A DNA stretch of 63,999 nt, the filler included, from Globobulimina sp. (lineage: Eukaryota): NCBI GenBank assembly GCA_003354225.1. It is 12 parts of 12 records of this genome, joined end to end, with 100 filler letters (N's around TTAATTAATTAA, not from the genome) between each part and the next. Parts side by side here need not be neighbours in the genome. Positions count along the whole stretch, not along the records: positions 1 to 5,269 come from PIVH01000651.1; 11 more parts are not named here. One strand, 5' to 3'. How positions within the stretch are numbered: the first letter of the stretch is position 1; each line of letters begins with the position of its first letter. The notes under the pieces are model-generated. The model was not told the DNA's origin. It saw nothing but the letters and a program-made list of their open reading frames with translations, and did no database searches. Shown here one piece after another: positions 1 through 63,999 of the stretch. The translations under genes were made by a program, and so were the position numbers.

Positions 1-1
1 C

Positions 2-904
2 GATACTGTATACTTTGTCAATAGATATATGCGAAAACGTGTGAATAATTTAATTGTACATTGTCCACGAAGTTCTAAAGCATTGTCAATGAATCATAAA
101 CACCATAGAATTGAAGAAAAAAAATGTGATAATGATAGTGAGTGTGGCCAATATTGTGAATGGAATGGTAAATTATCGGATTTATTAAATCATATAGAAA
201 AAGAATGCAAATTTTACAAAAGAAAAAGGAAATTAAAACATAATAATAATGACTTGATACATTTATGTGATGCAAATAAGCAACAAATTGAAGCATTAAT
301 GAAGAAAATAGATATCCAACATCACCAAATTACTCATTTAAAACAAGAACATAAGAGTTTAAAATCAAAATTAAAGAAAAATACGCAAGATACAATGCAA
401 ATGTTTGAAAGTGTTGATAGATTAACTAAGATTGTTATGGATAATTATAAATCCACAAATAAATATTGCCATCCATCCAATAAATATGAATTATACCATC
501 CGAAAAGACTGATAATTAAAAAACAACACTCACAAAATCAAATAGCTTTAATCCATTCAAAAGAGATTGAAGAACACATTATGGAAACAAAATATCATCC
601 AAAAATAAGGAATAATGATGGAATATGGACGTGTTGTAATGGGTCACTAGAATCAAATGGATGCTCTATTGCAACTACACAAATTATGATATATCCGTGT
701 TGCGGCAAAAGAGATAAATCTGATGGATGTATGAATGGATATATATGCTGTAAAGGAAATATTAACAGCAATGGATGTATTGATGTTTCATATTATTCAT
801 GTTGTAATCAACAGAAAAATAATAAATCAAATGGCTGTTCAAAACGATATATTTGCTGTAAACAATCATATCCAAAATCAAAAGGTTGCCAATTGAAAAT
901 ATGA
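2..904 (+). CDS. TRAF/SIAH-type Zn-finger + coiled-coil protein with C-terminal array of Btk-like Zn motifs (5' truncated by window edge)
   Basis: Frame open from position 2 (DTVYFVNRYMRKRVNNLIVHCP). IVHCP...CEWNGKLSDLLNHIEKEC resembles a TRAF-type finger; heptad-rich middle; KYHP...GIWTCC...SNGC is a Btk motif, followed by 4 more CC..GC units. Confidence 0.7.
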   Translation, partial: DTVYFVNRYMRKRVNNLIVHCPRSSKALSMNHKHHRIEEKKCDNDSECGQYCEWNGKLSDLLNHIEKECKFYKRKRKLKHNNNDLIHLCDANKQQIEALMKKIDIQHHQITHLKQEHKSLKSKLKKNTQDTMQMFESVDRLTKIVMDNYKSTNKYCHPSNKYELYHPKRLIIKKQHSQNQIALIHSKEIEEHIMETKYHPKIRNNDGIWTCCNGSLESNGCSIATTQIMIYPCCGKRDKSDGCMNGYICCKGNINSNGCIDVSYYSCCNQQKNNKSNGCSKRYICCKQSYPKSKGCQLKI

Positions 905-1009
905 TTACTTTATATGTTGCCATCTCATCTGAGATAGTTATTTCCGTACAGTTATGGAAGCTCCTTTCACCACTCACCAGTGACTTTGGTCTGGCATCTC
1001 ACTCTTACC

Positions 1010-3764
1010 ATGACTTCGACTCCTGAAATAATCATAGATGGATTCTTTTTAAAAGTAATATTTCCGTTTTTTTTGAAGGTCAAACAACAAAAATTATAAT
1101 AATATACAGCAAGGATCATCGAATTTATCCCGTTGGAGACGAAGATACTTTGTTTTGTATGATAACAACATATTAACCTATGCTGATTCAAAAATTGATG
1201 TGCAGAAAGAAATAAATCTAAGACATGTTACATACATTGTAGAGGATAATAAAAATGCATCACCACTTTGGAATTATTCTTCCCATGGAATAGCAATGGA
1301 AACATCCAACAAAAACTATCAAAGAATTTGGAATTTTTGTTTTAGAACAGAGACACAAAGAGATTTATGGCGCAATGAACTAATAAAATGTACAAAATAT
1401 AATCATATTAATTTTATGCAAACACAAAAAGAAATTACGGAAAAAGAAAAAGAACTGCAACAATTAACTATAAATGCAAATAAATTAAAAGAAAATATTA
1501 AAATTAAAACTAGGCGATGGAATCTGAAGTATTATCAACGGTGTTTTATTGGTTCGGAAGCTGTTAAAACTTTAATTGATTTAAAAATTGCCTCTAATGA
1601 AGATAAAGCTATTCATTTTGGTAATTTATTAGTTACAAATCATACTATTCAACATGTTGAAAAACAGCATATGTTTAAAAACGGGCATTTTTACTATGAA
1701 TTTATAGATGAAAATAATAATAACAATAACCGTCGACGTAATACATTGGATACATTGGATTCTGCCATAAAAACTGCAGACGGAGAGCAAGATATTCTGA
1801 ATCTAATTAATAAATGTTGTGATAACACTAGAATGTTAAATCAATTATACACATCTTTATGTACTACTTTTGAATCAGATAGAAATCATTTGCAGTATGA
1901 AAAATATCTGGACAATCTGGGAAATATTGATGCTTTGATACATTTGATGAAGAGACATAAATTTATCCGCATATTAAATCATAAAGCAAGTATTCATAAT
2001 TATATATTAAACCGGTTTTGTCAATGTATTAATTATAACGACTCAGAAACGATATTATATAATTATCAATGTTTAAAAATACAAAAACAACAAACAGAGC
2101 AGAAACAGCTCGCTAATGACCAAATAATTGAACTCAATTTGCAAGACATACATTGTGATAGTATGATGGGTCATATTCAATTATTTGCAGCATTACCCAT
2201 ATCAACGCAGAATGTAAACAATAATATATGTTCATCGACATCGACATCGATATCGATATCATATTTATTTCGTATATTACCCAGTTACCGATACAAAGTG
2301 TTAGCAATGATAACGAAATGGGACACTAACACTTATAAACAATATACATTGTATGATCTGGAACAGTTTATTGGATTGTTATTTTATAAAACAATTTTTA
2401 ATTTTTTTGAAACCAAACGCAAAGTGAATAAAATTCCAATTCCATTTATAAATAAAATAAATAACAGAAATACATTTGAAGATATTAAACAAGATATATA
2501 TGATAATGATAACGACGAAATTAATGTAAAAAATGCAGAATTAAAAAAGTGCATTGAAAGTTTTGAGTGTATTATAAGTGGAAAAGATAATGAATTTCCA
2601 TCAAATATCAATATGTTCAATGTATTTCTTATGGTTTGGATAATTTATCGAAAACATTGCAGTCATATCAAATGTGATAGAAACGTAAGGACAATAAAAT
2701 TAAAATTACAATTTTTTACCAAATTCATTAATAAATTCTCTAAAGCATTTTTTATGGAATTAAATGGCAGAAAACATTTAACAAAATATATGTTGATTTT
2801 GCATTATTTTGCATCGCCATTATTTGATAATTATGGGGATACCGATAATATACATATAAATTCCCAAAATGGTATATTTCAAACGGCGTTAAATGTATTA
2901 AAAGATTGTAAAACCTTATCATGGATCAATAAACGTCAAATAATTGATTTTTTATATAAACATAATTGGGTAAAATATTTAAATAAATCACATAAAAGTA
3001 TTGAATTCAATGTAGTGCAAGAATTAAAATGTATTGATATGAAATTAAATAACATTTATTTACAATTAAAAGAAAATAAATATTTTCGATCTATTGAGAG
3101 TGAAATCAAAATAATATCTGGAAATGTTATATTTCGCCAAGACCATCTTAAAATTTTAGGTTCTCTAAAAAACACAAATAATAAAAGTAATATCCAATTT
3201 GAACATGAATGTGCAAAAATGATGGTACATATTGCTGAAAAATTATCAAATAAATTTACAAATATTATTGCAACAAAAATATTTCATTGCAAAAAAATAA
3301 AAGTATTTGAATTAAAAAGCAAATCAATGGATATGATCAGCCAGGAATTGCATTCCATGGCACATAAAAATATTAAATCTCCGAAGGCGGCATCGATTCG
3401 GGATTATATGGGTTGTTTGGTTGTTTTTGAAACAATCCAAGAAATGATCTCTGGCTATCAAAGACTTAGAAAAGTATCCAAACATTATGGCATACAAATA
3501 GTTCATATCGGTAATGGAATTTCTAAAAAGTTCATTATAAACAAATTATTGGATAATTTTCGTCTAATTAATATTCATGCCATTTTCTCACAAAATAATT
3601 GCAAACCATTAATTGGTGAGATAGTGTTTACTTTGTTACCAATATGGAAAACATACTCAATCAAAAAGTATATAATCGATTCATATGTTCTGCTTTTAAA
3701 TGATAAAACATACAAAATAGCCAAATCTTTATCTGTATCGAATTATAATATTGATTATGATTGA
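1010..3764 (+). CDS. PH + DEP domain protein with C-terminal degenerate RelA/SpoT-like nucleotidyltransferase-fold region (2 exons)
   Basis: ATG 1010 and GT-AG intron 1055-1109 give the PH start IIDGFFLKQGSSNLSRWRRRYFVLY, with PH end ETQRDLWRNEL. DEP motif IKTRRWNLKYYQRCFIGSEAV...HMFKNGHFYYEF. C-terminal RDYMGCLVVF...IVHIGNG...LIGEIVFTL. Confidence 0.8.
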
Positions 3765-4105
3765 AAAATTAAAAAACTGTATAATATCCAAGACCTGTAT
3801 CTTCAAAACATATTTTAGATAAGGATGTGGACTTTACGTTGCATTGTTATATTTAGTGTGCTAGTTTGGCAATCAATCATTTCATATTTGTGAGGCTCGT
3901 TTGATTGATACTTTAGTGATACTTTAGTCGAAATGTCAGGAGAACCATCATCCGTTCAACCAAACCATGCATTTCATTCCAAAGCTTTCAACAATTTCCT
4001 TTACCATTTTCAAACAAAAACACACAAAATTAAAACAAATCAGCTACATTATTTTCGATATGCATCGGAGATTCGCATCGAAAAATAAAAAATAAAAACA
4101 TTATT

Positions 4106-5269
4106 ATGGCGCAACCATTTGATGCAACCCAAACACAGTCAAAATTGTGGACACCATTACATATTCGAACCACCAAACAACCAAAAAATATCAATTCAAA
4201 TGGAAATCAAACCATTTGCTCTCCAGAACAAACATGTGCTATTTATGAATCTGTGTATGACAGGAAATATATTTCATTGTTGTTCTTGATTTATTTTTTT
4301 ATTTTTGCAACAAAAACAGATTAGAAAATATTAACAATGATAATGATACATTAAAACGGCTCATTGATAATTTAGAGAGTGAACAAAAATGTTTATTGGA
4401 ATTATTAAAGGATGAGCCACATTGGATGGGCTTAATAAATGGGACCCAGCGTAAATTAATGCATTGTGCTATGAATCTGGAAATTATGTTATTGACCAAA
4501 CAACAAACTGAAGACGATTCAAATCACATAACAACAGACAATCGGCAACGAAGAGATTCTAATCAAAGTTCACTAAATTCCTCAAATTCTTGGTCCAAAT
4601 CAACATCTGTTGATGGCAAAATATTGGATGTTAAGTTTTTGTGCATAAAAAGTGCGTGCATCATAAAGATAACTCATAAAAATAAAACAATAATAAAATA
4701 ATTAGAATGAAGGGAAAGAATCATCGATAGAAGGAATAATATTGGACGTCGCAGATATTCCAACAATGAAAGTACCAGATATTGGAATAACACATTATGT
4801 CTTTTCTGTAAAAAAAGTACAAACAAAATTCTGGTCCACCACAGCAAGATTGTTGCACATTGATTTAAAAAAGAAAGATGTTTTTATAACATACAATACA
4901 AATAAAAATAATAAGCGCTCTGCTGATTTATCAGAAGAAAAGTCCGTATCACCAGATAGCACATTAAAATCTAAAACATCGACGTCAATCTCAAATAGCA
5001 GTGATGATGGCAGTCATGGCACAACATCCAGCAACAACAAATCTGTATCAATGGCCCAATCCTTATCATTATCCGCAATGCAAGTAACACGATCGTCGCG
5101 TAATGATGAACCGTTCACTAAGTTAGTAGACTTATTTCGTGATCCACACAATATGCGATTGCAGGCTGTTTTGGTATTTAAATGCTTGAAAACGCAGGAA
5201 AAGGAGCACGACAAATTAGTGTTCAAATCATATACATTCAATTCGGAATGTGAGTTAATAAAATGCGAG
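4106..5269 (+). CDS. Hypothetical protein, 3 exons, 3' truncated at contig end
   Basis: Three ORF-track ORFs joined in frame by GT-AG introns 4255-4319 and 4630-4705; no recognisable motif. Confidence 0.6.
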
Positions 5270-5369
5270 NNNNNNNNNNNNNNNNNNNNNNNNNNNNNNN
5301 NNNNNNNNNNNNNTTAATTAATTAANNNNNNNNNNNNNNNNNNNNNNNNNNNNNNNNNNNNNNNNNNNN
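5270..5369. other. Artificial contig spacer 1
   Basis: N44-TTAATTAATTAA-N44, with stops in all six frames. Confidence 0.99.
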
Positions 5370-8300
5370 ATATACACATATACACAGATCATGCGGAGCA
5401 AAGTCATGTATTGATCTAACTCTTATCTCTGATAACTTACAATATACCAAATGGAATATCCTCCACTCAATGTATGATAAACAATTCTCGGATCATATCC
5501 CGATATCTACAACCTTCGAAGTTGCGCATTCCTTTGGGTTTGATGAAGAGAAAAAAACCTGGAACTTAGCGGACACCAGAAAGTGGAGTGAGTTTACAGA
5601 AACGCTTGAAAACACCCTAAAAGAAACACAATTTGACACAAACCCAAATATCCACACAGAACAACTAACGTACCTAATATTATATGTATCCGAACAAACA
5701 ATCGGATATAAACATTTCTATAGAGGCCACAAACCGTGGTGGAACAGAAAAATAAAGAAACTAAAGAAAAAATGTAAAAGACTGCGTAGAAGAATACAGC
5801 GAATGAAAAGAAATGCAAAAAGACTGAATATAGACTTCCACCATTTCCCCAGATATAAGAAAGAAAAAAGAAAACTAAATAAAACCCAGTCAAACAAATA
5901 CAGAGAAATAACAATAGCAAAATCCAAATACACCGATAAGATAAACAAATATATACAAACATGTAAAGACTATGGCCGCAGATTCTGGCGGACCATAACC
6001 AATAATAAATCAAACCAAATTGATACAAATAATATCCCACCGCTAAACTATAAACAAAAATCAAATATAACTGATCCGAAACAACAGGCGAAGGCACTCC
6101 ATGAAGCAATGACGAGACCGCCCAAACCACAGTCGAATCATAAACACAAACAATGGCATAATTATGTTAATAAATTTGTACCTAATTTCCTCAAAAATCA
6201 CCGAGAAATACCAGATGAAATGAAAAACGACCAATATGATATAATAAAGGATAAAGTTAAGCAAATAACAAAATCAAAAATCGAGTATCCATCAAATATA
6301 AATACTGAAATCCCCATAAATAATACATCCTATCAAATACTTAATGATTCCATTAAAATATATGAAATACGTAATGTAATCAGACACCTGGACACACATA
6401 AAGCCTATGGTCCAGATAGAATCCATAATCAAATGCTTAAACACGGAGGAGATATGTTAATAAATTACCTCCTACCATTATTTAATAAATGCATGACATT
6501 GGGTGTATTCCCGGGATATTGGAACTTCGCCCATATACTACCAATACCAAAGCCTAATAAAGACCATAGTAATCCAAAGAACTACCGACCCATTGCAATA
6601 TCCTCCTGCTTAGGTAGGGTTTTTGAGAAAGTACTTGCAAACAGACTACAACATTTTTGTGTGACAAATAGAATATTCGACAACTATCAATGCGGATTCC
6701 AAATAAACAGATGTTGCGATGATGTATTAACCACTTTTATTTCAGATGTACAAACATCTCTTGATATGGTCAGTGACACGGATGTAGTCTTTACGGACTT
6801 TTCCAAAGCATATGACAGTGTGTGGCATAACGGCTTGTTATATAAACTTATACAAAATAACATAAAAGGAAACATATTGAATGTTCTAGCATCATTTATA
6901 CAAACAAGATTCACCAAAGTTATTGCGAAACGAGCGGAATCCAACTGGGTAGCACAACCAATTGGTGTACCACAAGGATCAGCACTTTCTCCTATACTAT
7001 ATATACTATTTACAAATGATTATAAATTAAAGTATCCAAATTTTGTGCATTTCGCTTGCTTTGCAGATGATACTGCGTTTTGGACCAGTCCTGGGTCCAA
7101 AGATCCCTTCCGATATAAATTCCTACAAAAAGAATTGAACCATTTTAGTGATTGGTGCGACCAATGGCAACTTATGATAAACCCAGCCAAATGTGCATCC
7201 ATCAATATATCACATAGTAAACCAATCAAATTTTATCCAAATTCAACACAATCCATAAATCCAAATACCAATAAACAAGAAAATGTGAGCAAATACACAA
7301 TACAATCATCCCCAATAAAATATGAAAACGTTGTCCGATATTTAGGCCTTTGGTTTGATGAAAGATTGAATTTCAAGGCCCATCTTGAAAAAGTCCGATC
7401 GAAAACAATCCAATGTTACTGGCGACTGTTTTTCACCATCAAATCTGGAGTAAAATTAACCCCAATGTCCATATCAATCCTCTACAAATCACTCGCCAGA
7501 TCCAGAATGGAATATGGATTAACACACTACCACCCTTATGATACCACAAATATCCTCAATAAGCTACAAAATAAGTTCCTCCGATTGGCAATTCCATGCC
7601 GATTGGATACACCAATGGATATACTCCAATTTATATTGAAAGTGGAACCAATTAAACAAAGAGCACACTACCTAACAATGAGACAGTTAGCGAGAGTGTA
7701 CTACAATGACTCCTACCATCCACTCCATCGTACCTTTAAATCCCTAACAAAATATATCAATACCATACAAATGAATAAATACCGCCACGTAAATAAAAAG
7801 AAACAATCCAACTCAAAATTTAATAATAAATTCATAAACCTACAAAAGAACCCATTAATGATAGCTGTCAACCACTGTCAGAATGATAATGCTATCAAAG
7901 CACTATCACTAAATTTAGATGATATTAATAAATCCCAAATAACTGCATCTCCCACATATAATTTACACGAATTCCCAACAAATTATACTGTCACATTAAT
8001 GGCTGCAAACCCCGAACAACCGATAAATAACGAATACATCATAGCATTTACTGATGGTTCGTGTAGCCCAAACCCTGGCAGAGGAGGATCAGCAATGTAC
8101 ATTCCCCCACAACCAGCACATAACAAGGCATATAAACAAGTATTTTATTTCCTAATCCCTGTTACCATCACCACAGCGGAGACAGAGGCAGTCCATATGA
8201 TGCTGAATTATATAATAAACACACAGATAAATATCCCAATGCATTACAAAATCTATGTTGATAATCTACCATTACTTCAATTTATCAATGGATCCAACTA

Positions 8301-9289
8301 TCCCAAATATAATGAAACTAAGATCCTGATTGAAAACATATTAATCAAACTATCCCAGATACAATCAAATAATCCAAATATAGATATATCGTTTATAAAA
8401 ATAAAATCACACAATGACAATGAATTTAATGATAAAGTCGATGAATTAGCTAATTTTGCAGCAAAGCATACAAATTATAATCCTAAATTATTCACAGAAA
8501 TAACGTATAATACCACAATAACCCAAATATACAAACAAATCAACCACCAATGGAAACAATCCTGGTCTAATAGGGACACTCAACCAAACCAGGACAGCTA
8601 CCAAATGTACATAAATAACCCAGAATTACATAATAAATTAAATAAAATAATAAAAAACGTAAATAGAGATGAAGCTGCGATCATTAACAGACTCATCTCA
8701 GGTCATATTGAATTAAACTCATTCCTATTCAAACATAAATATAAAGACTCAGATAAATCATTGATTAATTCACCATACTGTACAAATTGTGTAAATACGT
8801 CCATTGAAACCATTAATCACTTTCTCTTCATCTGCCCTGCTTATTCAAATCAAAGGAACAGAATGTACATATCCCTTGGTAAAGCTTGGACTGGTTTTCA
8901 AAATGGAAATATGATAACTAAACAGAACCTGTTTTATCCATATTCCATCCGAAGACCTCCAGACATTGAAAGTGAGTTAAGCCTGGAAATCCAGTTAGAA
9001 ATCTGGAAAACTGTTCTTCAGTTCGTCAAAGAAACAAAAAGATTTAATTACTTATACCAAGTGGACCTACAAAATATATGCCCGATCATTTCTGATCAAG
9101 AAAACTAATGTACTCTCTAGTACTTGTTTTCAAAATATTTTATATTTTACCTTTGTTCATTGGTTTCATACCCAAATAAAAGGACTTGTATCCATGTTTG
9201 TGTGTACTATTTAAATAGTGTTCCTTGCTTGTGTATGGGTGAAATCTTTAATTGATTTCTTAAAGTTTTAAAGAAAAAAAAAAAAAAAA
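5370..9289 (+). mobile_element. Non-LTR (LINE-like) retrotransposon, 5' end cut by contig edge, with 3' UTR and poly(A) tail
   Basis: ORF2 domains as below; A/C-rich strand bias unlike host genes; no introns; A16 tract at 9274-9289, about 165 bp after the stop. Confidence 0.92.
5371..9108 (+). CDS. Retrotransposon ORF2: AP-endonuclease C-terminus, reverse transcriptase, RNase H, CCHC zinc knuckle
   Basis: Frame open from 5371 with SCIDLTLIS...SDHIPI (EEP end). RT motifs KAYGPD, NYRPIA, QCGF, DFSKAYD, GVPQGSALSP, FADD, YLG. RNase H FTDGS/AE/YVD/SH/N-D. Knuckle CTNC...ETINHFLFIC. Confidence 0.95.
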   Translation, partial: YTHIHRSCGAKSCIDLTLISDNLQYTKWNILHSMYDKQFSDHIPISTTFEVAHSFGFDEEKKTWNLADTRKWSEFTETLENTLKETQFDTNPNIHTEQLTYLILYVSEQTIGYKHFYRGHKPWWNRKIKKLKKKCKRLRRRIQRMKRNAKRLNIDFHHFPRYKKEKRKLNKTQSNKYREITIAKSKYTDKINKYIQTCKDYGRRFWRTITNNKSNQIDTNNIPPLNYKQKSNITDPKQQAKALHEAMTRPPKPQSNHKHKQWHNYVNKFVPNFLKNHREIPDEMKNDQYDIIKDKVKQITKSKIEYPSNINTEIPINNTSYQILNDSIKIYEIRNVIRHLDTHKAYGPDRIHNQMLKHGGDMLINYLLPLFNKCMTLGVFPGYWNFAHILPIPKPNKDHSNPKNYRPIAISSCLGRVFEKVLANRLQHFCVTNRIFDNYQCGFQINRCCDDVLTTFISDVQTSLDMVSDTDVVFTDFSKAYDSVWHNGLLYKLIQNNIKGNILNVLASFIQTRFTKVIAKRAESNWVAQPIGVPQGSALSPILYILFTNDYKLKYPNFVHFACFADDTAFWTSPGSKDPFRYKFLQKELNHFSDWCDQWQLMINPAKCASINISHSKPIKFYPNSTQSINPNTNKQENVSKYTIQSSPIKYENVVRYLGLWFDERLNFKAHLEKVRSKTIQCYWRLFFTIKSGVKLTPMSISILYKSLARSRMEYGLTHYHPYDTTNILNKLQNKFLRLAIPCRLDTPMDILQFILKVEPIKQRAHYLTMRQLARVYYNDSYHPLHRTFKSLTKYINTIQMNKYRHVNKKKQSNSKFNNKFINLQKNPLMIAVNHCQNDNAIKALSLNLDDINKSQITASPTYNLHEFPTNYTVTLMAANPEQPINNEYIIAFTDGSCSPNPGRGGSAMYIPPQPAHNKAYKQVFYFLIPVTITTAETEAVHMMLNYIINTQINIPMHYKIYVDNLPLLQFINGSNYPKYNETKILIENILIKLSQIQSNNPNIDISFIKIKSHNDNEFNDKVDELANFAAKHTNYNPKLFTEITYNTTITQIYKQINHQWKQSWSNRDTQPNQDSYQMYINNPELHNKLNKIIKNVNRDEAAIINRLISGHIELNSFLFKHKYKDSDKSLINSPYCTNCVNTSIETINHFLFICPAYSNQRNRMYISLGKAWTGFQNGNMITKQNLFYPYSIRRPPDIESELSLEIQLEIWKTVLQFVKETKRFNYLYQVDLQNICPIISDQEN

Positions 9290-9565
9290 TTGACATATTA
9301 AAAGTCCTTGTTTTCGATTGATTAAAATATCGTTTTTTAATTCATACTCAGTTTCAATATCATCTAAAATGTCATCGTCACTCTCATTATAATCAGATTT
9401 GTACTGATCTGAATTTTCAGATATCTGAATATTATCTGACAATACAGATTTTTGACTAATATCTGACAGATCAGATCTGTAATTATACAGATCTGTAATA
9501 AATATATATAAAATTATAAATCCACAAACAAAAACAAAAAAAAGAATAATGTAACCAACCAACAT
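9290..9565 (-). pseudogene. 5' part of a signal-anchored host gene that runs into the retrotransposon poly(A)
   Basis: ATG 9565, hydrophobic N-terminus (IILFFVFVCGFIILYIFI), acidic stem; the frame reads into the T16 (antisense poly-A) and stops inside the element. Confidence 0.45.
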
Positions 9566-9712
9566 AAAAATGTAATATCATAACATAATAGTTGTGCAAA
9601 AGTGTTGTTTCTTTATATTATTTTACAATTGTCACACAAAAAAAATGGACAATCAAAAAATAATTAAATGGAAAACGAGATAACGCAAAAGCGCAATCGA
9701 ATATATTTAATA

Positions 9713-10630
9713 TTAAATCGATGCTGTAATTTCTGTTTTATTTACAGTCTCCTGTTGAAACTCTTTATTTTTTTGATGATGAATGTTTGAGCAATACATT
9801 AATATTAATTTTTTAATAAAAGCAAACAACGAATTTATTCCAACAACAACAAAAATCGATCCTATATATATTATAAATGGCGATTTACTCTCACTCCAAT
9901 CATAGACTGCATATAAGTAAGTCACTCCATTTTCATTTTTATGAATAAATGCTTCAAATATAACAGTCCAAATTGTATAGACTGTGCCAAAAAAAAAACC
10001 CCAAATTGCTGATTTATAATATAATCTTTGTGCAGATATTATATAATCAATAAATACTGCAATAAATGTAGCAGCATGCAATTGTACATTAGCCAATTTC
10101 CATTGTAATGGATATGCTGCAAACACAGAAGGTTTAAACGCTAATAACCAAAATTGTAATATTACCAAAACATTTACAACTAACATCATTTGAAAAAATA
10201 TTTCCTGCAAAATATATATTCTATAAACATGAGTATTTGTGTCAAGTACTTCGTTTTTAAAAACGTTAACATCTAATTCTGGATCCATGGCCATACAATA
10301 AACAGTAATTGTTGCCGCTACATTTAATATCATTAATATCACCGTACAAATTGCTGTCCATTGCGTTAAATACATAAAATATGCCCACCAATGACCATCC
10401 AATGAATATAATATAAGGGTAAACATTGCACAATAAATAACATATAACATTAAAATAATACGAATAATTAAAAACCAAATATTTACTGGATTTTGTGGTG
10501 AGATCCATGTGCCTCCCATTTCAATTAATGGTGGAATATTTAAAATATCTGCATTTTCATGGCAACATAAACAGCAATCTTGAGATACTAATTGTTGATT
10601 TTTGAATTGAGCACATGGACATAATATCAT
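9713..10630 (-). CDS. Multi-pass membrane protein, rolling-stone / FAR-17a/AIG1-like
   Basis: About 6 TM segments with motifs YLTQWT, VQLHA and YLYAVYDW. Confidence 0.75.
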   Translation of the reverse strand: MILCPCAQFKNQQLVSQDCCLCCHENADILNIPPLIEMGGTWISPQNPVNIWFLIIRIILMLYVIYCAMFTLILYSLDGHWWAYFMYLTQWTAICTVILMILNVAATITVYCMAMDPELDVNVFKNEVLDTNTHVYRIYILQEIFFQMMLVVNVLVILQFWLLAFKPSVFAAYPLQWKLANVQLHAATFIAVFIDYIISAQRLYYKSAIWGFFFGTVYTIWTVIFEAFIHKNENGVTYLYAVYDWSESKSPFIIYIGSIFVVVGINSLFAFIKKLILMYCSNIHHQKNKEFQQETVNKTEITASI

Positions 10631-10634
10631 TTTG

Positions 10635-10734
10635 NNNNNNNNNNNNNNNNNNNNNNNNNNNNNNNNNNNNNNNNNNNNTTAATTAATTAANNNNNNNNNN
10701 NNNNNNNNNNNNNNNNNNNNNNNNNNNNNNNNNN
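10635..10734. other. Artificial contig spacer 2
   Basis: N44-TTAATTAATTAA-N44. Confidence 0.99.
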
Positions 10735-10975
10735 TCAAGAATCAAGAATCAATCTAACACACAAATACTTTATAAATAATATCCCATTTGTTTTGGATAA
10801 AAATTAATTGGATCAGTGTACACATATTGGCCATAGATACCATTGCTTAGCGATGGTTTATAAGAATCCAACCAGCCTTTAGACGACATTAGGTTTTCCC
10901 GGTACGTATACAAAAAAATTTACTTTGCTGAAAGAGTAAATGCGCTCTGCATAATGTTAGTGCAAGATCCAGTTG

Positions 10976-11506
10976 TTATAATTTTGAAATATTTAGCATT
11001 GTGCCTGCTTTAGTTTTTCCGATATGAAACAAAGCCTTTTGTATGACACAAATACCACCATTTTCATCACATATTTTAATTTCAAGATCAATTTTTCGTT
11101 TTTCAATGTCAATGCTTATCACTCTTCCATTGATTACATACAGTTTCTTTACTTTAATAGGTTTCTTGTAAAATAATTTTACTGTTTGAGTAACACAAAA
11201 CCAATTAGAAACCAATGCGGAAATTGCAGCGCCAGCATCATCCATTAACATAGCACTTAATCCGCCATGCATTGCAAGTGGTGTTCCTTTAGACATTTTA
11301 CTTGCAATAAACAATACTTTGTATTGTTTTAACTTTGGTTGATATAATGGAACATAATGAGTGATTATATCATTATTAATATTAGTAACATGATTAATGA
11401 AGCTCTGTTTATGCATCATTCTTTGGAATTTATACCACGGATCATTAATCCATCCATTTTGTTTCAATTTATCATGTTTTTGTTGCAGTTGTTCTACAGG
11501 ATCCAT
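10976..11506 (-). CDS. Hotdog-fold acyl-CoA thioesterase (THEM4/PaaI-like) with PTS1
   Basis: G-x-P..MHGGLSAMLMDD motif, LFYKKPI, C-terminal SKL. Start at 11506 (MDPVEQ) or 11566. Confidence 0.85.
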   Translation of the reverse strand: MDPVEQLQQKHDKLKQNGWINDPWYKFQRMMHKQSFINHVTNINNDIITHYVPLYQPKLKQYKVLFIASKMSKGTPLAMHGGLSAMLMDDAGAAISALVSNWFCVTQTVKLFYKKPIKVKKLYVINGRVISIDIEKRKIDLEIKICDENGGICVIQKALFHIGKTKAGTMLNISKL

Positions 11507-11667
11507 TATTAATACTGTGAGGCTAGAAAGAGAAACGATTTTGACGACGAAGTAACGTTCTTGCATGGTAATGAATGAATGGATTTACATCACATGTCTA
11601 TAAATTACAATTATAAATAAGCCCAACTAAAAGAAAAGGGTCAATAATATTTAATATATGAATTGTA

Positions 11668-14600
11668 TCATTCACTCTCCGTTTCCTCATCATTATAATC
11701 ATAATCATTGGATTGGTTTTCATTTATTTCATCAGTATTAACTACATCTAACTCTTTTTCCTCATTTTCTTCTTCTTCTTCTTCATCATCATCATCTTCA
11801 TCGTCTTCCTCTTCAATATCATCAACATATAAACTCGCAGCAAATACAATTCCACGTTGTAATTTTTCAATACATTCACTGAATTTTTTGGATAATATAT
11901 CATTGCCAATTGCTTTCGCCGCATCCGTTAAATTATTAATCAGATCTCGCAACCTCTTAATAAATCGAATCAAAGCCCCTTCAAACAACGGCGTCATCTT
12001 ATTTACATTAATAAAATCCTCACCATTCACCCACTGAAATATGGGGTTAATTAAATCCGGAACAAATGAAGAAATATAATCATCCTCATCATCAATAGAG
12101 ATAATATCAAATAATCCAAACTCTTTCGTTAAACCACACTCTTTTTTAATGAATAATATCTCCCTGGCTTTCATCAATATTTTCTCATAACAATTGTGCA
12201 CAATTACCGGTACGGGGAAATTTACTTTTTCATTCTTATCATTTCCAGCTTTTTTAGTTGGTTTATCCAACACAAACACACTGACCACAGCGCAGATCTC
12301 CTCCGCTGTCAACTCATTAAAGAAATTATCAAACATTAACTCTGTAATCAATATCTCGTGATTTGTTTCTAAATATGATGCAGTGGTTCCTTTCGAAGTT
12401 AATATATTTTCCTCATTCAAATATTCCAATCTCTTCAACACTCGACATTTACACTTTAATTCCTTGGCAAACTCTCCAACATTGTATGTCGACAACTTAT
12501 TCCGCAATGTATCAAATTCTTTTTTTGAGCTTTTATATTGTTTATATAACTCAAATAAAACTAATTCCGCTTTTTCATAATCTTGTTTCACATCAAATTT
12601 GTTTTTAAATTTACTTTTGAAATAATTGGTGTCAATCATCCGCTGATTCAATTTGGGCAATCTCTCTTCGAAGTCGTTTTTCAATGCTATTTTATTTGTA
12701 TCCCGATACAATGACAAGATCTCCATATCAGTAAACATATCCATTTCAGGGATCCTATTCACAAAATGAGTGTACACTTTCGTTAATTTATCGTATACAG
12801 CATAATAATCCTCGTCTTTCACAATGGAGTGTGGTAACAATTTATTCAAACGAACACTGCTTATTTTCCGGATACAACTGGTACCAAATCGAACCACCAA
12901 CAAACCATACTTGTCTTTACACGAATCATCCAATGACTTAAAGTCAATCGGTTTGCTCAAATCAATATTTTCATCCATAACCGGTGCGGGTTGGATCAGC
13001 TGCTCTTGATTTGTATTATCAATTTTCTGTGCTGGTATTAAAATATCTGCAAAATACGAATCAGGTTGATGTCGTTGACAATGTCCCAGTACAACGCCCC
13101 AGCCCCAAACCTCATTTTTGCCATTTTCGCGTCGAACCTCCACAAACACAATCCTCCCATACTGCAAATACTTATTCATAATATAGCCACAGCTCATGAT
13201 ACCATGCGCTTTGTCTAATATCTTCCTCCGCAACGCATACAAATCAAAATATATTTTCATATCATTGAAATCAGCGGCATCCTCCACCTCATTCACCACA
13301 TCTCGCAACTGCTTACTCCTGGACTCAATTTGCGGGATCCTCTGCGTCATCAAAAAGCGATAAAAACTGCGTTCGATCACCGTCTGATACGAAAAATTAT
13401 CCTCCGAATCCATAACATCCTCACCCACCTCTTTGGACACATTGGTTCGAATATTTTTCGATATATTCAACAACATATTATACGTCAATCTAAACGAACT
13501 GGTCAACGCGCCAGCTTTCCCACACATTAATTGCCTGCACTCTTCCTTACCAAACCCGTCATTCATCATCAGAATCACAATGCCTCTGTCATCTATGCCG
13601 CGGCGCCCCGCTCTCCCACTCATCTGAATATACTCCGAGCTGCTCAGGAACCGCATAGACCGTCCATCAAACTTCTCAATCGCAGAAAACACCACACACT
13701 TTGCCGGCATATTCACGCCCATCGCAAAGGTCTCCGTGGCGAATAATACCCGGATCAGTCCCTCCTGGAACAATATCTCAGTCACTTCCTTCAATATCGG
13801 CAGAATTCCCCCATGATGCACGCCAATGCCCTTCATCAATAAGGGCAGCAATGATCTGACTGCGGGTAATTGCTTATCTTTGTCACTCAGTGAATCGATG
13901 GCGTTGTTGAACACCTGTTCGATCAGCTCGCTCTCCTGTTTGCTGCAGAAATTGATACTGTCGTTCAACGCCAACGCATGGCCCTCCACTTCGCGTTTAT
14001 TGAAAGCAAACACAATGGCGGGACACCAATCCTTCTTATACAGCATATACAGCAATAACTGCAGCTCACTGATTTTCAATTTACTGCGCTTTCTAGCTTC
14101 AGCCAACTGCGCGTAGGTTTTTTCTTGCTTTTTCGCAGTGACTGCATGATCAAAATTAGCATCCATGAAAGTATTCGTCTGACTGCTGGACACTAGATAC
14201 AATGCATCGCCTCCACGAGGCAGGATATAATGCTCCAACACCACGGGCCGTGCTTCAGTGCCAATGATTTTGCATTCGCGCTGTTTTAAGTCTGTAACCC
14301 ACAGTGCGAAGTCGTCAGAGTTGCTCAGCGTGGCACTGAGGAAGATCAGCGTTATTTTTTTGTTTAATAATATGATGCTTTCCTCCCAAACAACGCCGCG
14401 TTCCAGGTCTCGCATATAATGCACTTCGTCAAACACAACATATGCCACCTCACGCAGCTCACTGCCGCCTTGGTACAGCATATTGCGCAGAATCTCGGTG
14501 GTCATCACCAAGACGGAAGCATTTCTGCGTTTGGTCACGTCGCCGGTGATTAGGCCGATGTTGCTATGGCCGAACTTTTCGGTGAATTCGCGGTACTTTT

Positions 14601-15225
14601 GGTTGGATAAAGCTTTGATGGGAGAGGTATAAATGACGCGTTGGTTGTTTTGCAGAGCTTTGGCGATGGCGTATTCTGCGACCACTGTCTTTCCCGCAGA
14701 CGTATGAGCGGTGATCAATAAGTTTACATGTTCCGTTTCCAGAGATTTGATCGCTTCGAGCTGGAACTCGTCCAATTCAAAAAGGAAAGATTTGGCGGGT
14801 TCAGGTACGGTATCTAATAACTTTTGATTCAAAATTGGAAGGGGTTGTTGTGGTTCATTTTGGTCGTCGTGTTCTGTTTCAATTTGCGTCGAGTTGTTGC
14901 TGTTTGGTGTAGCGATTGGAGGCGGAATGGATGATATTTGAGCATGGTAGGATTGGACTTGTTGGTTGATTTGGAGTGATATGTTGTTGTTTGTGTTGCT
15001 TTCATTGGATATGGAATCATTTTCATTTTCATCCTTGCGTTGAGTTTCATCATCCTTTTCTAACGCTGGAATTTGATTCGATTGCATGCAATCTTGGAAT
15101 TGTGTTATTGCCACACATTCAAATGATTTTAATTTTTTTTTAGGGTGAACAGGTACGTCAGCTTTGTCTGTCGGTGAATCGGGAGATACTAAATCAACGT
15201 ATTTCCTTTTTTTAGGTGTTGGCAT
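11668..15225 (-). CDS. MTR4: Exosome-associated Ski2-family RNA helicase MTR4/DOB1
   Basis: AHTSAGKT, YTSPIKALSNQKYREF, DEVHYMRDLERGVVWEE, SAT, HHGG, QMSGRAGRRG, arch/KOW region and DSHCT ending RGIVFAASLY; N-terminal NLS-like PKKRK. Confidence 0.93.
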   Translation of the reverse strand: MPTPKKRKYVDLVSPDSPTDKADVPVHPKKKLKSFECVAITQFQDCMQSNQIPALEKDDETQRKDENENDSISNESNTNNNISLQINQQVQSYHAQISSIPPPIATPNSNNSTQIETEHDDQNEPQQPLPILNQKLLDTVPEPAKSFLFELDEFQLEAIKSLETEHVNLLITAHTSAGKTVVAEYAIAKALQNNQRVIYTSPIKALSNQKYREFTEKFGHSNIGLITGDVTKRRNASVLVMTTEILRNMLYQGGSELREVAYVVFDEVHYMRDLERGVVWEESIILLNKKITLIFLSATLSNSDDFALWVTDLKQRECKIIGTEARPVVLEHYILPRGGDALYLVSSSQTNTFMDANFDHAVTAKKQEKTYAQLAEARKRSKLKISELQLLLYMLYKKDWCPAIVFAFNKREVEGHALALNDSINFCSKQESELIEQVFNNAIDSLSDKDKQLPAVRSLLPLLMKGIGVHHGGILPILKEVTEILFQEGLIRVLFATETFAMGVNMPAKCVVFSAIEKFDGRSMRFLSSSEYIQMSGRAGRRGIDDRGIVILMMNDGFGKEECRQLMCGKAGALTSSFRLTYNMLLNISKNIRTNVSKEVGEDVMDSEDNFSYQTVIERSFYRFLMTQRIPQIESRSKQLRDVVNEVEDAADFNDMKIYFDLYALRRKILDKAHGIMSCGYIMNKYLQYGRIVFVEVRRENGKNEVWGWGVVLGHCQRHQPDSYFADILIPAQKIDNTNQEQLIQPAPVMDENIDLSKPIDFKSLDDSCKDKYGLLVVRFGTSCIRKISSVRLNKLLPHSIVKDEDYYAVYDKLTKVYTHFVNRIPEMDMFTDMEILSLYRDTNKIALKNDFEERLPKLNQRMIDTNYFKSKFKNKFDVKQDYEKAELVLFELYKQYKSSKKEFDTLRNKLSTYNVGEFAKELKCKCRVLKRLEYLNEENILTSKGTTASYLETNHEILITELMFDNFFNELTAEEICAVVSVFVLDKPTKKAGNDKNEKVNFPVPVIVHNCYEKILMKAREILFIKKECGLTKEFGLFDIISIDDEDDYISSFVPDLINPIFQWVNGEDFINVNKMTPLFEGALIRFIKRLRDLINNLTDAAKAIGNDILSKKFSECIEKLQRGIVFAASLYVDDIEEEDDEDDDDEEEEEENEEKELDVVNTDEINENQSNDYDYNDEETESE

Positions 15226-15296
15226 GGTTAAAAATTGAGGAAAAAGTTGCTAAAAAAAACTTGCTAAAGATTTGTACAGCAATCAAATTAAGAAAC

Positions 15297-15725
15297 ATGT
15301 TGCTGTGTGTATTTGTAGCTGCAATATTGCACCATGTAAACGCAGCAGTTACAGAAGATTTTATTCGTTATAATGATTTAGGTGGCTTACCATACAATGT
15401 AACAGCGGATGAACGATCATTTATAATCAATGGTAAACGTACTATTTTATTGGGCGGAAGTGTTCATTATCCAAGATTTTCACCGGCTGATTGGCCAAGT
15501 ATTTTTGAAAAGGCATTAGCCGATGGATTAAATCATTTGGAAGTGTATGTATTTTGGAATTTACATGAACCTGCATATGATTTCAGTGGTAAACATGTAT
15601 ATAATTACGAAGGAAGAGCAAATTTATCACAATTTTTACAAGATGCCAAAGAAGGCGGTGTATTTATTAATCTTAGAATTGGACCATATGCTTGTGCTGA
15701 ATGGTCTTTTGGTGGAGTACCGACA
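15297..15725 (+). CDS. Glycoside hydrolase family 35 beta-galactosidase, N-terminal part only
   Basis: Signal peptide, then GSVHYPR, YVFWNLHEP and LRIGPYACAEWSFGGVP; no continuation found before the contig end. Confidence 0.88.
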
Positions 15726-15998
15726 GTTTAGTTATATTATCCCATAAGTTCAAGCTACATCCCTCCACCTTATAATCTGATGGCAAAATATGTTTCAACA
15801 TAACTTTTGTTCTTGTTTTTGTTCTTGTTGAGTAAAAAAACAATAGCCACGAACTCCATCACCAGACACACACTGCACCGCAGTCATGACTTATTAAGGT
15901 AATTTATATTGTGGTGAGCAATCAGTCTGCAGTGACTAATACACATATTTTCATTGTTGCACTGCAGACACTGCGGACATACCTATTGAGTCCGTTAC

Positions 15999-16098
15999 NN
16001 NNNNNNNNNNNNNNNNNNNNNNNNNNNNNNNNNNNNNNNNNNTTAATTAATTAANNNNNNNNNNNNNNNNNNNNNNNNNNNNNNNNNNNNNNNNNNNN
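15999..16098. other. Artificial contig spacer 3
   Basis: N44-TTAATTAATTAA-N44. Confidence 0.99.
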
Positions 16099-17307
16099 AT
16101 TATCCGCATCCATCTCGAGCGGTGATGTAAGACAAGTGACTGAAAATATTTTTAAATTCTTCATTTTTGCTGCAATCAAAGGAATTAATGCGTGTTGACT
16201 GTGCAATACATTCCAATGCCGACAATTTAAAGTCAATGATTCTAATTTGTTATAATTATTAATCACAGGAATAATGATAGATTTACTCAATGTGGATAGT
16301 TGTGGTGTGTCCCGCGTCGGATCAGCAAAACCAGGCAAAATAATTCCAAATTGCAAATGTTTTAATTGTGGGAAATGTGTAATTAATTTCGCTTGAATTT
16401 GCATGATGATTTTCTGTACATTAGTATTCAATCTTTGTGATGGTTTAAAAATATCCCTATTCCATATCAGATTTGTGATGGGTAAATGAGGGAATTCATT
16501 CATAATAAATAATAACAAATTAAATGGAGCTGTTTGGGCCACTGCATACTCACTGGAACTAAAATAATTGGGATGGATTTGTAATGTACGTAAATCTGAT
16601 ATACTTTGAGAAATTATTGTTTTTAAAATACATTTAAAAAGTTTTGAATGCGTTTTTTTAGTATTTTCCCAATTTTTATCGTTATCATCATGATCATGAT
16701 ATAAATAATGTAAATTGATGTGTTTATAATTTGATAGAAAATTTAAATTAATTTTATTTTTAACAACGTTTAAAAATAATTTTCTGTCGAATTTTAAATA
16801 ATAATGTGTTAACGCTGGAAATTGTTTATTTAAATAAGTAAAATATATGCAGGTATGTTGAATTTTACATAATTGTCTATATGATAAATATTGAAAGGAA
16901 TATGCTAAAACTTGAGGATGAATGGAGAATAAACTTTTATTTTGCTTGCTTTTGCAGTTTCGTTGGATTTTTTTGACAATTTTTTTATTATATTTTTTCC
17001 CATATTTGAGATTCAATTTTGATAATATTTGTTTATCGATTACATTCAGTTTTGTATCGCTATTATCAGCATTTAATAAGCTCTTTGATGTCGTTTGTGT
17101 GTAAGACACTGTTTTATCATGTTTACGTTTTGATAATTTTGATTGTAAATATGTTTCAATTAAATGTTTTAATTCGTTTTTGTTTAATGATAATACAAAT
17201 TTTCGTAAGACTTTGAATGATGCTGATTCTGTGGCTTTGGAGTTTTTAATAAATGACCATAAATCTAAATCTTGTTTCAATGAATCATCAGTTTCTCCTG
17301 ACGACAT
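16099..17307 (-). CDS. F-box-like / LRR-like protein, 3' truncated
   Basis: SLFSIHPQVLAYSFQYLSYRQLCKIQHTC resembles an F-box; downstream LxxLxL repeats (LRTLQI, LKHLQF, LESLTL, LKIFSV). Confidence 0.6.
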
Positions 17308-17366
17308 GCGCGCACTTTTTTTTGAAACTTTTTTTATTCAACCTTACAATTAAACATATCGCCAGG

Positions 17367-18395
17367 ATGAAACTTGTGTTATTGTTGTTAGCAGTGTGTG
17401 GATTGCCAGTTTCATCCAAAGATTGTGCAGGCAAAGTCTGCAAATCAAGAGAATGTAAAAAAGTGGTAAAATATTTTACAGCTCATGTGGAAATTGTTGG
17501 TCCTGATTTTGAATGTAATTCGCCAATAGATTTTTCAAATCATTCTCAATTACTGATAAGCGAACAAGATCCATTTTTAGTACTACATGAGTTTGGTCCG
17601 CGTGATTGGGCAATTGGTGAAAATAAAGGTGTTCCCCTTCACCCACATGCTGGCTTTGAATCAGTGACATATATTAAAACGGGAGAATCTAAACATACGG
17701 ACAACTTAGGAAATGGAGAAATATTATATTCAGGTGATTGTCAATGGACATCTGCAGGAAATGGCATCTTACATTCGGAGAGTACTCAGCATCCTGGTGG
17801 CTTACAACATGGTTTTCAATTTTGGATCAATGTAAAGCGTGAATATAAATACAATTCTCCAAAATATCAATTTTTATCACATCAAACTTTTCCGTATTTG
17901 AGTGTCGGCGATAATGTTAAAATTAAGGTGATCGTTGGTAAATATTATGACGATATGAATGATAAATTGCATGAATCGCCAATTAGCACCAATGCAAATG
18001 CCTATATTTTGGATATTATGATTGGAAGTGGTGGCAGTTATTTGTACGAAATACCCTCTGATTATTCATTTGAAACGTATATTATTTATGTATATCAAGG
18101 GATTGGTTCAATTAAAAATGGTGATGAATGGATTGATGTGTCAAGAAAATCAACAATATATTTTGATGAGGTCACTGGGAATTGTATTCACGTAAAATCA
18201 ATGAGAGAGGCTATCCAATTTGGGTTTGTATTAATGATCGGCGAACCTGTAAAAGAAGATATATTTGGTGATAATACCGATTTGCATAAAGGATTTATTA
18301 TGAATACTCAGAAAGAAGTAGATGATTTTGTTGAGAAATTTGAAAATGGTGACTTTGTTCAACAACTTGAAACTCCACAAAAGATAATTTTTTAA
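17367..18395 (+). CDS. Pirin-family bicupin with predicted signal peptide
   Basis: DPFLVLHEF, PLHPHAGFESVTY, QWTSAGNGILHSE, GFQFWIN, GEP; N-terminus MKLVLLLLAVCGLPVSS. Confidence 0.9.
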   Translation: MKLVLLLLAVCGLPVSSKDCAGKVCKSRECKKVVKYFTAHVEIVGPDFECNSPIDFSNHSQLLISEQDPFLVLHEFGPRDWAIGENKGVPLHPHAGFESVTYIKTGESKHTDNLGNGEILYSGDCQWTSAGNGILHSESTQHPGGLQHGFQFWINVKREYKYNSPKYQFLSHQTFPYLSVGDNVKIKVIVGKYYDDMNDKLHESPISTNANAYILDIMIGSGGSYLYEIPSDYSFETYIIYVYQGIGSIKNGDEWIDVSRKSTIYFDEVTGNCIHVKSMREAIQFGFVLMIGEPVKEDIFGDNTDLHKGFIMNTQKEVDDFVEKFENGDFVQQLETPQKIIF

Positions 18396-18538
18396 GGAGA
18401 ACCGATGTTGTGGTAATGCGTTATAATCATCTTGATTCTTGAACGTTAACATATATTTAGAAAAAAGAATTGAAAATAGAGCCTATACGCAGGTTGAAGG
18501 TTGATATTGTTCATTTAACATTGTCGTCTATAGATTAA

Positions 18539-18844
18539 TTATTTCGCATTGGTAATTTTATTCGCATCACCGCCGTTGGCTATAAATGTTTAGCTCAACC
18601 AACAGATTTAGCATTTTCACCAAATGAGAAATGTTTATACGTTTTAGAGATGTTAAAAAATCGAATATTAAGATTTGTACAGACAAATAACGGATTCTTT
18701 TTATATTCTGTATTTTATCAATTTTCAGGAGCAGTTGGACCGAGTGGCATTGATGTTGATTCCGAAGGAAATTTATTTGTCGCAAGATTTGAACATAAAG
18801 GATTAAATCCTCGTCAACGGCAGTGTTACTTCGCAGAAACTTGA
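18539..18844 (+). pseudogene. Fragment of SMP-30/gluconolactonase (SGL) beta-propeller
   Basis: Frame reads CLAQPTDLAFSPNEKCLYVLEMLKNRILRF...GPSGIDVDSEGNLFVA, bounded by stops; there is no room for a full gene between the neighbours. Confidence 0.55.
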
Positions 18845-18865
18845 AGGCTATAATTTATGAATGAT

Positions 18866-19951
18866 TTAAGCAATTACCGAATAAAACTGCGCAATCAAAA
18901 GCAATACATCTGACGGAGCCATACTCTTTTCAACAAATCCATTGATTAACATAGAATGTCTTACTTTATATTTCTTCAATAATTTTATCGGAATTATATC
19001 AAATATATTCACTGAAACATGAAATGAATAATTCTCATTTACATAATCATCGTCAAAAACATCTGTATCTATTTGATGTTTCATAAAATGCAATGTTCGC
19101 TCATTCGTTTTGACACATTTTGCGTTCCCATTTAACAAAACGCTATCAACGCCTTGTAAAACCAATAACGTTTCAGCTTTATACCACATATCATCCAATA
19201 AATCAAGGCACCAAATTTCTTTTTCATTTGGATATATAATAAATATAATCGTATCACAAAATAAAAACCCTGAAAACCAAGCTGTTAAAATTGGTAATTT
19301 AGAATTGAACATTTTCCACTTAAAATCCATTGTATCACAGTACCAAATATCCTGAGTATTAATCCAATAAACAACTTCATTATTTTCCTTTTTACCTCCA
19401 ATAAACATCAATTTGTTCATTGTTTCAATATAAATCAACTGGAAATTTTTGATGTTTTCGCTAAAAATCGTTGTGTTTTGTTTCATTTTATTTTGTATTG
19501 TATCTAAAATTATATGATTGACACCATTCCAATATCCAAGTATATGCAAGTCAGAACCAATAAAAACACCTTTTGCCTCTTTTACATTGACTCTATCTTT
19601 CAAATAATCATCAGCGGCATAATTATATTTTATATTCATAATATTTGTTTGAATATCAATTATGCAGTACATTGGATCATATCCGCCAAACAAATGTAAT
19701 TGGGATTCAGCTATGGCAGCTCCATGCCCTTCTAAATCATTCAGACATAAAACAAGATCCCAATCAGCTAATAATGACCATATAGCGCGCGCAATATCAT
19801 ATTGATAAACACCAGAAAATCTAAATGAAACAAATATGCACTGTTGACCAGTTTGTGCTGTACACACAGTAATTGAACATATCTCATCATTGGTAGTAAC
19901 TGGGCAAGTTGGTAGTGGCATAGATGCAATTTTACAATCTGAAGAAGCCAT
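18866..19951 (-). CDS. Divergent Kelch-like beta-propeller protein
   Basis: LHLFGG, LHILG, LMFIGG, DIWYC, WKM..KLP blades; C-terminal LINGF...PSDVLLLIAQFY. Confidence 0.7.
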   Translation of the reverse strand: MASSDCKIASMPLPTCPVTTNDEICSITVCTAQTGQQCIFVSFRFSGVYQYDIARAIWSLLADWDLVLCLNDLEGHGAAIAESQLHLFGGYDPMYCIIDIQTNIMNIKYNYAADDYLKDRVNVKEAKGVFIGSDLHILGYWNGVNHIILDTIQNKMKQNTTIFSENIKNFQLIYIETMNKLMFIGGKKENNEVVYWINTQDIWYCDTMDFKWKMFNSKLPILTAWFSGFLFCDTIIFIIYPNEKEIWCLDLLDDMWYKAETLLVLQGVDSVLLNGNAKCVKTNERTLHFMKHQIDTDVFDDDYVNENYSFHVSVNIFDIIPIKLLKKYKVRHSMLINGFVEKSMAPSDVLLLIAQFYSVIA

Positions 19952-20019
19952 GCTCCTACAAACCACTAAGCAAATTTAATTCTAACACAACAAAAAAGTA
20001 CAGTAACAGTCATTATATT

Positions 20020-20639
20020 ATGTTCTCAACAATTATACTGTTTCTTATTTTGCTGCCACTTTGCGTTGTACCCACCATTGAACAATACTCTGTGCCATTA
20101 AATGTCTTACGGATTCCAATCAATTACAGACTATCTCTTTTACAATGGGTACTCAGCAAAACAAAGGCACAAAATACTGATAATCTTCGAGTTGTTCCAC
20201 AGGATCTAATCAATAGAATTATTATTGAATCATCAGGCGTTAAAATATCAAAACTATTGTTGTTTTTAGAAGATAGGCTCCGCCCTATCGGTTTTGTTAA
20301 AGATGTATGTAAAATTATAATTTATTTTTCCAAATCATTTTGATATTTTGCGTGTTTCCAATAAAATTATAGCAATACAGTATCAAACAACTTAATGATT
20401 TGTCAATAGTTATAAGCAGAACAGAGTCCGCCATCCCCCAGTCCGACATCCGCAGAACAAAAGAGTATGGACCATTCCATGTCAATAAATTTGATACGCA
20501 TTTTATTATATCGTTTCCCGAAATTAACAAGTTTATTGAAATGATTTATTATCTACTCGTTAGAGAAAGAGTTAGAGGTCCGCTATGGCGTATGTTGATG
20601 GAAAACATTGTGTTACCGAATGGAACAATTGCACAGTGA
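20020..20639 (+). CDS. Small hypothetical secreted protein (2 exons)
   Basis: Signal-like MFSTIILFLILLPLCVVP; phase-0 GT-AG intron 20305-20372 joins two ORFs. Confidence 0.55.
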
Positions 20640-20770
20640 GTTCACCATGAGATGATTACAATACATAGAGTTGCTTTTTTCCAAATAATATTAATAATGA
20701 CAGTTTTAGCTCAAAGTTTTTATATTATGTGAATTGTGCCAAGTTTTCGTAAGCGACTCAGTGTAACATC

Positions 20771-21361
20771 ATGGGTTCGTCTTGTTGCAAGACAGGTGAT
20801 TCAGAGATTGAAGATGGACTAAGCAAAGACAAACAGGCCGATCGTGAAATAAAAAAATTGTTGTTATTAGGAGCAGGCAGTAGCGGCAAATCCACATTTT
20901 TTAAACAATTAAAACGTATTCACGGCAATGGTTTTAGTAGTAAAGACCGCCGTGATTATAGTGCACAAATCGAGAATCAGGTCATCTCCCAAATGCAAAA
21001 ATTAATCATTCGCGGCCGCGAATTAATCGAAGATTACGGTGTTGACAAATATAGTGAGTTAGAGATCGCATCGGAGGAAGCCAAGGAATCGGCCGCCTTC
21101 ATCGAATTATTGGGGCCCTCCACCGACATCAATAAGCAAATCGGCGCACATATAAAAATATTATGGGACGACATCGGCATCCAAAATACGTGGACATTAC
21201 GAGGGTTGATATCTGTGCCTGACTCATGTTCCTATTTTTTTAATTGCATTGATCGCATTTCATCGCCGGGCTACGGCCCGACCGACGAAGACATCTTATT
21301 AGTTCGTAAGAGGACCACTGGCATCATCGAAGAACATTTCTTAATCAAAAATACAAATTAC
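20771..21361 (+). CDS. Heterotrimeric G-protein alpha subunit, 3' truncated
   Basis: MGSSCC lipidation N-terminus, KLLLLGAGSSGKSTFFKQLKRIHG, LWDD.GIQ, YxPTDEDIL, RKRTTGIIE. Confidence 0.95.
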
Positions 21362-21461
21362 NNNNNNNNNNNNNNNNNNNNNNNNNNNNNNNNNNNNNNN
21401 NNNNNTTAATTAATTAANNNNNNNNNNNNNNNNNNNNNNNNNNNNNNNNNNNNNNNNNNNN
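21362..21461. other. Artificial contig spacer 4
   Basis: N44-TTAATTAATTAA-N44. Confidence 0.99.
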
Positions 21462-21850
21462 GACCCAGTCCGGTGCCATCAAGTTCAGAGCGTGGCAAGT
21501 CCCCCACTTGATAGAACTCCTCAAAGATGCGTTCGAGGTTTTCCGGCGCGATCCCGATGCCCGTGTCGGCAACGCTGATTTTGAGATAGTCGGCGTCGTG
21601 CTGCGCACTGAGCGTAATTGTTCCTTGCTCGGTGAAACGCACCGCGTTGGCGAGTAAATTCAGGATCGATTGCATGATACGCGTGCGGTCCAACCAGAGC
21701 ATTGGCAAATCTGATGCCATTTGCACTTCAAACGCGAGTTTCTTGCGGTGAATCATGTCGCGTGCGATGTCCGCTGTCGCCCGGACGACCTCCTCTGCCG
21801 CAACCTCCTCTTTTACGATGGTCATGCGCCCCGCTTCCAGCCGCGAAACC
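21462..21850 (-). CDS. Bacterial-type sensor histidine kinase fragment (HisKA end + HATPase_c), GC-rich
   Basis: SRLEAGRM, N-box DRTRIMQSILNLLANAVRFT, G1 VADTGIGI, F-box IFEEFYQ, G2 GTGLG; GC content visibly higher than the rest of the contig. Confidence 0.9.
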
Positions 21851-22134
21851 AGGTATAAGGTGTCCTCGATTCTCTGTGATTCATTTTCACCCGGCAAATA
21901 ATCAACACATGAATACAATGAGGAAACACATAGTATGAGCACAACAAATACCAATGTTTTTCATTTATGCCAATTACTTTATCTTCAAAGTTTATTTCAG
22001 AGATATGTTAAATGGTGTTTTATATAGTTGTTCTTTTAAATATATTTAAACTTAATATCTTAAATCCCTTTCACCACAAATCGATTATAAATAACTTATA
22101 ATACATGTACTGTCAATGTAAATGTATAGATATC

Positions 22135-23911
22135 CTAATCATTATCCGATGTATCATAATTTTCATAATGTTCGCGGGGATTATATGAGACCGAACCATT
22201 CAATAAATCCATCATTAACATATCTTCATATTCTGGGGTCTCATTACAAGACTCATTTAACATTTCATTACCATATCGTAAGAATTCCTTATCCATCAAA
22301 CCAAAACCCGATGATAATGATATATATTCGTGTTCTATTTCGATGCCTGATATTTTATCCATTATTTGCTGTAAATCGCATTCTGATTCGACCAATTTGT
22401 CCATATCAGCAATACCAGGAACATATGATGTCGATCCATTCAATAATTCAGTACTATTTTGTGGTGTAAAAGATACATTTTTGAAATCTTCTTCATTCCC
22501 AACGGATTGTAACCTATTTTGCTGCATTTTTATCGCTTCATTCTCTGTTGCTTCATCCATTAATGCTGTATAAAAATTAACATATTCACCATTTATCCAT
22601 ATCATATCAGCACTGTCTGCATTTAATTCATTTAAGTCATTAAACCATTCATCATTTAATACCGCAGTGATATTCAATCGATTCGATGGCGTTTTTATTA
22701 ACATTTTATGCAATAAGTCACATAAAAGCGGTGATATTTTATTCTCTGAATATAATCTATATATTTCGTGTAAATATGCCATGCCATCATCGCAGACATA
22801 TAACTTATAATAATACTCATTGAATATGGATGTCATTGTAGTCATATCGCTATTCTTTGCTGCGAAATTATATTCATCCCTTGCATATCGATCCACTTCC
22901 ATACATCCTAAATGTCCGCCATTTATACAATAAATTATCAGCAATCCCAAGCAAAAAATGTCTATTTTATTGTCAATAATATTCAGATTCGGACCGCCAT
23001 GATATAACAATTCCGGTGCTGTGAAGCCTAAAGTTCCTAAAAAAAATATTTATTGTTTATAATTGCAAACCACACAACAAATGAATAAAGCAGAAAAGCA
23101 GAGGATGTATACCACAAAATGTAGATGTTATTTGTGTATTTTTTCGCGCATATTTAACACGATCGAAATCGATGATATTCCACGTATTATTACCAAATAA
23201 AATGTTGTCCGGCTTCACATCGCAATGTATATAATTGTGATTATGTAAAATACGAATTTTCTCACACAATACCTTCAATAAACGGCGTGTCTGTGGCTCT
23301 GATAAAGCAATTTTATTTGCATGTAATTTATACATAATTTGAGATAAATCGGCATTCAGTTTATCATAAACTTTATAAATAATATTTGTAATATAATCAT
23401 AATATAAGCCGTGTAATTTTATAATTTTAGTGTGTTGCAATAATTGTAGTTCTTGGAAAGAGTCGGATAATTTATCGAATGTATAAATATCGCTCATAAA
23501 CTGCATGTTTATTTTTTTAATTGCTACATGTTTATTATTTGTGCAATTATGCACTGTGCCATCGCCACCTTCGCCAATAATTGCGCCGATTCTGTACTTT
23601 TGATGAAATTCCCGCATCGTCTGAATTTTATACATTTCGGTTAGATTGAAATTATTTGTACTTTTTATTTCTGACATCGATGCATATTTAGAGACTAAAT
23701 TTTGGAGAAATTCAACTAATTTTAATCTTGCCCAAAATATTGAAGTGTTATCATGCGAGGTTGGCTGGAGAACTTGCAATGTGATTGGATCGGTGTTGAT
23801 TATTTCATTTGTAATGTTGTATGATGTTGGACTATGCAATGGATTGAATTCATCTGTGCTGATCTCAATACATGTATTACCGTTCATATGTTGTGAAGTA
23901 TTGTAATGCAT
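22135..23911 (-). CDS. Ser/Thr protein kinase (CAMK-like, divergent), 2 exons
   Basis: IGEGGDGTV, VAIKK, IHCDVKPDN, DFD; intron 23037-23112 restores FCGTLGFTAPE; DIFCLG, and PSNR in subdomain XI. Confidence 0.88.
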
Positions 23912-24043
23912 TCTGTTGTGGTTTTGGTGCAAAAAAGAAAAGAAATGGTTTACAAAACAAAGATTAACAAAAAAAACAACGGGAAAACTTTAGTTAATAT
24001 ATTGAGGTTTTTTGTTTTTCCAAGTGAACGCAATCAACTCCTC

Positions 24044-26714
24044 ATGACCTCATCCAGCAGTTGTAAAGTCTTTATTTTCTTCGAAAGCGATCCACACCAA
24101 ATTAAAAGAGGTGACCCAACCGTAGTAACATTAAAATGCAGCGCCTCGTCTCGTTTATTTCCATATTATTTACGACAGAAACTACATAAATTGAAACGAA
24201 TCCCACCATTCGAACAACAATGGACAAAATTATCAGAAACGCCATTAAAATATAGTTTAAAAGTGCGAGACCGAGAAGCAACCCAATTATTGCCATTATC
24301 CATTCATGGACATCACGGTAATGAGTATAAATTACAAATTGATAAACAAGACCAAGTCATTGACATTAAATTCCTATTATCCCCATTAGTTAATAACGGA
24401 CACAGTGCAGAAAACATCCAATTAAATTATAACACCATTCGTCGTTTACATGATAATGAAGTAATGTACGAAACGGATTGCTTAAACGAGTCAATTGTCA
24501 TAATGTTTTGGTTCGAATTTGAAAATAAATCGCCAAACGAGTCACCAATCTATCAATCCGTGGCTAACTTGCTTGGCATTAATCCATTATATCCCAATAT
24601 GGGAACAACCATTCGAACCATTTGTGATCGCTACAAAAACGATCCGCGTCAAACCTTTGGTACTCGGCAATATATCGACAAGACCGATTTTTCTAAGCGC
24701 GGTGAGTATGAATATATAAATTATAAAATTATCAACGACAGAATCGATACCATATCCTGTGCATTGAAATATGAATTGGGTCTAAATGAAAAGTCAATGG
24801 TTGGTTTATGTTCGATCAATCGCAAAGAGTGGTTATTGTGTGACTATGCGTGCAGTTGTAATTCCATTGTGACTGTTCCGTTATATCCGACTTTGGACGC
24901 GAATGCATTGCAATATATCACAAATCATGCACAATTATCGGTTATTGTTACTGATTCTGGCACGGTGAATGATATTATTGCTTTGTTGCCAGAATGTAAA
25001 TCATTGCAATATATCGTGGTTATGGATGATGACTTACCTGATGTACTCTGGAAAAATAGTAAAGACGGACAAGATATATTACACAAATATGATACGGTTA
25101 TTAAAATGTTAAGTGATTTGGAACAAAGAGCAAAACAAAACATTAGAAATAGAAAATATATGGTTAAGGATAATACTCCTTCGCCGGATTCATTGTATAC
25201 TATAATGTATACATCGGGTATGTAAGTTGCATAATAATTTAGTGCTAAAACGTTACATAATTACTATTTTATTGTTGCTATATAGGAACAACTGGGCCAC
25301 CAAAGGTAAGTGATTTTACGTGGAAGTACCACAATATGGTCAAATGGAAACAGTATTTGTAGACTTGCGAATATGTGCAGTATATTGTTTCAGTTGTACA
25401 TACAACCTTGTTTTAGATGTATTGGATGGCTCCGAAATTTCTTGCCAATTATTTCTTCTGTTTTGTATCCTGTAAACGTTTGTTGTTGACATGCTATAAT
25501 TTGATTTGTAATGATAATAAATATTCTATGCAGGGTGTGATGTTGACACATAATAATTTTATGGCAGTGTTGAATGGGTTTAATGACGTAAGTCCATCAG
25601 ACGACGATCAAGGCGATGACGTAGTTGTTCATCTGTCGTATTTGCCATTAGCGTATGTCTTAATTATCTCATTACTGACTAATCCTTCATTATGTTCTTA
25701 AATACTTAGACATGCAATGGAGAGGATGTTAAATCTATTAATGCTGGTCAAAGGTTATCGAATTGGTTTTTTTAGTGGCTCCATAGAGCGATTAATCGAA
25801 GACATGAATGTGATAAAACCGTCTGCATTCTTCGGTGTCCCGCGAGTCTTCCAAAAGATTCAAGATACGGTTATGAACGGCATAAATTCCAAAAATGCTG
25901 TCATCCGTTGGTTATTTAATTATGCGTATCAGAATAAAATATACGCCATAAACAACCGCTTAATCACACCTGACAAGAAAAAGGCAGGTGGTTTCTTGGA
26001 AAAATATGTGTTTAGCAAGCTATTTTGGGCTAAAATCAATGCGGCATTCGGCGGGAACCTCAAAATGATCGGTTCTGGCTCGGCGCCGCTAAGCAAAGAG
26101 TTGCAGCAGTTTTTACGCGTGACTTTGGTGGATGTGGTGGGCGAAGGGTATGGTTTGACGGAGACCACGGCGGGCGGTACGGGGGCACACCATTTTGATT
26201 TGAAATATGGCCACGTTGGACAGCCACGGATGAATATAGCACTTAAATTGGTGGACGTGCCGGATATGAACTATTTAGTGAGTGATAGGCCGTGCCCACG
26301 CGGCGAGATATGGATGAAAGGACCAACTATTTTTAAGGGGTATTATAAGGATAAGAAGAAAACGGACGAAGTGTTGTTTAGTGACGGCTGGTTTGCTACG
26401 GGTCAGTCAATAGTTATTTGCTCTGTTTTTTGATTTGTTTATGTTTTGTATGCTATGTTCAGGCGATGTGGGGTTATGGAGAGGCGAGGGTCGATTACAA
26501 ATCATTGATAGGAAGAAGAATATATTTAAATTATCGCAAGGCGAATATATTCGGCCGGAATATATTCAGAACGTTTACAAATTGTCCAGGTATATTGCAA
26601 ATATTTTTGTTTATGGCAATTCGTTGCAGAACTATTTGGTTGGAATTGTTGTTCCTGATTTTGAAGCGTTGCAACAAATTGGGTTTACGAGAAAAGACGT
26701 GGAAGCAAATAATA
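24044..26714 (+). CDS. Long-chain acyl-CoA synthetase with N-terminal ubiquitin-like extension, 5 exons, 3' truncated
   Basis: Introns 25218-25285, 25306-25533, 25653-25709 and 26402-26462 restore YTSGTTGPPKG, YLPLAH, EGYGLTET, DGWFATGDVG and IIDRKKNIFKLSQGEYIRPE. Confidence 0.92.
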
Positions 26715-26814
26715 NNNNNNNNNNNNNNNNNNNNNNNNNNNNNNNNNNNNNNNNNNNNTTAATTAATTAANNNNNNNNNNNNNNNNNNNNNNNNNNNNNN
26801 NNNNNNNNNNNNNN
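26715..26814. other. Artificial contig spacer 5
   Basis: N44-TTAATTAATTAA-N44. Confidence 0.99.
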
Positions 26815-29800
26815 TTGGAAAAATGGTCGATCAGCTCAGGCGCCATAAAGTTTTTGGGGTAAATCCAAAAAATGGATTCGGTCGGGCGAACACCTTTTTG
26901 TTTGAAAATATGTGTTAGATAGTCAATGTAAGCGTCCACAAGTTTAGGACGATTTGTTCCGTCATCAGAATTCCGATATATTCCAGGAGGATGAGCAAAT
27001 ACATTAAATGAGATCTTATCTGAATCAAGTTTACCAAAAATTTTTTCGTAGGTTCTCACGTATACAAATCGATCCTGAGTGGCTTTGTTCGGATTGTTAC
27101 GACGGATCAGTAAGTCGTGCTCTGAAATTGGGGCATCAAACACAATTACACGACGAACATCATTTCGGGACGCCAGATACCGAATAACCATGTCAGAGCG
27201 TCTACCATATATGGTTGTGTCATTTTGCTTCCAAAAAACTACCACATCAATACCTGATATGGCTTCTACCTTTTGAACAGAAGATGGGATGCCTAACAGT
27301 CGGTTTTGTTCCTTGATCAATATGGGCAGGTCTTCAATCTTATCTTGATCTTTATTGTTCAGTGCTTTAACCACCACTTTGCGTAATGATTCAGCTGCTG
27401 AAGCATAGCTATATCGCGCTAAAAAATTGGGTCTTACTCGCTTAGCCCATTCATGTTTTACAGCGGCTTTTTCAGCCATGACAGTCAGAAGGTGCGGCAA
27501 CTTATGAAGATCGATAGCCATCGCTACACCATCTTGCACCAACTGCATCAACGGTGGTGTTTTTGTCACCAGCAGTGGAATGCCCATTGCGATTGCATCA
27601 ATGGCCTTGGCAGGTAATTGATAATGAGATATGGTGCTATTCTCATCCTGTGGCAGACAAACCACATCTGCTAAAGCCATAATTTCGGGTATCGCAGAAA
27701 AAGGCTGGTTTGGCAGATAAACAATTCTGCCCGGTGCCAGTTTATCTAACTTGGCCGTAACACTTCGATCTGTTGTTGAGCCAACGATGACAAGTTTAAA
27801 TGACGGATCCTTAATTTTGTTAACCGCCTCCGCCAGAACATTGATTCCTTTATGATGACGTGGCGTTCCAAAAAAGAGGACGACTTTCGTATATAAAGGG
27901 ATACTGTATTTCCTGCGCAAATCCTCACGGTGATAGAGAGTGGGATCAAAAACTGTCTCATCACGAACATGGGGCACGATTGTACCGCCAAACTCTGAGT
28001 GGAGTGCAACATTGGACACTATAATTTCATCCGCATATTTGCGCATATGTTGTGCAAGTCGAGTCCAGAGTTCTCCATAAGGTTCGATCTGATCCGCTGC
28101 TTCGGCATCTTTCATGCCAGTTAGATCACTAAGTGTGATCTCTTTTGCACCATTAAAAAATGAGAGCTCATGATCATCGATATCAAGAATTACTGGACAA
28201 CCATACTTTTGTTTTATCATTGCAGCCAGCTGTATAGATGGTTGCCTTGGCTTACATGCAATTACGATATCTGGTCTTATTCGATCGCTAATATTATCCA
28301 AAGAATCTAAAAAATCAGGAAAATTTTTACCAGGCAGATTGATTACCGGTAACCGGCCATCCCTAACGGGCTCCCAGATATCGGAGCCATATTTTGGAAA
28401 CTGAAAGCCGACCATAAGAACGTTACGTACAACACGATCAAGAACTTCTGCAAGCATGTAGGAGCGACCAAGCGGGTTATGCCCAACATCCCAGGTAATT
28501 ATGAGAGCAGTTATTGGAAGTTTTCTTTGTGTTTTTGCCGGCAGAATACTTGCCAGAGATGGTTTCCCAATCTCAGGCGGTATATTTGATTTTTGTTGAA
28601 TGGTTCTTGTGTATGCCTCACTGAGTACTGCAAGCTCGCTCAATACGGCGGCATGCGTCGTGAACTTTGATGCTGTCAGAAGACCTTCAACCTGCATACG
28701 CTTTAGAGACGAGGGATTATTGATCAACGAGGTTATTCGATCTAAGCATTCTTCTTTCTGATAACTATTGACGACCAACGCGTTTACACCGTCAATCGCA
28801 TATTCATCGGTGCCTCCATGAACCGGTACCATTGCGGCACACCCGCAAGCCATGGCTTCCAAAGCCGTGCGACCGAATGCTTGATAGTCCGACAAATCTA
28901 TGAAGATGTGCGATTGGGCAAGCAGGGCTGCAACTTCCGATCGTTTCAGGATACCGTGATTGTTATATTCAAAATCACGTTGAAGTGCCTTGAACTGCGA
29001 TGAGTTTTCGGAACACCCGAAAAGGTGAAATTCGATTTTGCCACGGTGTGTCTTAGCAAGCTTAGACAATAAACGCATCGTTCGTTCTGCACCACGCCTT
29101 GGGGTTTGTGGGCGAATCATTGCAGTAATGAGGATGAGTTCGTTAGGAGGTTTAGTCGCAGGTTTATAGATAGTGTGATCAATACTCGGTTTAACTTTAC
29201 TTACTAATAGACCGTGTTCCGACCATATCTTGTCTACAATCCATTGAGTCTTCGCGAAAAGGACTGCTTGGGGAATGAGAGAATATGATTCTCTTGCTAT
29301 CTTCCAATTTTCTGTTTCCGCTGGAAAAAAGAATGGTTCATAGTCCTGAATATAATATGCGGGAAGAACACTGGGATTAGAATCAATTATCTTCTTTATG
29401 ATGGATATTGAGCTGAAAATTGTCCCAATAACAACGTCATAATTCATACTTAAATCGAGAATATGACTCTCGCTGTACCCAACAAAAAGTTCACGAACAT
29501 GTGGAATATCATCGTAAAGATCAAAATATTGTTCAAGATTCTCTTTTTTGACAGCTACATTTGCTGTAATCCCTAAGAGCTTCATTTCGGAAGTTTCCTG
29601 TACGACAGAGTGCCCACCACCACCACCACCATCCACTGGTAGTATAAATAGGATACGCATGGCCATGATGTCAATTGGATCGACAGAGATATCGTGCTTC
29701 TTTATTGTTTCCTTAACTGCAACTCGCAAAGAATCAAGGATGGTTGTGTTTCGGGCTTGTTTTACTAAAGCGTTATATTTAGTAGATTTGTACTTATACG

Positions 29801-30839
29801 TAAGAGTTTCCGATCCTATTTGTGATAGTTCTTTGCGTTTTTCGTGTCCAAAACTCTTGGATTTGGCATGAAAAACATATGTATCGTCTGCAATGGTCAA
29901 TTCAAATCCAGCATCGGCAGCACGAATACAGTAATCGTTTTCCTCTCCATATCCGACTGGAAAGTTTTTTTCATCCATAAACCCAATTGCATTAATTACC
30001 TGGCGCTTGATCATAAAGCAGAAACCATTCACAAATGGTAACCGAGGATAACTACGCTTCGACGCTTTTGCGACTACTTGGGCCATATGATCAGGTGACA
30101 TACCAGAAGGGAGTTTGTTGACCGCAAACGAACCCTTATCATCATATAAATATGGCACATTCTGCCAGCTGGCAGCATTCGACATCGGCCCAACTACTCC
30201 GATCTTTGGATCGGAGTTGATGCACCTTACAAGTCCCTTCAACCATCCGCGAGTAACAATAGTATCACTATTAAGAGTTATTATGTAGGGTGCTTCTGTT
30301 GCTTTTAACCCTAAATTAATGCTCTTTGTATATCCCTGATTGGTTGAATTTTCAATCAAATGAAAAATTCCATGGCCTTGGCAATATTCCCGTAACCAAA
30401 CTGAAGTTGGCTCATCTGATCCATCATTAATGATGAATGTTTTGACCTTAAACCCATCTTGCCTGGTTTTGATTGATTCCAAGCATGCCTTGACTTCATC
30501 AAGTGCATTAAACACAGGTATCACAATATCAACACTTTCCGAAAACTGATCAGATGATATTACAACTGGTAATGGGCATCGCAATTCTATAGCACCAAAC
30601 TTTATATAATGAATCAGTGGATTGATCCCGGCCGCTTCAACATCAGGATTAGATTCCAAGTAGTATCGTGTATCGAATTTTCTGCTTGGATTCCTCAGCA
30701 ATTTTACACCCAAACAAAGATAGTGTTCTATGGGATCAATGCCGAGGCTGGCCACATCTTGATATTCGACAATATACCAGGAGCTGTCGAATAATCCTGA
30801 AGTCTTTATTAGGTTAATCTCTTGTTGCAGCTCAGTCAT
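26815..30839 (-). CDS. Bacterial multi-domain glycosyltransferase (GT2 + two GT-B/GT4-like modules + start of a further module), 3' truncated
   Basis: VDIVIPVFN, INDGS, LNSD, GYGEENDYC (GT2); QAFGRTALEAMACG and QLPAKAIDAIAMG (GT-B); more than 1340 intron-free codons. Confidence 0.92.
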
Positions 30840-30844
30840 AATTG

Positions 30845-32066
30845 CTATTGTATCTCCTTGGCATTCTGGATTTCACGTCCCTCTTTTTGCCCGTATTCCA
30901 CATAGTGCAACAAAGGGTTTATATTTGATGCAGCGACATCTGGGTATGCTTCAAGATACGAAATGGTGCTGAATGCAGGATTGGGATCCCATCCTTCGAA
31001 GGCGCCAAAACGCAGATAGTGTTCGACCGGGTCAACCTTACTCTTTCTAATATCCGGATACCTGTCGAGGTACCAAGTCTCGTCAAACAGGCCAGATTTA
31101 CGAAGTCGTTGGATTTTGTGTGCAAATTTACGTTTCTCTTTCCTACGAGATGATTTTTTAGTAGAGTTTGTGAACAATAGCTTCGACCATATTAAGGACT
31201 TTTTTGAAACATCTTTTTCCTCTTTAAATTGTTTTAGTTCTTTCTCAGTAGTTTTCAAAATTTTGGTGAGCTTGGCCAATTCTTCGAACCGTATCTCCAT
31301 GTTGCTCTCCAAGTTGTCTTTTTTTGCTTGAAGGGCTTTTTTTTCTCTTTCTATTTGTTTGCTATCCTTTTTGGCAATTTCTAATTGTCGTGTTTGCTTA
31401 ATAAATTCTTTTGATTTCACTTCAAGGTTTAACGTCTGTGCTTCAAGTTTTGCTTGTAACCCTGATTGTTTTTCTTCGTTTTCGGTACATAGTTTTTTGA
31501 AGGTCGTGACTTCTTTACTGCTTTGCTTCCATTTCTTTTCAGCAGTTTTCATCATCTGGGTTAACTTAGTTATTTCCTTGAATCTTGTTTCCATGCTACA
31601 TATCAGGCGATCTTTGTCTCCTCCTAAAGTGGTGATTTCTTGTTTTAGTTGTTTCGATTCGGTATTTATTTTTTCGATTAACCTGAGATTGGTTTGTTGC
31701 TGAACTTTTAATTCTGTTCTGACCGATGCTAACTGTTCTTTGCACGAACCATTATCCTGCTCCAATAGTACCTTGCATTGTTGAATGTTTTCATTTTCAT
31801 CTGACAACGCCTTTTGATTGATTAGGGAATTTTCCAGCTCTTGTTCTTTCTTGATGAGGCGGTTTTCATAGGTTTGAGCTTCTATCTTATGCGTCTTTAC
31901 TTCTTCTGCCAGTGATATATTTGCTTGCTTTTGTGTTTGTAATTCTGCTCTGATCGACGTTATCTGTTCTTTATAGGAACCATTATTCTGCTCCAATAGT
32001 ACCTTGCATTGTTGAATGTTTTCATTTTCATCTGACAACGCCTTTTGATTGATTAGGGAATTTTCC
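30845..32066 (-). CDS. Bacterial coiled-coil protein with C-terminal FD..WYL..YPD/HY...G repeat, 5' truncated
   Basis: Long heptad region; SGLFDETWYLDRYPDI..DPVEHYLRFG motif also present at the N-terminus of the next gene; 5-bp gap to that gene, with AGGAG at 30854-30858. Confidence 0.85.
31751..32066. repeat. Intragenic 231-bp-period (77 aa) direct repeat
   Basis: About 85 bp near-identical at 31751-31835 and 31982-32066 (ENSLINQKALSDENENIQQCKVLLEQ); the contig ends in the repeat. Confidence 0.9.
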
Positions 32067-32166
32067 NNNNNNNNNNNNNNNNNNNNNNNNNNNNNNNNNN
32101 NNNNNNNNNNTTAATTAATTAANNNNNNNNNNNNNNNNNNNNNNNNNNNNNNNNNNNNNNNNNNNN
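32067..32166. other. Artificial contig spacer 6
   Basis: N44-TTAATTAATTAA-N44. Confidence 0.99.
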
Positions 32167-32619
32167 AACTTCAAAATTCTCAACATCTCCATCATTGGAA
32201 GTTTCCATGATAGAAAAACCATCTCCATCACCATCCCAAATTTTACCTTGCCGCATTCATACAGAAAATTTGCCATATGTAGTACCCTGCCAACCATGAG
32301 TAGATATGTAGTACCCTGCCAATTAATAATTTCATGAAAAAATAAGTTTAATAAACAAAAAAGAGAGATTAGAACAATCAGATGACAGATGTATGCAGCG
32401 TAATATGAAGCAACAATATATAAATTATCAAAGAATAAATATATTATCATATATTATCCCTTTACAGGTCCACCATTTCTTTAATATATTATCTCAAATG
32501 AAAAAGTCCGACGCCGCAGATGTGGCGTCACAATGTTGCGCTTTTAGTCTTACTGCTATGACGATGAGTTTTAATAACCCATCATGCAAATGTATTGATG
32601 GGTTATCAGGCCGGAAATG

Positions 32620-33970
32620 TCAATGACATAATTTTGCAGTATACATTGCAATCAAATGAATTAATTCTGATGCAAAATTATCAACAAATTGCGTGACATA
32701 ATTTTGTATCATTAGCAAATATCTTTGTTTATGTCTGTGTTTAATTACAGATGGTATCACATCCAATAAATCAACACAAATATGAAAATTACATTTTTTT
32801 AGTGGACCAATATCATTATCATGTTCATTCCATAATATTTCCTTTGACAATTTATTTGAATCAATATTATTATCTTCAACCATTGCGCAATTTTTATTAA
32901 TTAACATAAAATGTGCATAATTATCATTGGTTGAAACCATTTGCATTTTTTCAAAACAATTTAATGGAAACAATTTATTTGATTTTACAATATCACCACT
33001 CCATAAATCCAAACACCAAATACTTTTATTCGTCTTATAATAAAATAAAAATATTAAAAAATTAAAAGCATTCAATACACCGAAATTACGAGTTGTTTTT
33101 GGTAATCTTTGTTTGTATAAATTCCATTTATATCCTTTTTTTATATCACAAAACCAAATAGATTTTGCCACTGCTTTTTTAGAATAATAACCTGAATCAA
33201 AAATAAATATGTTAAATATCAAAAATAAATAACAAACAAATATACACCTAACCGCTGTTTGATTTTATTTCAATTTCATTACAATAGAGTTTATCCTTAT
33301 TTTTATTATTATCTTTCATCATAATATTTTGATCACGTTTTATTTGTAATTTTGGAGCTTTTCCACCAAAAACAAATATCCTTTGCATAGCTTTCATATA
33401 AACACATTTTGCAAATTTCAAATATTTTTCAGTATTAATGCCAATGTGTTCAGTGTAACTGCGTTGCAATGAATTATTGTTAATATTAAATATGATATGA
33501 CGTATTGATGAACTGTATAACAAATGTAACTCATTAATTGGTGATGGAATACATATTAATAAATTCAACATATCATCAAAATTTATCACATTATATTGTT
33601 TATAAATAGTTTTTAAATTATATTTCATTGTATTTATATCCAATGAACAAAGTTTTGTATGTATAGAAGAAGCATATCGCGCACCATGTTTACCAACAAT
33701 ATATAATTTATTGTTTGTTTCATCCATTGCAGTTGCAATAAATGAATGTAAATCAGGTACATCACACAATTCACGCCATTTATTATTTGTTATAGAATAT
33801 TGATATACTTTTAATGTATATACTGTGCAACAAGTTACATAAATATATTCTTCATTTGTATGCATACATTCAAGTCCTGCAATTGGTGGTAATGATAATG
33901 CTTTGTATTTAATACCTTTTGTAATCTCAATAAGGTCATTGAGGTGGTCAAGTAGGGTTAGTGCGGACAT
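32620..33970 (-). CDS. Divergent Kelch-like beta-propeller protein (2 exons)
   Basis: LYIVG, IFVFGG, SIWFCD, WNLY..RLP, IWCLDL; intron 33192-33252; similar layout and C-terminal tail (SELIHLIAMY) to 18866-19951. Confidence 0.72.
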
Positions 33971-34042
33971 TGTTGATTTTAGCTTGAACAGTCTCATTAA
34001 ACAATTGCAATGCAAAGACAGTCAGTCAGTCAGTCACAATAA

Positions 34043-36980
34043 TTATTGGTGCAAAATGCATCTGTTGACTAAAAGATTATTTATGATATGATCCACATGT
34101 TGATATATAGCAATTTTTTCATGGAAATATTTTCGAAAATCCCTAAATAACTGAATCGATCGTATCCTACATTGCTGACTATCGCATCGATAATTATTAA
34201 CAAGCCACGTAAATGAGACATTTCTCAGAAATCCACCATCCTGCCATCGCAAAATGCAACATCCAGAACGATGCATAAATTGCAGCGCACATCCCCTGAT
34301 TCCACTGTTTGAATCTAAAATAAATCCAAATTTATCCATTAATGCGTTTTGTAAATGGATTTTGCAATTTTTGCTTAATTTTCTAGTTTGCGATTCAACC
34401 GTTAATGTTTTTGAGAATGGATCCGCAATTTTCTGTGCTTGAAACTGTGCCGACGGCACTGGTATTAAATGTAAATCTAATTTATTTGCTTCTTTTTCCA
34501 TATTATCAATAAAGGAACAGATTTGATGTCCAGTTGCAACCAACCAATAGATTTGAAAATGAAATACAATGTGCGGATCATATATTTTATCATATTTCAA
34601 AATTAAAAATGTATTTCTTCCCTTCCATTCCGATGGCAATTCAATTTTTAACCGACACCGAGACGATCCATGTACATGTTGGCACCATTTCGATGGCGAA
34701 TAATATGATGATTTCTGATTTATAATACAAATTCCAGTCTGTTTTATATTTGTGGTGGCAGTGATTTTCGTAAACCATTGAATAAAATTATCGCTTTTAT
34801 TATTGGCAGTCGGTATTAATGCAAACCTAATTCTTCTCGCTTTTAAATCATTTTCAATGTCATCGCAATACCCCGCACAAACCTGATCTAATTTTGTCCA
34901 GTCGTACAACTGATGTTTTTCTGACAATTTCACCGTAAAGTTTTGAAATATTTCGCGATGATCATTCCAGAGATTATAATTATACGCTAAACTGAATGTG
35001 GTCAATAATTGTTGATCATCCTTTTTCTGCGATAAAATATTGTCTTTTTGCGATAAAATCTTGGATTCCTTGTCGGCCAATCGATTGTCAACATACCTCG
35101 TTATGGTTATATTGGGATCAGTGGAAATATGCTTTAATTTATGAATATAAGTTTGTGTGTTGAGCACATGCGTACGAATGCGATCGCCAATGCCTTCTTC
35201 CTCGTTCTCTTTGACACGCATCAGCTGGAAATCCTGTGTTATGCGTTGCAGCACCATCTCTGTCAACGTATATTCATTAATTGTGCCGATTTGCCAGTTT
35301 GATTTATATACATTCTTACTGCAATTCAATACTTTGGAATTAAAGGAAATATCATTGGTTAACGGCAAAATCGCAGGAGATATGAAACTTATCCACGACG
35401 AGTTGTACGATGGGAATAAAAAGCCACAGTATTCGTGCGCTGAGGGATAAATACAACCGAACCTTTTGTTCCTCTCATTATAATTGTCCTCACTCCACGT
35501 CAGCTTAAACGGATGGATGTTATTCGCTTTTTTCTCAATGGTGGCAGTTGGCGGCGTGACCGGGCCATTGCTGTTTTCATCTAAATCGATATCACTGATA
35601 TCACACGTTTTGACTTCACTATTAATGGTATTTGCTGACGTATTGAATGGTGTTGTATTGCTTGGATCTAATGCGGATAACGTATTTTTTTCCTGTTGCT
35701 GCTGGTAACTGTCTCGGTGTTGGATCACAATGACATGATCTATATAACCCACATTTTGATTGAGGTCATCGACATCTTCTTTTGGTGCATTAAACATTTC
35801 TTTTAGTACACCCACATTTGGCTCAGCACCATCATCCACGGCTGCTTCGTCTTCATTTTGCGACAAGTTATCATCATCGATATCGCCTGCGCTGTAATTA
35901 AACATTCGCGATGATAATTTGTCACAGGAAATGCACGACATTTCTGAAGCTACACAGGTGTTGTTGCTGGCTCTTCGTTTTGATATGGTGGCTCTTCGAA
36001 TTTGTGGGACCGACAATGGCGGTAAGTTTCCAAAGGAGCCACCCGGCGAATCTATGCCGTAGTTATTGGTATTATTCATATTGGTGGCGTGCGCTTGCGA
36101 TTTCATTGCCTTTTTATAGGTTTGCGTACCATTATTAATTAGAGCCGAATGCACATTTGGTGCAAATATCTGATCATCATATTCTGAGTGGGAATAAGTT
36201 TCGTTTCTTTCCAAGTTGATGGAATCTAGATTTTGTGCGTTATTTTGTAAGTAAATGGTATTGAATCCACTATTTTGTGCATTAATATTTTGTGGTGGAT
36301 CGCGGAGTAATAAAGGAACAAAGGTTTTCGATTCGCGTTTTAGGGCTAAAAAAGATGCGGGTTTTTTATACAATTGCTGTGGTGCAACAATCGGTGATTC
36401 ATTGTATGGATTGTAATCAAAGAATTTTATTTGCATCATTTCTATTGGTTGATAATACGACAATGTCTCCCATTTATTTTCTTCTGTACAAAATTACAAA
36501 ATTACAAGTTAATTTATATTAATTATACATTGCTTAACTAAATGCCAAAGGCGAGCCATACACAAATAATGGTGTTGGATGCAATGGAGGTCGGGTCATG
36601 GACACAATATTACAATTTATTCCATTATTCAATATTCGGACTTTAGTAAACGTTGCCAATGATTTGTCGACAAAATATAAGCCATTGCCAGCAGTGACAA
36701 CATTAATAGACATACCCGTTCTGTACAGATCTCTGTCGACATAATGTTTATCCAATACGTTGAGTGATAATTGGATAGCTTCTAATAAGTTACCTTCAGC
36801 CGCAACAGACACAGACTGAGAGGATTGCGACAAACCGCGGTTCCATTTGACTCGCAATGGAAATGTATCAAAAGCTTCGCGCAGTTTTTGACTTAATTTG
36901 TTCCAATTATTGGTGCACCAATTTCTTACCACAACCATATAGTGGTCCTGATAATATCTATTATCTGAATCTTTGTTAAC
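34043..36980 (-). CDS. DEPDC5: GATOR1 subunit DEPDC5/Iml1 homologue, 5' part missing
   Basis: EGNLLEAIQLSLN...DRDLYRTG...PPLHPTPLF (Iml1 domain); W..F.SPAILPLTND; EMVLQRITQDFQL; WTKLDQ; FHFQIYWLVATG; MHRSG; intron 36484-36538. Confidence 0.88.
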
Positions 36981-37195
36981 ATTAAGAATATATATATATA
37001 TATATCCCCTAAGTCAAGTACTCAATTGGTCCACCAATTTTATCTTGTATTTTGGTGATAATTACAGAAGATTCTATCGGAAATAACTCGATCTTACTTG
37101 AATGATTTTTTTACATACTAGTATTACTAGTTAAAAAAACAGTTTTTTTTAGTTCAAAGATCGTTAAAATCTTGTACAAAACAATTAAACTAAAA

Positions 37196-37411
37196 CTAGA
37201 AATGTTTGAGTAAAGTGGAATCATTTATATCTAAAATTTTTTGTGTTTGTAAGTGTTGGGTCATTTCTTCAAATGGTTGTTTCTCATCACACACTTTGGC
37301 TAATTTTAATTTCTGTTCTTGTTTCGAACCAATAAAATTAAGTTTCCAGTCTTGAAGCATTTCACAAATCCATTTTCTTGCTCTTTCCCTTTGTTGTTCT
37401 GTTCCAACAAT
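37196..37411 (-). CDS. 3' end of an unidentified gene (possibly the end of a KH domain)
   Basis: Open frame from the contig edge, IVGTEQQRERARKWICEML...LLKHF*. Confidence 0.45.
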   Translation of the reverse strand: MVGTEQQRERARKWICEMLQDWKLNFIGSKQEQKLKLAKVCDEKQPFEEMTQHLQTQKILDINDSTLLKHF

Positions 37412-37412
37412 A

Positions 37413-37512
37413 NNNNNNNNNNNNNNNNNNNNNNNNNNNNNNNNNNNNNNNNNNNNTTAATTAATTAANNNNNNNNNNNNNNNNNNNNNNNNNNNNNNNN
37501 NNNNNNNNNNNN
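37413..37512. other. Artificial contig spacer 7
   Basis: N44-TTAATTAATTAA-N44. Confidence 0.99.
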
Positions 37513-40500
37513 ACACTCACACCACCAACACCAAAACCAGAGGCAACACTGACACCGCCACCACCAAAGCCAGAGGCAGAAATACCACTGTTCCTCGTCC
37601 CCAACCCAGTCGGTGTATTACCAGTGCCGCCATAGCCACTGCTCGTAAACTTGCTGTACGTCGGCGAAGCATATCGCCCGCTATTCGCCCCATAATACCC
37701 GCTGGATCTCTGTTTCTCAGTAACTAACGTTGTTTGCCTACCAAAGTCTTCCCGCGAGCCAAACGTAGCAACGCTGCCCTGTCTGCTCTCCATAGCAAAC
37801 GAAGCTGTGCTCATACCAGCAAAGCCTCCTTTACTTGTACCAAAATTGAAACTGCCACCGCCTGCTTTCCCGCTCATGCCCAAGTTGCTGAAATTCGTAT
37901 TCGTGCCCTGATTGAAACTGAATTGCGAATCAACTCCGCGACCACTCATACCCATACCAGTCATGCCTGACATGCCTGGAGTGTCTACAAAATAGCACAA
38001 TTATCACTAATATGCATAAAAAAGATGGGGTGTACTGTACCTGGCAATGAGTTATAATCGGCGTTGACATTCCGCGCGGATTGGTTTATAAATTGCATCG
38101 TGGACTGGTACTTCCTCTCTTGTTCGCGATCCAATTCTTCGTCTTCGACCTCCTGCAACTTTCGCATAGTTTGCTTCTTTGCCATTTTCAGCAAATTCCG
38201 CTTGGATTTCTTGGTATAATTGCTGGCACCGCCGGCCTTTTGCTTCTCTCTTTGTTTTTGCTTCTCAATTTCGCGAATTCTTTCCCGGCGTTCCAGCTCT
38301 AACTGTTCCTGCTCGAACTTATACAGTTTGGGATACGCGAATTGTTTATAACTTTCCATATCGGGGCCGCCGGGCTTTTCTTGATAGTCCACCAATTTCC
38401 ACAACTCATTCACCGGCAGCTCTGTCTGTTGAATGTCGATTTGTACCTCTTTCTCATCGTAAATCATATCTCGATACGACCACATTTTGTCAGTATCTGC
38501 AGTTTTCCGTTTCTCGTTGATTGCATACTCAAACTGCGCCAAATCTTTATTCAGCTCAAAATACACGTTTTTCGCCGTGCCTTTGAGCAGAATGTCCTGA
38601 TAAAACTGCGACAGTCTCTTTTTGTCGTCACTGTGGCCGTTCTCGTGCGTGTGTGTAAAATACCAGTTGTTCCAAAAATTAATGCAGCCGAAATACATGT
38701 CTTCCCTGCTTTTGTTGACCCGGTTCAATTTGCTGTAATGCTGCGCTATCTTTTTATTGTCATGATGGAATTTCCAAATATCAGATTTCAAGTCTCGCCA
38801 GATTTCATTACTTGTGTCGTATCTCTTTATTTGGTCCAACTTATTGACCCAATCGCGGGCGTCAGACTTGATGGCTTCGTTCAGTTTTGTCTGTTTATGG
38901 AATTTTTTGCGTACTCCCCATTCGAAAGTCCACTGTTCGTCGAATTTGGTCAAATAAGCATCCCGTTGCAATTCCTGTTGCTTTGTGACTTCGTTGACTT
39001 CATCCAATTCAATTTTCGCATTTTCATACAATTTCCTGTACTCATATACGTTGCAAACATGTGTCAACAAATATAAATCACAAATTCACAATACCTTAAT
39101 TTCTGCAATTCGAATTTGATCCGTTCCAAAGACACTTTACTTTCATTGATCTCTCTGGCCAGCAACGCTTTGCGTATATTCAATTCGTCGATATCCACTC
39201 CATACTTTTGCTTGCATTCCAAGCGCTTATCGTCCAATATCTCGATCTCATTTTCGCGCTGCAACTCCCACTCCCTCATCTTGTCCAAACTCACGTACAT
39301 CTCCGGGAAACAGGACGGCTTATTCGACAGCAACATGTCCAAATGCTTGTATCCAATGTGGTTGTACCGCACCAATATATCGATCTGAGTCTGCAACGAG
39401 GACAGCAAACTGATGTCCCTCACTGCAATGTCCCTCGCTCCGTCGCCAACTGTGTGATATTCGTAGGTATCGCTCATCATCTTATCATGGTCCTTACTCA
39501 CGACCAGGCTCTCCATTATCTGATCATTTTTATCCGTCAACTTGACATATTCCCTCTTCATTTGGATGACGCGGTCCTTTGCTTGTTCAGCTTCGTACTC
39601 TTTCTTTTGGAGCTCGCTCATTTGCGCCGGATCCAGCTCCTCCAGCTCCAGATCCATAGGCAAACCGACCAGGGATTGCACCGAGGATTGCATGGACGGA
39701 ATGGATTGCGATGGTTGGAGCTGCAGCGCCTGCTCCAATTGGCTCTGCTTCTCTTCCTCTTTATACTCCTCCTCATAGATGCTGTGGGCAGAAGGTTGGC
39801 TGAAGTTACTCTTTGCAGACTGCTGCATTTTCATATCGTTCAGATTGGGGATGTTCAATGTGTTACTGTTGGCAAGCTCTAAGTCAAATGTGTCGGGAGC
39901 GATGGTCTCCTGCTGTTGCAGTACAGGCCACGTGGTCTGATCGTCGTGCTTCATGATGGTGGGCATGGCGTTGTTGATCAATATGGGTGCTGTGGACACG
40001 TGTTGTGTGCAATATGTATGCAGTTCGGTGGTGGTGGCTGGCTCATTGGCGTCCAGCTCCTGTTTGAATAGCTCGTATAATTTGTGTTTATCAGCATAGG
40101 ACAACGCATTCAGAATTTCTATGTAGTGCGAGGATAATATGGAGGTAGAAACATGTTATATTTGCTGCAGTGGCAACAGTGCAAACCTTGCGGGTTTTCA
40201 GTTTGCATTTTCAGTGCAAATTGCTGATTGTTGATGTATTTTAAGCCTTTTTTCAACTTTTTAAACGGTGCCGGTACGTCTTGAATGTCGGCGTCGTCGT
40301 TGTCTGAGTCGTATTCGTCTGGGTAGGTACCGTTGGAATGGATGCATGATTTGAGAGTGGTGCCTTCGCGGATTAACATTTTATGGATGGCCAAGCGGAG
40401 TAATATCAATACTCTCTGGTCGTTGATGTCATATCTCATTTTGTTGTGTAATGGACGGGGCAATTTGTTGCTGTTTGATAATAGGAATTCTTCCAAGGAG

Positions 40501-40814
40501 ACGCCGGATGACTTTAAGGCCATACCTAAGCTTCCTAACATGCGGTAAAATGAGGGTTTTTCCACTAATTTCTTGAGTATTAATTTGATGATATGTCGAG
40601 GATGTGCAGCACGTAATTTCTTCATTGGATCGGTGATGGCGATGTCCACGGCCACTTCTTGGTGCTTTTCTTCTCGATTTTTTTTGCCACGTTTTTTAGT
40701 CGATTTTTTCTTTTTACGTCGCCGGCCTGCTCGACCTATGGAATTGTCACGACCTACATTGCGCGATTCGAAACTAGTGATAAATGTATTTGGAACGTCT
40801 GGCGACTCTGCCAT
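37513..40814 (-). CDS. Large hypothetical coiled-coil protein with Gly/Ser-rich tail, 4 exons, 3' truncated
   Basis: Four ORF-track ORFs joined in frame by short GT-AG introns near 40119-40187, 39036-39094 and 37985-38041. Confidence 0.75.
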
Positions 40815-40888
40815 TATGTACCACTGTTTTCAGTGTCAGTGAAGCAAACAATGCCCAAGAATTGAAGATCGAGTTTAGTTACATCCAC

Positions 40889-42434
40889 ATGGAGCAAAGC
40901 CACTGCGGTATGAGTGTCATTTAAATTTACATATAACTTCATCAATCATCCTCATTGAAAAGATGTGGTTATTCATGCAATTAAAATGGTCAAAAAATAT
41001 TATTACTTACAGTTATTCAGATTTGTTGCGGCATTGACGTTTGGATTATTACTGATAATTGCTTTATATAATCAAGAAAATATGTTTGATTTCGATCATT
41101 TGAAAAGATTGTTATTATTACAACATTTGTCCTCATGTTTAGGTATTGATGAGGCAATGCCTTTTAATTTTGTTTCCTCCAATTTTTATGCAAAAAGAAT
41201 GATTTCCGTTGACACAATAACCGCACCTTTGTTTAATTTTATATCCGACAAACGATCGTTTTTTATGGTCGTGATATATGTGATGTATATCTTACTTTTA
41301 TCGTATATTGTTATTTATAACGACATGACTTATTTGTATGTATATTTATCATTATTTTTATTTACAATTTTGTCTATATTTGATGCTGGTATGTTTTTCT
41401 CAACGCGACCTGGTGATATTTTAAAATTTATCATCATATTATTTTATCCAACAACAAACACTCAAATTATTATCCAGACATTAAACCATTTGCATAGTTT
41501 TTTGTATATTTGGAGTGGAATATCAAAATTACCTCATTTTTTTTGGGGATGGATTTTTCAATATCAATTTCTGTTATGTTCACCAATTGGATTTTTACTA
41601 AAAAACATGTTTTTGAATAAGAAAACATTGACTCCGACTTTATCATCAAAAATATTTGGATTTGCTGGAATTTTGTTGGAAATAATTGCCGGCTTTTTAT
41701 TATTATGTAATCATCCAATACATGGATATGGATGTTTATTGATGACAGCAATGCATATTTTTATTTTATTTTTTGGAATTGGACCATATCGATGGAATAT
41801 TATATATGTATATATGTTATGGGCGATAAATGATAAATTAACTAATATAAATAATGATAATTATATTTTGTTGATATATGAATTGATATTTTGTATTATA
41901 ATACCATTAATCGGCTATTTTAATCCATATTTATTGGGGAAATATTTTGGTGGTTATCGCATGGCAAGTTTTCATTTTACTGGCAATGAGACGCAAGTTG
42001 GTTTTTTACTTAAAAAGGAATTAATCATTAATTCGAAGAGTAATAATTTATCAAAATATTTAAAATCTCAAATATCAAATAATTGTAATAAAAATAATAC
42101 AGAAAATTGCAGTGAATTTATCTTTAATTGTGATGGTATCAATGTATTGAAATCGATGAATATTCCTAATATCAATATGAATGATTATTTTTTTATTTCA
42201 TTATTTAGATTATCGATTTGTACTGGCATCTTAAACACAAAATTTGACGATGGATTGGTTATTATAGTTGAAAGATATAAAAAAGAAATTATTGAGATGC
42301 TGCAGCCTCAAAATGGAAATGATATTTATATGATTAAATTGTGCAGCACTTCGTATTTGCCATTTAATGACAAGAAAAGATATGTGGCAGTTAATGCCAT
42401 ATCCTATACTAATACTAATACTATCCTATACTAA
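40889..42434 (+). CDS. Polytopic membrane protein resembling DUF3556
   Basis: Many TM helices; YIWSGISKLPHFF, G.LLEI, M..MHIFIL, PYRWN, F.GN motifs recall DUF3556. Probable first exon 40889-40907 and intron 40908-40962. Confidence 0.65.
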
Positions 42435-42628
42435 TACTAATACCTTGATTTGTACTCAGCCCGTTTCTATTTTACCTACACTCGTCGTATAAATTATATT
42501 TTTGTTGTACTTCTGTGATTTCAGAATGCTGTTTTTACGAAAAGAACCAAATTGTAGTTTGTTTTTGTTGTATATATTCAGAATTGTTTTTGTTGTATAT
42601 ATTCAAAATTGGCAATCCAAAAATTAAT

Positions 42629-42670
42629 TATTGTTAACTGTACATTTGTATGTGTATATATTTAGAATGT
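42629..42670 (+). repeat. Dispersed repeat copy A (42 bp)
   Basis: TATTGTTAACTGTACATTTGTATGTGTATATATTTAGAATGT, the exact reverse complement of 58522-58563. Confidence 0.9.
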
Positions 42671-42758
42671 GGACAAAAAAATGGCGACGGGGAAAATGGA
42701 AATTTAATAAAAAAAAAAGTCACGATAAACACATCTGAAAACTCTGTACATTTATAAC

Positions 42759-42858
42759 NNNNNNNNNNNNNNNNNNNNNNNNNNNNNNNNNNNNNNNNNN
42801 NNTTAATTAATTAANNNNNNNNNNNNNNNNNNNNNNNNNNNNNNNNNNNNNNNNNNNN
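42759..42858. other. Artificial contig spacer 8
   Basis: N44-TTAATTAATTAA-N44. Confidence 0.99.
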
Positions 42859-42957
42859 TTTTTTTGGGTAATTTAATACAATTTTATTGGTTGGAAATAA
42901 AAAATTGAACACGAGTCAACTCAGTCAAGAAAAAATTGAATTTTTGTTGCAAAAAGA

Positions 42958-45019
42958 ATGGCAACCTTTACCTTTGTACTGTGGTATTTCATCTCCATAG
43001 CTTTTGGGTCTCAATGTGCCGATCAGCCGATGAAGAATGACTTATTAGCATGGTATGAAGAGTGGATGAGAGGATTTCAAGTTGATTATATAGCAATTTC
43101 CGATTTACGTGACGCATATGATTTTATCATAGTTGGTGCAGGTCTGTTATTACATATATGTATATCGTCAGACATTGATTGAGTTTAATGTAATGTTAAC
43201 GTAATCAGGTATTGGTGGCTCAATTGTAGCACATAGATTGGCGATGGATGCATCATATCCAAAGGTGTTGTTATTAGAAGCCGGTTCTAAACATAATACA
43301 AGCGGCTTATCCGCGCAAATGGTGCCTGTCATGGTAGCAGCAAATCAATTGAGTGATATTGATTGGGCGTATCAATCAGAACCATCAGATGGTCATTGTT
43401 GTAAATGGCATAAGCAAAGAAGACATCAAATACCTCGAGGTAAAGTAACCGGAGGTACTGCCATTTTAAATTATATGGTCTGGGTTCGCGGACATAAGGA
43501 AGATTGGGATGTTTTATTCGATGTTGACGGCTGGAAATGGAATGACGTATTACCATTCTATGAGAAAACAGAATCATTACATCGCCATAACCACCAACAA
43601 TGCCACAAAGTGCGTGCCAGAGGTTGTGATGGACCAATTATTGTCAACGATGCGCGTAATTTAGTGGATAAAAATAGTATTTTTGATGAAGCAGTTATCA
43701 ATGCATTTATTGGCACAAAGAAGTTTAAATATTTGCGCAATGGACAAAATTCTGTGACTGGGAGTAATATCGGTGTTGCTTATACAGAATATAATATCGA
43801 TGATACTGGACATAGAAACGACGCATTTCTTGATTATAATAAATATATGAGACATGTATATGCGACAGAATATGGTCAAGGTTTGATAAATTTAGATATT
43901 TTAAGCGATGCTCATGTGACAAAAATATTATTTGCAGACGACAGCAGCGATTTGTTACAAGCGACCGGTGTGCAATTTGCTGATTTGAATGACAACAAAA
44001 AGTTGTATACAGTCGATTTAAGTCAGAATGAAAAATCGGAGGTTATATTGGGTGGAGGCTCCATAAATGATCCACAATTACTAATGTTATCAGGATTGGG
44101 TCCAAAGGAGGAATTAAATAAACATGACATCAAAGTTGTGCGTGACATTGCAGGCATTGGTAATAATTTGCAAGACCATACTTTTTCTTTTATGCGATAT
44201 CATATTGCGCCGAAATATCAATATTCTGAAAGTATCACCGCAGCAAAAGTGCAGAGAACATTATCTAATTTTACACTGTTTAAAGATTATTTGTTTACCG
44301 GCAAAAGTGTGCTAAGTACGTCAACGCCAAATGTGAATGCTTTTATTCGGTCGCATGTAATGAATGCAAAATATGGCACAAAACATAAGTATCCAGATTT
44401 ACAATTTTATGTATTGGCCGGATGGAGTGGCGTTGGAGCTCCATTTAACAAACCAGACTCTGTGTTGGTTGACTATGAATGTGGCAAAGCAGAATATTAT
44501 AAAGATTTGCCCAATGTGGATAATATAATGACCATCGTATCGTTGCAACATCCGGAGTCTCGCGGATGGATCAAATTGAAATCGTCAGATCCTTTCGATT
44601 ATCCATTGATTCAACCAAATTATTTAAAGGAACAATTCGATGTTGATGCTATTATGGAAGGACATAAAATTATGAATGAAATTATGTTGCAACCGTCAAT
44701 CAAGAGATTGTGGGACGAAAGAATGGAATGTAAGAAGTATGGAGATATTGTGAGTAATGATACAAATTTAGAGAGATTTATTCGGGATTCCTGTGATAAT
44801 CTTTATCATCCAGTTGGAACATGTAAAATGGGCGATATTGCAAAAGATAAAATGGCTGTGGTTGACAATAAATTATTAGTTGTTGGTACAATGAATTTAA
44901 GAGTTGCCGATGCGTCAATTCTTCCGCATCAATTATCTGGAAATACTCAAGTGTCCATATATATGATTGGCGAAAAAGCAAGTCATATTATCTTGAAAAG
45001 ATGGAATTCGCGTCATTGA
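42958..45019 (+). CDS. GMC oxidoreductase (glucose/choline dehydrogenase-like) with signal peptide, 2 exons
   Basis: YDFIIVGAG|IGG joined by intron 43142-43208; LLEAG, RGKVTGGTAILN, PQLLMLSGLG, GNNLQDH, YHPVGTCKMG, LRVADAS, SGNT. Confidence 0.95.
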
Positions 45020-45126
45020 TTTTGACATAGTTGTTTAGTATTTATATTCTATACAGATAAGTGTTGGGCAGCATTCCCTTCGCGCGTCAGCTTATAATTA
45101 ATTCACACACTTAAAAATTGCGCTCC

Positions 45127-46086
45127 ATGGCAGCGTTTGCTGAAGAATTGAAATTAGTGCGGCAAATAGCAAAGAATAAACACTATAAACACGTGTTACA
45201 ACAAAATTCAATTAAAAGCCAATCCATTGACGGTGACGGAATCGGTGGCGATAATGACGATATTTTGCGATATTCCAAAAAAGAAACAATATCCGATCAG
45301 ATTAGATGCAATCATGGCAATTGTGCAAAGTGTATCAATTGTATTTCAAGAAAAGTATTACCATTTAATCAAAAACAGTTGCTTCTCAAATACGGATTGT
45401 TTAATTTTGTATTTTCAAACATAAAGAATGCGGATTTAATTAAAATATCACGTGAATCAAACCCTAATTTATTGGAAAAATTCCAATCTTTATCGTCATT
45501 GCAATACGGCGAGATTAAATTTTATTCATTTGCTCATATTTTATGCGAAATACAATCAATGGATGAGAGTCATGATTGGAATAATACAATTTTGATTGAT
45601 TTTGGATCTGGAATTGCAAAGACATTGATCAGTGCGTCATTATTATACCAATTTAAACAATGCATTGGCATCGAAATCATTTATTCAATGCATAAAAAAG
45701 CAATTGATTTTAAAAAAAAAATACCAATCAAATATTATGATTTATTCAAATGTAAACCAAACAAAATAGCATTAATTCATGGAAGTATTTATAATGAAAA
45801 GTTATTGAATGAATATTGTTTCTCCGATCAACAATTTAATGATTCAACTTATGTCATATTTATTGCATCGACTGCATTCAGTGAGAATATGATGCAACTT
45901 TTATCAAACACACTGCAAAATATCTTCAAATCCAAATCCAATGCCAAATTCAATGCAAAAAATATATGGATTATCACATTATCGCATCCATTACCACACA
46001 AAAAGAAATTCATCATTAAACATCGAGATTTATACAGAATGTCTTTTGGTAATGTTATGGTATATTTTCAGTTATTCACTCACTGA
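45127..46086 (+). CDS. DOT1-like class I SAM-dependent methyltransferase
   Basis: YGEI, IDFGSGIAK, CIGIEI, IITLS, MSFG motifs. Confidence 0.75.
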   Translation: MAAFAEELKLVRQIAKNKHYKHVLQQNSIKSQSIDGDGIGGDNDDILRYSKKETISDQIRCNHGNCAKCINCISRKVLPFNQKQLLLKYGLFNFVFSNIKNADLIKISRESNPNLLEKFQSLSSLQYGEIKFYSFAHILCEIQSMDESHDWNNTILIDFGSGIAKTLISASLLYQFKQCIGIEIIYSMHKKAIDFKKKIPIKYYDLFKCKPNKIALIHGSIYNEKLLNEYCFSDQQFNDSTYVIFIASTAFSENMMQLLSNTLQNIFKSKSNAKFNAKNIWIITLSHPLPHKKKFIIKHRDLYRMSFGNVMVYFQLFTH

Positions 46087-46446
46087 CTCTTGTTATTTGT
46101 GTGTTGACTCAATAAATATGATGCATGATATCTTTGTATGTTATTTGAAATTATGGTACACAAAAGCCACGAAATGAACGACTATTAATAACTATAAACT
46201 CGTTTTTACAACAGTGGAAAATACCGGATGCTCTTTGACGTTTCTGACAATTTAGAAAACTTCAAGTTTGCGCGTGTCGCAAGGGTTAATTCATATTGTA
46301 CCTAAAAAACAAAGAGTGCTTCACGTGGAGTGCTTTGTGTATAGATTCAGTGCTTTCGATTGTGTGCTTTGTTTATTGATAGATATCCTTGCACACACAA
46401 AAAAATTTGATATTATTACAATAAACAAAAGTATGTAATTAATAAG

Positions 46447-47142
46447 TTACAATAATTGGCAATAACATGAAGAATTTTGTGTATCATCAGTTTGGTCGTT
46501 GTTATTATTTTCATCATTATAAAATGTTGACGGAAGCACAAATCCATTGTCAATTTTATAAACTAAAGGTATGGTTAATTTATTCATTGCAATAAGCGCT
46601 ATGTCTTGGAAAGCCGGCGTAATATTCATTTTTGTGAAGGCAGAAACCTCTTTAAAAACCATATCATGTCCTTCTGCGTATTGCAAAGCCACTTCGAATG
46701 ATACTTGTCTGTCCGAATCGAGATCGATTTTATTTCCTAATAATAACGTTGGGAATGGTTTTGGATGATTTTCATGCAATGATGACTGGAATTCATTTTT
46801 CCAATGTTCGATGTTGGAGAATGAGTCTTCATTTGTAATGTCAAATACTAATACTAATATATCTGAGCCACGATATAATTGTTTGCTTAATGAATTGAAT
46901 CTTTCTGTTCCTGCGGTATCCCATAGTTGTAATTGGGCGTAATTATTTTCTATACTCACATCTGTTACATATAAATCACTGCCTATCGTTGATTTGTAAC
47001 TATTATTTGCAGTTAATTGCATTTGCGGATTTATATATGATTGTAATATGGACGTTTTACCTACGCCGCTGTCTCCAATTACTACCACTTTCATAAAAAA
47101 ATTTGCTTGCTTCTTGTGTTCAGGTACCTCCATTGCGTTCAT
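46447..47142 (-). CDS. Rab GTPase (Rab7-like, divergent)
   Basis: GDSGVGKTS, STIGSD, WDTAGTERF, GNKID, EVSA; C-terminal CYCQLL. Confidence 0.93.
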   Translation of the reverse strand: MNAMEVPEHKKQANFFMKVVVIGDSGVGKTSILQSYINPQMQLTANNSYKSTIGSDLYVTDVSIENNYAQLQLWDTAGTERFNSLSKQLYRGSDILVLVFDITNEDSFSNIEHWKNEFQSSLHENHPKPFPTLLLGNKIDLDSDRQVSFEVALQYAEGHDMVFKEVSAFTKMNITPAFQDIALIAMNKLTIPLVYKIDNGFVLPSTFYNDENNNNDQTDDTQNSSCYCQLL

Positions 47143-47450
47143 CTTGCAATTGTAAAATGTAAACTTCAAACTGCGGTAAAAAAAGATGACTACAGTAGTT
47201 CACTTCAGCAAATTAAATGAACTGTCATTAAAAATGTCTGGAACTGGTTGTGAAATTGTAACGTAAGTAGTCTCGATTATAAACTGTAAATAAAGATCAT
47301 ATTCTATTATAAATAAGGATTAGACGAACATTTGCTTAAGCTTTTTCTCTAACAATTCAAGGTTGATCATGAGCAAAATCAAGGTCAAATAGGAAAACTC
47401 TAATAAATTATATATCACACTAAATTATATACAGCCGAGTCAACTTAATT

Positions 47451-48057
47451 TTATATGCAATTAATTTGATACCCCCAATCGTGCCTAAAATCATTAAAAC
47501 AATAACTACCAAGTATCATCATCAAAGCCACAGACAATAAAGGCAACACAACAAATGTGACGCAAGCGCAATATGCACATGCATTGGTATCACAAGCACC
47601 AAAAAAATGATATGCACTTGCATTGAAATTACAACAATCATTACATCTCCCACAGTCTGAGCAACATCCACAACACGCCTCTGTCGGTTGGCGATACCCA
47701 AAGTCTTCTGTTTGTATTCTACAATCAGTTGGTATGTTTGTAATGCTATAACTACTTTGCTCCACTCTGCCTATCCGCATAAATAACGTAATTACTCAGA
47801 TTTATTGTATCCGGCATGCATATTTGCTCAAAATTAAATACAGCCACACATTGTTTGCCCATTCTATACATGTAATCATTATCGTCTTTTAAACAATTTC
47901 CACCTAATTTGCCACGGAAACCATCATCAATCGTTGCAATAATGCATGGGGTTTCTACATAAGAACGATACGAGTCAACGCAATGTACAGTGATATGAAA
48001 AACAGTAAAATAACTAATCGATATAATTAACCAAACACACAATGAAAAACGAGCCAC
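47451..48057 (-). CDS. Hypothetical Cys-rich membrane protein; two overlapping frames (intron or frameshift near 47770)
   Basis: Hydrophobic N- and C-terminal segments, Cys-rich CCGCCSDCGRC; no clear ATG. Confidence 0.4.
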
Positions 48058-48099
48058 TTTTTGTTTACTGAATGAAGACTCGCAGTAAGAATCTAGATA

Positions 48100-48199
48100 N
48101 NNNNNNNNNNNNNNNNNNNNNNNNNNNNNNNNNNNNNNNNNNNTTAATTAATTAANNNNNNNNNNNNNNNNNNNNNNNNNNNNNNNNNNNNNNNNNNNN
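48100..48199. other. Artificial contig spacer 9
   Basis: N44-TTAATTAATTAA-N44. Confidence 0.99.
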
Positions 48200-48763
48200 G
48201 GGCCATGTCGTTGCAGTTCGCGCCAGTGTCATGCCCGATAGCTTGATACGGCGCACAGGTATCGGAAGTGACGCCGGCGGTGCGCATATACTCGAAGGCA
48301 TTGCCAAAGTCGCCGCCATGACAGCCATTGTCGACTTTATCACAGGTTAATAATACTTGGGGAGACACGTCCCATTCTGGATACGCATTTTTGTTGTGGA
48401 TCATGATACGGTCACTGAACACCGAGGTGGTCGCCATTGCCCAACAAGAACCGCTGTGGGATGTGTGTAGGTGTTTTGTGTGTATGTGTTGTGTTATTGT
48501 CGGTGTTGAGGAAAAGTGGAGATGTGCTGTATATATATATAAGTGTACCAATAATTTGGTGCATGTTGCTGTCTTGTCCATGTCACATATCGTTGACCGT
48601 TACTCCATCTCCAATCTAACGAGGTTGGTGCTTTTAGACCGGCATATTTAATTTCTGGTCGATCTTGTTCATTTGGAACGAATTCCACGGGATTCTTTTC
48701 TGGAATCAAACATGGTTCAAAACCTAATGTTACACCTAATAATAAAACTAACCAAACAAGCAT
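48200..48763 (-). CDS. CTSZ: Cathepsin Z/X-like C1A cysteine protease, 3' truncated
   Basis: Signal peptide, short Cys-containing propeptide, LDWR; intron 48454-48548 gives RQQHAPNYCGSCWA (mini-loop insertion typical of cathepsin X); SDRI, SPQVLL.C, GCHGGD. Confidence 0.88.
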
Positions 48764-48875
48764 GTTTATCTGGGCAATATTCAAGTTGGTGAGGAGTTTA
48801 GTTGGTAGAGATTGGGGTGTGGTAGTTTAGAGTTTAAAAAAGGTTTCTTTCAAAAACACTATGAATTGAATTGAA

Positions 48876-50424
48876 TTAAAACAGCGTGTTACGATATCGT
48901 TGTCCAGTGAGTAATTGTCCTTTGCGTTCAACAAACTTCGAGATATCATCTGTGTTCAACAATAATTGTCCTGGATTTGATGGATCAATGGAACAATCTA
49001 TCTGATATTTCTTTAATAATCTCTTCATTATAAATTCTCCAATTCCGAGGTGTGATTCTGATTTTATCGAACTTGGCGTAGTTTTTGACCGTTGTCCACA
49101 CATTATCTTCCAATCATATTCCATAAAATTGATTAATTCATCACATTTTCGATCCAAAATATATTTCAAAACAAATGTGATTTGATTATAATTGTATCCA
49201 TGTAAGTCAATCACCCATTGCCCAGTCCCCTGATCGAAAATCCAATATCCTAAATGGCCGCCATTACACATTGTTTCGAAAAACTCCACAATTTTATCCA
49301 TATTACCATAGTTATAATAACACAAATATGCTTCCAATACAATACCAGCAGTACTTCCGTTCCATTTCGTTAAACCATTAGATAATCTTTTACGTGGTAA
49401 GTTTATTACCAATTCAAAAAAATGCTTCTTTCTATCTTTTCTTTCTCTATTTCCAACAATTTCAAATACGCCACATGTTGTGCGGAAATCATTGAACTTG
49501 GCATTTTTTTGAATTTGTACGTATCGATACATTTGTGAATTAACGCAAGAGATAGATCTGGCCTGGATCATAATACTGTGTGTCTTTTGAAAAAAAGCCA
49601 ATAAATAGCATATAACTAACTCTATCCAACTGTTGTCCAGAATTTTGCATGTCACTCTTGATTTGCTTTGCATTCTCAAGTTGATTGTTCTTCAGATAAG
49701 ATTGCATCATAATATTTCTGGATATAACACCAGCGGGACCCAATCGTCGTGACATTTCATCATAAAACTCTCTGGATTTGTCACAGTCGCCATTTTGTCC
49801 GTAGATTCGAATCATTTGACTGTATACAATCTCATTTAATTTTATGTTTTGTTTCAAAATAAGATTCCAAATCATTTGAGCAACTTCAATATTCCCAGTT
49901 TGCACACATGCCCCCAATAATTGTGTTGCTATAATTTCATTTACAATGCCTTTGTAATTATTGATCATTTCTTCAAAAATACTTAAATATCTGTCATCAA
50001 GCAATGATAGGCCATTCACATTGAACGCTTGGAACAATTGGCTAAACATTACTTTATTAGGCATTATATTGCGTGTTTCCGCAAATTTCTTAATTCGTAG
50101 ACAATAATCAATATCACCCAAATATCCAGACTTCTGTATCGCAGCATTGTAAACAGTAATATCAAAATCATTTCTCGAATTCGAAAGCAAAATCTTATGA
50201 ATTCTACGAGTTGAGTTGGATTTAAAAATCCTGCTTCTGTAATTGGCACAGGCTGTAGAACCTTCCAATGGGCTTCGGAAACGACTTTTGAAACATTTAA
50301 TATTATCTTTAACATATTGATTTTGATACTTTGGTGGTTTATTTGTGTGCTGATGATATGATTGATGGAAAAATTGACCAGTGCGACATTTTGAAAGATT
50401 GCTACTGCGAGTGTTTAAAAGCAT
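48876..50424 (-). CDS. PPR protein with C-terminal SMR domain (frame change near 49563-49620)
   Basis: 35-aa PPR repeats (TVYNAAIQK, PNKVMFSQLF, IVYSQMIRIYG, ISRNIMMQSY); SMR motifs IDLHG, IMCGQ, NPGQL. Confidence 0.85.
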
Positions 50425-50484
50425 TGATGAAGTTGTATTAAAATGAAAAAAAACCCTAGTTCCAGTACTAGGCTATTAAAAAGC

Positions 50485-52676
50485 ATGTCGTCTTCCCTGA
50501 AAGAAGCATTATTGACGTTGGCAAATGGAATTCCACTAAACCCACTGCCACCGCCAATAACACATCTTGACCCATCCGTAGCTCACGCACCAAAACGGAA
50601 CCCAGCCTTCCGAAACAAAAATGATTATGTACTCGCAATACGCAATGCATTACGATATTTCCCCTCCAAATATCATTCAATTTTATTACCTGAATTCGAG
50701 TCAGAATTAAATTCATTTGGACATATATATATGTATAGATTCCGGCCCATTCATTACGACATGAAAGGTTATCCCATCTCGCTATATCCCGGCAAACTAA
50801 CCATCGCCAAATGCATCATGATAATGGTAATGAATAATTTAGATTATGATATCGCGCAATTCCCACATGAATTAATCACATATGGCGGGAATGGCTCAGT
50901 ATTATCAAATTGGGCGCAATACCATCTATTAATGAAATATTTATGTCAATTATCAGATGAACAGACCTTAGTAATGATGTCAGGCCATCCATTGGGTATA
51001 TTTCCATCCACTCGCAATGGACCGAGATTGGTGATATCAAATGGTATGACGATACCAAATTATTCCTCAAAATCTGATTATTCGCGAATGTATGGTTTGG
51101 GCGTCTCCATATATGGACAAATGACGGCAGGCAGTTATTGTTATATTGGCCCGCAAGGCATTGTGCATGGCACTACGATAACGGTTTTAAATGCGGGTAG
51201 GAAGTATCTGGGCTTATCGTCATTAAAAAATAGTGGCATTGTATACGTATCCTCCGGTTTAGGTGGAATGAGTGGGGCACAGCCAAAGGCGACATATATT
51301 ATTGGCTGTATTGGTGTTTTTGCAGAAGTGGATATTCGTGCAATTAACAAACGATATAAACAAGGCTGGGTGCAAGAAATAATTGAGGTATTTTGTGTAC
51401 ACTGTTTTCGAGCTAGTCACTTTAACTCGACTTAATAATGGCACTTTAACATGAAAGTTGACTCGATTTAAAGTGATTCGCTTTGATTTATAACTACCAT
51501 ACGCTGTACGTTTAGGATTTAGATGTGTTACTTGCTCGAATTATCGAACTAAAACATAAAAAAGAGTGTAGATCGATAGCATACCATGGGAATATTGTAG
51601 ATTTATGGTGTAAATTGGCAGAATACACGCAACAAAGCGGGCGCTTATTATGTGAATTGGGCAGTGATCAAACCTCATTACACAATCCATTCGCAGGCGG
51701 CTATTATCCAAATCAAATATCATTCACCCAATCACAACAATTAATGACCGCTTCGCCAAACAAATTCAAAGCTTTAGTGCAAGAATCATTAATCAAACAC
51801 GTGTCCGCCGTTAACATATTAACCAAACACGGTATGCGATTCTGGGACTATGGCAATTGTTTTTTATTAGAAGCAGCGCGCGCCGGTGCAAACATAATGG
51901 ATGAAAGCGACAAATATAAATTTAAATATCCCTCCTATGTCGAGGACATTATGGGTGACATTTTCAGTTTGGGATTTGGCCCATTTCGATGGGTTTGCAC
52001 CTCCCGAGACCCAAATGACTTACTTAAAACGGATAAAATTGCAGAAAATGTGCTGTGTCGACTGAGATCTGTGGAGTCTGAGGACAGAGTTTTGGAGCAA
52101 TTGAATGATAATATCTATTGGATACGCAATGCGAATGCGAATAAGTTGGTGGTTGGCACTCAGGCACGGATATTATATGCAAATGCCGACGCACGGATCG
52201 CCATAGCACTTGAGATGAATGATGCCATCGCCAGGGGTGACATTGGAGGCGCCATTGTGTTGTCGCGAGACCACCATGATGTGAGTGGGACAGATTCGCC
52301 ATTCCGAGAGACCTCGAATATTACCGATGGGAGCAAGTATTGCGCGGATATGGCTGTGCATAATTTTGTGGGCGACGCCTTTCGCGGCGCGTCGTGGGTG
52401 GCATTGCATAATGGCGGCGGTGTTGGGTTTGGTGAAGTTGTTAATGGCGGATTTGGTTTGGTTTTGGATGGGAGTAAAGAAGCTGCGATGAATTGTAAGA
52501 ATATGTTGTTTTGGGATGTAAACAATGGCATTGCGAGAAGAGCGTGGTCCGGGAATAGCAATGCAAATTTTCAAATTAAAAGAGCTATGGAACGCAATGA
52601 AAAATTAAGCGTTACGTTACGAAATGATGTTGATAATGAATTGATTGAACAAATCAATATTCCGTCAAAATTATAA
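50485..52676 (+). CDS. UROC1: Urocanate hydratase (eukaryotic long form) with PTS1, 2 exons
   Basis: YGQMTAGSYCYIGPQGIVHGT, GLGGMSGAQ, SDQTSLHNP, FWDYGN, GPFRW, QARI, RDHHDVSGTDSPFRET, HNGGGVG; intron 51388-51515; ends SKL. Alternative ATG at 50443. Confidence 0.96.
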
Positions 52677-53203
52677 TCGTATTGTATATCAATTTTACAT
52701 AATTATATATCCCTCAAATTAATGACTCAAATCACAGTTCTTCGAAATTCAAAATTAATCATACTTCCAATTCCGAAGACTTTTTTTTCACAGAAAAAAG
52801 ATGAACAGTGAATAAATCATGCTTAAATAAATCCTTTCGTCCAGACAGGAATCAAAAGTCCGAACAGTGAATTGCTTTGTTAGTGGATGAAAAACAGCTC
52901 AAATAAATCCTTTCGTCCACACAACATTAGAAAGTCAGAATATTAATTTGCAGCTGATATAACAGCATATTGTATTTTAACTTTTCTGATAACCCCCACC
53001 ACACAACGGTTTGCTATATCTAAAAAACATAAAATTATAGAAAATAAAATTACAAAATAAAATTAATTAAACGGTTAATTGTGGTCAAAATTCAAACAAA
53101 ACAAATATTTTGTTTTCCATTATAATTTGTATACATTAATTGTGAATTGAAGCTCTAATCTATAACATGTGCCATTAACCTTTTGCAGGAATTGGGTCAT
53201 TTG

Positions 53204-53435
53204 TTTCTAGTTTGGGATATTTGGGGATATGATATTTGCCAACGATAAAAACACAAACGAAGATATTTCAAAATGTTGGCAAACATCCTAAAATATCGTC
53301 GTTTGTGTTTTTATCGTTGGCAAATATCCTGGAATATCCTCACAAATATTATATCCCCAAATATCATTATTAAATATCATCCAAACACTGATTATTAAAT
53401 AGATGACTGATATACCCACACTACTGAAACTAGAA
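53204..53435. repeat. Nested inverted-repeat (MITE/foldback-like) element
   Basis: Perfect 30-bp IR at 53231-53260 / 53299-53328, plus outer pairs GATATTTGGGGATAT/ATATCCCCAAATATC and TTCTAGTTT/AAACTAGAA. Confidence 0.75.
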
Positions 53436-53535
53436 NNNNNNNNNNNNNNNNNNNNNNNNNNNNNNNNNNNNNNNNNNNNTTAATTAATTAANNNNNNNNN
53501 NNNNNNNNNNNNNNNNNNNNNNNNNNNNNNNNNNN
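53436..53535. other. Artificial contig spacer 10
   Basis: N44-TTAATTAATTAA-N44. Confidence 0.99.
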
Positions 53536-54185
53536 TTAAGAAACCCTTATTATTTAATTCAAATTATTTTGATAAAGATGAAGAAATTCTTGAAATGTAT
53601 CCTGGATTTAATGAAACACGAATAATAATTTGTAAAATTTAAATAAGATGAAAAACAAAGTGACTTTTGAAAACACCAATTTTTGTATTTTCGTTTCTTG
53701 TTTTTTTGTCTCAAGCAACAATGCGATATTACCCATTAAAATGATATCTATTTCGTCCGGAAAATCGCAGTTTTTGTTTCCAATAAAATATCCGCAATAT
53801 CTCTGCGTACCATCGCTAAATAAAAACGAATTTGCATATTTCATAGCATTTTTGCATGCGACATCACTTAATTTCCACTGTTTGCCTGCATGATGCAGGC
53901 ACTGTTACATCGCGATCAACTAAATAAGATTAGAGTATTTGAGATAATAAAAGAATAAGTTTTGTTATTTATGTACAATATATTTCCAATTCAATGATGC
54001 AATGTGTTCACTTTAACTCTTAATTGCTATTTGCTACTCGGTTCGAACTGATGAGATCGACTCTGTATTCATCGAACAGACAGTACATTTATAGTTCCTT
54101 TATAGTGTTTTTCATAAATTAAATAAAATCCGACAAGTGTCAAATCACCAAATTAATTACATTAATGTTACACAATTGCAAAGTT

Positions 54186-55472
54186 CTAATAACATTCCTT
54201 ATATTCAACATCTTTGCCATAATGTTTCGACATCAATTTCTCCAAATCACATTGCACCGGAATGTCAAAGGGAAAGCACAGATAATCCAACCAATAGATC
54301 TCACAAATATTCTCTACGTCTGCATCACTCAATTTATCCCTATCAATATTATATTTCATTAAACTCACATCCATCTCCATCCTCTCATTCCGACTCCTTT
54401 TCACATTCAACAGCTCCATCAACGCAGAAGCATTCTGCTTTAACTTTCCATCCACAATCAAAGGTTCTACAATCTGCGGGAAATCATTCTCAAAATTTTT
54501 CAAATTCCCTATAAAATTAAATGGAATGTTTGTACTCCAATTACTTCCCATTATAAACTTGGTTGAAGGAATCAAATGGGAATTTATATAATTCACTGCC
54601 AATATCCTCCTCATACCATCACCATTACCATCAAGTCCATGTTTTCTATGTCTTTTCCTCGCAAATAAATTGATGTGTTGTCTTTGTCGTAATTTATATT
54701 GTTGTATTTTCTTTCTTTTTCTCTCCAATTCCGACAAATATTGATCAGACATACTGTCCAATATCGCATCAATCCATGCTCTCATAATCTCAATGCCACT
54801 CATTGCATCATAGTTATTTATCATTGGAATATCACTCGTATCAATCTTGCCACCTTCAAAAGTGCTAAACATTCGAGTATGAGCCTCAAAGAATGCGGAT
54901 AAAAATTTGTCCAATGGATCACGCACAAATGAGAACAACGTTGCGTTTTTGTCCATAAATTCCAGTATTTTATTTTGCGAATATTTCGCATTTTTGTGTG
55001 TTGAATATTTGGCTATCTCATCTCCAGAGAGAATGTAATGGTTATCAATGGCTGTTAATTTGTTTAGATGTCCAGTGTTCATTAACGTATTTAATGAGCT
55101 TTGAATTGTGGTGCCTCCCGCTTTGAAGACGTGCACATAAAATAATTGTTTGCTCACGAAAGCTTCGTAAGTCCAGGGATGTTTGCGGCGTTCTTTTGAA
55201 TGAAAATCACAACGAAAATAATAGGGCGCCCAGTTGTGATCTGAAGGCTTGATATGCAGTAAACTGTGGGTGGAATCATTGCATTTTGGTGGCAGTATTG
55301 TGCGTTGCTTGATTTTGGATATGTAGAGTGTTGAATTGTGAGTGTTGACTGGTGATTGAACAGTTTCTCTTTTTATATAAGAATGTAGATTGAGATATGC
55401 AATTCTAAAGCTGATGTAGAGGATCATGCAGCATATTATATTGAATATAATTATTAGCTTTGAAGGAGCCAT
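54186..55472 (-). CDS. Golgi-type (type II membrane) sulfotransferase, Sulfotransfer_2-like
   Basis: N-terminal TM anchor; 5'-PSB FYVHVFKAGGTTI; 3'-PB FSFVRDPLDKFLSAF; FNFIGNL; IYWLDYLCF. Confidence 0.9.
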   Translation of the reverse strand: MAPSKLIIIFNIICCMILYISFRIAYLNLHSYIKRETVQSPVNTHNSTLYISKIKQRTILPPKCNDSTHSLLHIKPSDHNWAPYYFRCDFHSKERRKHPWTYEAFVSKQLFYVHVFKAGGTTIQSSLNTLMNTGHLNKLTAIDNHYILSGDEIAKYSTHKNAKYSQNKILEFMDKNATLFSFVRDPLDKFLSAFFEAHTRMFSTFEGGKIDTSDIPMINNYDAMSGIEIMRAWIDAILDSMSDQYLSELERKRKKIQQYKLRQRQHINLFARKRHRKHGLDGNGDGMRRILAVNYINSHLIPSTKFIMGSNWSTNIPFNFIGNLKNFENDFPQIVEPLIVDGKLKQNASALMELLNVKRSRNERMEMDVSLMKYNIDRDKLSDADVENICEIYWLDYLCFPFDIPVQCDLEKLMSKHYGKDVEYKECY

Positions 55473-55598
55473 GGCAATAAACTGATCACTTCCAAAACCT
55501 ACCAACACAAAAAGAATGTCGAATTACAAAGCTTTCTTTTTCCATTATTAAACGAACTGATTTTAGACCAAGATAATATTAAAGCAGAACATTGTTGT

Positions 55599-56558
55599 GT
55601 GGCTATTCTCACCACAAAAGCAGTATTACACACATTTGAACTATTGTTGTTCCTGTTCTTTTATTTGGCGCTAACATATTCTGTAACATTCAAAATCGTG
55701 GTATTTGAAGACGAGACACATAAAATCATTGCATCACATAATACATTCGCTCCAACAAATGTTATGGATATATACGAAATAACAGGCGAATCACAAACGT
55801 ATAAAACGTTTTCAATGGTCATTTGTGTCATATTTCTGGGCATAATATCGGTGTTGAATATTGTATCATTATTTGCAATTTGTTGCAATTACATCACATC
55901 ATCGCGCATTCATGGAGCAACTATCATATTTTATTTATTATACAGCATATTAGGATATGTTGCGAAATCTTACTTTATGGCATATTTTTTATTATTCGGT
56001 ATATTATTGACCTGTTTCGCTGATTTTTGTGCTGGGTTTGCGCCTAAATCATGTCGAGTGACACAAGAGGCAATAAAAAAAAAGAAATACCCAATTTTGC
56101 AACGATTTAAAAAAAACCAAGTCAAAAAATATTTATCACGAAATATATTTTACACCCATGATTGGTTCAAGGAAAAAAAATTCAAAAAAACCAAATGGGT
56201 AAAAAACATAAACGACACAATATCAGCCTATCAAGAAGCAGTGAAGGAACATGGGGTTATTACCAATTTACAATTTGTAATCAATGTAAATTTTCGAACA
56301 TTTCTAAGGAAAATCAAAAATCATGATGCCAAATATTTATCATTGCTAATTTTAACAGATGTTGTGGATGAAGCCGAAAAAGAACAGAAATATCGGACAT
56401 GCATAAAATGGCTGAACTTGAAGTTCCAATTTGCGGACAATGTAAAGAGTAATGATTACGATTATGATTACATTGGGGGCGGGGAACTCATCGATTATCA
56501 ACAACAAATATATCCGAAAAACGTGGAAACAGTACAAAACATAGAAATGGCGACGTAG
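55599..56558 (+). CDS. Hypothetical 4-TM membrane protein; start uncertain, acidic tail out of frame
   Basis: About 4 hydrophobic segments; a 14-bp duplication at 56542-56569 shifts the Asp-rich tail that ends at 56704. Confidence 0.55.
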   Translation: MAILTTKAVLHTFELLLFLFFYLALTYSVTFKIVVFEDETHKIIASHNTFAPTNVMDIYEITGESQTYKTFSMVICVIFLGIISVLNIVSLFAICCNYITSSRIHGATIIFYLLYSILGYVAKSYFMAYFLLFGILLTCFADFCAGFAPKSCRVTQEAIKKKKYPILQRFKKNQVKKYLSRNIFYTHDWFKEKKFKKTKWVKNINDTISAYQEAVKEHGVITNLQFVINVNFRTFLRKIKNHDAKYLSLLILTDVVDEAEKEQKYRTCIKWLNLKFQFADNVKSNDYDYDYIGGGELIDYQQQIYPKNVETVQNIEMAT

Positions 56559-56969
56559 AAATGGCGATGTTAACACTTTCAGAAAATGAGTATAAATCTT
56601 GCGGTCAGGTAATTGATGATAACGATAACGATGATGACGATGACTATGATGATGACGATGCTATTGACGAAATGGAAACTTTACTTAGCAATAAAAGTGA
56701 ATAAAACTTGAAACAAATTTTAACTCTTTCTATTAATGTTTATATTGTATCTTTCCTTTTTTTTCAATGTACTATTTTATTATCTAACCCTTTTTTTTTT
56801 CTTTTTTTTTATGTTTTGTTTCAATATCTATTTTTTATTGCTTATTTTTAATTGTTTATCCCTTTCTTTTTCTTTATTGTTTTATTCCATTTATTTTTAT
56901 CATTTATTACATCATTGTCTAAATTAAAAACAACAATTCAGCACAAAACTTTACGGCGAGTCTGAAGCA

Positions 56970-58485
56970 ATGAGTGGTAATAATCAAGACACAGCAAATA
57001 CAGTTGGCATCGAAGCATTGTCTTTTATTCCATATCTCTTTATAATCCCAATAACTATCTACTGTAATGTTCGATTATGGCAACACAAATCAGAAATGTT
57101 TGTGCAGAAACGTTCTGTATTTATTGTGTTTGGCTTAAATGCCTCAATGTTCGCTGTCATTATTTCAGGAATTAACTCTCAACTCGGCATTATATATCAA
57201 ATTGGAATATTTCTCTCCCGAAACACACCAGTCGTAATGTCATGGACTGCTGTCTTATTTTTCCTCACCACACAAAATTGGCTAATATATTGGCGATATA
57301 ATTGGCAATATTATGCACTGCAATTAAAATGGCAGAAATTAATTAATCCGAATATTGCAAATCAGCAAACCTATCAGAATAAATTTATTAAAAATAATCA
57401 TAAATATGGACGCGTATCCTTTACAGCTAAAATATGCGGCGCTTTTTTTGTGTTTATCACATCCAACAATGTATTATTTTACGTGTTGACAGAATTTGGC
57501 TATATTCTCTTGTCGCGTATCATTGGCACAGTTGGCATGTTGGGATTATTAATAATGGTAATCGCATATTTTGTGCTTGTTTGCAAAACCCCTCATTATG
57601 AAGATACTTATTTCATTCATTGGGAATCCAAGATTCAATCAAAAATGTTGTTAATGACTTGTGTTTCAACCTTGATCTTAGTTTGTATCGTTTTGTTGGT
57701 TGAAGTGCATGAAAAATCACAATTAATTTTATCTTCATTTCTTTTCCCAATGACAGCGGTTTCATTTTGTATTATGACCTATATTTCTACGATTGTTATA
57801 ATTGGGAAAAATGCGAAAAATGCGACTGAGGAAGCAATGAATATGGGATTGGTGGGCAGCGACGGAATGAATACTCGAATAAAATTAGAGAGTGTGAGTG
57901 CCAACGTTAATATCAATACATTGATGATATTGGCAGATGAACAGAGTGTAAATTTGTTTATGCTGCATTTATCCAAAGAGTATGTACATATATATTTGTA
58001 CGTATCATTGAAATTGTATACAATATACTATTTATAACAGATATAGTATGGAATTGTTATTATCTGTCATCGAGATCTCACAATTTCAAGATTATTTATT
58101 AAGGAATGATGATGCAAATCAAATTGAAGACTATGTGCGAAATAAAATAAGAATATTAAATTTTGCATCAAATATACCGTTATCGCAAATAATTGAAAAT
58201 GAGGATAATATTCAATTAAAAGCATGTAAGATTTATAAAAAATATATTGAACATGACAGTGAATTTGAATTGAATATATCTTCGAGTTTAAGGGCGAAGA
58301 TTTCAACATTGTTTCAACAATTTTTTGAATCTGAAACAAATATTGATATTAATCGTTTATTGTTAGTATTTGAGGAGTGTAAGGATTGTATGCTGACATT
58401 ATTGTTGTTTTCGTTGGCTAGATTTAAAAATACTGTCCAATTTGATCAAGTGAGACAAATTTTCAATGAGGAACTGCAACCATAG
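56970..58485 (+). CDS. 7TM-RGS protein (GPCR-like 7TM fused to RGS domain), 2 exons
   Basis: About 7 TM segments, then LFMLHLSKEYSMELLL (intron 57980-58040) and KIYKKYI...SEFELNISSSLR RGS motifs. Confidence 0.88.
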
Positions 58486-58521
58486 ACATATAATACTATG
58501 CATGTACATATTTTGATTTGT

Positions 58522-58563
58522 ACATTCTAAATATATACACATACAAATGTACAGTTAACAATA
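58522..58563 (-). repeat. Dispersed repeat copy B (42 bp)
   Basis: Exact reverse complement of 42629-42670. Confidence 0.9.
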
Positions 58564-58770
58564 TAAGCCATTTAGAACAATTTTGTGTATAATTAAATAT
58601 AACAGGAACTGCACTTTTGTTTATGTTTTGTTTTGCATATTTTCCTGTTATATTTTAATTATTTTTTTTCCGTTTTAGATAAAGTTTTGGATGTTTAAAA
58701 GTTTTTAACTCTACATACATCCAACCGACTTAACAGAATATACTACAATGGCAGGTTTAGACGCTCGTCA

Positions 58771-58870
58771 NNNNNNNNNNNNNNNNNNNNNNNNNNNNNN
58801 NNNNNNNNNNNNNNTTAATTAATTAANNNNNNNNNNNNNNNNNNNNNNNNNNNNNNNNNNNNNNNNNNNN
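58771..58870. other. Artificial contig spacer 11
   Basis: N44-TTAATTAATTAA-N44. Confidence 0.99.
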
Positions 58871-61800
58871 GACGACTTATTCATTTTGTCCGTCGCAGAA
58901 AATACCAACTTTAATTTCTCTTTAAATGGCAATATTTTGTATTTTATAGTTGGCTGTTGTTTCAACATAATATTCGTTAAATTCACGATACATTTTTCAA
59001 AAAAGATGTAATCAATTTCGTCATCATCCAAATCCATCTCATCTTTGGACAAAATAAATGAGGCTCTCATCTCATCAAAGCTGGGTTTCCCGCCATGAGA
59101 CCATATTTTCTTATTTAATAATTTCATCGTTTTACACAAATCCACTGCAAATGTGCACCACTCGTCTTCCCCCAAACGGTCATCGTCCGCATTATCGTCA
59201 CTATCCAAACACGCATAAATCTTGAAAAGTTTCCGCAAACACAACGTCTGCGAACGAAATCTTTTTTTAATCTCTTGATTATTTCGGATTGAATTGCCAT
59301 TATTATTTACTATATTTTTATACAAATATGCATCCAAATGGTCGTTACACAATTTATCCACACAAATAAATTGATATTCGTAATCCAACTCAAATTTGGT
59401 CATTGCAATCGACAAAATGGCATCGAAAAATTCGTGCCGCGACAAGCCAATCATTTGATCCTTGGCTAAATCCTTATCATTATCCAATAACTTATCACTT
59501 TTTTGCAAAAATAGTTTGCCACTTTTCTGCTGCGAGCCGCCTTTGCCTCGTTCATCGATCTCAGTCCATTCAATCCTCATTTTAATATCACCCATGATAT
59601 GGCCGGGCGGAATTAACTCGCAAATCCATATTCGTTTAATGCCCGCCCGCTTCCGTTGATGATATTTAATTTCTAGCTCAGCCTTCTTATAATTTTTTGA
59701 GTCAAATGTACCCGAAATATCCGCGTATTGCACGCTATTTATACAGCCACTTAAGCGTAAATCGCCAATCTTGCGCAATTTGTAAATAAATGCACTGCGA
59801 GGACTGCCTCTGAGCGTCGAAGATCTGAGCGTCGAAGATCTGAGTGTCGAAGCCGTCCCAGTCATTGCCATGGCGGACTCAGTCTCGTTGTCATCCGAAT
59901 AATCACATTCTGTCCACACACCGGTCCACGGATCGTCATCATTGAAATTGACATCGCCATAAAGCGAACTTAGTTGTATCTTATGCTTAGATTTGTGTTT
60001 AGTTTTCAAGCGATGGTGCATTTTGTACGTAATCTTAAACAATTGCTCCAATCTCTCATTGGTGCAAATGCCGTCTTTATCCGCCACATTTGCATCGAAT
60101 AACATCCATAAAAAACCATCCAAGGTCAACCAATGTCGATCGCCGCCTAATTTGCAATATTTGCTATAAATGGCACACAAACAATTGTAATGTTTCAAGA
60201 TGGCCAATTTGGAGTATTTTCGCTGATTTTCAGACTGATCGTGCAAACCTTGGTGCATTTTCCGCATATCGCGTTCTAAATTGCCCGCCGAATCCTTCTC
60301 GTCCAATTCGTACGTTGTTGGCGAGCCTAAATGGGCAGAAACTTGCGGCGGTAAACTCAACGCCAGCAATTTATCGATTTTCTCACTATCTAACAGTTGC
60401 TGCATTTTGTCTGCCTCACTCACCGTACTTTTCACCTTTTCTTTTTTCCGTTTATTGCCATCGGTGCCGGTGATTTGAATGGTAAATGTTTTTGCTTTTA
60501 TCCCCGCCTTTTTTTCTTCTTTTTCGTCTGCTTCCGTTTCTGCGCGGAATTGGCTGTCCAGCTCATCGTTGTCGGCATATTTGTATTCTTCGTCGACCAC
60601 TTTATCAAAATAATAATTTGGATTTTGCTCAAATTCCTGCTGCAACTTTTTCGTGTCTTGAATCTGTTGCTTGACGATGGTTTTTATTGTTTTTTGTTTC
60701 CGTATGAATTTGATGCTCATCACCACCACCGATACGCAGCCGCATCGATGCCCGGCTTTCTTGCCCAAATTATCGGCAATGTATTTAAATACTTGCTTGG
60801 CGGAGCCGCGCACGTTTAGCAACTTTTTGTTTTTATCGTCGCGGAATATCAAATTCCATAATTGTTTGTTCGTGGTCACGTTATAAATGATCGTTATGGG
60901 ATAGATTTTGACCGCCACGTTTTCGATATTGCCGCGAATATATTTAATGAAATGACCCATTGTGGAGGACACCGACACGTTTATGCCGACAAATCGCAAT
61001 AAAAACACTGAATTATATTTCATTTTTAATCGCACCAATTTGATGACAAATTCTTTATTGTCGCCGCCATAAATAATATTTGGCATATACTTGCTCAATT
61101 TGTTGCGGTTAAAAATTAACTTATTGGCACATTCATTGATATTTTCAAACTTTTCATCCATCCAAATAAAGCATTGTTTAATGCGTTTAAATGTCAACAC
61201 AAAACGCGGCAAGACACGCTGATAATTCTTAATCACATAACAGTCATAAACATGGCCATCATAATAGTGATTATGTTGGCTCTCGTAATGCGATTCAGGT
61301 CGGCCAAATAGCGGCGAACTGCCATCCACTTCGTTCCAATCACCAATTACTCGCATTATACAGTTGGAATCCGCAGATTTTATTTTCTTCCCACGCTGGA
61401 ACTCGCGAATATAATTTATTTTGCCCGGATTCACCAAACAAACCATGATACAAAACTCACCGTGGCTGAAATCACGAGATTGCGACTGGTCCATAGACGA
61501 AAATTGTTGTACATGCTGGCCCCGCGTGGGATATTCTTGCTGCTCGTTATAATACAACATATTATATAATGCATATTGAATGTTAGAGGTAAAATAATAG
61601 CCCTGTCCATACATGCCCTTATCGTCAAAATATTTGCCTTTCTTAGCGACAGCGTGCTTTAATAAATCATTAACATCGCCAATGGCAATGCCATTCCTAT
61701 AGATCAGGAATAATAATTTGGACTGCCCACTAAAAGTGTGATATTTGTGATGGATTTGTTGGTTGTTTAAGGAAAACATGTCAATTAAATCCAGTTCGAA

Positions 61801-62976
61801 GGGGAAATCTTGTAATTGATGGTAACAATGTTTGTGGATTTGCGTGAATTGCAAATATAGTTTCTTCTCTGCACAATATTTATAAACGTCGTCGTGTATT
61901 TTGCATTGAATAATGGGGAACATTGCGGTCAATTTATGAATGGAAAAAGTCGTTTTCCATTTGAAGAACTCCAACAACGTTATCTCACCGTCCCCGTCGG
62001 CGTCCAAAGTGTTGAATAAGTTAATTAAAACCTGAGGGTCTAAGGGCTCCACCGAGTTCTCTTCGAAATATAGATTAAACTCGTTCCGATCGACTTGATT
62101 CTTGCCCGATGTGTCAATCTCGTTAAATTGCAGTTTCTTCAGCATTTTTAATAAATGCGTCGAGTCTTTGAACGATTTGGTCAACGGAGCCAAAGCTTGT
62201 TGCATTTGCGATTTTGATTTGGGACATTTGCGGAGAAGAATACTGATTTGAAGTTGCGACGGGTTTGCTTTCTTTTTGCACACAGTCAAGATGTTGTAAT
62301 CGCGTCTTTTGACTGATAATAAATTATTGAAGGCACTGAGAAAAGTGCGCGATGATTTTGGCCATTGTTTGTAAGAAATATCCAAATCAAAAGCAATGAT
62401 AATGTTGTTGGTCAATGGCGACATGGAATATCCACTTTCATTATAAAGCGCAGTCTCAGCGAGACTCTCATTCTTTGTCTCATTCTCTGTCTCATTCATA
62501 TGAAACATTTGCATGTGATCCATTTGTTTCTGCTGTTTCATATCAATGATAACAATTAATTGGGTACGTTTTAATTGCGATATGTTATGTTTTCGAGGGA
62601 TTTTCCCTTTTTTTTTAGTCGTTGCTGCTGTTGCTGTTGCTGTATCACCCTCTGTTTTGAAATCAACTTCTTCTTTCTTGTAATCGTCGTCATCATCCAA
62701 TGAGGAATCAGAGTCACTCCATTCATATCCTCCATTTTCTAATCTTTTGGGGGCATTTGGTGGATCATTGAGTAATTCTTCTGCTTTTTTATATTTTAAT
62801 ATATAATCTTTGGCCTTTGCAAATTTAACCAAATGTTTCGGCTCTTTGGCTGCGAATCCAAACTGATCCTTGTACAGATAATATATCTCACGCGGTGTTT
62901 TGGGTTTGCTACTCAGTTTATTGGAGGATTGGCGCCGGAGCGCGAGCGCTCCCATTCCTCCTTTCAAAAAGTCCAT
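58871..62976 (-). CDS. Large EF-hand + divergent PARP-like ADP-ribosyltransferase-fold protein, 3' truncated
   Basis: EF-hands DTSGKNQVDRNEF and DADGDGEITLLEF; PARP-like DKGMYGQGYYFT, IMVCLVNPGK, YVI...RVLPRFVL; C-terminal EF-hand-like helical region. Confidence 0.75.
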
Positions 62977-63024
62977 TGTTTTCAAGCTGAAGAAAATCAC
63001 AAAAGTAAGGTTTTTTTTTTTATG

Positions 63025-63765
63025 TTACCACTCCATTTGGTTCATCATATATTCCATATAATCCAAGTAAAGCCAGTGCATCATATGTACGGAATCCCTC
63101 GTAAAGCCATGTATTAACTTTTCAACATCGACCGCCAAATTTACAAAACAATTCGGAATGCTCATCGTCTGATTTGTTATCCTATTCAATGTATCATCAA
63201 ACCAAACCATGCCATTCTCGCCATTCACTCTGCAATTCACATATTTAAACTCATAGACGTGCGGATATAATAAAAAACCAATAAGCGATGCATCCTCAAT
63301 CAACAAACTATCACTGAATCCATTTAAATAATTTCGGCGCAACGTTTCCTCCATCATTTTCTCATAAAAAATATATAATAATCCAGTCTGTGTACAATGA
63401 AACTCATCGTCATAATCATCCAATTTATTCACACGATCAGATTCATACAAATCACTCTCATCATATTCATCCTCTTCGCCACTAAATCTATCCGCATCTT
63501 TCTCCATTTTCATGCGACACATTTCAATCTCAGTTTGAATGTCATTATTCAACAACGTATATAATAAACTTATATCATGCAAACCAAATTTTAATTCATT
63601 GGTCACATCCAAAGGGAATATAAATATATTTGGTAAGTCTATTATGCTAAATATATGAGACAAGGCTTGTGAATCATAATTAAAATTGAATTCACTCAAT
63701 GCGTAATTCTTTGCATTGCCAGTTTTATTCAAAAACTCTCCGCCTAAAATGTAAATATCTTTGCT
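63025..63765 (-). CDS. Inosine/uridine-preferring nucleoside hydrolase-like, C-terminal part
   Basis: IYILGG, GN...SEFNFNYD, FPLDVT; the 5' end is replaced by GC-rich unrelated sequence. Confidence 0.75.
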   Translation of the reverse strand, partial: SKDIYILGGEFLNKTGNAKNYALSEFNFNYDSQALSHIFSIIDLPNIFIFPLDVTNELKFGLHDISLLYTLLNNDIQTEIEMCRMKMEKDADRFSGEEDEYDESDLYESDRVNKLDDYDDEFHCTQTGLLYIFYEKMMEETLRRNYLNGFSDSLLIEDASLIGFLLYPHVYEFKYVNCRVNGENGMVWFDDTLNRITNQTMSIPNCFVNLAVDVEKLIHGFTRDSVHMMHWLYLDYMEYMMNQMEW

Positions 63766-63999
63766 ACTATGAGCTTTTCGGCAATCTTTAAAGCCGGAGG
63801 GGCGAGGCAAGATTTCATTTCTGCCATGTAGTTGGCTGATGGCAATGATGGGGAGGGGCTCAAGGCATCTGGGCGCTAGGCAGCGACGACCGATGGCACA
63901 AGGGCACAAGCGGTCACTTGACCCTCAACGAAGAGTGGCTGGATACGATGGAAAGATTTCGCGGCCAAATTTCGGGGTTTGCCGCCGCCCAGCTCTCCC

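Follow-up and report, generated by a model that had tools for sequence, protein, structure and literature searches.

The locus and its surroundings

The window (the whole stretch of DNA that was analysed, 63,999 nt from a Globobulimina sp. assembly) begins inside a protein-coding gene. The main features of this gene, all on the + strand, are the following:

2..904, + strand: protein-coding ORF, open at its 5' end (edge of the window); stop codon at 902-904
59..208, + strand: Cys/His finger, HC...C-x5-C-x3-C-x11-H-x4-C, TRAF/Sina-like at sub-threshold level only
266..457, + strand: helical spacer between the finger and the predicted zinc ladder, probably coiled-coil; AlphaFold2 helix at nt 419-457, the remainder suggested by the sequence
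464..901, + strand: C-terminal domain, the last 146 residues of the protein
905..1024, + strand: putative 3' untranslated region, at whose end contigs stop; the next gene lies on separate contigs

The ORF encodes 300 aa as an open frame, or 291 aa when counted from the ATG at position 29, and the latter numbering is used throughout. By comparison with the 552-aa homologue P0004, some 230 N-terminal residues are judged to be missing upstream of the window edge.

Contigs from four public runs (kind unrecorded) span positions 1 to ~1020 at an identity of ~97%. Most of their differences from the window are synonymous (18 of 28 in the ORF, 14 of 19 in the domain) and none of those in the domain touches a motif His or Cys ligand, meaning that the gene is real and under purifying selection. 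Downstream of the stop codon, the contigs of X6, X7 and X8, which derive from two studies, end at 1020-1026, a weak hint that 905..1024 represents the 3' untranslated region. The next gene is found on other contigs, and its X2 and X6 versions join over a 55-nt GT..AG stretch (1055-1109), the pattern to be expected of spliced transcripts.

Elsewhere, too, the window is eukaryotic-looking; it contains a DEP-domain gene, a retroelement ORF with RT and RNase H, an Mtr4-like helicase and a DEPDC5-like ORF. An Rfam scan of the window returned no RNA families.

An earlier note on this DNA had described a TRAF-type finger and a coiled coil ahead of the domain. The Cys and His residues of such a finger are present, and a helix was predicted by AlphaFold2 at nt 419-457 (model residues 2-14), but the finger itself stayed below threshold, its match to Pfam Sina_ZnF having E = 0.17 and 12.8 bits against a cut-off of 32.

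Motifs of the C-terminal domain

The domain (nt 464-901) is basic, with 21 K+R vs 10 D+E among its 146 residues, and can be divided into a His arm followed by a Cys arm:

464..601, + strand: His arm, with five conserved His and predicted beta strands in between
470-472, + strand: H148 (YCHP), conserved His codon
497-499, + strand: H157 (LYHP), conserved His codon
527-529, + strand: H167 (KQHS), conserved His codon
554-556, + strand: H176 (LIHS), conserved His codon
575..577, + strand: H183 (EEHI), sixth His, within a predicted strand; varies in close homologues
596-598, + strand: H190 (KYHP), conserved His codon
632..664, + strand: Cys unit 1, residues 202-212, CCNGSLESNGC; predicted partner H190, Btk-like hairpin tip
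698..730, + strand: Cys unit 2, residues 224-234, CCGKRDKSDGC; predicted partner H176
746..778, + strand: Cys unit 3, residues 240-250, CCKGNINSNGC; predicted partner H167
800..838, + strand: Cys unit 4, residues 258-270, CCNQQKNNKSNGC; predicted partner H157
854..889, + strand: Cys unit 5, residues 276-287, CCKQSYPKSKGC; predicted partner H148 (outermost pair)

The five His motifs and, after them, the five Cys units that the earlier note had read from the sequence could all be located in ORF 2..904 (+ strand). Its spacings also hold: successive named His are separated by 8, 9, 8 and 13 residues, and successive Cys units by linkers of 11, 5, 7 and 5 residues. The general formula that it gave for the units, CC-x7/8-GC, describes units 1-3 (x7) and unit 5 (x8) but not unit 4, which is CC-x9-GC. 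Furthermore, its row of five His overlooked a sixth one, H183, although the five that it named are all present and invariant in close homologues.

When the domain was aligned with three close homologues (66-89% identity), H148, H157, H167, H176 and H190 proved invariant, as did all 15 Cys of the units; H183 and C147 were variable. H183 is probably not a ligand. The five His and 15 Cys give a tally of 20 ligands, equal to five tetrahedral sites, and a number such as 15 implies that Cys-only (Cys4) sites could not make use of all the unit Cys.

The two arms look like tandem repeats, with a period of ~8 residues for the His arm and ~16 for the Cys arm. Shuffling of the 146-aa stretch never yielded five or more CC..C units (0 of 100,000 shuffles, with a maximum of 4), so the array of Cys units is not due to chance. 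No further CC..C array of this kind was found in a six-frame scan of the window.

Relatives and domain architectures

With phmmer, run exhaustively against 1.84 billion representatives, we retrieved 18 proteins at E ≤ 0.001, to which two profile searches added 8 further proteins and cluster look-ups another 5. One candidate, P0005 (1234 aa, 12 repeats), was dropped, its phmmer match being inflated by repeats and devoid of CC units. The family considered below comprises the window protein and 29 relatives; neither the domain nor the relatives are covered by any Pfam family. Metagenome contigs searched with the single domain and with a four-sequence alignment (A4) gave no relatives, nor did viral contigs searched with A4; the ESM Atlas contained no usable match to the domain or to P0021.

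The closest kin are P0002 (87-89% identity), from a transcriptome of Globobulimina turgida, and P0004 (66-68% identity), a full-length protein of 552 aa from Nonionella stella. Remoter relatives belong to Nonionella stella and Bolivina argentea or were found on metagenome contigs. The three species are all rotaliid Foraminifera; the gene is eukaryotic, its relatives stemming from transcriptomes of rotaliid Foraminifera and from metagenomes.

Nearly all relatives have a common plan, in which aromatic-His-Pro/Ser/Thr motifs, ~7-9 residues apart, are followed by CC-x7-10-GC units. The plan occurs in two architectures. In the first, to which the window protein belongs and which is complete in P0004, a SAM domain, a Cys/His-rich stretch and a helical stretch precede the domain; SAM was the sole significant match in a Pfam scan of P0004. 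In the second, which is that of paralogous families, the domain follows a P-loop GTPase (MMR_HSR1 match) and is flanked by an additional 'head' (CxxC-x13-CH) and 'tail' (CxxC..WG..GC). The module thus behaves as a portable C-terminal unit whose two arms keep equal repeat numbers, from 4 to 9 pairs.

Numbers of His and Cys units

If each Cys unit is served by a His on the other arm, as the earlier note proposed, the two should be gained and lost in matched pairs. In the 11 members that we judged to be complete and non-redundant, the numbers of units and of upstream His (HH counted once) were 5/6, 5/5, 6/7, 4/4, 6/7, 9/11, 8/10, 5/6, 7/8, 7/9 and 6/7. The His therefore equalled the units plus 0-2 in all 11 cases, and the two counts were matched with a Spearman coefficient of 0.99 (Cys units ranging from 4 to 9), a value that depends on our choice of members. 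When all 30 sequences were taken, fragments and near-duplicates included, the coefficient was 0.34 (p = 0.07).

The sequences left out of the smaller set were eight near-duplicates (P0002-4, P0015, P0022, P0027, P0028, P0030) and 11 cut or incomplete ones (P0007, P0011, P0012, P0014, P0016, P0019, P0023, P0024, P0025, P0029, P0031), most of which are either ORFs from ~1 kb contigs or frameshifted members of the cluster of P0020. Three of them have a Cys array but no His arm in the predicted ORF, namely P0024 (~16 Cys3 groups, 48 Cys), P0007 (11 units) and P0014 (7 units). These ORFs were called on short or intron-containing eukaryotic contigs, and that of P0014 runs into low-complexity, intron-like sequence.

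Spacing of the two arms

The earlier note had paired the His-to-His gaps of the window protein with its Cys linkers in mirror order, as 13/11, 8/5, 9/7 and 8/5. This pairing was borne out in the protein itself, where gaps of 8, 9, 8 and 13 face reversed linkers of 5, 7, 5 and 11 (differences of 3, 2, 3 and 2), and in the family at large. Using a best-subset fitting that was identical for both orders, we obtained a correlation between gaps and linkers of r = 0.89 (57 pairs) for the mirror order, the gap mostly exceeding the linker by 2-3 residues, vs r = 0.19 for the forward order. In P0017, which has nine units, gaps of 5, 8, 8, 7, 13, 7, 13 and 10 correspond to reversed linkers of 3, 5, 5, 5, 12, 5, 11 and 8; in P0009, gaps of 5, 8, 7, 7 and 15 correspond to 3, 5, 5, 5 and 14.

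In nine of the 11 members, the fitting cost was lower for the mirror than for the parallel order; it was equal for both in the other two, P0013 and P0006, whose linkers are periodic or uniform. We also calculated what share of the distinct linker orders match the gaps no worse than the mirror order does. For the window protein, P0009 and P0017, this share amounted to 1/12, 1/20 and 1/728, respectively; over the ten evaluable complete members, the values were 1/12, 2/12, 4/20, 1/20, 1/728, 30/208, 1/4, 12/120, 22/120 and 7/20. P0013, with its uniform linkers, cannot discriminate between orders, and P0012 has too few His. For P0016, which is cut at the N-terminus, the mirror order fits worst (120/120 linker orders). 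In the GTPase-linked members the mirror fit needs the His of the head 'CH' to be paired with the tail unit, an arrangement that leaves the three Cys of the head without an obvious fourth ligand. All these figures are to be taken as indicative rather than as independent probabilities, because subfamilies share ancestry and spare His (0-2 per protein) loosen the fitting.

Predicted structure

Residues 130-291 were modelled with AlphaFold2, no metal being included, from a shallow alignment of 21 rows with repeats that are hard to align. The best model had a pLDDT of 91.2 and a pTM of 0.55, and 136 of its 162 residues scored at least 90; the remaining four reached a pLDDT of 62-71. In the best model, strands occur only in the linkers between ligand motifs. 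The His arm has them at 146-147, 153-156, 161-166, 172-175 and 181-189, the Cys arm at 213-221, 235-238, 251-256, 271-274 and 288-289, and the series of lengths on the one (2, 4, 6, 4, 9) is the mirror image of that on the other (9, 4, 6, 4, 2).

Since the 9-residue strand has a single candidate partner of equal length, and the strands at each level further out likewise, pairing would proceed from H190 and unit 1 out to H148 and unit 5. We infer the His-Cys partners from these strand lengths and positions in the best model, where the unequal lengths of neighbouring strands also argue against a meander inside each arm. The order of pairing that the earlier note had wished to see checked by structure prediction is therefore reflected in the mirrored strand lengths of the best model, the confident one of five; neither this check nor that of the counts in complete members, both named in the earlier note as able to refute the idea, did so.

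Foldseek superposed the hairpin tip on the Btk PH-TH module (4y94_A/D and 1bwn_A) over 30 columns, with an rmsd of 1.1-1.7 Å and 33-37% identity, which suggests that the tip is modelled like a Btk motif; these matches had a probability of 0.82-0.84 but an E of about 2-3. Larger-scale comparisons produced nothing similar: there were no PDB matches to the whole model at E ≤ 0.001 with Foldseek, and VIA-align found none at Z ≥ 2 among 48,161 representative chains or among 303 Foldseek candidates, Btk included. A PDB sequence search with the profile of alignment A1 returned no matches at E ≤ 10, and a search with P0004 returned a SAM chain alone (E = 0.91).

AlphaFold2 on the nine-unit P0017 gave a pLDDT of 48.2. 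A complex prediction for the His half (model residues 1-66) and the Cys half (67-162) with 4 Zn gave an ipSAE of 0.00 in two runs, which were made without alignments or controls.

Proposed fold and alternative explanations

Taken together, the counts, the mirrored spacing and the predicted strands support the proposal of the earlier note that Btk units are nested in one antiparallel hairpin, and we think it probable that residues 146-291 form a single two-stranded hairpin with five nested, predicted Cys3His zinc sites. Zinc binding as such, like the exact His-Cys partners, we infer. The outgoing arm would carry the five His, each in an aromatic-His-Pro/Ser motif, and the returning arm five Btk-type knuckles of the form aromatic-x-CC-x7-9-GC. 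At the hairpin tip, H190 and unit 1 would make up an ordinary Btk motif, and each outer pair (H176 with unit 2, H167 with unit 3, H157 with unit 4, H148 with unit 5) would enclose the previous one. Every site would hence be of the Btk-type Cys3His kind, with its His and its Cys triplet pulled apart and the inner units inserted between them. The linkers would form short beta-ladder segments between successive zinc sites, and zinc, in place of a hydrophobic core, would keep the long beta ribbon rigid. The outcome would be a rigid and basic rod that lacks a hydrophobic core and is mounted on a helical or coiled-coil stalk.

A different explanation is that the Cys units bind zinc or form clusters on their own, or with a fourth ligand that is not part of the protein; the His motifs would then be a separate repeat, serving for instance as a second metal site or as a linker rich in proline and histidine. 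Long Cys arrays without a predicted His arm do occur (P0024, P0007 and P0014), the 48 Cys of P0024 are divisible by 4, and the correlation between counts is weak once fragments are included. We nevertheless deem this explanation unlikely: the 15 Cys of the window protein do not divide into whole Cys4 sites, none of the five His varies in the close homologues, the counts match in complete members, the spacing is mirrored, and the three His-less exceptions are ORFs from short or intron-containing contigs.

The nested order could also be realised between chains. In a coiled-coil oligomer, the His arm of one subunit might pair antiparallel with the Cys arm of another in a domain swap, zinc stapling the subunits together. 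Mirrored spacing suits intra- and intermolecular antiparallel pairing equally, and the His arm does start right after the helical stalk. On the other hand, the tip (H190-x11-CC-x8-C) is spaced, and modelled, like the single-chain Btk motif, and the monomer model is confident alone, which makes a swapped assembly improbable.

Far less plausible is a disulfide-rich, metal-free repeat. The Cys are many and regularly spaced, as such a repeat would have them, but the odd number of unit Cys (15) could not be fully paired, the partner domains are of cytosolic type (SAM, GTPase), and the CC-x-GC units look like the Btk motif, which binds zinc. Finally, a looped, non-nested topology in parallel register (first His with first unit, second with second, etc.), which members with uniform linkers (P0013, P0006) fit just as well, is very unlikely, given the forward correlation of 0.19 vs 0.89, the higher parallel cost in 9 of 11 members, the mirrored strand lengths of the model and the position of H190 just 11 residues ahead of unit 1.

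Returning to the intramolecular hairpin with nested sites, the simplest history that we can envisage is one of separate duplications of the two arms under selection for equal numbers, because both arms look like tandem repeats.

Comparison with known zinc domains

The proposed sites are closest to the Btk motif (PF00779), which occurs in Tec kinases and GAP1-type RasGAPs and likewise consists of one His and three Cys (aromatic-H-P ... aromatic-x-CC-x8-10-C). For Btk itself, the zinc ligands named in PMC3836457 are His143 and Cys154/155/165. The innermost unit of the window protein fits this ligand pattern (KYHP-x9-WTCC-x7-GC, or H190-x11-C202 C203-x8-C212) and is the sole unit with a local His. 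When the 33-aa piece was isolated, the Pfam BTK profile matched it with E = 0.11 and 12.9 bits (cut-off 24); it gave no match on the 300-aa ORF or on the 146-aa domain, and the best score among relatives was that of P0007 (20.3 bits, cut-off 24). The claim that the innermost pair is a Btk zinc motif thus stands as regards ligand pattern, but not at the level of the Pfam cut-off (12.9 vs 24 bits); the local superposition of the model, with its E of about 2-3, may point to a Btk-like fold.

The similarity to the Btk motif ends there. The window protein has five units, in four of which the His lies 50-140 residues ahead of the Cys triplet with the inner units in between. Known Btk motifs occur singly and directly behind a PH domain. 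No PH domain was matched in the ORF or in P0004, and the domain is preceded by a helical stretch.

The cysteine-rich domain of type I DnaJ/Hsp40 proteins contains four CXXCXGXG motifs and two zinc sites; according to NMR work on this CR domain, motifs 1 and 4 reportedly form one site and motifs 2 and 3 the other. By that account, this is a nested, extended hairpin that embodies a like topology at depth two. There, however, the knuckles are CXXC, the sites are Cys4, the depth is fixed at two (here 4-9) and the half-sites are not segregated by arm. We found no CXXCXGXG motif in the domain, whose units are CC-x7-9-GC, and no sequence or fold match to the DnaJ cysteine-rich domain in the Pfam, PDB sequence, Foldseek and VIA-align searches.

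TRAF adaptors and E3 ligases are composed of a RING, TRAF zinc fingers, a coiled coil and a MATH domain. P0004 follows a similar order, with a Cys/His RING-like stretch, a C-x3-C-x11-H-x4-C finger, a helical stretch and then a C-terminal module, which here would be a zinc ladder in place of MATH. The full protein would be laid out as SAM, RING-like stretch, TRAF-like finger and coiled coil, as in P0004, with the rod standing where TRAF proteins carry MATH. Pfam profiles for MATH/TRAF-C, zf-TRAF and RING had no match in the ORF or in full-length P0004. As to function, we favour a rigid rod that serves binding or assembly in an E3 or adaptor, because the domain is basic, sits on a helical stalk and occupies the place of MATH, though such a scaffold role, like the substrate-binding one put forward in the earlier note, is a tentative suggestion that may well prove wrong.

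Multi-zinc domains are usually sequential (LIM), cross-braced (RING) or nested at depth two (DnaJ). In the open-access literature searched we found no account of a nested His/Cys3 zinc ladder, in keeping with the earlier note, which knew of no description of such a layout. In that literature, the term 'zinc zipper' denotes the Zn-dependent dimerisation of staphylococcal Aap G5 domains, which is unrelated. We read the domain described here as a new form of the Btk-type zinc motif and, possibly, as a new fold class. On balance we would not lean either way on the broader proposition that it represents an unrecognised class of zinc fold, that is, a core-less beta-hairpin rod of tunable length, with His half-sites and Cys3 half-sites on opposite arms, separately duplicated but matched in number (4-9 nested staples), so far restricted to Foraminifera, in which TRAF-like E3/adaptors and P-loop GTPases would carry it as a portable module at the C-terminus.

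If true, the proposal would add a new way to make a rigid rod from a sequence without a hydrophobic core, by means of five to nine nested Cys3His sites, and protein designers could take it as a natural template for beta ribbons that are stapled by metal and adjustable in length. An evolutionary question arises as well, in that repeat numbers on two distant arms must change together. Irrespective of the fold, the sequences constitute a domain family without annotation in a group, the Foraminifera, whose genomes are themselves sparsely annotated, and this family is carried by proteins of a signalling type (SAM/RING-like and GTPase).

Head and tail of the proposed ladder in GTPase-linked relatives

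In seven relatives of the ladder protein (P0009, P0010, P0017, P0018, P0020, P0021 and P0026), which join a P-loop GTPase to the ladder (the predicted nested zinc hairpin of a His arm and an arm of Cys3 units), the ladder lies between a head of the form CxxC-x13-CH and a tail of the form CxxC..WG..GC. When the gaps between His residues were matched to the reversed Cys linkers, the His of the head was paired with the tail unit, and this assignment leaves the three Cys of the head without a conserved fourth ligand. A His trailing the tail was present in only some of these proteins.

Cys-only arrays and a false match

Three further relatives (P0024, P0007 and P0014) carry long arrays of up to about 16 Cys3 units, with 48 Cys in P0024, and the His arm was absent from their predicted ORFs. 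Tail-type CxxC units also occurred mid-array in P0024 and P0014. Either these three proteins are pieces of genes that contain introns, or the module also exists in a Cys-only form.

P0005 was rejected as a relative. This 1234-residue protein consists in part of twelve near-identical 45-residue repeats (WVYHTELGS...EWRCLN), and its score against the ladder domain (E = 8.6e-21) is due solely to repeat inflation, which calls for caution in searches using the domain as query.

Neighboring genes and base composition

Other features along the window are the following:

970-3764, + strand, DEP-domain protein gene, 3′ of the ladder gene (Pfam DEP, E = 2.8e-19)
5470-9108, + strand, 1212-aa retroelement ORF (reverse transcriptase and RNase H domains)
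26763-30839, - strand, 1358-aa glycosyltransferase ORF (one family-2 and two family-1/4 domains in a single frame)

In contigs from two public sequencing runs (X2 and X6), the sequences on either side of a 55-nt GT..AG stretch (1055-1109) are joined directly. This places the beginning of the first exon of the DEP-domain gene no further downstream than 970, so position 1155, listed as the ORF start, is not where the gene truly starts. Directly N-terminal to the DEP domain, the product has a stretch that, by eye, looks PH-type. The retroelement adjoins the ladder and DEP-domain gene pair along the joined window, in a separate record.

In 2-kb windows, G+C content ranged from 26% to 45% across the whole window (e.g., 0.447 at 38001-40000 versus 0.262 at 2001-4000). 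Long ORFs are common on both strands, a pattern suggestive of densely packed genes and short introns in this genome.
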